Origin: Mycobacteriales bacterium
GTDB taxonomy: Bacteria; Actinomycetota; Actinomycetes; Mycobacteriales; SCTD01
Assembly (NCBI GenBank): GCA_038255675.1
Contig: JBBSLB010000001.1
Location: 1 to 46,932, forward strand
Direction of reading: 5' to 3'
Length of the DNA: 46,932 nt
Below the pieces are notes generated by a model. That model searched no databases. It saw only the letters and a list, made by a program, of their open reading frames with translations, and was not told the origin of the DNA. A program made the position numbers and the translations under genes. Positions 1 to 46,932 of this stretch are shown here, one piece after another (within the stretch, counting starts at the first letter, position 1; each line of letters begins with the position of its first letter).

Positions 1-41
1 GCCCGCCGATGTCCAGCTGTCGGGCGCTCCCCAGCCCCCCT

Positions 42-123
42 CCCTGGGTCTCGTACTGATCCTCGCGTCGGTTCTGGAGCCCAAACCGGGCTCGTCCCGA
101 CACGACGATCAGTACGACACGGG
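42..123. repeat. 82-bp hairpin-forming repeat, copy 1 (identical to 177..258)
   Basis: The 82-nt string CCCTGGGTCTCGTACTGATCC...GACGATCAGTACGACACGGG occurs twice, 135 bp apart. The arms TCGTACTGATCCTCGCGTCG and CGACACGACGATCAGTACGA are near-perfect reverse complements (18/20). An inner hairpin GAGCCC-AAACC-GGGCTC lies in the loop. Confidence 0.85.
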
Positions 124-176
124 GGCCAAGCCAAGACGCAGCCCGACGGCGAGGACCGGACGCGCGGGACCGCCCA

Positions 177-258
177 CCCTGGGTCTCGTACTGATCCTCG
201 CGTCGGTTCTGGAGCCCAAACCGGGCTCGTCCCGACACGACGATCAGTACGACACGGG
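177..258. repeat. 82-bp hairpin-forming repeat, copy 2
   Basis: Base-for-base identical to 42..123. The flanks diverge immediately on both sides. Confidence 0.85.
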
Positions 259-314
259 TGCGCAGGCTGGCCACCCCCCACATCGCGCCGGCGCTAGACT
301 CGCCGGCGTCGTAG

Positions 315-3626
<3,312 letters not shown>

Positions 3627-3665
3627 CGGGGCGGCGCGTTACAGCCGGGCCAGGAGTTCACCCGG

Positions 3666-4268
3666 ATGGCCCCGTCAGGAAGGGCTGGTCACCGGCCGAT
3701 GGACTTCGTGACACCGTCCCGCTGCTCCGACCGGAGCAGCCGCCAGGACCCGGAGGCCACGGTGACCGTCCACACCGTCGAGCTCGACAGCAAGCCGGCC
3801 CACCGCTCGTTCCGCCTGACCCGACCGGGGGCGTCCGCGCAGCCCGCCGTCGCCACCCAGGTCCGGCCCGCCATCGTCCTGCCGGACCGGGAGGCGCGAG
3901 CCCTGCTCGCTGCCGCCGAGCGCCAGGACGTCGGCCGTGGGGGCTGCTTCTCCGCCGGCCCCGCGGGGGTCCAGGTCTGGAGCGGTCCGTGGAACGGTCT
4001 GCTCGGCCGGCACGGCGACTCCCAGCACCTCGGCTCGGTCGACTGGTCCTACGACACCCCGAGCAAGCACTACATCACCGTCTACCGGGTCATGGTGACC
4101 ACCCAGGGCCACGTCGCCGGCGAGAGCCCGCAGTCGCTGCTCGACCGGGTCCTTGGCCTGAGCGGTGTCCAGGCGCCGTCCGACGCGCTACGGATGCCCG
4201 TGCCGCCGCCGCGCGACCCGTTCCGCGCCGACGCGTTGCGCGCCCGGACGACCGTCCTGCCCGACTAG
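3666..4268 (+). CDS. hypothetical protein (200 aa), no family recognised
   Basis: ATG preceded by CAGGAG (3651..3656). GC is strongly enriched at third codon positions through the ORF. The ORF is followed by a perfect terminator hairpin. Confidence 0.6.
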   Translation: MAPSGRAGHRPMDFVTPSRCSDRSSRQDPEATVTVHTVELDSKPAHRSFRLTRPGASAQPAVATQVRPAIVLPDREARALLAAAERQDVGRGGCFSAGPAGVQVWSGPWNGLLGRHGDSQHLGSVDWSYDTPSKHYITVYRVMVTTQGHVAGESPQSLLDRVLGLSGVQAPSDALRMPVPPPRDPFRADALRARTTVLPD

Positions 4269-4283
4269 CGCCCCCAGCCCCCT

Positions 4284-4328
4284 CACGACGGAGCCCGTAC
4301 GAGCACCTCTCGTACGGGCTCCGTCGTG
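4284..4328. terminator. bidirectional intrinsic-terminator-like hairpin between convergent genes
   Basis: CACGACGGAGCCCGTACGAG (4284..4303) and CTCGTACGGGCTCCGTCGTG (4309..4328) are perfect 20-nt reverse complements with a 5-nt loop. The hairpin sits between the stops at 4268 (+) and 4351 (-). There is no clear U-tract, as is common in high-GC actinobacteria. Confidence 0.7.
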
Positions 4329-4350
4329 CTCCAGGTCAGGGCAGCGAAGG

Positions 4351-5106
4351 TCAGGGCTTGCAGACCCCGCAGGGGACGTAGCCCTGGCGGGTCGCGGCGC
4401 TCTTGCTCAGGACCTGCGCGCTGACGACGTCGCGGACGTAGCGACAGGAGTCCAGGTGGTACCTGCCGCGATCGGGGATGACGACGACCGAGCCGCCGCG
4501 CAGGGAGGCGCTGCGGACCGGGGCCGCGGCCTTGGCCGGGCGTGTGCGGGCGACGGACCGCGTCGAGGTGCGCCGGGCCGGCTCGCGCTCCTCGGTGCCC
4601 GGCTCGAGCGCGGCGAGCGCGACGTCGGGCTTGCAGACCCCGCACGGGGTGAAGCCCTCGACGCGGGCCTGGCCGACCGCGACCGCCTCGGGCGTCTTAC
4701 CGGACAGGTAGCGGCAGCCGACGACGTGGTAGCGCGGGCGCCCCTCGACAACGAGCACGTCGCCGCCGGGTGGCGGCTCGCTGTCGAACGGGTCCGCCGC
4801 GGGAGCCACATCGGCCGCCAGCGGCTCGACGTCGTCGGCCACGACCGGGGCGGCGCGACGTACCGACGACGGCCGGACGGTGAGGCCCTCCGCGGGGTCG
4901 TCCTCGATGCCGGGCTCGGGGGTGTCGACGCCCTCGGCGTCGGTCAACGGATCGCCCCGTCGCTGGAGGATGCCGACCACGAGGAACACCAGCGAGACCA
5001 GGCTCACCGCGATCGAGGCGTAGACGAACGCGAGGTCCGGTCCCACGACGCCCACGACGAGCAGGACGAGGGCGACGAGGACGAGTGCCCCGCTGATGAC
5101 GATCAC
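4351..5106 (-). CDS. membrane-anchored protein with two Ada-N-like (H/C-x3-C ... PCxxC) zinc-module repeats
   Basis: N-terminal TM segments MIVISGALVLVALVLLVVGVVG and FVYASIAVSLVSLVFLVVGIL. Two repeats: GRPRYHVVGCRYL...GFTPCGVCKP and DRGRYHLDSCRYV...GYVPCGVCKP. High GC3. Confidence 0.75.
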   Translation of the reverse strand: MIVISGALVLVALVLLVVGVVGPDLAFVYASIAVSLVSLVFLVVGILQRRGDPLTDAEGVDTPEPGIEDDPAEGLTVRPSSVRRAAPVVADDVEPLAADVAPAADPFDSEPPPGGDVLVVEGRPRYHVVGCRYLSGKTPEAVAVGQARVEGFTPCGVCKPDVALAALEPGTEEREPARRTSTRSVARTRPAKAAAPVRSASLRGGSVVVIPDRGRYHLDSCRYVRDVVSAQVLSKSAATRQGYVPCGVCKP

Positions 5107-5221
5107 TGCTGAGGTCCTTCGTCGTGGGACAGGGCGTGCGGCGCGTGCAGCCTAGCGGCGGGGTTCCGGGTCCGGCGGAGCCCCGCGGCGGCGGTCGGCG
5201 GCGGGGGTAGGCGGCGCTGAC

Positions 5222-6166
5222 CTAGCGGTCGGCGGGGGCCTCGTCGACGCCCGCGTCAGGCGACGACACGACGGTGAACGGGCCCACCGGCGAGCCGGGC
5301 GCGGCCAGCGGCGGCACCGCGCGCAGCGCGGCGGCGTCAGCCTCGCGGGGCGGACCGTCGGGGGCGTCGGCGGGGCTGTCCACCGCGCCCTCGGCGGGCT
5401 CGTCGTCGGTGGACGCGCTGGGCTTGGGCATTGGGACGGGGGCGGGGGCGGGGACGGGGGCGGCGGCGGGCGCTGCCGGCGGACGGCCGGTCGAGCCGCC
5501 GCCCACGGCAGCGGCGCGGGCGTCGGCGGGGACGCCGGAGCCGGCCTCGTCGCTGGGGCGCGACCCGGAGCCCAGCTCGCGCAGCTGGGTCTCGAGGTAG
5601 GCCTTGAGCCGGGTGCGGTACTCCCGCTCGAAGGCGCGCAGCTCCTCGATCCGGCTCTCGAGCTGGCGGCGCTGCTGGTCGAGGTCACCCGTGGCGGCCT
5701 GGATCTTGGCCGCCACGTCCTCGTCGAGTCGGGCGGCGCGCTCGCGCGAGGTGCTCAGCGTGCGGTCGGCCTCGGCGCGGGCGCCGCCCAGGCTGCGGTC
5801 GGCCTCGGCCTTGGCCTCGCTCACCACCTGCTCCGCCTCGGCGCGGGCGCTGCTGACCAGCTCCTCGGCCTCGGCGCGGGCCTCGGCGATCGCCTCGTCG
5901 GCGGTGCGCTGGGCCAGCAGCAAGGTCCTCAGGGCTGCCTCCTGGCCCTGCATGCCCGACAGCGGGGCCGGCGCCGCGGCGGGGGCGGCCGCGACGGCAG
6001 CTGCGTCGGGCGCGCTGCTGCTGCCCTTGAGCTCGCCGTTGCTGCGCAGCAGCCGGGTGAGCTCGTTCTCGACCTCGTCGAGGAAGGCGTCGACCTCGTC
6101 CAGCGAGTAGCCGCGAAAAGAGATGCGGAACTGCTTGTTGGCGACGTCGGTGGGGGTCAGCGGCAC
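5222..6166 (-). CDS. divIVA: DivIVA/Wag31 polar growth and division scaffold
   Basis: ORF 5222..6280 trimmed to the GTG at 6166, giving the canonical N-terminus VPLTPTDVANKQFRISFRGYSLDEVDAFLDEVENEL. GGAGA lies upstream. A coiled-coil-rich body (AEAEELVSSARAEAEQVVSEAKAEADR) follows. Confidence 0.92.
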   Translation of the reverse strand: MPLTPTDVANKQFRISFRGYSLDEVDAFLDEVENELTRLLRSNGELKGSSSAPDAAAVAAAPAAAPAPLSGMQGQEAALRTLLLAQRTADEAIAEARAEAEELVSSARAEAEQVVSEAKAEADRSLGGARAEADRTLSTSRERAARLDEDVAAKIQAATGDLDQQRRQLESRIEELRAFEREYRTRLKAYLETQLRELGSGSRPSDEAGSGVPADARAAAVGGGSTGRPPAAPAAAPVPAPAPVPMPKPSASTDDEPAEGAVDSPADAPDGPPREADAAALRAVPPLAAPGSPVGPFTVVSSPDAGVDEAPADR

Positions 6167-6184
6167 GGCGCAGCTCTTTCTCCG

Positions 6185-6244
6185 GGGGCGGGGTCGTGAG
6201 GGGCGGGGTCGTGAGGGGCGGGGTCGTGAGGGGCGGGGACGGGA
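6185..6244. repeat. 15-bp tandem repeat (GGGGCGGGGTCGTGA x3 plus a degenerate fourth unit) in the yggT-divIVA spacer
   Basis: Units at 6185..6199, 6200..6214 and 6215..6229 are identical. 6230..6244 (GGGGCGGGGACGGGA) is a partial match. Confidence 0.9.
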
Positions 6245-6257
6245 GGGGGTGCGGCGG

Positions 6258-6548
6258 TCATCCGGCGGCCCCGCTGGCAACGCCCATGAGGATGCGCACC
6301 ACGATGAACAGCACGATGAACCCGAGGTCCAGGCTCACCTGCCCGATGCGCAGCGGGGGCAGCACCTTGCGCAGCGCCTTGAGCGGCGGGTCGGTGACCG
6401 AGTAGGCCAGCTCCAGCACGACCGCGACCAGCCCGCTGGGCCGGTAGGAGCGCGCCAGCAGGAAGACGTACTCCATGACCAGCCGGAAGATCAGGAACAG
6501 CAGGAAGATCAGCAGCGCGAAGTAGACAGCGGACGCGACGGCCTGCAC
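6258..6548 (-). CDS. YggT family membrane protein
   Basis: 96 aa, two hydrophobic spans and the YggT-like core LELAYSVTDPPLKALRKVLPPLRIGQVSLDLGFIVLFIVV. Conserved position between sepF and divIVA. Confidence 0.88.
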   Translation of the reverse strand: MQAVASAVYFALLIFLLFLIFRLVMEYVFLLARSYRPSGLVAVVLELAYSVTDPPLKALRKVLPPLRIGQVSLDLGFIVLFIVVRILMGVASGAAG

Positions 6549-6634
6549 GGCGGGACTTCTCCTGGGGATCGGGCGGCGGGAGGACCTCGTCAGAGGCTAG
6601 TGGCCGCGCGGTCCGGCGGCGGCGACAGGACCGC

Positions 6635-7198
6635 CTACGACTGGTTGAAGAAGCCGCTCTCCGCGATCTTCGCCTTGTCCTCAGCCGTGACCTCGACGTG
6701 CTCGGGGGAGAGCAGGAAGACCTTGTTGGTCACCCGCTCGATGCTGCCGCGCAGGCCGAAGATGAGACCGGCCGCGAAGTCCACCAGTCGCTTGGCGTCG
6801 ACGTCGTCCATCTCGGTGAGATTCATGATCACCGGGGTGCCGCTGCGGAAGTGCTCGCCGATCTGGCGCGCCTCGTTGTAGGTGCGCGGGTGCAGGGTGG
6901 TGATCCGGTAGGTCTCCTCGAACGCCGGGGCCGGCGCCGGGCGCAGCTGGGTGTCCAGCGCGACCGAGCCGCGGGTGCGGACCGAGCCGGAGGTGTCGGG
7001 GCGGCGCAGCGCGGTGGTGGGGCCAGCCGGGGCGTGCGCGTCGCCAGACCAGCGGCGGCTGGTGGCGGGAGCGGGCTCGTGCACCTCGTCCTCGTCGTAG
7101 GCGTCGTCGGCGTAGCGCCGGTCGCGCGCGTCCAGGCCGTCCTCGTCGTCCTCGACCAGGCCGAGGTACAGGCCCAACTTGCGCATGGTGCCTGACAT
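6635..7198 (-). CDS. sepF: cell division protein SepF
   Basis: N-terminal [18 protein letters not shown] membrane-targeting helix. C-terminal SepF core [68 protein letters not shown]. Confidence 0.95.
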
Positions 7199-7248
7199 CG
7201 CGGGCTCCCTCTGATCGTCGTGCTGGACAGGCGGACTGGGTTCGGAGA

Positions 7249-7971
7249 CTAGCGGGCGAGCGGCGGTCTGTGGCCGAGCAACGCCGCGCCGACACGGACG
7301 TGTGTCGCGCCCGCGGCGATCGCCTGCTCGAGGTCGCCGGACATCCCGGCGCTCATCGCGACCGCCTGCGGGTGGTCGGCGCGCAGGTCGGCCGCGATCC
7401 GCGCGAGCGCGGCGAAGGCAGCAGCCGGGTCGGCATCGAGGGGGGCGACGGCCATCACGCCCGCCAGGCGCAGGCCGGGCGCGGCCGCTGCCTGCTCGGC
7501 CAGCGCCGGCACATCAACAACCAGGGCCCCGCCGCGGGCCGGGTCGCCGTCCAGGCTCACCTGCAGCAGCACGTCCAGGTCGCGCTCGGCCCGCAGCGCG
7601 CCGGCGGACAGCGCCGTGACGAGCGCGGCGCGGTCGAGCGAGTGCACGGCGCTGGCGTAGCGGGCGACGCTGCGTGCCTTGTTGGTCTGCAGCCCGCCCA
7701 CGACGTGCCACCGCACGCCCGGCACCTGCGCGGCCTTGGCCTTGGCCTCCTGGTCGCGGTTCTCCCCCACGTCGAGGACGCCGAGCTCGCGCAGCGCCAC
7801 GACGTCGGAGGCCGGGCGGGTCTTGGTGACGGCGATCAGGACCACCTCGTCGCGGCGCCGACCGGCGACCGCGCAGGCCGCGTCGAGCCGTTGCTCGACA
7901 GCAGCCAGCGCCGCCGTGAGCTCCTCGACCCGCTCGGCGGTCGGTACGGGGGCCACGGGGGGCTCAGTCAC
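7249..7971 (-). CDS. yggS: YggS family pyridoxal-phosphate homeostasis protein
   Basis: [11 protein letters not shown] (PLP lysine context), [12 protein letters not shown] and [11 protein letters not shown] motifs. Conserved dcw-cluster position. Confidence 0.9.
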
Positions 7972-8713
7972 GGGCGAGCCAGGCGATCCCGGCGTGCCGA
8001 CCGGTGCGGCCGTCCCGCCGGTAGGAGTAGAACCGCTCGGGCTGCTCGAGGGTGCAGCCGCCGACCGTCCGCACGTCGGACAGGCCGGCGGCTGTGAGGA
8101 CGGCGACGGCGCCCGCGGCCAGGTCGACCGAGGCGGTCCCGTTGCGGGTGGCGGACCGACTGCCCGGCACCGCGCGCTCGACCTCGTCGGCCATCACGGG
8201 CGGGACCTCGTAGCAGCGGCCGCAGACGGCCGGGCCGACGACCGCGGTGGTCGCGGCGGCGGTCGCACCGAGCTCGGCCATGGCGGTGACGGTGGCCTGC
8301 AGGACGCCGGCGACCAGGCCCTGCCGGCCGGCGTGGGCGACGGCGACGACGCCGGCCGCCGGGTCGGCGAGCAGCACCGGCAGGCAGTCGGCGGCCAACA
8401 CCACGAGGCCGAGTCCGGGGGTGGTGGTCACCAGCGCGTCGACGCCGGCCACGCCGCCGTTGCGCCCGCGGGCGGACGCACGGTCCACGACAGCCACGCC
8501 GGCGCCGTGCACCTGCTGGGCGAAGACCAGCTGACCCCGGTCCAGCCCGGCCGCGTCGGACATCAGCTCGCGGTTGGCGTGCACCCGTCGCCACTCGTCC
8601 TCGACGTGCATGCCGAGGTTCAAGGTGTCGTACGGCGGTGCGCTGGTGCCGCCGGCGCGGTGCGAGAACGCGCCGGCGGCCGGCCCCGGGAGGCCGGCCG
8701 GCAGCAGCTGCAC
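7964..8713 (-). CDS. pgeF: peptidoglycan editing factor PgeF (YfiH / laccase-domain, DUF152 family)
   Basis: FSHRAGGTSAPPYDTLNLG, ADCLPVLL and CGRCYEV motifs. A GTG start directly abuts the ftsZ stop. Confidence 0.9.
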   Translation of the reverse strand: MQLLPAGLPGPAAGAFSHRAGGTSAPPYDTLNLGMHVEDEWRRVHANRELMSDAAGLDRGQLVFAQQVHGAGVAVVDRASARGRNGGVAGVDALVTTTPGLGLVVLAADCLPVLLADPAAGVVAVAHAGRQGLVAGVLQATVTAMAELGATAAATTAVVGPAVCGRCYEVPPVMADEVERAVPGSRSATRNGTASVDLAAGAVAVLTAAGLSDVRTVGGCTLEQPERFYSYRRDGRTGRHAGIAWLARD

Positions 8714-9853
8714 CTACTTCAGGAAGTCGGGGACGTCGAGGTCGTCCTCGAAGACGACCGTGCGCCGCGGCGGGGTGCTCGGCTGCGGGGCTGCCGGGCG
8801 GGCGGCCGGCGGCGGGGTCCGGGTGTAGCTCGGCTGCGGCGCGGGGGCGGCAGCGGGCTCGGGGTCGGGCTGCCGGCGGGTCTCGACCCGGCGGACCGGG
8901 GTGGGCGCGCCGGCGTCGAAGCCGGCAGCGATGACCGTCACGCGCACCTCGTCGCCGAGCGCGTCGTCGATCACGGCGCCGAAGATGATGTTGGCCTCGG
9001 GGTGCGCGGCGTCGGCAACGAGCTGCGCGGCCTCGTTGATCTCGAACAGCCCGAGGTCGCTGCCGCCGGAGATGTTGAGCAGCACCCCGTGGGCGCCGTC
9101 CATGCTCGCCTCGAGAAGTGGGCTGGCGATGGCCATTTCGGCAGCGACGGCCGCGCGGTCGTCGCCGCGGGCGTTGCCGATCCCCATGAGGGCGCTGCCG
9201 GCGCCGCTCATGACGGCCTTGACGTCGGCGAAGTCGAGGTTGATCAGACCCGGGGTCGTGATGAGGTCGGTGATGCCCTGGACACCGGAGAGCAGGACCT
9301 GGTCGGCGCTCTTGAAGGCGTCCATCACGCTGACCGTGCGGTCGCTGATCGACAGCAGCCGGTCGTTCGGGATGATGATGAGGGTGTCGACCTCGGCGCG
9401 CAGGGCCTCGATGCCCTCCTCCGCCTGCTGGGCGCGACGGCGACCCTCGAAGGAGAACGGGCGGGTGACGACGCCGATGGTCAGGGCGCCGAGTGCCCGG
9501 GCGACGCTGGCCACGACGGGCGCGCCGCCGGTGCCGGTGCCGCCGCCCTCGCCGGCCGTCACGAAGACCATGTCGGCGCCCTTGAGCACCTCATCGATCT
9601 CCTCGCGGTGGTCCTCGGCGGCCTGGCGACCAACCTCGGGGGCCGCGCCGGCGCCGAGACCGCGGGTGAGCTCGCGGCCGATGTCGAGCTTGACGTCGGC
9701 GTCGCTCATCAGCAGCGCCTGGGCATCGGTGTTGATCGCGATGAACTCAACGCCCTTGAGGCCCACCTCGATCATGCGGTTGACGGCGTTGACGCCGCCT
9801 CCCCCGATGCCGACCACCTTGATGACGGCCAGGTAGTTCTGCGGAGCTGCCAC
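8714..9853 (-). CDS. ftsZ: cell division GTPase FtsZ
   Basis: ORF 8714..9943 trimmed to the GTG at 9853, giving [27 protein letters not shown]. Tubulin signature [11 protein letters not shown]-terminal [10 protein letters not shown] peptide. Confidence 0.96.
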
Positions 9854-10055
9854 GGTGGAGGTGCCTCTCGAGAGCGGACGGAGTGGGTGCAGGGGCTGGC
9901 CTCGGCTGGAGGTCGAGGGCCCTTGCGGAACCCTCGACCTCAACGAGACTCTTACGGTTATGTCAACCTGGGCTGACGTGGCGGGACGCTAGGGGAGCGG
10001 TCGCGGCGGGTCAACACCGACTTCGGCGTGTCGCGCAAACTGCTTGCGCCCGGCG

Positions 10056-11018
10056 TCAGCGACGAGCGCGCTTGGCGGCGTACATCCGTGCATCCGCGGC
10101 GGAAAGCAGGCCCTGCGGGTCCCTCTCACCGGCGCGGGAGAGCGCGACGCCAACACTCACTCCCACGTCGAGGTCGATCGTCCCGACCCGCACCGGCACC
10201 GTCAGCGCGGCCACCAGCCGCTCGACCAGGGCGTCCAGCGCGGTCTCGCTGGCGCCCTCCACGAGCACCACGAACTCATCGCCGCCGAGCCGGGACACGG
10301 TGTCCGAGGGCCGGACGGCGGTGACGAGCCGCTCGGCGACGGTCCGCAGGACGGCGTCGCCGACGGCGTGGCCGTGCTGGTCGTTGACGTCCTTGAAGCC
10401 GTCGAGGTCGAGGAACAGGGCGGCCGTGCTCTCCCCCGAGCGTCCGTCGCGCGCCAGCGCGGTCCGCAGCCGCTCCTCGAGCAGCGCGCGGTTCGCCAGG
10501 CCCGTCAGCGGGTCACGGACGGCCCGCTCGGTCAGCACGGCGGTGAGGTCGCGCAGCTCCTGCTCGATCCGGCGCCGCTCGGTGATGTCCTGCGCGCTGA
10601 CGGCGTACCAGGCCAGCCCACCATCGGGGCCGAGGACCGACGCCACGCCGTGCAGCAGCCAGCGGGCGGTGCCGTCGTCCAGGACGTACTGCTGCTCGGC
10701 CTGCGCCGAGGTCGCCGCTCCGGCCAGCAGGCGCTGCACGCCCGAGGTCGTGGCAGCATCGCCGAGCACGTCACCCAGCCGGACCCCGATGAGGTCCTCA
10801 GCCTCGCGGTTGAGCAGGCCGGCGTAGATGCTGTTCACCCGGACGTAGCAGCCGGTGAGGTCGGCCAGCGCCAGCCCTATGCGGGCGGACTCGAAGAAGG
10901 TCTCGAAGACGTCCCGGTCGACGGCCAACGCGTCCATGGTCGCCCGCGCTCGGCGCGCGCGCTCACCGCTGGCCTCCGGTCCGGGGACCGGCGAAGCAGG
11001 AGCGGGCGGCGGATCCAC
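10056..11018 (-). CDS. PAS-domain diguanylate cyclase (GGDEF with RxxD I-site)
   Basis: PAS-like N-terminal half (FFESARIGLALADLTGCYVRVNSIYAGLL ... WYAVSAQDITERRRIEQEL). GGDEF domain RDPLTGLANRALL ... FLDLDGFKDVNDQHGHAVGD ... RPSDTVSRLGGDEFVVL. The start is uncertain; an alternative ATG lies at 10937. Confidence 0.88.
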   Translation of the reverse strand: MDPPPAPASPVPGPEASGERARRARATMDALAVDRDVFETFFESARIGLALADLTGCYVRVNSIYAGLLNREAEDLIGVRLGDVLGDAATTSGVQRLLAGAATSAQAEQQYVLDDGTARWLLHGVASVLGPDGGLAWYAVSAQDITERRRIEQELRDLTAVLTERAVRDPLTGLANRALLEERLRTALARDGRSGESTAALFLDLDGFKDVNDQHGHAVGDAVLRTVAERLVTAVRPSDTVSRLGGDEFVVLVEGASETALDALVERLVAALTVPVRVGTIDLDVGVSVGVALSRAGERDPQGLLSAADARMYAAKRARR

Positions 11019-11071
11019 CCGACCTGTCCTGCCCCGTTCCGGCCGTCGTCACCGCCGCAGGTGGGTGACGG

Positions 11072-11835
11072 CTAGGTGACGACGACCACGCCCTCGCCGC
11101 TGACGTCGAAGACGGTGCCGGGCCGGTCGAGCAGGGCGAGGACCGCCGCGGCCTTGGTCTCGGTGCCGCCCGGCCGGCCCCACACGACCTCGCGGCCGTC
11201 GACCAGCACCAGCCGTACGCCGGACGGCGAGGGGGCCTGCACCACGGTGACCTGGCTCCGCAGCGCCTCGGGCAGAGCGCCATGCACCTCGAGGGCGGCC
11301 CGGGTAGCCGGGTCGTCCGGCCCGGGGTCGGCGACCTCGAGCCGCACCACCCCGGCGGGCGGTGCCGGCTCGCCGCCGAACAGCACGCCGGCGGCATCGA
11401 TCAGGAGGACACCGCGGACCGACGGCACCACGGCGGCGGGGGTGCGCTCGGTGACCTGGACGGTCAGCGTGCCGGGCCAGGTGCGGCGGACGGTGACCTC
11501 GGCGACCGGCGGCAGCGCGCCGATGCGTTCCTCGACGTCGTCGGTGTCGACCCGCGCAAGGGGCGTCCCCGGCGCGACGGCGGCGGCCTGCACCACCGCC
11601 TCGGTCGTGATCCGGCCGGTACCGGTCACCGCCACCCGGTCGACGGCCAGCCAGGTGGACAGCAGCGCCACCCAGGCCAGCGCCACCAGCGGCAGCAGCA
11701 CGAGCAGCGCCTGCCCGACGTGGCGCAGCCGGCGCCGGCGACGGGTGGAGCGCTCGGCCCGGGCCCGCTCCTGCAGTCGGGGGCCGGCGGGCACGACCGC
11801 CGGCCGGCGAGGTCGGGGGGGTCGGGTGGGTGCGG

Positions 11836-11839
<4 letters not shown>
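11072..11839 (-). CDS. ftsQ: cell division protein FtsQ (POTRA domain)
   Basis: Basic N-terminus, one TM (ALLVLLPLVALAWVALLSTWL), POTRA-like VDRVAVTGTGRITTEAVVQAAAV. A 4-nt overlap with the murC stop. Confidence 0.9.
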
Positions 11840-13220
<1,381 letters not shown>

Positions 13221-13224
<4 letters not shown>

Positions 13225-14327
13225 CGGCGCACGGCCGAGAGCACCAGGTCGGTCAGCGCCTCGTCGGCGTCGCGGTGGCCGAGCGCGGCCGCCGCCGCGC
13301 CCATGGCCGCCAGCCGGGGGCGGTCGGCGAGCAGCGGCAGGACGGTGTGGCGCAGGTAGGCGGCGTCGACGTCGCCGTCGGCGACCAGCAGCCCGCCGCC
13401 GCCCTCGACGACGGGGCGGGCGTTGAGCGCCTGCTCGCCGTTGCCGATGGGCAGCGGGACGTAGACGGCCGGCAGCCCGACGGCGGTCAGCTCGGCGCAG
13501 GTCATCGCGCCGGCCCGGCAGACAGCCAGGTCGGCAGCGGCGTAGGCGAGGTCCATCCGGTCGACGTACCCCAGCACGTGATGGGTCGGCAGGTCGACCT
13601 GGGCCTGCACGGCCTCGGCGTTCTTGGGGCCGGCCACGTGCAGGACCTGGACGCCCGCGGCGGCCAGGTCGGACGCAGCGCCGGTGACGGCGGCGTTGAT
13701 GTTGCGGGCGCCCTGCGAGCCGCCGGTCACCAGCAGCACCGGGCCGTCACCGGTCAGGCCGAAAGCGGCGCGGGCGCGGGCGCGCTCGGCGGCGCGGTCC
13801 AGCCGCGAGACGGCGGCGCGAAGCGGGATGCCGAGCACCAGCGCGCCGGACAGCCCGCTGCCCTCGACAGCCGCGGCGACGTGCGGCGTCAGCCGGGCGC
13901 CGACCCGGTTGGCGAGCCCGGCGCGGGCGTTGGCCTCGTGGACGACGAACGGGGTGCCGCGGCGGCGGGCGGCGAGATAGGCGGGCAGCGCGACGTAGCC
14001 GCCGAAGCCGACCACGACGTCGGCGGCCACCCGGTCGAGGTGGGCGCGGGTCTGCCGGACCGCGCCGGCCACCCGCCCGGGCACGCGCAGCAGGTCCAGC
14101 GTCGGGCGGCGAGGCAGCGGCACGCGCGCGATCTCGGCCAGCGCGTAGCCGCGGGCCGGTACGAGCCGGGCCTCGAGGCCGGTGGCCGTCCCCAGCGCGG
14201 TGACGACGATGGTGGGGTCCCGGCGCAGCAGCGCGTCAGCCAGCGCGAGGGCCGGCTCGACGTGCCCGGCGGTCCCGCCGCCGGCGACCAGCACCGACAG
14301 CGCGCGGGTCGACGGCACTGCGGTCAC
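13221..14327 (-). CDS. murG: undecaprenyldiphospho-muramoylpentapeptide beta-N-acetylglucosaminyltransferase
   Basis: [31 protein letters not shown] and [24 protein letters not shown] motifs. Confidence 0.95.
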
Positions 14328-15649
14328 CGCCGCCCGGGCGAGGTGCCGGCCCGGCCGGCGCTGGTGCGGGAGGCGCGGCCGGCGGTGCGCGGCACGGCGC
14401 GCGGCCGCTCGGCGGTGCGCGAGCGGATCGGGGTGGTCTCACCGCGCAGCCGCCCGCGCAGGGTCGGGCTCGCGGCCAGGGCCGCCGCCGCACCCGGCTC
14501 AAGTCGGGCGAAGGACAGCAGCATGCCGATGGCCACCATGGTGACGAGCAGAGCCGACCCGCCGAAGGAGACCAGCGGCAGCGGGATGCCGGTGATCGGC
14601 AGCAGGCCGACGACAGCACCCATGTTGATGATCGCCTGGCAGCCCAGCCAGGCGGTGATGCCGGAGGCGGCCAGGCGCACGAACGGGTCGTCGGTGCGCT
14701 CAGCGATCCGGATGCCGGAGTAGATGAGCACAGCGAACAGGCCGACCACGGTGAGCGTCCCGAGCAGGCCGAGCTCCTCGCCGATGATCGCGAAGACGTA
14801 GTCGGTGTGCGCCTCGGGCAGGCCGCCGGACCACTTCTCGCGGCTCGCACCCAGACCCAGCCCGAAGAATCCGCCGGAGGACAGCGCGTAGAAGCCCTGC
14901 ACCGCCTGGTAGCCGGTGTTCTCGGCGTCGGCGAACGGGTCGCGGAACGACAGCAACCGCTCGAGCCGGTGCGGGGTGGTGATGGCCAGGAAGGTCGCGC
15001 CCGAGACCAGGACGCCGACGAGCACGCCGAAGATGCGCAGCGGGGTGCCGACCACCCAGAGCAGCGCGATGACGACGGTGCAGATCGAGACGGCGGTGCC
15101 GAAGTCGGGCTGGAGCATCACCAGCAGGAGCACCAGGGCGGTGACCGGCACGAGCGGGACGAGCAGGTGGGCACGCCTGACGAGCAGCTTCTGCTTGCGC
15201 ACCAGCAGGTCGGCGCCCCACAGCACGAGCGCGAGCTTGGCCAGCTCAGCCGGCTGCAGGTTGAAGCCCAGGGGCAGCGGGATCCAGCTCCTGGCGCCGT
15301 TGACCTCGTTGCCGACCGACGGCACGAGCACGGCGACGAGCAGCACCAGCGACAGCACCAGCAGCGGGTAGGCGGCGGCCCGCCAGAACCGCACGGGCAG
15401 CCGCGAGGCGGCGAACATCAGCGGCAGTCCGAGCGAGATGAACGTCGCCTGCTTGATGCCGGTGGCGAACAGCGACCCGGTGGTGGCGTAGGAACGCAGG
15501 CTCGAGGCGGAGAAGACCATGATCAGGCCGAGCACGAGCAGCAGCAGCGTGCTCGCCAGCAGCAGGTGGTAGCTGGCCAGCGGCCGCTGCAGCAGCGGCG
15601 GACGCGGCTCCTGCGGCTCGGCCTCGGTGCGGTCGTCGACGGCGGTCAC
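14324..15649 (-). CDS. ftsW: SEDS-family lipid II flippase / peptidoglycan polymerase FtsW
   Basis: Polytopic membrane protein with the SEDS motifs [28 protein letters not shown] and [13 protein letters not shown]. Confidence 0.93.
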
Positions 15650-17022
15650 TCCAGGCCACCCACGGCGGTCGCGAACAGCTCGCCGCGCTGGGCGTAGTCG
15701 CGAAAGCAGTCCATCGAGGCGGCGGCCGGGGCGAGGAGCACCGTGTCGCCGGGGCGGGCCAGGCCACGGGCGGCGGAGACGACGTCGAGCATGGCGCCAG
15801 TGTCGAGCCGCACCACCTCCACGACGGGGACATCCGGCGCGTGTCGCCGCAGCGCGTCGAGGAACGGCGCCCGGTCGGTGCCGAGCAGCACCACCCCGCG
15901 CAACCGCGGCGCGGCGGTGCGGACCAGCTCGTCCACCGCGGCGCCCTTGAGCAGCCCACCCGCCAGCCAGACCACCGACGGGTAGGCAGCCAGGCTCGCG
16001 GCGGCGGCGTGCGGGTTGGTCGCCTTGCTGTCATCGACCCAGGCCACGCCGGCGGTCGTGGCGACCAGCGCGTTGCGGTGCGCGTCGGGGGCGAAGGAGC
16101 GCAGCCCCTCGGCCACCGCCTCGGCCGGCACGCCGTACGACCGGGCGAGCGCGGCCGCCGCGAGCGCGTTGGCGACGTTGTGAGCGCCCGGGACCCGCAC
16201 GTCGGCCAGCGTCGCGAGGGCGGTCGCCTCCCCCGCGACGTCGGGGAAGGCGCGGTCGACGACCAGGTCCTCCACCACACCGACCTCGCCGGCCGCCGGG
16301 CTGCCGAGGGTGAAGCCGGCGCGGGCCGCCCCGCGCCGGACGGCCCGTTCGGCCAGGCGCACCGACTCCGCATCCTCGCGGTTGTAGACCGCGGTGGTGC
16401 GCGGCGTGTGGATGCGCCCCTTGGCCTGCACGTAGGCGTCGAACGAGCCGTGCCAGTCGACGTGGTCGGGGGCGACGTTGAGGACGACGGCGGTGTGCGG
16501 CTGCACCGTCGACGACCAGTGCAGCTGGAAGCTGCTCAGCTCCACCGCCAGCACGTCGTAGGGCTCGGCGGCCAGGACGGCGTCGAGCAGCGGCAGGCCG
16601 ACGTTGCCGGTGGCGACCGAGCGCCGCCCGGCGGCGGTGAGGACAGCGGCCAGCATGCGCACGGTCGTGGTCTTGCCGTTGGTGCCGGTGATCGCGAGCC
16701 AGGGGGCAGCGCCCGCGCCGCGCAGCCGCCAGGCCAGCTCGACCTCGCCGACGACCTCGATCCCGGCGGCGGCGCTGGCGACGAGCAGCGGCGCGTCGGG
16801 CCGCCAGCCGGGGCTGGTGACGACCAGTGCTGTGCCAGGCGGCGGCGCGTCGGTCGCGACGACGATCAGGCCCTGCGCGCGCAGCGGCTCGGCCCGCTCC
16901 TCGCTGACGTCGACGACCGTGACGCGGGCGCCGCGCTCGGCCAGGGCCCGCGCGGCGGCTGCTCCGCTGACGCCGGCGCCGGCCACGACGACCGGCATCC
17001 CCTGGAGGTCCAGCGCGGTCAT
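15646..17022 (-). CDS. murD: UDP-N-acetylmuramoylalanine--D-glutamate ligase
   Basis: ORF 15646..17361 trimmed to the ATG at 17022 (ATGA overlap with the mraY stop). [28 protein letters not shown]-terminus and [10 protein letters not shown]-loop. Confidence 0.94.
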
Positions 17023-18101
17023 GACCCGGAGATCGAGAGGTACTCGGCGTAGAAGACGCCGAGCCCGAACGCCACGGCCAGCCCGGCGATGATCCAGAAC
17101 CGGACGATGACGGTGTTCTCCACCCACCCGGCGAGCTCGAAGTGGTGATGGATCGGCGCCATGTTGAACACCCGCTTGCGGGTCAGCTTGAAGACGCCGA
17201 CCTGGACGATCACCGACAGCGTCTCGATCACGAACAGCCCGCCGAGCACGATGAGCAGCAGCTCGGTCTGGGTGACGATCGCGATGCCGGCGAAGGCGCC
17301 GCCAATGGCCAGCGAGCCGGTGTCGCCCATGAAGATCTTGGCCGGCGAGGCGTTCCACCACAGGAAGCCGAAGCAGGCGCCCATCGCCGAGGCGGCCACG
17401 AGCGCGATGTCGAGCGGGTCACGCGCGGTGTAGCAGCCGGCCAGCTCGGGCTGCAGCACGCAGGACTGCCGGAACTGCCAGAAGCCGATGACGACGTAGG
17501 ACCCAAAGACCATGATCGACGATCCGGCGGCCAGCCCGTCGAGCCCGTCGGTGAGGTTCACGGCGTTGGAGGTCGCGGTGATGACCAGGTAGGCGAAGAT
17601 GACGAAGCCCACGGTGCCGAGGCCGACCGCGGCGTAGTCGCGCACGAACGACAGCTGGGTCGAGGCGGGCGTCAGCCCGGCGCTGTTGCGGAACTGCAGC
17701 GCCGCCACCGCGAAGGCGATGCCGACGATCAGCTGTCCCAGGAACTTCGACGCGGCATTCAGGCCCAGCGAGCGCTGCTTGCGGATCTTGATGAAGTCGT
17801 CGAGGAAGCCGACCAGGCCGAGCCCGGTCATCAGCCCGAGCACGAGCAGCCCACTGGCGGTCGGTCCGCGACCGGGCTGGTTGGCGACGGCGAGGTGGGC
17901 CACGGCGTAGCCGATGAGGGTGGCGGTGATGATCACGGCCCCACCCATGGTCGGGGTGCCCCGCTTGGTGGCGTGGCTGCTCGGGCCGTCCTCACGGATC
18001 TCCTGGCCGTAGCCGCGCTTGCGGAACAGCCGCACCACCGCGGGCGTGCACAGCAGGGAGACCAGGAGCGCCGTCATCGCGGCGATCAGGACCGACCTCA
18101 C
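17019..18101 (-). CDS. mraY: phospho-N-acetylmuramoyl-pentapeptide transferase
   Basis: Polytopic membrane protein with [25 protein letters not shown] and [10 protein letters not shown] motifs. Confidence 0.96.
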
Positions 18102-19492
18102 GACTGCACCACGGGTGCTGATCCTGGCGCACCGTCGGCCAGCAGGGCGGCAGCGACGCGCTCCAGCCCGACGCTGCGCGAGGCCTTGACGAGCACCACG
18201 TCGCCGGGCTCGAGCTGCTGCTGCAGCAGGGCGACGGCCGCGTCGACGTCGGGCACGTGGATCGACTCCGAGCCCCAGCTGCCCTCGAGGACCGCGCCGG
18301 CGTGGATGCCGCCGGCCGCCTCCCCCACGACGACGAGCTGGCCGATGTCGAGCCGGACGATGAACCGGCCGAGGTCCATGTGGGCCTCGCGGGCGTCCGC
18401 ACCGAGCTCGGCCATCAGACCGAGGACGGCGACGGTGCGGCGGGTCTTGCCGGCGCTCATGACGGCGAGGGTCTTCAGCGCGGCACGCATCGACTCGGGG
18501 TTGGCGTTGTAGGCGTCGTTGACGACGGTCACCCCGTCGGGGCGCTCGGTCACCTCCATCCGCCAGCGGCTAACGGGGGTGGCGGCCGACAGCAGTCCGG
18601 CGATCTGGGCGACGTCGTCGGTGACCCGGCCCAGGACGGTCGCCGCGACGGCGAGCGCGTTGTGCACGTGGTGCTCCCCCACGAGCTGCATCCGCACCGG
18701 CTCGCCCTGCAGCCGGAACGACGCCCGGCCCGCGTCGTCGAGCCGCACGTCGTCAGCCCGTACGTCGGCCTCCGGCGACAGCCCGTACGTGGTGCAGGGC
18801 CGCTCGGTCCGCGACCGCATCGCCAGGACGTACGGGTCGTCGGCGTTGAGCACGACGGCTGAGCGGGCGGCCTCGACGAGCTCGCCCTTGGCGCGGGCGA
18901 TCCCCGCGCGGTCGCCGAACTCGCCCAGGTGGGCCGAGCCGACGTTGAGCACGACCGCGACGTGGGGAGGCACGAGCCCGCAGAGGAAGGCGATGTGGCC
19001 CACGCCGCGGGCGGAGTACTCCAGCGCACTGAAGCGCGTCGTGGCCGTGCGGCGCAAGGCGGTCAGCGGCAGCCCGAGCTCGTTGTTGTAGCTGCCCTGC
19101 GGGGCGAGCGTCTCGCCGAAGGCGCGCAGCACCTGCGCGAGCAGGTCCTTGGTGGAGGTCTTGCCGTTGCTGCCGGTGATGCCGAGCACGAGCGGTTCGG
19201 GCTCGAGGGCGTGGACCGCCGTCGCGAGCGCCTGCAGCGCGGCGATCGGGTCGGGCACGACCAGGCACGGCACGCCGTCGATTGGCCGGCTCGTCACCGC
19301 GGCCACGGCCCCGGCGCGCAGGGCCGCGGCGGCGTGGTCGTGGCCGTCGACCCGCTCCCCCGGCAGGGCGAAGAACAGCCCGCCGGGACCGACGAGCCGG
19401 CTGTCGACCTCCACGGCGGCGGTGACCCGCCCGTCGATCGGCGCCGTGGTGCCGATCAGCCGGGCGACCTCGGCGAGCTCGAGCTCGATCAC
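18098..19492 (-). CDS. murF: UDP-N-acetylmuramoyl-tripeptide--D-alanyl-D-alanine ligase
   Basis: [13 protein letters not shown]-loop, [11 protein letters not shown] motif. Operon position between murE and mraY. Confidence 0.94.
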
Positions 19493-20982
19493 GCCATGAC
19501 CTCGCGCAGCACGTCGCGGTCGTCGAAGGGCGTGACGATGCCGGCGACCTCCTGGCCGGACTCGTGACCCTTGCCGGCGACGACGACGGCGTCGCCCGGG
19601 CCGGCCAGCGAGACGGCGCGCGCGATGGCCGCCCGGCGGTCGACCTCGCGCAGCGCATCGGGTGCGCCGGACGCCATCTCGGCCAGGATCGCCTCCGGGT
19701 CCTCGCTGCGCGGGTTGTCGCTGGTGAGCACGGCGACGTCGGCCCCGGCGGCGGCCGCCCGGCCCATCGCGGGGCGCTTGGCGCGGTCGCGGTCGCCGCC
19801 GCAGCCGAGGACGACGACGACCTTGCCGGGGGTGACGGCCCGGACGGCGTCGAGCAGCCGCTGGACGGCATCGGGGGTGTGGGCGTAGTCGACGACGGCC
19901 AGGAACGGCTGGCCGACGTCGACCCGCTCCATCCGGCCGGGCACCCCGGCCAGCCCCGCCACGCCACGGACGGCGTCGTCGGCCGGCACACCGGCCTGGA
20001 TGAGCGCGGCGAGCGCGACGAGGGCGTTGGAGACGTTGAACGCGCCCGGCAGGCGCACCCCGGCAGGCAGGTCGACGCCGGGACCGAGCAGGCGGAAGCG
20101 GCTGCCGTCCGCGCGCAGGTCGACCTCGCGGGCCTGCCAGTCGGCGTCCTCCCCCACGGTGGTGAGTGGCAGGGGCGTGTCACGGGCGATCCGCCGGCCG
20201 GCCGGGTCGTCGACGTTGACGACGGCGCGGCGGGCCCGCGCCGGGGTGAACAGCGACGCCTTGACGGCTTCGTACTCCTGCATCGTGGGATGGAAGTCGA
20301 GGTGGTCCTGGGAGAGGTTGGTGAACGCGGCGACGTCGAAGACCACGCCGTCGACCCGGCCGAGCGCGAGAGCGTGGCTGCTGACCTCCATCGCGACGGC
20401 GGTGGTGCCGCGCTCGCGCATGACGGCGAGCAGCGACTGCAGGTCCGGCGCCTCGGGAGTGGTGCGCACGCTGGGAACGACGTCCTCGCCGATGCGGGTC
20501 AGCACGGTGCCGAGCAGCCCGGTCGCCCGGCCGGCGGCCCGCAGCCCGGCCTCGAGCAGGAAGGCGGTGGTGGTCTTGCCGTTGGTGCCGGTGATGCCGA
20601 GCACGGTCATGCCGGCGGCCGGGTCGCCGTGCACCCAGCGGGCGACCTCACCGAGCATCGCGCGCGGGTCGTCGGCGACGAGCACCGGCACGCCGTGACC
20701 GGCGCACTGCTGCGCGCCGGCCGGGTCGGTGAGGAAGCCGGCAGCGCCCGCGTGCGCCGCGGCGGCGGCGAAGTCGGCCCCGTGGACCCGGGAGCCGGGC
20801 AGCGCCGCGTAGAGGTCTCCGGGCTGGACGGCGCGGGAGTCCAGGGTGCAGCCGGTGACGACCGCCCCGGCCAGCGGGCGGTCGGGGCGCAGACCGGGCA
20901 GTCGCTCGTGCAGTCCGCTCAGCAGGCGGGCAGCGGGGCTCGCGGGACGCAGGGTGCGGACCGCGCCGGGGGTCGCGGGCAC
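19489..20982 (-). CDS. murE: UDP-N-acetylmuramoyl-L-alanyl-D-glutamate--2,6-diaminopimelate ligase
   Basis: [14 protein letters not shown]-loop, VVDYAHTPDA, and GCGGDRDRAKRPAMG (DNPR context TSDNPRSEDP). Confidence 0.94.
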   Translation of the reverse strand: MPATPGAVRTLRPASPAARLLSGLHERLPGLRPDRPLAGAVVTGCTLDSRAVQPGDLYAALPGSRVHGADFAAAAAHAGAAGFLTDPAGAQQCAGHGVPVLVADDPRAMLGEVARWVHGDPAAGMTVLGITGTNGKTTTAFLLEAGLRAAGRATGLLGTVLTRIGEDVVPSVRTTPEAPDLQSLLAVMRERGTTAVAMEVSSHALALGRVDGVVFDVAAFTNLSQDHLDFHPTMQEYEAVKASLFTPARARRAVVNVDDPAGRRIARDTPLPLTTVGEDADWQAREVDLRADGSRFRLLGPGVDLPAGVRLPGAFNVSNALVALAALIQAGVPADDAVRGVAGLAGVPGRMERVDVGQPFLAVVDYAHTPDAVQRLLDAVRAVTPGKVVVVLGCGGDRDRAKRPAMGRAAAAGADVAVLTSDNPRSEDPEAILAEMASGAPDALREVDRRAAIARAVSLAGPGDAVVVAGKGHESGQEVAGIVTPFDDRDVLREVMA

Positions 20983-20991
20983 GGTCCCAGG

Positions 20992-22985
20992 CTACTGGGG
21001 GTCGTCGGCGCGCAGCCGCAGCACCGGGGACGGCGCACCGGTCGGCGGCACCTCCATGCTCCGCAGCGCGAAGCTCATGATGTCGCGGAACGGCGGTCCC
21101 GCGACGGCGCCGCCGTAGTAGCCGTTCTTGGGCGCCTGGATCGAGATGGACAGGGCCAGCCGGGGGGCGTCGGCGGGCGCGAAGCCGACGAAGCTCGCCG
21201 TGTAGCTGCCGTCGTAGCGGCCGTCGACGACGCGCTGGGCGGTGCCGGTCTTGCCCGCGACGCGGTAGCCCGGGATGGCAGCGGTCTTCGCGGTGCCGCC
21301 CTCGTTGGTGACGCCCTCGAGCATGCCGCGCAGCTGGGCGGCCACCTCCGGGCTCAGGACGCGTACGGGCTCCTTGGCGGGGGCCGGAACAACGGCGCCG
21401 TCGTAGTCGGTCGTGGAGCGCAGAACCGTCGGCGGCATGCGCACCCCGCCATTGGCGATGGTGGCGTAGACCGAGGCCATCTGGACGCCGTTGACGGAGT
21501 AGCCCTGGCCGATCGGGTGGGTGCCGTAGTCGGTGCCGGACCACTCGTCCTTCTCGTCGCGCAGGATGCCGCGGCTCTCCGCAGGCAGCTCGATCCCGGT
21601 CTTCTGCCCGATGCCGAAGCGGCCGAGCATCTCGTGCAGCTTCGCGCCGCCGACCTTCTCCGAGGCCATGATCGTGCCGACGTTGCTGGACTCGACGAGC
21701 ACACCGGTGAGCGTCATCTGCTCGACGGGGTGGCTGTGGGAGTCCTTGAAGGTCTTGTTGGACAGGCGGTACTGGTCCGGGACGGCCATCACGCTGTCCG
21801 GGGTCATCACGCCGTCCTCGAGGACGGCCGCGATCGTCATGGCCTTGCCGGTCGAGCCGGGCTCGAAGACGTCCGAGACGGCCCGGTTGCCACGGATCGC
21901 CCCATCGGCCTTGCCCGGCTCGTTCGCGTCGAACGTCGGTACGGAGGCCAGCGCCAGCACCTCGCCGGTCTGCACGTCCAGCAGGGTGGCGCTGCCGCTC
22001 TCGGCGTCGGACTCGGCCAGGGTCCGCATCAGGACCTCCTGGGCGTACCACTGCAGATCGCGGTCGATCGTGAGCTGGACGTCGCGCCCGGGGACCGGGT
22101 CGGTCGTCTCGGTGTAGCCGTTGGGGATCACCCGGCCGCCGCCGTCGACCTCGGCGGTGCGCTTGCCGAGCTTGCCGGCCAGCACCTGGTCGAACTGCAT
22201 CTCGATGCCGGCGGTGCCGTCGCCCTCGACGGTGGTGAAGCCCAGGACGTTGGCGGCCAGCTCGCCTCCGGGGGCGACCCGGCGCGGCTCCGCGACGGTG
22301 CCGATGCCGGGCAGGCCGAGCGCGCGCACCTGGTTGGCCTGCTCGGCCTCGAGCCCGCGGGCGAGGTAGGCAAAGCCCTTGCAGCCGGTGAGGTTGTCCT
22401 TGTCGCACTCAGCACCGGTCGACTTGGGCGTCAGCGACAGCTGCGCCTCCAGCTCGTCGGCGGGCAGGTCGAGCACCGGGGCGAGCGCCCGGGCGATGCC
22501 AGCCGGGTCGCACGGCACGGTCGCTGTGGGCGAGCAGCTGCCCTTGGCGATGGTGCGCGGCTCGCCGTAGACGGCGCGCGCGTCGACCGACAGCGCCAGC
22601 ACCTGGCCGCGGCGATCGCTGACCGACCCGCGCGGAGCGGCGAGGTTGACCGTGGACAGCCGCTGCTTGCTGGCCTCGGAGGCGTACGCCTCGGCCTGGA
22701 AGCCCTGCAGCCAGACCAGCCGGCCGCCGATGAGCGAGAGCATGATCAGGACGGCCAGCAGGCCGCCCTGCAGGCGTACGGGCGGCCGGCCCAGGCTGAC
22801 GTTGCGCGCGGGCGGCCGAGCGGCGGGGCGGCCGGCCGGACGTGGCGCGCCGGACCGCGGGGCCGAGCTGCCTGGGGCGGGAGCGCGGGCGGCGGGGCCG
22901 CGGGGAGCCGTGCGCCGCGGCACCGGGCTCCCCTCACGACCGGCGGGCCGGGGCGTACGGGGGTCGCGAGGGTCGCGGGGCGGGG

Positions 22986-22989
<4 letters not shown>
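20992..22989 (-). CDS. ftsI: class B penicillin-binding protein (FtsI/PBP3-type transpeptidase)
   Basis: Basic Pro-rich N-terminus, one TM (LLAVLIMLSLIGG). Transpeptidase motifs STGK (EPGSTGKAM), SSN (VESSNVG) and KTG (AGKTGTAQ). The GTG start overlaps the ftsL stop (GTGA). Confidence 0.93.
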
Positions 22990-23482
<493 letters not shown>

Positions 23483-23486
<4 letters not shown>

Positions 23487-24445
23487 GCGGCACGCACCCT
23501 TTCTGCCGCGCGCAGGCGCACCGACGCCGCGCGGGGGTTGGCGGCGATCTCGTCGGCAGGCGCCTTGCCGGCGCCCTGGACGAGCAGGCGGAGCTCGGAG
23601 ACGGCTCCCTCGGGCACGAACGGCAGGTCTACCGGCACGGTCGAGGCCGAGCGGGCGACGAGCTCTGACTTCACGATCTTGTCCTCGAGCGACTGGTAGG
23701 ACAGGACGACCAGCCGGCCGCCCACGCAGAGGGTGGCGATAGATGCGGGAATTGCGCGTCGCAACACGCCGAGTTCGTCGTTCACTTCGATCCGCAGCGC
23801 CTGGAAGGTCCGTTTGGCGGGGTGTCCGCCCGTGCGTCGCGTTGCGGCCGGGATTGCCGTGCGGACGAGCTCGGCGAGCCGGGCGGTGCCGGTGAACGGC
23901 TCGCGGGCGCGCTCACGGACGATCGCATCGGCGATCCGTGAGGCGAAGCGCTCCTCGCCGTACTCCTTGAGGACCTTGGCAAGGGCCTTGCCGTCGTAGC
24001 TGTTGACGACGTCGGCGGCCGTGGCGCCGCGGGTGGGGTCCATCCGCATGTCCAACGGCGCGTCCTGGGCGTAGGCGAAGCCGCGCGCGGCCTCGTCGAG
24101 CTGCAGCGAGCTCACGCCCAGGTCGAACAGCACCCCCTGGACGCAGCCCAGACCGAGCTCGGCCAGCACCTGCGGGAGCTCGTCGTACACCGCGTGGACA
24201 AGGGTGGTGCGCCCGGCGAAGGGGGCGAGCCGGTCGCTGCTGCGGCGCAGCGCCTCGGGGTCGCGGTCCAGGCCGACCAGCCGGCAGTCCGGCACCGCGC
24301 GCAGCAGCGCCTCGGCGTGACCGCCCATGCCGAGGGTGCAGTCCACGACCACGGCGCCCGGCTCGGTGAGCGCGGGGGCCAGCAGCCCGACGCAGCGCTC
24401 GAGCAGGACGGGGACGTGCGCAGGCTCTGCGGCCGGGGTGGTCAC
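23483..24445 (-). CDS. rsmH: 16S rRNA (cytosine1402-N4)-methyltransferase
   Basis: [28 protein letters not shown] and [12 protein letters not shown] motifs. ORF 23483..24520 trimmed to the GTG at 24445, because a different frame carries the coding signal upstream of it. The start is therefore tentative. Confidence 0.9.
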
Positions 24446-24452
24446 GGCGGGC

Positions 24453-24611
24453 TCAGGACAGCGCGGTGAGCGCGGCCTGGGCGACGGTGGTGATGCCCAT
24501 GGTGACGCCGACGGCCACACCGAGCAGGACCAGGCTCTCGCGCAGCTCGGCGCCCAGGCTCGGGCCGGGCGGAGGTACGGGCGGGGCGTCCTGCAGCGTT
24601 GACGTGTCCAT
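24453..24611 (-). CDS. unannotated small ORF (52 aa), predicted single-pass membrane peptide
   Basis: Not in the ORF track (too short). It reads ATG GAC ACG ... CTG TCC TGA and encodes [52 protein letters not shown]. 48 of 52 codons end in G or C, versus about 65 percent in the overlapping rsmH-extension frame. GAGAGG lies 7-8 nt upstream of the ATG. The stop is 7 nt before the rsmH GTG. Confidence 0.5.
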
Positions 24612-24833
24612 CTCTCGACCTCTCAGGTGGAACGGGCGGCTGGTCGACCGGGCTCGCGGACCCGGTCGGGCGGGGCGGGGTGGTGCGTGTCGGGCAGGGG
24701 TGTGGAGACGTGGCAGGCGGGAGTCCGGTGCTGCGGCCCTCCCGCCAGGTCCCCACCCGCTCGCCCCGCCTGGCGCCGGGGAAGGTGCGCCAGGTGAGGG
24801 AGCGGGAGGAGACCTCGTGGGAGGGGAGCCGCG

Positions 24834-25253
24834 TCAGGAGGTGAGAGCGACCTCCTCCTGCTCCGCGAAGGCCTGCTCCTGGGCGGCCTCGTAGGCGCGC
24901 CAGGTCTCGGCGTCCCAGATCTCGAGGTGGGTGTTGGCGCCGATGACGACGCAGTCGCGGGTCAGACCGGCGTAGGTGCGCAGGCCCGCCGGGACGGTGA
25001 CCCGGCCCGTGCGGTCAGGTGTCTCGTCAAAGGCGCTGGCGAAGAAGATGCGGCTGTAGTCACGGGCCGACTTGGTCGTCGGCTCCTCACGGGAGGCGGC
25101 CTTGGCCGCGAAGGCGTCAGCGGTGAAGACGAACAGGCAGCGCTCCTGCCCCTTCGTGATCACGACTCCCTCCGCCAGCTGCTCCCTGAACTTGGCCGGC
25201 AGGATCAGCCGGCCCTTGTCGTCGAGCCGCGGGGTGTGGGTGCCGAGGAACAC
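24834..25253 (-). CDS. mraZ: transcriptional regulator MraZ
   Basis: [26 protein letters not shown] plus a second SpoVT/AbrB-like repeat [21 protein letters not shown] start preceded by GGGAGG. Confidence 0.95.
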
Positions 25254-25312
25254 GGCTCACACCTCCCGGATCGTCGTGCTTGCGCGGTCTCGGGAGCCCT
25301 TCTGCTCCTCGA

Positions 25313-25345
25313 TCCCCCACGCTACTCCACTTTCCCCCATCGTCA
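25313..25345 (-). promoter_or_regulatory. candidate Pmra promoter overlapped by three GTGGG-type direct repeats (putative MraZ operator)
   Basis: On the mraZ strand the sequence reads TTGACG-ATGGGGGAAA-GTGGAGTAGC-GTGGGGGATC. The repeats end at 25339, 25329 and 25319, an exact 10-bp period. A -35-like TTGACG (25340..25345) and a -10-like TAGCGT (25318..25323) are separated by 16 nt, about 60 nt upstream of the mraZ GTG. Confidence 0.55.
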
Positions 25346-25402
25346 ACGACGACTTCAGACTTGAGGGTTCGTGCATCGCGGAGAACCCGCAGGTCAGGCA
25401 GG

Positions 25403-25441
25403 GTGGGGCGGCGGTGGGGCGGCGGTGGGGTGGTGATGGGG
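25403..25441 (+). repeat. four GTGGGG/ATGGGG direct repeats with 11-bp period in the mraZ-moxR intergenic region
   Basis: GTGGGGCGGCG GTGGGGCGGCG GTGGGGTGGTG ATGGGG, with hexamers at 25403, 25414, 25425 and 25436. The orientation is opposite to the promoter-proximal array. Confidence 0.8.
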
Positions 25442-25765
25442 CGAAGCGGACCGACCCTGCCGGCCTGGCCGACGGTGCGGCCCTCCGTGCGGTTCCAGCG
25501 GCCCCGCGGACCGGACGGAGGGCTCCGTGCGGCGACGCGGTGGGGCGCTGTGGAGGATCGCGCTGGAGGGCTCGGTACGGGAAGCGGCGCGCCGGACGCG
25601 GTTCGGAGGGAGCGGGCGGATCGGTCCGGGACGCGGCCCGGCGGCAGGAACTCGCCGGGACGCTCGTCCGTCGAAGCAAAGGACCCTCGGCGACCGCCGT
25701 GCCTGCCGGGTTGTCCGGTGACAGACTCTCCCCCCTCTACCGGGTTCGCTCAGGAGGACTTCCAC

Positions 25766-26754
<989 letters not shown>

Positions 26755-26758
<4 letters not shown>

Positions 26759-28032
26759 CCACGCTGCGCGCCTCGCTGTCGGGGCTCACCACCCGTGGGC
26801 GCTGCCTGCTCGCGGCGGGCCTGGCGCTGGCGGTCTGCGCGGTCGTGCTCGGCCAGCGCGACCTGCTGCGGGCGGCGCTGTTCCTCGTCGCGCTCCCGCT
26901 GGCCGCGGCCTGGCTGGTGTCCCGGACCCGCTACCGGCTGTCCTGCGACCGCTCGCTCGACCCGCCGCGGGTCGAGGCCGGCCGGCAGAGCACCGTCCGG
27001 CTGCGACTGGACAACGTCTCGCGGCTGCCCAGCGGGGTGCTGCTCATGGAGGACGCGCTGCCGTACTCCCTCGGCGGGCGGCCACGTTTCGTGCTCGACC
27101 GGATCGAGCCGCGCGGCGTGCGCGAGGTGTCCTACCCGGTCGGTTCGGACGTCCGGGGACGCTTCACCGTCGGACCGCTCTCGGTGCGGCTGACCGATCC
27201 CTTCGGGCTGTGCGAGCTGACCCGCTCCTTCGCCACGACCGACGAGCTCGTCGTCACGCCCGTCGTGAGCGCGCTGCCGCCGGTGCGCCTGGGTGGCGAC
27301 TGGGCCGGCGGCGGCGACGCGGCCTCGCGCTCTGTCGCGACCAGCGGAACCGATGACGCGGCCACCCGTGAGTACCGCCACGGCGACGACCTGCGCAAGG
27401 TGCACTGGCGCTCGACGGCGCGGGTCGGCGAGCTGATGGTGCGGCGCGAGGAGCAGCCGTTCCAGAGCCGGGCCACCCTGCTGCTCGACGGCCGGATCGC
27501 CGCCCACCGGGGCGACGGACCGGGGTCGTCGTTCGAGTGGTCAGTGAGCGCGGTCGCCTCGATCGGCGTTGCGCTGGCCCGGTCGGGCTTCGCGCTGTCC
27601 CTGCTGCGCGAGTCGGGCGAGGCGCTGTCGCCGCTCGGCCTGCCACTCACCGAGAGCCTGCTGCTCGACGCGCTCGCCACCGTCTCGACGACCCGCGGCG
27701 CCACGATCGACGGCGCGGTCGAGCAGCTGCGTCGCGGCGGGGTGGGCGGCGTGCTCGTCGCCGTCCTCGGCGGGATGGACCTCGAGGACGCCCAGCTGCT
27801 CGCGCGGCTGCGCACCGGCTCGACCGTCTGCGTCGGGGTGCTGCTCGACACCGACAGCTGGGCGCCGGTGAGCCCCCGGGCGCGCGGGCTCGCGGTGCAG
27901 CAGCACGACGCCGTCGCCACCCTGCTGACCGCGGCGGGCTGGCGGCTGCTGCCGATCACGCACGGCAGCACCCTCGCCCCCGTCTGGCCGCTGGCCGGCA
28001 GCCGCCTGGCCACCGCCGGCGTGCGGCGATGA
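26755..28032 (+). CDS. DUF58 domain protein (MoxR-associated, vWA-like)
   Basis: GTGA overlap with the moxR stop. Two N-terminal TM segments. DUF58 signature REYRHGDDLRKVHWRSTARVGELMVRREEQ. Taken from the long ORF 25072..28032. Confidence 0.88.
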
Positions 28033-28088
28033 CGCGGGCGACGCAGGCGACGCAGGCGACGCAGGCGCTGACGCGGGCGATGTCATGA
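28029..28088 (+). other. 19-codon bridging mini-ORF built on a 9-bp tandem repeat (GACGCAGGC)
   Basis: ATGACGCGGGCGACGCAGGCGACGCAGGCGACGCAGGCGCTGACGCGGGCGATGTCATGA encodes MTRATQATQATQALTRAMS. Its ATG overlaps the DUF58 stop (ATGA at 28029..28032). Its TGA overlaps the TgpA ATG (ATGA at 28085..28088). Confidence 0.4.
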
Positions 28089-30460
28089 GCGGCGCCATGA
28101 GCCTGCGCGACCGGCTGACCCTGGCCGGCGCGCTCGCGGTCCTGCTCGCCGCCGCCGCGCTCGTCCCCGTCTTCGACGACCTCGGCTGGGTGCTACGTGT
28201 GGTCGGTGCCGTCGCCGCCGTCGCCGGCGCAGCGGCGCTCGCCCGGCGCGGCGGCGCCCCGAGACTCCTCCAGCCGGTCGCCGGTCTGCTCGGGCTGGCC
28301 GCCTACACGTGCCTGGTCTTCGCCCGCTCGACCTTCGCCTTTGCCATGATCCCGACCGGCGACACGCTGACGCTGCTCGGCGATCTGGTCCGGCAGGGGC
28401 TGCTCGACGTCGAGGAGCTCGCCCCGCCGGTGCCCAGCCGACCCGGGCTGGTCCTGCTGGCCGTGCTCGGCGTCGGCGCGATCGCGGTGGTGGTCGACCT
28501 GCTCGCCGTCGCGCTGCGCGCGTCGGCCGTGGCCGGGCTGCCGCTGCTGCTGCTGTTCGCCGTCCCTGCGGCGGTGCTGCCCGACGGCCCGGGCTGGTGG
28601 CCCTTCGCGCTCGGCGCCGCCGGCTGGCTGGGCCTGCTGCTCACCGACGGCAGCGACACCGTCTCGCACTGGGGCACCCCCCTGAGCACCGGTCGCGGTG
28701 GTGGCTCCGACCCCGGTCTGGGCCGGGTTGGCCGACGGATCGGTGCGGCCGCCCTCGGCGTTGCGGTCTTCGTCCCGGCGTTCATCCCCGGCCTGGACGG
28801 TCGGCTGCTCGGCGGGGACGGCGGCGGTGGCGGCTTCGGCGGCGGCTCGCGCAGCACGACGACGTACAACCCGATCCTCGAGCTCGGCGGCCAGCTCCGG
28901 CTGCCGGAGCCCGGCCGCCTGCTGATGCGCTACGAGACCGACGATCCGCGGCCGGACTACCTGCGCCTGACCACGCTGGACCGCTTCGACGAAGAGACCG
29001 GCTGGTCGAGCTCGGAGCTGTCGGCCGACCTGCAGGACGACGCCGTCCAGCCCGGCATCCCGGTGCCACTCGATGCCGGCGGGGTGGAGGTCCTGCCGAT
29101 CCAGACCACCGTCAACGTCGGCCGCCTCGACGGACCCTGGCTGCCCACGCCCGCTGTGCCGACCTCGATCGACGTCGAGGGAGCGTGGCTGTGGGACGAG
29201 GAGAGCCAGACCGTCTTCTCGACCCGCACCTCGCTCGGCGAGCTGGACCAGACCTACACCGTCAACGCCTCCCGCATCACGCCCGACGTCGACGCGCTCC
29301 GTGCCGCCGGCGCGATTCCCCGTGAGATCGCCGACACCTATGCCGTGGCGCCGGTCGTCTCCCCGTACGTCTCGCAGCTCGTCGACCAGACCGTCGCCGG
29401 CGCCGAGACCGACTACGACAAGGTCGCCGCGATCCAGGCGCTGTTCCGCGACCGGAGCAACGGGTTCGCCTACAGCGAGGACGCGTCGATCCCGGGCTTC
29501 AACGCCCCGGACGCGTTGGAGAACTTCCTGCGTGGCAAGCGCGGCTTCTGCGAGCAGTACTCCTCCGCCATGGCCGCGATGGTCCGCGCGCTCGGCATCC
29601 CGGCCCGCGTCGCCGTCGGCTTCACTCCCGGTGATCAGCGCGGCGACGGGATCTACGAGGTCACCACCAGCGACGCGCACGCGTGGCCGGAGGTGTGGTT
29701 CTCCGGCGCGGGCTGGGTGCGCTTCGAGCCGACCCCGCGCAGCGAGCAGACGACGACGCCGTCGTACACGATCCCGCCGGTCGAGGCGCCGGTCAGCGAC
29801 ACCCCGACGACCGCGCCCGTCGCCCCCGGCGCGGCGCCGTCCGCCGGACCGAATCCGGGCGCCGTCGACCGCGGCGGCGATCTGGGTGACCTGGCCGCCG
29901 CGCAGGCCGATGCCGGGCTGTCCGGCCGCACGAAGGTCGCCCTCGGGGTGCTGGTCGCTCTGGCCGTGGTCGCGGTGCTGCCGCGGCTGCTCGCCACCTG
30001 GCGGCGCCGCCGCCGGTGGTCCTCCCCTGGGCCGTTCGCCGCCTGGGAGCAGGTCCGCGACGACGCCGTCGACGCCGGGCACGCCTGGCGCCCGGCCGAC
30101 TCCCCGCGCGCGGCCGCGGCCCAACTCGCCGCGGCCCGCTCGCTGCACGGCCCCGTCCGCGAGGCGCTGGACCGGGTGGCGCTCGGGGCGGAGCGCGCGC
30201 GCTACGCCCGGTCCGCCCCGGTCGGCGACGCCGCCGCGCTCTCGGCGGACGTGCGGACCGTGCGCGAGGGGGTGCTGCGCGACGTCGGCCGCAGTCAGCG
30301 GCTGGGCGCGCGCTGGGCGCCGGTCTCGACTCTTCACTGGGCCAGCGAGGGGTTGGGCAGCCGGAGCGCCGACCTGCTCGACCGCTTCGACCTGCTGGTG
30401 TCGGCGGTCGGCGATCGGGTCAAGCACCCGCGCGGACTCCGCCGCGGGGCTGCCTCTTAG
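28085..30460 (+). CDS. transglutaminase-domain membrane protein (TgpA-like)
   Basis: Multi-TM N-terminal region. Transglutaminase core with the Cys/His/Asp context GKRGFCEQYSSAMAAMVRALGIPARVAVGF ... SDAHAWPEVWFSGAGWVRFEPT. A late TM follows (VALGVLVALAVVAVLP). Confidence 0.9.
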   Translation: MSGAMSLRDRLTLAGALAVLLAAAALVPVFDDLGWVLRVVGAVAAVAGAAALARRGGAPRLLQPVAGLLGLAAYTCLVFARSTFAFAMIPTGDTLTLLGDLVRQGLLDVEELAPPVPSRPGLVLLAVLGVGAIAVVVDLLAVALRASAVAGLPLLLLFAVPAAVLPDGPGWWPFALGAAGWLGLLLTDGSDTVSHWGTPLSTGRGGGSDPGLGRVGRRIGAAALGVAVFVPAFIPGLDGRLLGGDGGGGGFGGGSRSTTTYNPILELGGQLRLPEPGRLLMRYETDDPRPDYLRLTTLDRFDEETGWSSSELSADLQDDAVQPGIPVPLDAGGVEVLPIQTTVNVGRLDGPWLPTPAVPTSIDVEGAWLWDEESQTVFSTRTSLGELDQTYTVNASRITPDVDALRAAGAIPREIADTYAVAPVVSPYVSQLVDQTVAGAETDYDKVAAIQALFRDRSNGFAYSEDASIPGFNAPDALENFLRGKRGFCEQYSSAMAAMVRALGIPARVAVGFTPGDQRGDGIYEVTTSDAHAWPEVWFSGAGWVRFEPTPRSEQTTTPSYTIPPVEAPVSDTPTTAPVAPGAAPSAGPNPGAVDRGGDLGDLAAAQADAGLSGRTKVALGVLVALAVVAVLPRLLATWRRRRRWSSPGPFAAWEQVRDDAVDAGHAWRPADSPRAAAAQLAAARSLHGPVREALDRVALGAERARYARSAPVGDAAALSADVRTVREGVLRDVGRSQRLGARWAPVSTLHWASEGLGSRSADLLDRFDLLVSAVGDRVKHPRGLRRGAAS

Positions 30461-30510
30461 GGCTGGTGGCGGCACGCGGGCACGCCCGCCGCGCAGCGCC
30501 GACTGCTGAC

Positions 30511-30570
30511 GCACGCCCTGCCGGTGCCCGCCCTGCCAGTGCCCGCCCTGCCAGTGCCCGTCCTGCCAGT
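30511..30570. repeat. 15-bp tandem repeat x4 (GCCCGCCCTGCCAGT consensus)
   Basis: Units at 30511 (GCACGCCCTGCCGGT), 30526 and 30541 (both GCCCGCCCTGCCAGT) and 30556 (GCCCGTCCTGCCAGT). The array abuts the inverted-repeat element. Confidence 0.9.
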
Positions 30571-30571
30571 G

Positions 30572-30638
30572 CCGTACTGATCGTCATGCCGCCAGAGCCG
30601 CCCTTCCGCCCTCAGATCCGACAGGACGATCAGTACGG
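30572..30638. repeat. inverted-repeat element sharing the GTACTGATC...GATCAGTAC termini of the 82-bp repeats
   Basis: CCGTACTGATCGTC (30572..30585) and GACGATCAGTACGG (30625..30638) are perfect 14-nt reverse complements, 39 nt apart. The arm sequence matches that at 42..123 and 177..258, but the internal sequence differs. Confidence 0.8.
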
Positions 30639-30837
30639 GCCCGGTGCGCGCGCGCACGCCGCTTCGCGGGACCTCAGCGGCCCGTCGCGGGCGGATGTGG
30701 CCCGTCGCGGGGCCGACGCCACGCACGGTCGACCGCCACGGCCGCACATCGCCGCACGCCGACGAGCAGCCGTAGCTCGGATCACGCCCGTTCACCCGGT
30801 ACGGGCCCCCGTCGAGAGGGCGGACGGTCAGCTGCGG

Positions 30838-31284
30838 CTAGCGCTCGCCGCCGCGCTCGTCCCAGCGGCGCTTCCAACGCTCCTCGAGCTTGTCCTTCAT
30901 GCCACCGCCACTGCCGGAGGGCTTGGCCGGCTTGCGGCGCGAGGTCGGGCGCTGGCCCTGCTCGGGCGAGCCGACGACGTGCAGATCTGCGCCCCCGGGC
31001 TGCAGCCGCTTCCACGCGGTCATGGCGAGCAGCAGCGCGCCGACCATGACGACGAAGCCGGTCACGCCGATGACGGTGCCGACCGCGGAGGTGCCGAAGC
31101 CGATGAGGCCGGTCAGCAGGAGCGCGAACCCCAGCACCAGCACCAGGGCAGCGCGGCGCAAGCGGCGGCGCATGTGGGTCCGGAGATCCGTCGACTTCAC
31201 CGTGGAGGCGAACTTCGGGTCCTCCTGGTAGAGGGCGCGCTCGATCTGGTCGAGCAGGCGCTGCTCGTGCTCAGAGAGCGGCAC
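30838..31284 (-). CDS. DUF3040 family membrane protein
   Basis: ORF 30838..31422 trimmed to the GTG at 31284, after GGGAGGGA. VPLSEHEQRLLDQIERALYQEDPKFASTV followed by two TM spans. Confidence 0.88.
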   Translation of the reverse strand: MPLSEHEQRLLDQIERALYQEDPKFASTVKSTDLRTHMRRRLRRAALVLVLGFALLLTGLIGFGTSAVGTVIGVTGFVVMVGALLLAMTAWKRLQPGGADLHVVGSPEQGQRPTSRRKPAKPSGSGGGMKDKLEERWKRRWDERGGER

Positions 31285-31443
31285 GGCGCTCCCTCCCGGA
31301 GGACGTCGGGGTGATGGAGTGGTGTCCGAGTCGGACCTCACCCCGAGAAGGATACGAGTGTCGGGCCAGTCCGGAAAGACGGAACCCCAGGTCGGTCTGC
31401 ACGGGCTCCTCCAGGGGCTCATCGGACGGGCGTCTCACATCTG

Positions 31444-32700
31444 TCACTGTGCCCTTCTCGGCGCGTTCTCCACACTGCATGAGGGGTCAACGAGCGTCGC
31501 CGGCCGAACGCTCCCGGGACCGAAGCGGCGGGCGGCCCGGTCGACCGCCTGCTCGGCGTCGCGCCAGCCGTGCTCACGCTCGCCCAACGCGAGCTGGTGC
31601 TGGGCACCGGCCACGTCGCTGACCCCCTCGACCCGCACGCCGACCAGCCGGATGCGAGCCCGCTCGAGCCCGAGCGCGTCGTACAGCGCGGTCGCGGTGT
31701 CGTAGACGACCCGGCCGACGTCGGTCGACTCCGGCAGCGTGCGGGAGCGGGTGATGGTGGTGAAGTCGGCGAAGCGGACCTTGATCGAGACGGTACGACC
31801 GACCTGCGCGGAGGCGCGCAGCCGCGCGGCGGTGCGCTCCGACAGGCGCAGCAGCTCGCGGGAGATGACGGCCGGGTCGTCGACGTCGGTGCCGAAGGTG
31901 TTCTCGGCGCCGATGCTCTTGTCCGGCTCGTGCGGCACCACCGAGCGGTCGTCTCGGCCCCAGGCCAGCGCCGCCAGGTGCCGGCCGGCCGCGGGGCCGA
32001 GCGCCCGCTCGAGGGTGGTGACCGGGGTGTGGGCCAGGTCGCCGACCGTGTGCAGGCCCAGCGCGCTCAGCACCTGCTCGGTCTTGCCGCCGACTCCCCA
32101 CAGCGCGCCGACCGGGAGCGGGTGCAGGAAGGCGACGACCCCGTCGGCCGGGACGACGAGCAGTCCGTCGGGCTTGCAGCGGGCCGAGGCGAGCTTGGCG
32201 ACGAACTTGGTGCTGGCCACCCCGACCGAGCAGGTGATGCCCTGCTCGTCCTCGACCGTGGCCCGGATCCACTCGCCGATCCGGCGCGGGCTGCCCAACC
32301 GGCGAGAGGCGCCGCGGACGTCGAGAAAGGCCTCGTCGAGCGAGATCGGCTCGACCAGCGGCGTGATCGAGCGGAACACCTCCATGACGCCGTGCGAGGC
32401 GCGGGCGTAGGCGTCGTGGTCGGGCGCCAGCACGGCCGCCTGCGGGCACATCCGTCGGGCGCGCATCATCGGCATCGCACTGTGGACGCCGTGCACGCGG
32501 GCCTCGTAGGTCGCCGAGAGCACGACGCCGCGGGTACCGCCGCCCCCGACGATCACCGGCTGACCGAGCAGGTCGGGTCGGGCGAGCAACGAGACGCTGG
32601 CGTAGAAGGCGTCCATGTCGACGTGCAGGACCGGGCAGCCGGCGTCGTCGCCGGGCGGTCCGGTGGGCGGGCCGACGGGCGGGACGGACCCGCGGCTCAC
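31444..32700 (-). CDS. dinB: DNA polymerase IV (Y-family, catalytic residues intact)
   Basis: VLHVDMDAFYASV, SLDEAFLDV, LPVGALWGVGGKT and the little-finger region. Confidence 0.93.
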   Translation of the reverse strand: MSRGSVPPVGPPTGPPGDDAGCPVLHVDMDAFYASVSLLARPDLLGQPVIVGGGGTRGVVLSATYEARVHGVHSAMPMMRARRMCPQAAVLAPDHDAYARASHGVMEVFRSITPLVEPISLDEAFLDVRGASRRLGSPRRIGEWIRATVEDEQGITCSVGVASTKFVAKLASARCKPDGLLVVPADGVVAFLHPLPVGALWGVGGKTEQVLSALGLHTVGDLAHTPVTTLERALGPAAGRHLAALAWGRDDRSVVPHEPDKSIGAENTFGTDVDDPAVISRELLRLSERTAARLRASAQVGRTVSIKVRFADFTTITRSRTLPESTDVGRVVYDTATALYDALGLERARIRLVGVRVEGVSDVAGAQHQLALGEREHGWRDAEQAVDRAARRFGPGSVRPATLVDPSCSVENAPRRAQ

Positions 32701-32739
32701 GCCCGGCCTCCCGGCGCGAGCGGCGGCGTCACGGCGGGC

Positions 32740-33510
32740 TCAGCGGCGTACGGCGAGCAGGTGGAGCTGGGTCGCGACGTCGCGGAACGGCAGTCGGCTG
32801 GACAGGGCGCGCTCGAGTGCCAGCAGCGAGGCGGCCGCCCCTGGCTCGCTGTCGAGCACCGAGCTCGGGACCAGGTCGCTGACGACGCGCACACCGTGCA
32901 GCTGCTCGACGACCAGCCCGGCCGCAGCGACCAGCTCGCCGAGCGCAGCGACGGTGAAGCGGCGGCGCATCCCGTCGGTCGGGCCGAACCGGCCGGCGGG
33001 GTCGGTGAGGGCGTGGGCCGCCTCGTCGGGGTGGCCGGCCAGGGCCCGGGCGAGCACGGCGGCGTCGCGGTTGGCGGCCAGCAGGCTGAGCCGTCCGCCG
33101 TCGCGCAGCACCGTGGCGACGCCGTTGAGAGCGTCGGCGGGGTCGTCGACGACCTCGAGCACGCTGTGGCAGAGCAGCAGGTCGGCGCTGCCGGCCGGGA
33201 CGAGTCCGGCCAGCTCCGACAGGTCACCCTGCACCCCGGCGACGCGGCCCTCGAGCCCGCGCTCGGCCACCCGCCGGGCCAGGGCTGCGAGCGAGTCGGG
33301 GCTGGGGTCGACGACGGTGACGCGGTGACCCGCCTCGGCGAGCGGGACGGCGAAGCCGCCGGTGCCCCCACCGGCGTCGACGACGTCGAGGCCGCGGCCG
33401 TGGGGGTCGGCCTCGGCGAGGGCGGCGGACAGCACCTCCCACACCACGGCGGTGCGCACGGAGGAAGCCGGGCCGGACGGCCGGGCGGGGCTCGACGGGT
33501 CGTGCGGCAC
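32740..33510 (-). CDS. class I SAM-dependent methyltransferase
   Basis: Motif I LDVVDAGGGTGGFAVPLAEAGHRVTVVDPS, then DLLLCHSVLEVVDDP. The substrate cannot be inferred. Confidence 0.85.
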   Translation of the reverse strand: MPHDPSSPARPSGPASSVRTAVVWEVLSAALAEADPHGRGLDVVDAGGGTGGFAVPLAEAGHRVTVVDPSPDSLAALARRVAERGLEGRVAGVQGDLSELAGLVPAGSADLLLCHSVLEVVDDPADALNGVATVLRDGGRLSLLAANRDAAVLARALAGHPDEAAHALTDPAGRFGPTDGMRRRFTVAALGELVAAAGLVVEQLHGVRVVSDLVPSSVLDSEPGAAASLLALERALSSRLPFRDVATQLHLLAVRR

Positions 33511-33559
33511 GACGGTCCCCTTCCCTGCCGGGCCGGGAGCGGCGCGGTCGGGGCAGAGC

Positions 33560-34552
33560 CTAACGACGGCGCCAGGGGCCCGGCATGCTGTCGACCACGG
33601 CGCGTCGCTGCGCCCCCGCCTCGTCGCCGAGCTCGAGGGTCGTGGCGGCGCTGGTGGGCGACGGACTGACGCTCACCGTGGCGGTGGGGCTGATGGTGGG
33701 CGTGGCGCTGGCCGTGGCGCTGGCCGTGGCGCTGGCCGTGGCGCTGGCCGTGGCGCGCGGGCTGGCCGAGGTGCACGGGTTCGCGGTGGCGGTGGCGGTG
33801 GCGGTGGCGGTGGCGGTGGCGGTGGAGGTAGCCGTGGCGGACGCCGACGGGGACGGGCTTGCGGTCGGGCAGGCCGACACGATGGGCGAGAAGACGGTGC
33901 CGGACACCTCGCCGGTCCAGTAGGACGTGCGCTTGAGGGCACCGGCCCACGAGTAGCTGACGTGCACGTGGTCGGTGTGCGGGCTCGCCCCGCTGTAGGG
34001 CTGCCAGCCCTTGGCGGCCTGGTAGCTCTTCCAGATCTGGGAGTCCCAGATGACGTACATGACACCGAGCCGGCGCATCATCGCCGCGGCGTTGCCGTGC
34101 TCGTCCTCGGCCAGCAGCCAGGTGAACAGGTCCTCCACCGCCGCCACGTCGGAGGGGTTGGAGGTGTTGACCCGCCAGTCCCAGGCGCGGCCCTCCTTGT
34201 GCTCGCTGGTCCCGCCGACCGAGCAGGACCGGACGATGCCGGAGTCCCCGGTGCCGGGATAGGCGGCCAGCACCAGGTCGCGGAAGGCGATGACCCCGGC
34301 GCGGGCGATCGGTTCGCACTGGGTCTGCCCCTGGTAGGGCGCGAAGGCCTCGATCTCGCTGCCAGGGGTGACCGTGTCCGGCGCGGCGGCGGCCAGGCCG
34401 ACCGGCAGCACGAGGGCCGCGACCAGGCCCGCGAGGACCGCGGCGATCGACAGCAGGCGCCGGCGGGCGGGTCGCCTGCCGGTGGTCGGCGGGGTCGGTG
34501 GAGCGGTCGGGTCGGGCGTCGGAGCAGGCGTCGAGGTAGTCGTGCTGAGCAC
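33560..34552 (-). CDS. secreted LAS/M15-type zinc peptidase-like protein with an Ala/Thr/Ser microsatellite tail
   Basis: RRRLL-containing signal-like N-terminus with a TM (IAAVLAGLVAALVLPVGLAAAAP). SxHxxGxAxD motif (SEHKEGRAWD) and HxH (HTDHVHV). C-terminal ATATSTATATATATATATA / ASATASATASATASAT tail encoded by hexa- and dodecanucleotide repeats. Confidence 0.8.
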   Translation of the reverse strand: MLSTTTSTPAPTPDPTAPPTPPTTGRRPARRRLLSIAAVLAGLVAALVLPVGLAAAAPDTVTPGSEIEAFAPYQGQTQCEPIARAGVIAFRDLVLAAYPGTGDSGIVRSCSVGGTSEHKEGRAWDWRVNTSNPSDVAAVEDLFTWLLAEDEHGNAAAMMRRLGVMYVIWDSQIWKSYQAAKGWQPYSGASPHTDHVHVSYSWAGALKRTSYWTGEVSGTVFSPIVSACPTASPSPSASATATSTATATATATATATANPCTSASPRATASATASATASATASATPTISPTATVSVSPSPTSAATTLELGDEAGAQRRAVVDSMPGPWRRR

Positions 34553-34756
34553 AGCGGAGGTCCCTTGCGGCAGGCGTCGAGGGCCCCGCTCCGGGCTCGT
34601 GCCGCGGCGCGGGGTCGGACAGCGCCCTGCGAGGCGCGTCCGTACCTTCGACCCCCGCGGGCCGCGACTGCAGTACCCGGACGAGATATGTGTCCGAACT
34701 GTGACGGTCGGGTCTGGTGGGACAGGAGGGGCGGATGGGCCTCCGGTGGGGGGGTG

Positions 34757-37700
34757 TCACCTGCCTGCGCTCCCCTGGCTGGCGTGCCAGAGCTTGCGCG
34801 GGGCGCTCGGCACGGGCCGCCCGCCCGAGGTCCCGACCCCGTCGCCGGCGGGCTTGACGTCGGCGTAGGGCGAGGCCCGGAAGCCGGTCGCGTAGACGTG
34901 CACCGCCCCACCCACGCCGGAATGGCCTGCCCCGCCGCCCACCAGCGGCGGCGAGGTCATGACCGGCCGGCTGGACCGGCTGGCCGCCGCGCCCTGGACC
35001 GCGGCCTCGGTGACCAGCGCCGGGGTGGCCATGAGCTCCCACACCGCGTCGAGGCCGCCGGACTGCCAGGCGGCGTGCAGAGCCGGCAGCTCCCAGCAGC
35101 CGACCGCCTGCATCGACACCCCGCGCGGGCCGGTGCGGCGGACCAGCCCCTGGACGACGAGCAGCCAGGAGTGGAAGACCGTCGTCGCGAACCCGACCTG
35201 GGCGTCCTCGAAGAAGGTCGCGTCGAGCGGGCCGGTCGCGTCGTCGAGCGTCACGAAGATGACCCGTCGGCCGGACCGGATCGGCGGGGTCTGGGTGGCG
35301 ACCTTCACCCCGGCGACGAGCACCTCCTGCCGACTGCGGCAGCCGAGCAGGTCGCGCGCCCGCGTCGTGCCCAGCTCGTCGAGGAACGGCGCGTAGGCGT
35401 CCATGACGTGGGAGCTGACGTCGAGGCCGAGCACGTCGAGCTCGGCCCGCACCCGCTCGGCGGAGGTCATCTCGGGTAGCCCGCTGGAGGCGGTGGTCTC
35501 CGGCGCGTCACCGAGGTCGAGCGCGAGCTGCACGTCGACCGGCTCCACGACGGCCGGCGCCTGCGACTGGCGGGCCTGCCGGGCGCGGACGTCGTCGAGC
35601 GCGACAGGACCTCCCGTGCCAGCTGCGTCCTCAGGGCGGGTGCCGGCAAGGCCCAAGGGGGCGCGCGGGGTGCTGGCGCGGGCTCCGGCCCGCGAGCGAC
35701 CGCGAACGCCACCGGCGCGGGTCCGGGTGGCACGGGTCCAGCGGTCGAGCTCGGCGACCTGAAGCAGCAGGTCGCGCCGGGTGACCTGCCCGCGCCGGCG
35801 GACCGGCAGGGTGGAGCCCAGTCCGTAGAGGGAGTCGAACCCGCCGGCCACCACGAGCCGCTCGGCCACCGGTCGGGACACCGCGGCGCGGTGCCAGAAG
35901 TCCGACAGCGAGGAGTACGGCCGGCCGGTGACGACGCGGGCGACCTCGGCCTCGGACATGCCCTTGACGTCGGCCAGCCCGATCCGGATGCCGTAGCCGC
36001 GACCATCGGGCAGCCGCGGGTCCGACGGTGCGCTGCGCGGCCCGCTCACCCCGCCGAGCACGCCCCGCCCGTCGACCCAGGGCTCGAGCGCGCCGTCGAA
36101 CGGCTGCGGCGCCGGCCCGCCCACCTGCTCGAGGCTGGTGACCTGGTCCAAGATGGCCGGCGGCGGCTCGTCGAACACGCCGACCCGCTCCACGCGGTAT
36201 GCCGCGTCGGAGGCGTTGACGTCGAGCCCGAGCACGGCGATGCCGAGCTGGCGGGCGTCGTCGAGGATGAGCCGCTTGGGGTACATGCCGGGGTCGTGCG
36301 TGAGCACCCCGGCGAGGAACGCCGCCGGGTGGTGGGCCTTGAGCCAGGCCGACTGGTAGGTCGGCAGCGCAAAGGCGGCCGCGTGGGCCTTGCAGAAGCC
36401 GAACGAGCCGAACGCCTTGAGCACCTCCCACACCCGCTCGACGACCCCGAGCGGGTAGCCGGCGGCCAATGCGGTCGGCACGAACCAGGACTGCACCTCG
36501 GGCCGACCCTCGGGGTCGCCGAGCGACCGGCGCACCTCGTCGGCCTCGGCCAGCGAGCAGCCGGTCATCGTGCTGACGATCTGCAGGACCTGCTCGTGGA
36601 AGACGACGACGCCGTGGGTCTGGGCGAGCACCGGCTCGAGGTCGGGGTGCAGGTAGTCGGCCGTCTTCCAGCCCTGCCGCGCCTCGAGGAACGGCCGCAC
36701 CATGTCGCTCTTCACGGGCCCCGGCCGGAACAGCGAGATGTCGACGATGAGGTCCTCGAAGGTCTCCGGCGCGAACTTGCCGACCAGCTCGCGCTGTCCC
36801 GGCGACTCGATCTGGAAGCAGCCGAGCGTCCTGGTCGACTGCACCAGCGCGAAGGTCGCCGGGTCATCGCGCGGCGCGGCGTCGACGTCCACGAGCGCGC
36901 CGTCGACCCGGGCCACCTCGCCGATGGCGTGCTGCATCGCCGACTGCATGCGGATGCCGAGCACGTCGAGCTTGAGCAGCCCGAGCTCCTCGACGTCGTC
37001 CTTGTCGAACTGGCTCATCGGGAAGCCCAGCCAGCTGGACTCCACCGGGGTGCGGTCCAGCAGGGTGCGGTCGGACAGCAGCACCCCGCACGGGTGCAGC
37101 GCGACGTGCCGCGGCAGCCCGTCGAGTCGCTCCACCAGGCGCAGCAGCAGGTCGATCCGCCCTGCGTTCTCCCCGCGCGCCAGGCCGCTGTTCCGCAGCT
37201 CGGGCAGGTCGCGCATCGCTGCGCGCACCTGGCTGGCCCGGATGTGCGGGAACGCCTTGGCCAACGCGTCGACCTCACCCGGCGGCAGCCCGAGCGCGGC
37301 GCCGACGTCGCGCACGCCGTGCCGGGCGCGGTAGGTGTCCATCATCGACACGCAGGTGCATCGCTCCCCGCCGTAGCGGGCCAGGATCCGCTCGTAGACC
37401 TCGGTGCGGCGGGCGGACTCCACGTCGACGTCGATGTCGGGCAGCTGGTGGCGCAGCGGCGACAGGAAGCGCTCCATGAGCAGGCCGTAGCGGACCGGGT
37501 CGACGTCGCTGATGCCGAGCAGGTAGGTCACCAGCGAACCGGCGCCGCTCCCCCGCGCCGCGACCCGCACGCCCATGTCCTTGATGAGGTCGACGACGTC
37601 GGCGACGGTGAGGAAGTACGACGGGTAGCCCAGCCCGCGGATGACGCCGAGCTCGTCCTCGAGCCGGGCGAGGGTGCCGGCGTCGCGGGCCATCGCCCGC

Positions 37701-38737
37701 CGGCCGAAGCCAGCCTCGCAGCGGGCGCGCAGCACCGCCGCCGGCTCGCCGCCCCCCGCTGTCCCTGATGTCTCCAGCTCGGGGAAGTGCACCTCGCCGA
37801 TGCCGAGGTCGGCCCGCGGGTCGACGGCGCACCGGTCGGCTTCGTAGCGGGTGCGGGCGAGCAGGCCACGGCCGTCGTCGGCCAGCCCCGCGGCGCGGGC
37901 GACCTGCTCGGCGACCAGGGCCATCTCCTTGCCGGACAGCAGCGCGGCCTCGGCGTTGCGGCGGTCGATGTGGCGCAGGTCGAGCGCGACCAGCCGGCGG
38001 GCGGCGTCGAGCACGTCGGCGGTCGGGGCGTCGGAGCGGTCGGCGTAGCGCACGACGTTGGTGAGCACGGCCGGCGCCCGCTCCGCCGAGGCCAGGCCGA
38101 GCATCCGGGCGGCCCGAACGACGTCGCCGGGCCCACGGTGGCAGACCACCTCGACGACGACCGAGCCGGCGCCGAGCACCTCGCGCCAGCGGGTCAGGTG
38201 GTCGCGGGCGACGTCGTCGCGGCGCGCGGCGACCGCGCGGCCCAGCTCCGAGCCGGGGCCGAGCAGCACCGCCAGCGCGCCGTCCTGGGCCGCGCCCCCG
38301 GCGTGCTCGGCGACCAGGTCGAGGGTGGTGACCGGCGCGCCGCGCTCGCCGGCCAGGTGGGTGGCCGACACCAGCCGGCACAGCGCCGCCCAGCCGCGCC
38401 GGTCGCGGGCGAGCAGCACGACCCGCGGCAGCGGCGCGCCGGGCTGCTCGAGGAAGGCGCCGCCGCGGGCCGGCGAGGCGCGGCCGGACCGGGCCCGCTC
38501 CCCGGGGGCGGCCAGCGGTGCGACGGCCAGGTCGACGCCGAAGACCGGCCGCACCCCGGCCGCGCCGCAGGCCTTGGCAAACTTGACCACGCCGTAGGCG
38601 CCGTCGCGGTCGGTGAGGGCGAGGGCGTCCATGCCGTGGTCGGCGGCCCGCTGGACGAGGGCGGCCGGGTGGGACGCGCCGTGCCGCAGCGAGTAGCCGG
38701 AGGCGACGTGCAGGTGGACAAAGGGGTCGCTGGACAC
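34757..38737 (-). CDS. dnaE2: DnaE2/ImuC-type DNA polymerase III alpha-subunit homologue (about 1326 aa)
   Basis: ORF 34757..38920 trimmed to the GTG at 38737, 5 nt after the upstream stop. PHP N-terminus FVHLHVASGYSLRHGASHPAALVQRAADHGMDALALTDRDGAYG (DnaE2-like). Catalytic LPDIDVDVE and LKLDVLGIRMQSAM. MTSAERVRAELDVLGLDVSSH, then an OB-fold (VLVAGVKVATQTPPIRSGRRVIFVTLDDATG) and a short post-OB region. Confidence 0.8.
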   Translation of the reverse strand: MSSDPFVHLHVASGYSLRHGASHPAALVQRAADHGMDALALTDRDGAYGVVKFAKACGAAGVRPVFGVDLAVAPLAAPGERARSGRASPARGGAFLEQPGAPLPRVVLLARDRRGWAALCRLVSATHLAGERGAPVTTLDLVAEHAGGAAQDGALAVLLGPGSELGRAVAARRDDVARDHLTRWREVLGAGSVVVEVVCHRGPGDVVRAARMLGLASAERAPAVLTNVVRYADRSDAPTADVLDAARRLVALDLRHIDRRNAEAALLSGKEMALVAEQVARAAGLADDGRGLLARTRYEADRCAVDPRADLGIGEVHFPELETSGTAGGGEPAAVLRARCEAGFGRRAMARDAGTLARLEDELGVIRGLGYPSYFLTVADVVDLIKDMGVRVAARGSGAGSLVTYLLGISDVDPVRYGLLMERFLSPLRHQLPDIDVDVESARRTEVYERILARYGGERCTCVSMMDTYRARHGVRDVGAALGLPPGEVDALAKAFPHIRASQVRAAMRDLPELRNSGLARGENAGRIDLLLRLVERLDGLPRHVALHPCGVLLSDRTLLDRTPVESSWLGFPMSQFDKDDVEELGLLKLDVLGIRMQSAMQHAIGEVARVDGALVDVDAAPRDDPATFALVQSTRTLGCFQIESPGQRELVGKFAPETFEDLIVDISLFRPGPVKSDMVRPFLEARQGWKTADYLHPDLEPVLAQTHGVVVFHEQVLQIVSTMTGCSLAEADEVRRSLGDPEGRPEVQSWFVPTALAAGYPLGVVERVWEVLKAFGSFGFCKAHAAAFALPTYQSAWLKAHHPAAFLAGVLTHDPGMYPKRLILDDARQLGIAVLGLDVNASDAAYRVERVGVFDEPPPAILDQVTSLEQVGGPAPQPFDGALEPWVDGRGVLGGVSGPRSAPSDPRLPDGRGYGIRIGLADVKGMSEAEVARVVTGRPYSSLSDFWHRAAVSRPVAERLVVAGGFDSLYGLGSTLPVRRRGQVTRRDLLLQVAELDRWTRATRTRAGGVRGRSRAGARASTPRAPLGLAGTRPEDAAGTGGPVALDDVRARQARQSQAPAVVEPVDVQLALDLGDAPETTASSGLPEMTSAERVRAELDVLGLDVSSHVMDAYAPFLDELGTTRARDLLGCRSRQEVLVAGVKVATQTPPIRSGRRVIFVTLDDATGPLDATFFEDAQVGFATTVFHSWLLVVQGLVRRTGPRGVSMQAVGCWELPALHAAWQSGGLDAVWELMATPALVTEAAVQGAAASRSSRPVMTSPPLVGGGAGHSGVGGAVHVYATGFRASPYADVKPAGDGVGTSGGRPVPSAPRKLWHASQGSAGR

Positions 38738-38742
38738 GGCAG

Positions 38743-39162
38743 TCAGCCGGACCGGAGCAGCAGCTGGTGTCCGGGGACGCCGAGCATCGGCTCGACGACG
38801 TCGAGGAAGGACTCGGCGTCGCGCACCAGGTCGTCGGCCTCGCGGTCGGTGACCGCCGACGGCAGCCCGGCCTCGGCGGCCGCCCGCTTGCGCGCACCGG
38901 CGGCGAAGAAGGCCGCCCACTCCCCCAGCTCAGGGGCGACGTCGGCGAGCAGCACCCAGGCGCTGGTCGGCCGGCTGCGGCGCCCGCCGGCCGGCCGGGC
39001 ACGGCAGGCCAGCACGGCGGCCGCGGCGCGCAGCGCGGCCAGGTGGGCGGTGGCGTAGCGCTCGGCCGGGGTCGTGGCGGTGCACGCCTCGACCAGGCCG
39101 CGGCGGGACAGGGCCAGCAAGGTGGAAGCCGGCAGACCAGGAGCAGGAGCGACAGCGGTCAT
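38743..39162 (-). CDS. HEPN-like protein (resembles the SAV_6107 family) with an Rx4H motif
   Basis: 139 aa, all-helical-looking. ERYATAHLAALRAAAAVL carries R-x4-H. ATG preceded by GAGGG. Sits 12 nt after the upstream gene and 5 nt before the polymerase start. The family call is from memory of its sequence pattern. Confidence 0.6.
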   Translation of the reverse strand: MTAVAPAPGLPASTLLALSRRGLVEACTATTPAERYATAHLAALRAAAAVLACRARPAGGRRSRPTSAWVLLADVAPELGEWAAFFAAGARKRAAAEAGLPSAVTDREADDLVRDAESFLDVVEPMLGVPGHQLLLRSG

Positions 39163-39174
39163 CGGGCAGCCCTC

Positions 39175-39525
39175 TCAGTCCAGGACCCGGGCAAGCGACC
39201 AGCCGCCCGTGGTCGTGTCGAAGCACAGGTCGTAGACGCCGATGCCGGCGGCGCGCCCAGCGCCGGCCTCGACCCGGAACCAGTCCTGCTCGCCGTCGTC
39301 GATCGAGGCGGACCCGACACCGGCGCCCACGTCGGCGCCCACGTCGGGGGCCGTGGCGTCACCGGAGGACAGCGCCTGGACGGTGGCCCTGCGCCACCAA
39401 CCCCCGGACTCGGTCCAGCGGGCCAGGACCTCCCGCACGACGTAGAGCCGGCCGCGCCACAGGAACTGCGCGGGCAGGTCGTCGTGCCGGGCCACCTGGA
39501 CGGCGTCGGCGAGCAGACGGGACAA
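39175..39525 (-). CDS. DUF6504-like small protein
   Basis: 116 aa. TTG start 4 nt after GGAGGAGGA. FLWRGRLYVVREVLARWTESGGWWR ... WFRVEAGAGRAAGIGVYDLCFDTTTGGWSLARVLD matches my recollection of DUF6504 proteins. Confidence 0.6.
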   Translation of the reverse strand: MSRLLADAVQVARHDDLPAQFLWRGRLYVVREVLARWTESGGWWRRATVQALSSGDATAPDVGADVGAGVGSASIDDGEQDWFRVEAGAGRAAGIGVYDLCFDTTTGGWSLARVLD

Positions 39526-39739
39526 AGGGTCCTCCTCCCTGGGACGGGCGGGCAGCGGGTGCTGCTCCGCGGGTGCCGGGGGAAGGCGGCGGGTCGGGCG
39601 GGTCGACCCGGGCGAGGCGCTTCCCCACGCTCCGCCCGGGTCGACGGCCCGCCCGGCAGCCGTGGAAGGGTCGAGTCTCCCGAGCCGCCGGGCGGAGTCC
39701 GCCCGCGGCGGGTCCGCGAGGTCCCGCCGTCATGATCGC

Positions 39740-39755
39740 TCGAACGCGTGTTCGA
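39740..39755. promoter_or_regulatory. LexA (SOS) box, actinobacterial type
   Basis: Perfect palindrome TCGAAC-GCGT-GTTCGA (consensus TCGAAC-N4-GTTCGA), 215 nt upstream of the DUF6504 TTG. On the operon strand a TANNNT-type hexamer TACTGT (39765..39770) lies just upstream of the box. Confidence 0.75.
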
Positions 39756-39883
39756 ACGACAGGAACAGTAGACCCCGACTCCGACAAGACCGTCAACCGT
39801 CGACCTGGGATCGAGGGACGAGGGGATGTTCCTGCTCCAGGCGCACCGGTACGGCACGCTGGCGCCATGACACCGGGCCCGCT

Positions 39884-40432
39884 CGGTCGTCGACCCCGCC
39901 CACCGCGCCAACCCCGACCCGCCGTACAGGACGAGGGCAACGGCTCGACGAGACCGAGCTGCGGTCGGTGGCCGGGCTGGTCCTCGCCGCGGGCTTCGAG
40001 ACCACCGTCAACCTGCTCGGCAGCGGCACCGTCCTGCTGCTCGAGCACCCCGAGCAGCGCGAGCGGCTGCGCGCGGACCCGTCGCTGTGGCCGACCGCGG
40101 TCGACGAGGTGCTGCGCTACGAGTCGCCGGTGCAGCTGACTGCCCGCTTCGCCACCCGCGACACCGAGCTCGCCGGCCGGCCGCTGCGCCGCGGCGGCCT
40201 GGTCGTGACGATGCTCGGCGGGGCCAACCGCGACCCGTCGGTCTTCGCTGACCCGGCCCGCTTCGACGTCGGCCGCGCCAGCGCCCGCGACCACCTGTCC
40301 TTCTCCGCCGGCCGGCACTTCTGCCTGGGCGCCTCGCTGGCCCGGCTCGAGGGCGAGGTCGGGCTGCGTGCGTTGCTGGAGCGCTTCCCGGATCTCGCCG
40401 CCGGCCCCGGCCGGCGCCGTACGACCATCGCC
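39884..40432 (+). pseudogene. cytochrome P450 remnant (C-terminal half only, frameshifted; boundaries approximate)
   Basis: From about 39941 one frame gives the I-helix LVLAAGFETT, the ExxR region EVLRYESP and the heme loop FSAGRHFCLGASLA. Upstream, P450-like pieces (HRANPD, VQDEGNG) sit in two other frames. No N-terminal half is present. There is no in-frame stop before the reading frame runs into the convergent cbiX gene. Confidence 0.65.
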
Positions 40433-41266
40433 TCAGCCCGGCAGGTCGTCCGGGTGGTCGTGCGGCTCCTGCGCGGCGCCGACAGCGGCCTCGCGTCCGG
40501 GCAGCGGGGTGCGGTAGAGGCAGGCGTCGCAGTTCATCCGGATGTCGGTCGTACGCGCCTCGTCGTAGCGCTCGAGCAGCAGCCCGGCCAGCGCGTCGGT
40601 CGCGCCGAGCGGTGCGGTGATGACGGCCTCGACGCCCTCGACCGCCCCGGCCTGGCGCGCGACCAGCCGCGGGAGGAAGCCGGGGCCGAGGAAGTAGCGG
40701 GCGACCGCCACGCGGGTCGCGCCCTGCGCGCGCAACCGCGCCAGCGCCTCGGGCACGGTCGGCCGGGCGGTCGAGGCGAAGGCGACGTCGACCGACGGCC
40801 AGCCGCGCCCCTCGAACAGCAGCCGGGCGGTGGCGGCGACCTGGGCGTTGGCGTCGGGGTCGAGCGCTCCCCCGGCCACGAGCAGCACGGGGTCGGCGTC
40901 GCGCGCGCCCGCCTCGGCCAGCCGCAGCGCGAGTCCGGCGACGAGCACCGGGTGCGGGCCGAGCGGCCGGCCGTAGCGCAGCCGCAGCCCGGGATGCGCA
41001 GCGCGGCCGGCCTGCACCGACGCGGCGACATCGGTCTTGCTGTGCGAGGCGGGGGTGAGCAGCAGCGGCAGCAGCACGACGTCGTCGATGCCGTCGGCCA
41101 CCAGCGCCGCCAGCGCAGCGCGGACCGACGGCGAGGCGTTGTCGACGTAGGCGTCGGTGGTGCGCAGCCCCGGACGCAGCCGCTCGGCACGGGCCAGCAG
41201 CTCGCGCACCCCGGCCTGCGAGTCGGGGTCCTTGGAGCCGTGCGCAACGGCGAGCAGCACGCTCAC
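40433..41266 (-). CDS. sirohydrochlorin ferrochelatase (long CbiX/SirB type with a Cys-rich tail)
   Basis: ORF 40433..41677 trimmed to the GTG at 41266 (GTGA overlap with the upstream stop). Two CbiX repeats (LLAVAHGSKDP ... LLPLLLTPASHSKTD; LLVAGGALDPDAN ... VARYFLGPG). C-terminal MNCDACLY. Confidence 0.82.
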   Translation of the reverse strand: MSVLLAVAHGSKDPDSQAGVRELLARAERLRPGLRTTDAYVDNASPSVRAALAALVADGIDDVVLLPLLLTPASHSKTDVAASVQAGRAAHPGLRLRYGRPLGPHPVLVAGLALRLAEAGARDADPVLLVAGGALDPDANAQVAATARLLFEGRGWPSVDVAFASTARPTVPEALARLRAQGATRVAVARYFLGPGFLPRLVARQAGAVEGVEAVITAPLGATDALAGLLLERYDEARTTDIRMNCDACLYRTPLPGREAAVGAAQEPHDHPDDLPG

Positions 41267-42426
41267 GGGCGCATCTCCGCCACGACCTCGCCGACGACGA
41301 CGACCGCCGGGTTGGTGACGCCGACCGTGTCGGCGCGGGCCCCGGCGAGCGTGGTCACCACGGTGCGCTGCGTCGGCAGGCTGGCGTCCTGCACCACCGC
41401 GAGCGGGGTGTCGCCGCTGCGCCCGCCGGCGAGCAGCGCGTCGCAGACCGCGGGCAGCCGGCCGACCGCCATGAGCAGCACGAGCGTGCCGCCGAGCCGG
41501 GCGAGGGCGTCCCAGTCGATGGTCGAGGCCGGGTCGCCAGGTGGGACGTGCGCGCTGACGACCGACACCGACTGCGTCACCCCGCGGGCGGTCACCGGGA
41601 TGCCGGCGCTGGTCGGACCGGCCAGCGCGCTGGAGATCCCGGGCACGACCTCGACGGCCACGCCCGCGGCGGCGCACGCCGTCATCTCCTCGATGCCGCG
41701 GGCGAAGACGTGCACGTCACCGCCCTTGAGCCGCACGACGCGCTTGCCCTCGCGGGCCTTGGCCACGAGCAGCGCCTCGATGTCGCGCTGCGCCCACGAG
41801 TGGGCGCCGGGGGCCTTGCCCACCTCGACGAGCTCGACCCCGTCGGCGAGGGTGACCTGCGGCGCGAGGCGGTCGCGCACGACCACGTCCGCGCCGGCGA
41901 GCAGCCGGCGCGCGCGTACGGTCAGCAGCTCGGGGTCACCCGGTCCCCCGCCGACGATGGCCACCGAGCCGGTGCCGGGCCGGGACCGTCGCAGCGGCAG
42001 CTCGCCGGTGTCGAGAGCGAGCGCGAGCGCGTCGCGGAGCGCCACCGCCCGGCGCGGGTCGCGTCCGGCGGTCACCGACACGACGACGTCGTCGGCGCGC
42101 GCCACGGCCGGCACCCACGCCGCCGACCGCCCGGCGTCGTCCGCCCGCACGCACCACGTCTGCTGCGCCTCGCACACGGCCGCGACCTGGTCGTCCACGA
42201 CGCCGGTGGCGGTCACGACGAGCCACGCGCCCGCGACGTCGGCGGGCGCGAACGCGCGGCGCTGCACGGCGACGTCGGGGAAGCCGTCGGTCGTCTCGAG
42301 CGCGACGACCTCGACGGCCGCCCCGGCGTCCTGCAGCGCGCGCACCCGCCGCGCCGCGACCGGGCCGCCACCCACGACGAGCACCCGTCGACCCGTGAGG
42401 TCGAGGTGCAGCGGGAAGGGCATCAC
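41263..42426 (-). CDS. siroheme-synthase-like bifunctional protein (precorrin-2 dehydrogenase N-domain plus uroporphyrinogen-III C-methyltransferase)
   Basis: N-terminal Rossmann RRVLVVGGGPVAARRVRALQDAG. C-terminal SUMT signature VAIVGGGPGDPELLTVRARRLLAGADVVVRDRL ... VVRLKGGDVHVFARG. Confidence 0.85.
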   Translation of the reverse strand: MMPFPLHLDLTGRRVLVVGGGPVAARRVRALQDAGAAVEVVALETTDGFPDVAVQRRAFAPADVAGAWLVVTATGVVDDQVAAVCEAQQTWCVRADDAGRSAAWVPAVARADDVVVSVTAGRDPRRAVALRDALALALDTGELPLRRSRPGTGSVAIVGGGPGDPELLTVRARRLLAGADVVVRDRLAPQVTLADGVELVEVGKAPGAHSWAQRDIEALLVAKAREGKRVVRLKGGDVHVFARGIEEMTACAAAGVAVEVVPGISSALAGPTSAGIPVTARGVTQSVSVVSAHVPPGDPASTIDWDALARLGGTLVLLMAVGRLPAVCDALLAGGRSGDTPLAVVQDASLPTQRTVVTTLAGARADTVGVTNPAVVVVGEVVAEMRP

Positions 42427-42442
42427 GCGCCCAGTGTCGGGG

Positions 42443-42937
42443 TCAGCCCGTCACCTCGCGCAGCTCTCCGGACGTGACGTCGTACACGAACCCGCGCACC
42501 GCGTCCTTGTGCGGGACGAACGGGTCGGCCTGGATGCGGGCGATGCTCTGCCGCACGTCGGCGTCCAGGTCGGAGAAGGCCTCGGCCGACCACGACGGCT
42601 TGATGCCGGTCTCCTCGTGGATGCCCGCCTTGAACGCGTCGTCGGTGAAGGTGAGCATCCCGCAGTCGGTGTGGTGGATGAGCACGATCTCCTTCGTCCC
42701 GAGCAGCCGCTGGCTGATGGCCAGCGAGCGCAGCTCGCCGGCCGTGATGACCCCGCCGGCGTTGCGGATGACGTGGGCGTCACCCTCGGACAGCCCCAGC
42801 AGGCCGTACGGGTTCAGCCGCGCGTCCATGCAGGCGACGACGGCGATGTGCTTGGCAGGCGGCAGCGGGAGGTCGCCCTTGTCGAAAGAAGTGGCGTATC
42901 GGCGGGCGTTCTCGAGCAGGTCGTCGGTGATGCTCAT
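42443..42937 (-). CDS. beta-class carbonic anhydrase
   Basis: Taken from ORF 42443..44182, with the ATG at 42937 after GAGGAG. Zinc ligand contexts VVACMDAR and IHHTDCGM. 164 aa. Confidence 0.88.
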   Translation of the reverse strand: MSITDDLLENARRYATSFDKGDLPLPPAKHIAVVACMDARLNPYGLLGLSEGDAHVIRNAGGVITAGELRSLAISQRLLGTKEIVLIHHTDCGMLTFTDDAFKAGIHEETGIKPSWSAEAFSDLDADVRQSIARIQADPFVPHKDAVRGFVYDVTSGELREVTG

Positions 42938-42978
42938 GCGGTGCTCCTCGGGGTCGGGGATGGAGTCGTACGAGGGGG

Positions 42979-43875
42979 TCAGCGGGTGGCGAGCAGCAGC
43001 CCGCGGCGGCGAAGCACGCGCCGCTCGAGCGGGGCGAACAGCAGCAGCTCGACGGCGATCCCGACGACGAGGATGCCGAGGATGCCGGCGAAGACGAGCG
43101 ACATGTCCTGCAGGAAGCGGCCCTCCTCGAGCAGCTGGCCGAGGCCGGTGCCGAGCTCGGGCGACTTCACGATCAGCTCGGCGGCCATGAGCGAGCGCCA
43201 CGAGAACGCCCAGCCCTGGCGCAGCCCCCCGACGTAGCCGGGCAGCGCCGCGGGCAGCAGCACGAAGCGCGCGGTGTCCCAGCCGCGGGCGCCGAGGACC
43301 CGGCCGACCCGGCTGTAGAGCGGCGGCACCTGGTCGATGCCGGACACCATCCCGTTGGCGATCGACGGGACCGCGCCAAGCAGGACGACGGCGTAGATCG
43401 CGGTGTTGCCGATGCCGAAGAAGATGATCGCCGCGGGCACCCAGGCGACCGACGGCAGCGACTGCAGGCCGCTGACGAGCGGGCCGATCCCCCTGCGCAC
43501 AGGGCGGACCCGGGCGATGAGCAGCCCCAGCGGCGTGCCGATGGCGAGCGCGACGAGGAAGCCGAGCCCGCCGCGCGACAGGCTCACGCCCATCGCCTCG
43601 AGCAGGGTCCCGTCGCGCAGCTGGTCGACCAGCTGGAGCCCGACGTCGGCCGGCGAGGGCAGCGCGTAGGTCGGCTTGACGCCCGCGCGGTAGGCCAGCT
43701 CCCAGATGCCGAGGAGCAGCGCGATGGCCACGACCGGCGGCCAGGCCGCCGACAGCAGCCGGCGGCCGCGGTCCTTGCGCTCCTCGGGGCCGGCCTCGAG
43801 AGCGTCGAGGCCGGCCTCGAGGCTCGCGAGGTCGTCGTCGCGCACAGTGGTGTTGCTCATGCGCGCGCTGCTCAT
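42979..43875 (-). CDS. ABC transporter permease (SsuC/TauC/NrtB-like)
   Basis: Taken from ORF 42979..44376, with the ATG at 43875 overlapping the ATPase stop (ATGA). Six hydrophobic spans. Binding-protein-dependent permease region GGLGFLVALAIGTPLGLL ... SRVGRVLGARGWDTARFVLLPAALP. Confidence 0.85.
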   Translation of the reverse strand: MSSARMSNTTVRDDDLASLEAGLDALEAGPEERKDRGRRLLSAAWPPVVAIALLLGIWELAYRAGVKPTYALPSPADVGLQLVDQLRDGTLLEAMGVSLSRGGLGFLVALAIGTPLGLLIARVRPVRRGIGPLVSGLQSLPSVAWVPAAIIFFGIGNTAIYAVVLLGAVPSIANGMVSGIDQVPPLYSRVGRVLGARGWDTARFVLLPAALPGYVGGLRQGWAFSWRSLMAAELIVKSPELGTGLGQLLEEGRFLQDMSLVFAGILGILVVGIAVELLLFAPLERRVLRRRGLLLATR

Positions 43876-44663
43876 GCGGCGGTCCCGTGCCGGCGGATCT
43901 CGTCGCGCAGGTCGCCGGTGATCTCGACCGAGAGCCGGGCCACCTCGGGCGACTCGATCCGGCGCGGGTGGTCGATGCGGACGTCGTACTCCTTGGCCAC
44001 CCGGCCGGGGCGGGAGGAGAGCAGGACCACGCGGTCGCCGAGCCGTACCGCCTCGCGCACGTTGTGGGTGACGAACACGACGGTGAGCGCCTGCGACTGG
44101 CGGATTCGCACGAGCTCCTCGTGCAGCACGTCCCGTGTGATGGCGTCGAGCGCGGCGAACGGCTCGTCCATGAGCAGGACATGACTGTCCTGCGCGAGCG
44201 CGCGGGCCATCGCCACGCGCTGGCGCATGCCGCCCGAGAGCTCGTGCGGACGCTTGTCGACGGCGTCCTGAAGCCGGACCAGGCCGAGCAGGTCGCGGGC
44301 GCGCTCGCGCCGCTCCTTCTTGCCGGCGCCGCGCAGCCGCAGAGCGAGCTCGACGTTCTGGGCCGCGGTCAGCCACGGGAACAGCGCTGGCTCCTGGAAC
44401 ATCAGCGCCGCGCTCCCGCCGGGCACCTCGACCGTGCCCGAGCTCGGGACGTCGAGGTCGGCGACCAGGTTCAGCAGCGTGGACTTCCCGCAGCCGGAAG
44501 CCCCGAGCAGGCAGACGAACTCGCCCTGCGCCACGTCGAGGCTGATGTCGTCGAGGACGAGCGGTCCGGCGCCGAAGCGCTTGCTCGCACCGGCGATGCG
44601 CACCGCCGGACCGGCGGCACGCACCACAGCGGGGGCGGCCAGGTCGGAAGAGGTGAGGGTCAT
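43872..44663 (-). CDS. ABC transporter ATP-binding protein (SsuB/TauB/NrtD-like)
   Basis: Walker A GASGCGKST, signature LSGGMRQRV, Walker B LLMDEPFAALD. Confidence 0.92.
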   Translation of the reverse strand: MTLTSSDLAAPAVVRAAGPAVRIAGASKRFGAGPLVLDDISLDVAQGEFVCLLGASGCGKSTLLNLVADLDVPSSGTVEVPGGSAALMFQEPALFPWLTAAQNVELALRLRGAGKKERRERARDLLGLVRLQDAVDKRPHELSGGMRQRVAMARALAQDSHVLLMDEPFAALDAITRDVLHEELVRIRQSQALTVVFVTHNVREAVRLGDRVVLLSSRPGRVAKEYDVRIDHPRRIESPEVARLSVEITGDLRDEIRRHGTAA

Positions 44664-44666
44664 GGC

Positions 44667-45749
44667 TCAGCCCTTCGAGGCGATCGCGTCGGCGCCCAGT
44701 CCGGCGTCCACGACGTCGCGGCCGAGGACCTTCCGGAGCAGGCTGAGGTCGTAGATGCCGGTGAGGTCCGCCTCGTCCACCAGCCCGGTGTCGACGGCGT
44801 TCTCAGCGTTGCGGCGCAGCGAGGAGGCAACCGGGTCCTCGGTCAGCTCGATCGCTGCGAAGGCCCGGTCGATGGTCGCGGGGGCGAGCGCCTTGCCGGT
44901 GAGCTGCTCGAGCTGGTCGTTGACGACCTGCTTGGCCTGCTCCGGGTCCGCCGCGATCTGACGGTTGGCCTCGACCTGGCCGCGCAGCAGCGCCTCGACG
45001 GATTGCGGGTGCTCGCGCAGGAACTCGGTGCGGACCACCAGGTGGGTGGTGACGAAGCGACCGCCGGGCCACAGGTCCTTCTCGTCGACGAGCACCCGGC
45101 CGCCGCCCTCGAGCACCAGCCGCGAGGCCCACGGCTCGGGGACCCAGGCGCCGGCGATCCGCCCAGCCTGGAACTCGCTGAGCGTCGCGCTGTTCTCCTG
45201 GGCGCGGATGAGCACGTCGCCGCCGCCGTCGGGGTCGACCTGGAAACCCTGGTCGGCCAGCCAGGTGCGCAGCGCTATGTCCTGGGTGCCGCCGGTCTGC
45301 GGGCTCGCGAGCTTCTCGCCGCGCAGCTGCTCGGGCGAGAAGATGTCGTCGCGGACGACGAGCGAGGCCCCGCCCGAGGTGGCGCCGGCAACAATCCGCA
45401 ACGCCTCCCCCCGGCTCTTGACGAAGCCGTTCACGGCGGGGTTCGGACCGAGGTAGGCCGCGTCGAGGCTGCCGGCGAACAGCGCCTCGACGGCCGCCGG
45501 CCCGGCGCCGAAGACCTGCGTGGTGAGGGCGGTGGCGCCGAGCTCCTCGGCGAAGGTGCCAGTGCCCACGCCGTAGACGGCACCGGCGTGGGTGACGTTG
45601 GCGAAGTAGCCCAGCCGCAGCTCGGCGGCGGGTCGCGCGTCAGCACTGGCCACGACCGGCAGCGCGGCGACGGAGGCGTCGGTGGTGGCGCAGGCGGAGC
45701 TGGCCAGCAGGGCGGACAGGACCAGCAGGGCGGAACGGACGAGCTTCAA
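44667..45749 (-). CDS. ABC transporter substrate-binding lipoprotein (NMT1/SsuA-like; sulfonate, taurine or nitrate class)
   Basis: Signal plus Cys, MKLVRSALLVLSALLASSAC. LRLGYFANVTHA start typical of SsuA/TauA-like binding proteins. Adjacent permease and ATPase. Confidence 0.82.
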   Translation of the reverse strand: MKLVRSALLVLSALLASSACATTDASVAALPVVASADARPAAELRLGYFANVTHAGAVYGVGTGTFAEELGATALTTQVFGAGPAAVEALFAGSLDAAYLGPNPAVNGFVKSRGEALRIVAGATSGGASLVVRDDIFSPEQLRGEKLASPQTGGTQDIALRTWLADQGFQVDPDGGGDVLIRAQENSATLSEFQAGRIAGAWVPEPWASRLVLEGGGRVLVDEKDLWPGGRFVTTHLVVRTEFLREHPQSVEALLRGQVEANRQIAADPEQAKQVVNDQLEQLTGKALAPATIDRAFAAIELTEDPVASSLRRNAENAVDTGLVDEADLTGIYDLSLLRKVLGRDVVDAGLGADAIASKG

Positions 45750-45978
45750 GGGGAGATTCCTTCAGGGACGGACGAGCGTGCCTAGGAGAGCGGGACGAGC
45801 TCTCCCAGACATCGCGTCCCGGGCCGGCACGAGTCGACGCACCAGCCCACCCACGGCGTCCGCGACCACCCGCTGCGCGTGGCGCTCGTGCGCGCCTGCA
45901 GTCCGGGGGTCATCCCTACATCCTGCTGTTGTCGATCGGATCAGTCAACATTGCAGCCGATGTGATCTGCTCCCCGGC

Positions 45979-46455
45979 GTGCAGATCTCCGCCCGCGCCG
46001 ACTACGCCCTGCGAGCGTTGTGCGTGCTGGCGACCGCGGAGCAGGACGTCGTGGTCAAGGCGGCCCAGATCGCTGAGGCGCAGGCGATCCCGCGGACCTT
46101 CCTCGACCAGATCCTCACCGACCTGCGCCGGGCGGGCATGGTCGAGAGCCGGCGCGGTCCCGACGGCGGCCACAAGCTGGCCCGCCCGCCCTACGCCATC
46201 ACCGTCGCCGACGTGGTCCGGGTCGTCGACGGACCGCTCGCGCTGGTGCACGGCGGCCGTCCCGAGGCGATGCTCTACACCGGCCCCGCCGAGCACCTGC
46301 GCGACGTGTGGGTGGCCGTGCGGGCAGCGCTGCGTCAGGTGCTCGAGCGCACCTCGCTGGAGCAGATCGTCGAGGGCCGGCTCCCGCCGCAGGTCACCTC
46401 GCTGTCGGAGGACCCGCGCTCCTGGACGTCGGTCTGGCCGCCGCCCGTCGGCTGA
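45979..46455 (+). CDS. Rrf2-family transcriptional regulator (no Fe-S cysteine triad visible)
   Basis: ORF 45682..46455 trimmed to the GTG at 45979, giving VQISARADYALRALCVLA ... IPRTFLDQILTDLRRAGMVESRRGPDGGHKLA. Divergent from the ABC operon. Confidence 0.88.
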   Translation: MQISARADYALRALCVLATAEQDVVVKAAQIAEAQAIPRTFLDQILTDLRRAGMVESRRGPDGGHKLARPPYAITVADVVRVVDGPLALVHGGRPEAMLYTGPAEHLRDVWVAVRAALRQVLERTSLEQIVEGRLPPQVTSLSEDPRSWTSVWPPPVG

Positions 46456-46469
46456 CGGGCTCATGGCGC

Positions 46470-46932
46470 TCAGGACCTGGCAACCATCCCCGCGCCGAGC
46501 GTTGCGCCCGTCACCTCGTCGACCACCAGGAACGCCCCCGTCGTGCGGTCGTCCGCGTACGCGTCGACGGCGAGTGGCGAGGCCGTGCGCAGCGACACGC
46601 GGCCCAGGTCGTTCAGGCCGAGCGCGTCAACCGGCTCGCGCTCCAGGGTGGTGACGTCGAGCCGGTCGTGCAGTCCGGTGACCCTCGCCTTGACGGTGCG
46701 GGTGGTGTGCTTGACGAGCACCCTCGCGCCGGCGCGCAGCGGCGCATCGGCCATCCAGCACACTGTCGCCTCCAGCGTCGAGACGACCTGGGGCGGCTCG
46801 GCGGCCGAGCAGATGGTGTCGCCGCGGCTGACGTCGAGCTCGTCGGCCAGCCGGACGGTCACGGCCTGCCGCGCGACTGCGTGCTGCAGCTCGCCGTCGG
46901 CGGTGTCGATCCCGGCGACCATGGTCGTACGA
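46470..46932 (-). CDS. cysN: sulfate adenylyltransferase subunit 1 (CysN), C-terminal part; the gene continues beyond the window
   Basis: EF-Tu-like domains II/III: RLADELDVSRGDTI, LEATVCWMADAPLRAGARVLVKHTTRTVKARV and DDRTTGAFLVVDEVTGATLGAGMV. Confidence 0.85.
   Translation of the reverse strand, partial: RTTMVAGIDTADGELQHAVARQAVTVRLADELDVSRGDTICSAAEPPQVVSTLEATVCWMADAPLRAGARVLVKHTTRTVKARVTGLHDRLDVTTLEREPVDALGLNDLGRVSLRTASPLAVDAYADDRTTGAFLVVDEVTGATLGAGMVARS

Follow-up and report, generated by a model that had tools for sequence, protein, structure and literature searches.

In the 46.9-kb window analysed here (the whole 46,932-nt stretch of a Mycobacteriales bacterium contig), three tightly packed minus-strand genes lie behind a perfect LexA box and a TACTGT hexamer (Table 1). 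They encode proteins of 116, 139 and 1326 aa and are separated by gaps of 12 and 5 nt; the first gene starts with a TTG codon behind GGGAGGAGG. An earlier note on this DNA had described both the palindrome behind TACTGT and the three genes, and our coordinates agree with it. The profile search that the note had proposed assigned the first protein to Pfam DUF6504 (E 8.5e-18) and the second to Pfam HEPN_SAV_6107 (E 3.3e-39), and recovered a polymerase domain set in the third (PHP, DNA_pol3_alpha, finger, HHH_6 and OB). Further downstream on the same strand lie genes for a predicted exported protein, a methyltransferase and a Pol IV-type polymerase. The exported-type protein matched nothing in Pfam or NCBIfam, and its gene is found in only part of the related loci. 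The methyltransferase gene is a conserved operon member, syntenic between dnaE2 and polY in related loci and directly following the HEPN gene in two polymerase-less ones (L044 and L058). Every genome locus that extends far enough keeps the order imuB-C, HEPN, dnaE2, (variable gene), methyltransferase, polY, and the same imuB-C-to-polY order is present in an independently annotated 4.16-Mb contig.

Table 1. Features of the locus, listed in the direction of transcription.
Feature	Position	Strand	Basis or remark
TTGACG, -35-like hexamer	39791..39796	-	Read from sequence; 20 nt upstream of TACTGT
TGTCGGAG-N8-TACTGT, with TACTGT as -10 element	39765..39786	-	Only perfect match in window
LexA (SOS) box, TCGAAC-N4-GTTCGA	39740..39755	.	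Sequence and conservation
Structured 5' leader RNA, ~215 nt	39526..39739	-	Covariation
Leader P1	~39729..39706	-	
Leader P2	~39695..39649	-	Conserved CUCGACCCU in loop
Leader P3	39648..39599	-	Invariant loop GUGGGGAAGC at 39628..39619
Leader element CUUCCCCCGGC	39585..39575	-	
Small leader hairpin	39565..39552	-	
Shine-Dalgarno (SD) sequence GGGAGGAGG	39539..39531	-	
imuB-C, stand-alone ImuB C-terminal domain protein (Pfam DUF6504), 116 aa	39175..39525	-	Pfam
HEPN_SAV_6107 family protein, 139 aa, non-canonical HEPN	38743..39162	-	Pfam, AF2 model, Foldseek
dnaE2 (DnaE2B clade), error-prone C-family polymerase, 1326 aa	34757..38737	-	Pfam, tree
Predicted exported protein, 330 aa, AT/PT-rich repeats	33560..34552	-	Lineage-variable insertion in the dnaE2/methyltransferase interval
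Class I SAM-dependent methyltransferase, 256 aa	32740..33510	-	Pfam Methyltransf_11/12/25
Y-family DNA polymerase IV (PolY)	31444..32700	-	Pfam IMS, IMS_C and IMS_HHH

The LexA box reads TCGAACACGCGTTCGA on the minus strand (39755..39740) and TCGAACGCGTGTTCGA on the plus strand. No other perfect TCGAAC-N4-GTTCGA occurs in the window, where LexA-like sites with at most two mismatches number 7 against 1.17 expected. Conserved half-sites with a variable N4 spacer are present at 37 of 38 related genome loci and at nearly all of 75 metagenome loci. Because the half-sites stay constant while the spacer varies, the box is, on its pattern of conservation, more than a chance occurrence. This conservation, across more than 100 loci, agrees with the SOS control proposed earlier. 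The box does not adjoin imuB-C: its distance to the start codon is about 215 nt in the window, and it stands at -185 to -259 in 37 of the 38 genome loci, and nearly all real metagenome loci have it upstream of the RNA motif described below. TACTGT (39770..39765) is placed 9 nt upstream of the box. The whole string TGTCGGAG-N8-TACTGT fits the actinobacterial RecA-NDp (PafBC) promoter consensus, for which Gamulin 2004 is reportedly the source. Background on this promoter class is given in PMC6789036 and PMC8223512. The pattern TGTCRG-N10-TANNNT occurs in 59 of the 95 distinct upstream regions and ends 8-10 nt short of the LexA box, and TTGAC is kept both in the leader alignment and in upstream regions that do not have TGTCGG.

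The leader between the box and imuB-C is a structured RNA with strong covariation. RNAalifold on the leader alignment gave 36 pairs, 25 of them with compensatory changes; pairing reached 94%, compared with 83.5% in shuffled alignments (0 of 500 shuffles as high) and 38-47% when the structure was slid along the alignment. P3 was 85.2% paired over 98 distinct sequences, against 63.1 +/- 1.1 in the control. We weighed whether the leader might be no regulatory RNA at all, being either a GC-rich spacer with incidental hairpins or an element for RNase III processing or stability, without sensing. Hairpins come easily at 75% G+C, the leader matched no Rfam family, the proposed pseudoknot between the loop and CUUCCCC has both sides invariant so that no covariation can be read from it, and the CUUCCCCC element is missing from three loci (L030, L034 and L181). 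The compensatory changes and the margin over both controls argue against such a reading, as does the apical loop GUGGGGAAGC, which is invariant across loci whose DUF6504 proteins are 29-97% identical. Moreover, locus L016 carries a second copy of the leader ahead of dnaE2, and L181 keeps the hairpin ahead of the HEPN gene although imuB-C is absent. We therefore regard a non-regulatory leader as unlikely and favor a regulatory one.

The 139-aa protein gave an AF2 model with pLDDT 89.4 whose best Foldseek matches are HEPN proteins (TM 0.54-0.65). Its gene follows imuB-C and lies between imuB-C and dnaE2 wherever a locus with the leader or close DUF6504 relatives could be tested, with HEPN identities of 42-93%; the two small genes are conserved polymerase neighbors. 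Elsewhere in Actinomycetota the HEPN gene has its own LexA box and no polymerase nearby, standing alone or beside unrelated genes, LigA and NTP_transf_3 among them. By gene neighborhood, it is ImuB-C and not the polymerase that HEPN accompanies, and since HEPN stands under LexA control without any DnaE2, it is not a dedicated DnaE2 factor. These occurrences also fit an RNase or growth-arrest effector that is SOS-induced and whose action is independent of the polymerases, in which case the operon would combine a polymerase module with an unrelated RNase-like module. The HEPN fold, the at least 90% conservation of R35-x4-H40 in 57 diverse members, and a weak similarity to the PADLOC candidate defence component PDC-M05B (E 3e-6) point the same way. 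However, the R/H pair sits in the second helix and not at the canonical catalytic site, which falls in the last helix and there lacks the His, so that the earlier reading of Rx4H as a HEPN hallmark is not supported. Anantharaman 2013 (PMC3710099) lists the Rx4-6H motif as not conserved in the SAV_6107 family, no antitoxin-like partner is conserved, and the fixed place between imuB-C and dnaE2 argues against independence. An effector of this kind thus seems doubtful to us, and we consider the HEPN protein to be probably a non-catalytic accessory or regulatory factor.

The DUF6504 model that matches the 116-aa protein (PF20114) also picks up the named ImuB-C proteins of Deinococcus grandis and Abditibacteriota above its cut-off, and published ImuB-C queries match the window gene (Kineococcus, E 1e-15; Nocardioides, 1.5e-13; Tessaracoccus, 7e-9). 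Its structure model has an all-beta core with no analogue found in the PDB. DUF6504 corresponds to the stand-alone ImuB-C domain (Aravind 2013), and by homology the protein is this known domain. The homology search of the window confirmed that it holds no gene for ImuA' or a catalytically dead ImuB, and likewise none for ImuA, RecA or LexA. The earlier note, which had reported no ImuA' or dead ImuB within about 8 kb on either side, overlooked a Y-family gene, however: a syntenic Pol IV-type gene with intact catalytic motifs lies 2 kb downstream of dnaE2 on the same strand. Its product scores 395 bits against NCBIfam Pol IV NF003015 (cut-off 367), shares 71% identity with PolY from the published Kineococcus system, and has a RecA-NT-like C-terminus (AVDRAARRFGPGSVRPATL) whose FGxGSV motif is shared with the RecA N-terminus. 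Judged by its motifs, PolY looks like an active-type Y-family polymerase.

Could the three genes be self-sufficient, with ImuB-C and HEPN standing in for ImuA' and ImuB, as the earlier note suggested, and with the Pol IV gene further on no more than a syntenic neighbor? The trio is closely packed, and polY is 2 kb off behind an inserted gene. This 330-aa gene and a 204-nt gap precede the methyltransferase-polY pair in the window, and co-transcription through polY is therefore not assured; a motif scan found no further LexA box between dnaE2 and polY, and in locus L028 the polymerase-to-methyltransferase gap is 5 nt. In addition, DnaE2B/ImuB-C pairs without nearby PolY or HEPN occur on an Arthrobacter plasmid and in Nonomuraea, and such pairs have been published as "DnaE2B-ImuBC dimers". 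Together with leader-bearing loci without a polymerase (L070, L074, L076, L077 and L107), they indicate that the parts are separable. Against self-sufficiency, each locus of sufficient length has polY, RecA-NT-like tail included, in the syntenic place; the ImuB-C and PolY of the window most resemble those of published four-subunit systems; and HEPN is found under LexA control where there is no DnaE2. We consider a self-sufficient trio quite improbable.

In the tree, a split with 100% bootstrap support set the DnaE1 references apart from every DnaE2 type, and the window polymerase grouped with DUF6504- or iPolY-linked actinobacterial polymerases (the DnaE2B clade; 99%), while ImuAB-linked DnaE2s formed a separate group (100%). 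Its PHP metal ligands are substituted (HLHVAS, RHG, DRDG), and its N-terminus is nearly identical to that of the published DnaE2B of Nocardioides euryhalodurans. A replicative DnaE1 paralogue with the small genes as unrelated passengers is ruled out by this placement, by the substituted ligands, and by the LexA box and ImuB-C linkage, even though the NCBIfam DnaE1 model NF004226 (640 bits) comes close to the error-prone model (654 bits), with both far below their cut-offs, and RefSeq labels homologues "dnaE: DNA polymerase III subunit alpha". By phylogeny the enzyme belongs to DnaE2B, a DnaE2 clade independent of ImuA/ImuB, in line with the DnaE2-type call made before.

Because it combines ImuB-C, a DnaE2B-clade polymerase and a PolY with a RecA-NT-like tail, we assign the locus, with good confidence, to SOS-regulated translesion/mutagenesis operons of the DnaE2B-PolY-ImuB-C-RecA type. 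From the homology, the clade, the synteny, the conserved operator and the covariation in the RNA, we infer the following course of induction, complex formation and activity. LexA bound just downstream of the -10 element would block transcription until DNA damage leads to RecA filaments and LexA self-cleavage. The structured leader of the transcript would then probably set translation of the first gene. ImuB-C, a small beta-barrel adaptor, would dock on the inactivated PHP domain of DnaE2, as in published AlphaFold models, and DnaE2B would be the catalytic polymerase, without proofreading. Further downstream the operon would supply a methyltransferase and an active Pol IV-type polymerase, whose tail would recruit the cell's own RecA. 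With ImuB-C, DnaE2B and a RecA-recruiting PolY thus supplied, the jobs of mycobacterial ImuA' and ImuB would be split among PolY, stand-alone ImuB-C and housekeeping RecA. HEPN_SAV_6107 would be a further SOS-induced component. The observation behind the earlier note was therefore real, and its reading was right on DnaE2 and SOS control but not on the missing partner or on novelty.

Among known systems, the HEPN-M (SAV_6107) family (PMC3710099) is strongly matched by our protein in Pfam, and the two have in common a four-helix bundle and an occurrence limited to actinobacteria; the family was listed without gene context and without a conserved motif, whereas here the LexA-box context recurs and R-x4-H is conserved at a non-canonical position. 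The DnaE2B-ImuB-C dimer type (Arthrobacter alpinus) has the same polymerase clade with DUF6504/ImuB-C directly upstream, but no intervening HEPN gene and no adjacent PolY, and the Arthrobacter ImuB-C is much more divergent, with no tblastn match on the window. Our own analysis turned up further examples of this type on the Arthrobacter sp. YA7-1 plasmid and in Nonomuraea gerenzanensis. The Deinococcus cassette, the only ImuB-C-containing one with experimental evidence of SOS mutagenesis, is likewise under LexA control and without ImuA, and its dnaE2 is immediately preceded by a free-standing ImuB-C that belongs to the same Pfam family. It differs in its catalytically dead, upstream Y-family partner (ImuY), in having lexA within the operon, in its DnaE2 clade, and in having neither a HEPN gene nor a methyltransferase. 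The canonical ImuA'-ImuB-DnaE2 system (Mycobacterium tuberculosis; DnaE2A) is also SOS-inducible and centers on an error-prone polymerase of the C family whose PHP domain is dead; it too has an ImuB-C beta-barrel as presumed DnaE2 docking module, a Y-family organiser and a RecA-type partner. In contrast, the window's Y-family protein looks catalytically active and is unfused to ImuB-C, ImuA' is absent and presumably replaced by RecA, and the polymerase belongs to a different clade.

The closest likeness is to the DnaE2B-PolY-ImuB-C-RecA putative mutasome, catalogued in NAR 2026 (PMC12926913) from co-localisation and AlphaFold models only, with representatives in Tessaracoccus lapidicaptus, Janibacter indicus, Kineococcus radiotolerans, Ornithinimicrobium pratense and Nocardioides euryhalodurans. 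The same four component types are present by direct homology (see the ImuB-C and PolY matches above), in the same DnaE2B clade, without ImuA or ImuB, and in Actinomycetota only. The earlier note knew of no functional description of the trio; the DUF6504/DnaE2B/PolY/RecA combination has been catalogued, and what goes beyond that class is the HEPN-like gene and the folded ~215-nt leader upstream of imuB-C, for neither of which we found a description in the literature searchable here. In the text of PMC12926913, neither the HEPN_SAV_6107 gene nor the methyltransferase, LexA box or RNA leader comes up (0 text matches). Its accessions leave a one-gene gap between ImuB-C and DnaE2B in the Janibacter, Kineococcus and Ornithinimicrobium entries and none in Tessaracoccus, and these gaps suggest the same layout as in the window.

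We located a perfect LexA-type palindrome (TCGAACACGCGTTCGA, minus strand 39755..39740), preceded by TACTGT at 39770..39765, in front of three closely spaced minus-strand genes that encode proteins of 116, 139 and 1326 aa and are separated by gaps of 12 and 5 nt, just as the earlier note had described. Pfam profiles matched all three products, as DUF6504 (hereafter imuB-C), HEPN_SAV_6107 (HEPN) and DnaE-type polymerase (dnaE2) domains, and a scan of neighbouring ORFs yielded further genes downstream of dnaE2.

Minus-strand genes downstream of the LexA-type palindrome
Feature	Position	Strand	Description
imuB-C	39525..39175	-	116 aa, TTG start preceded by GGGAGGAGG; DUF6504 E 8.5e-18 (Pfam)
HEPN_SAV_6107 gene	39162..38743	-	139 aa; E 3.3e-39 (Pfam)
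dnaE2	38737..34757	-	1326 aa; PHP + DNA_pol3_alpha + finger + HHH_6 + OB (Pfam)
330-aa predicted exported protein	33560..34552	-	Long AT/PT/SAT repeats, no family match
Class I SAM methyltransferase	32740..33510	-	Pfam scan of neighbouring ORFs
polY, Y-family polymerase	31444..32700	-	IMS domains (Pfam scan of neighbouring ORFs)

The order imuB-C, HEPN, dnaE2, (x), methyltransferase, polY, DUF3040 was kept in every sufficiently long related genome locus, and also on an independently gene-called 4.16-Mb contig. The MAGs most closely related to the window bear the labels Frankiales, Mycobacteriales or Actinomycetota. Our genome scan with the DUF6504 alignment says little on wider distribution, because it used two narrow peptide patterns and returned one Frankiales/Mycobacteriales MAG clade only. 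The 330-aa gene between dnaE2 and the methyltransferase gene is present in some related loci only, and is therefore probably a lineage-specific insertion. Beside the promoter lies a cytochrome P450 remnant (39905-40564, plus strand) that covers only the C-terminal third of the protein (profile positions 327-432 of 462). The equivalent position in L179, a related locus, holds a complete 470-aa P450 together with SDR, glyoxalase, sigma-factor and acetyltransferase genes, which points to a deletion in the window.

The polymerase is a DnaE2 of the DnaE2B clade. A neighbour-joining tree built on 987 columns with 100 bootstraps put it with ImuB-C-linked or iPolY-linked actinobacterial polymerases (99% bootstrap), a group whose members adjoin either DUF6504 genes (Nonomuraea, Arthrobacter plasmid) or an inactive Y-family gene (Streptomyces plasmid); ImuAB-linked and ImuY-linked DnaE2s fell outside it. 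Its N-terminus matches the published Nocardioides DnaE2B, and three PHP metal ligands are replaced relative to intact-PHP DnaE (HLHNHT to HLHVAS, LDG to RHG and DHG to DRDG). NCBIfam models were ambiguous: the error-prone model gave 654 bits and the DnaE1 model 640, each under its cut-off. A replicative DnaE1 was ruled out, as the tree grouped the enzyme with DnaE2 types, outside the DnaE1 references, at 100% bootstrap, and the score of 640 bits against NF004226 compares with a cut-off of 1002. We also rejected an ImuAB-linked DnaE2A, since the Kitasatospora, Rhizobium and Burkholderia enzymes, 31-34% identical to the window polymerase, formed a clade of their own (100% bootstrap).

The DnaE2B polymerase ends (34757-34900, minus strand) in a conserved tail, GF(R/K)xSPYxDxKPAG...RKLWHASxGSxG. 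The GF(R/K)xSPYxDxKPAG tail is common to the Nonomuraea and Streptomyces-plasmid DnaE2B enzymes and not found in the Arthrobacter plasmid enzyme; DnaE2A lacks it and instead ends in xRxF(R/H). DnaE2B-like genes annotated merely as 'dnaE' are present on more than 130 plasmids of Streptomyces, Kitasatospora and Arthrobacter, for example Arthrobacter pYA7-1a (L039) and Streptomyces sp. NBC_00073 (L040). On the Arthrobacter plasmid, the DnaE2B-like gene is paired with DUF6504 and adjoins an SRAP peptidase gene.

Two proposals of the earlier note concerned the partners of this polymerase: that the two small proteins were candidate alternative accessory factors, and that no ImuA' or ImuB was encoded nearby. 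The first failed for the 116-aa protein, which is a stand-alone ImuB-C and thus already named; for the HEPN protein, the sources searched gave no description of an SOS link. As for the second, tblastn of ImuA', ImuA and ImuB from three cassettes gave the Pol IV gene as the sole match in the window (26-29% identity, through the Y-family core), and no ImuA, ImuA', ImuB, RecA or LexA gene lies within these 46.9 kb; a Y-family polymerase gene, polY, had nevertheless been overlooked.

ImuB-C was defined by Aravind et al. (2013), who also observed it as a solo protein in DnaE2 operons. ImuB-C proteins published in the 2026 supplement (PMC12926913) matched the window gene with E values of 1e-15 (Kineococcus), 1.5e-13 (Nocardioides) and 7e-9 (Tessaracoccus). 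The DUF6504 model scored 31.4 bits on a small protein of Deinococcus grandis and 35.1 bits on one from an Abditibacteriota plasmid (cut-off 24.2); both sit in lexA-iPolY-x-dnaE2 cassettes, and the Deinococcus protein has been named a stand-alone ImuB-C (PMC8072749). The same model matched Rhizobium ImuB (503 residues) over positions 426-498 (E 0.019, corrected for 24,736 models). When the DUF6504 alignment was compared, profile to profile, with single ImuB sequences, the matches lay at the correct C-terminal position but were weak (E 0.09 and 0.24), the profiles being too shallow; a homologue search seeded by Rhizobium ImuB retrieved only relatives of at least 78% identity and gained no ImuB-C profile. 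In the AF2 model, a confidently predicted all-beta core surrounds a disordered insert, and a Foldseek search with this model found no PDB analogue, both of which agree with published descriptions of ImuB-C. The DUF6504 profile matched none of the solved structures, among which the PDB holds no DnaE2 or ImuB.

PolY is apparently an active Y-family polymerase with a RecA-NT-like motif. It retains the catalytic motifs DMDAFYASV and SLDEAF and scores above the NCBIfam cut-off for Pol IV, and RFGPGSVRP in its C-terminus (AVDRAARRFGPGSVRPATL) resembles, by eye, the RecA N-terminal NFGKGSVMR. The best match of the methyltransferase is weak and CmoM-like. The methyltransferase and polY genes are conserved 3' of dnaE2, and directly follow HEPN in polymerase-less loci.

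The consensus TCGAAC-N4-GTTCGA has been confirmed experimentally in Streptomyces venezuelae, whose core LexA targets include dnaE2-dinP (PMC9380542). A single perfect occurrence was found in the window, and 37 of 38 genome loci have, 185-259 nt 5' of imuB-C, a LexA box in which the half-sites are invariant and the spacer varies. The operator, conserved in orthologous loci, thus qualifies the locus as a predicted member of the actinobacterial LexA (SOS) regulon. A consensus scan for promoters and terminators in the 75% G+C window DNA found nothing. TTGACG-N20-TACTGT is conserved immediately 5' of the box. The segment directly 5' of the box (39765-39786, minus strand) reads TGTCGGAG-N8-TACTGT, a perfect string match to the PafBC/RecA-NDp promoter consensus, TGTCRGTG-N8-TANNNT, which replaces the -35 element. 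The window shares the shorter pattern TGTCRG-N10-TANNNT with 59 of 95 distinct related upstream regions. Given the PafBC/RecA-NDp-like match, dual control, by PafBC activation and LexA repression, is possible.

The 215 nt from the LexA box to the start codon (39526-39739, minus strand) are, as judged by covariation, a conserved structured RNA. RNAalifold predicted 36 pairs in this leader, 25 of them showing compensatory changes, and three hairpins covary. In the leader alignment, 94% of cells pair, versus 83.5% after shuffling (none of 500 shuffles reached the observed value) and 38-47% when slid; at mirrored stem positions in 98 distinct sequences, 85.2% of cells pair versus 63.1 +/- 1.1 with shuffled partners. 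The core hairpin (39648-39599) has 17-20 bp and an invariant GUGGGGAAGC apical loop at 39628-39619, and CUUCCCCCGGC (39585-39575) is usually found 3' of it. A metagenome scan, which sought the loop and CUUCCCCCGGC strings themselves so that both are fixed in its loci, returned 80 pattern matches, of which we discarded five as chance occurrences in unrelated DNA of low G+C content. imuB-C, at 29-97% identity, is the first downstream gene in 71 of the 75 real loci, the other four being contig ends or a disrupted gene, and a LexA box lies 5' of the hairpin in nearly all 75. We saw the leader 5' of imuB-C in more than 100 loci. Comparison with Rfam returned no family (best E 0.34-8.3, far under gathering thresholds), and literature searches found no description of an imuB-C leader RNA.

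GGGGAAG and CUUCCCC are complementary to each other, and the Shine-Dalgarno sequence is a further possible pairing partner of CUUCCCCC; these complementarities suggest that the leader may act as a switch that sequesters the Shine-Dalgarno sequence. The loop and CUUCCCC are invariant or fixed by the search pattern, and hence carry no covariation signal for a loop-to-CUUCCCC pseudoknot. In locus L016 (L016:11136), the 300 nt that separate HEPN from dnaE2 contain a second GUGGGGAAGC...CUUCCCCCGGC copy, which suggests a modular element acting on the next gene downstream. L181, a locus without imuB-C, retains the hairpin 5' of HEPN.

HEPN follows imuB-C in all of the approximately 60 testable leader-bearing loci, and the polymerase comes next in about 42 and is missing from 5-8; the ImuB-C/HEPN pair persists without a C-family polymerase. 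Four loci (L070, L074, L076 and L107) read box, leader, imuB-C, HEPN, then DUF3040, and a fifth (L077) has the methyltransferase gene after HEPN, all five without dnaE2. The HEPN_SAV_6107 family comprises 1,092 representatives at 50% identity. We sampled nine from distinct 50% clusters, and six of the seven testable for a LexA box have one in the promoter, one of them with a single mismatch. Among the sampled contexts are a gene on its own (Longispora albida) as well as HEPN-MTase-PolY, HEPN-LigA and HEPN-NTP_transf_3. Since the boxes recur across contexts, HEPN_SAV_6107 appears to be a general SOS gene in Actinomycetota, frequently though not exclusively coupled to ImuB-C. Five HEPN genes far from any DnaE2 or ImuB-C have a perfect LexA box 8-106 nt 5' of their start (L042:7957, L044:33, L047:1716, L058:298 and L180:7972, the last from Longispora albida). 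Literature searches for a HEPN association with LexA or SOS, and for DUF6504, found nothing.

The window protein matches the HEPN_SAV_6107 Pfam model with 133.8 bits (cut-off 27.2), and is modelled as a four-helix up-down bundle (pLDDT 89.4) whose top three Foldseek matches are all HEPN proteins, at E values of only 0.03-0.16. Its conserved R35-x4-H40 lies in the second helix (32-54), not at the canonical catalytic position; the last helix (106-127) has a conserved ADDL and no His, and the window protein lacks the Rx4-6H with which the last core helix begins in catalytic HEPN RNases. This agrees with Anantharaman 2013 (PMC3710099), where the catalytic motif is listed as 'No' for the family, and makes RNase activity doubtful. 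A weak, near full-length match to the PADLOC candidate defence component PDC-M05B (E 3e-6, 25.5 bits) probably reflects the shared HEPN fold only. A tblastn search of 72,556 plasmid records with HEPN gave no match, and the many plasmid-borne Streptomyces and Arthrobacter DnaE2B genes are therefore without HEPN.

Error-prone polymerases drive damage-induced mutation, and through it the evolution of drug resistance, in Actinomycetota, and the cataloguing of DnaE2B systems independent of ImuA' and ImuB is very recent. For much of this class, the four published components probably do not make up the whole picture, because HEPN and the methyltransferase are conserved in the operon, HEPN is a recurrent SOS gene, and the leader RNA is conserved. 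The conserved RNA structure appears to control translation of the first gene. We tentatively raise, as a joint reading that we consider rather unlikely to hold in full, that HEPN_SAV_6107 is a widespread LexA-controlled partner of stand-alone ImuB-C, an unrecognised translesion-polymerase subunit or regulator beyond DnaE2, and that imuB-C is gated by a new RNA leader in which the GUGGGGAAGC loop and CUUCCCCC switch the ribosome-binding site. Such gating, if true, would add a post-transcriptional checkpoint to LexA ahead of mutagenic polymerase synthesis. Two features were not found described in the sources searched, namely the association of HEPN with the SOS response and the leader RNA of imuB-C, and they keep the locus moderately interesting.

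Mutasome variants without ImuA were described by Timinskas and Venclovas (2019). A 2026 survey (PMC12926913) divided DnaE2 into A, B and X groups, and catalogued 'DnaE2B-PolY-ImuB-C-RecA' and 'DnaE2B-ImuB-C' as AlphaFold-supported putative complexes of Actinobacteria only, the four-protein complex with ipTM of about 0.84 in five systems. The earlier note's observation was confirmed and its reading partly supported; its statement that no functional description was known gives way to this catalogue. In the canonical ImuA'-ImuB-DnaE2 system, ImuB-C is fused to a dead Y-family ImuB and a RecA-like ImuA or ImuA' is present, whereas the window encodes ImuB-C as a separate 116-aa protein and tblastn found no such RecA-like gene. 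DnaE2B, the substituted PHP, a stand-alone ImuB-C beside the polymerase and a PolY with a RecA-NT-like motif are all present in the window, and this PolY shares 71% identity with its Kineococcus counterpart in the published class, which by sequence places the locus in the DnaE2B-PolY-ImuB-C-RecA putative mutasome class. Relative to the DnaE2B catalogue, nothing in the locus is categorically new; the class itself is recently catalogued. HEPN, DUF6504 and PF18726 are unmentioned in PMC12926913 and its supplements. Among the published accessions (Janibacter APH01277/79/81, Kineococcus ABS04681/79/77 and Ornithinimicrobium QFG68257/59; Supplementary data file 4, PMC12926913), the numbers jump one gene between ImuB-C and DnaE2B, the position of HEPN in the window, in all three genera, and one gene between DnaE2B and PolY, the position of the methyltransferase gene, in Janibacter, Kineococcus and Nocardioides. 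These gaps are consistent with HEPN and methyltransferase genes in the published systems that went unreported.
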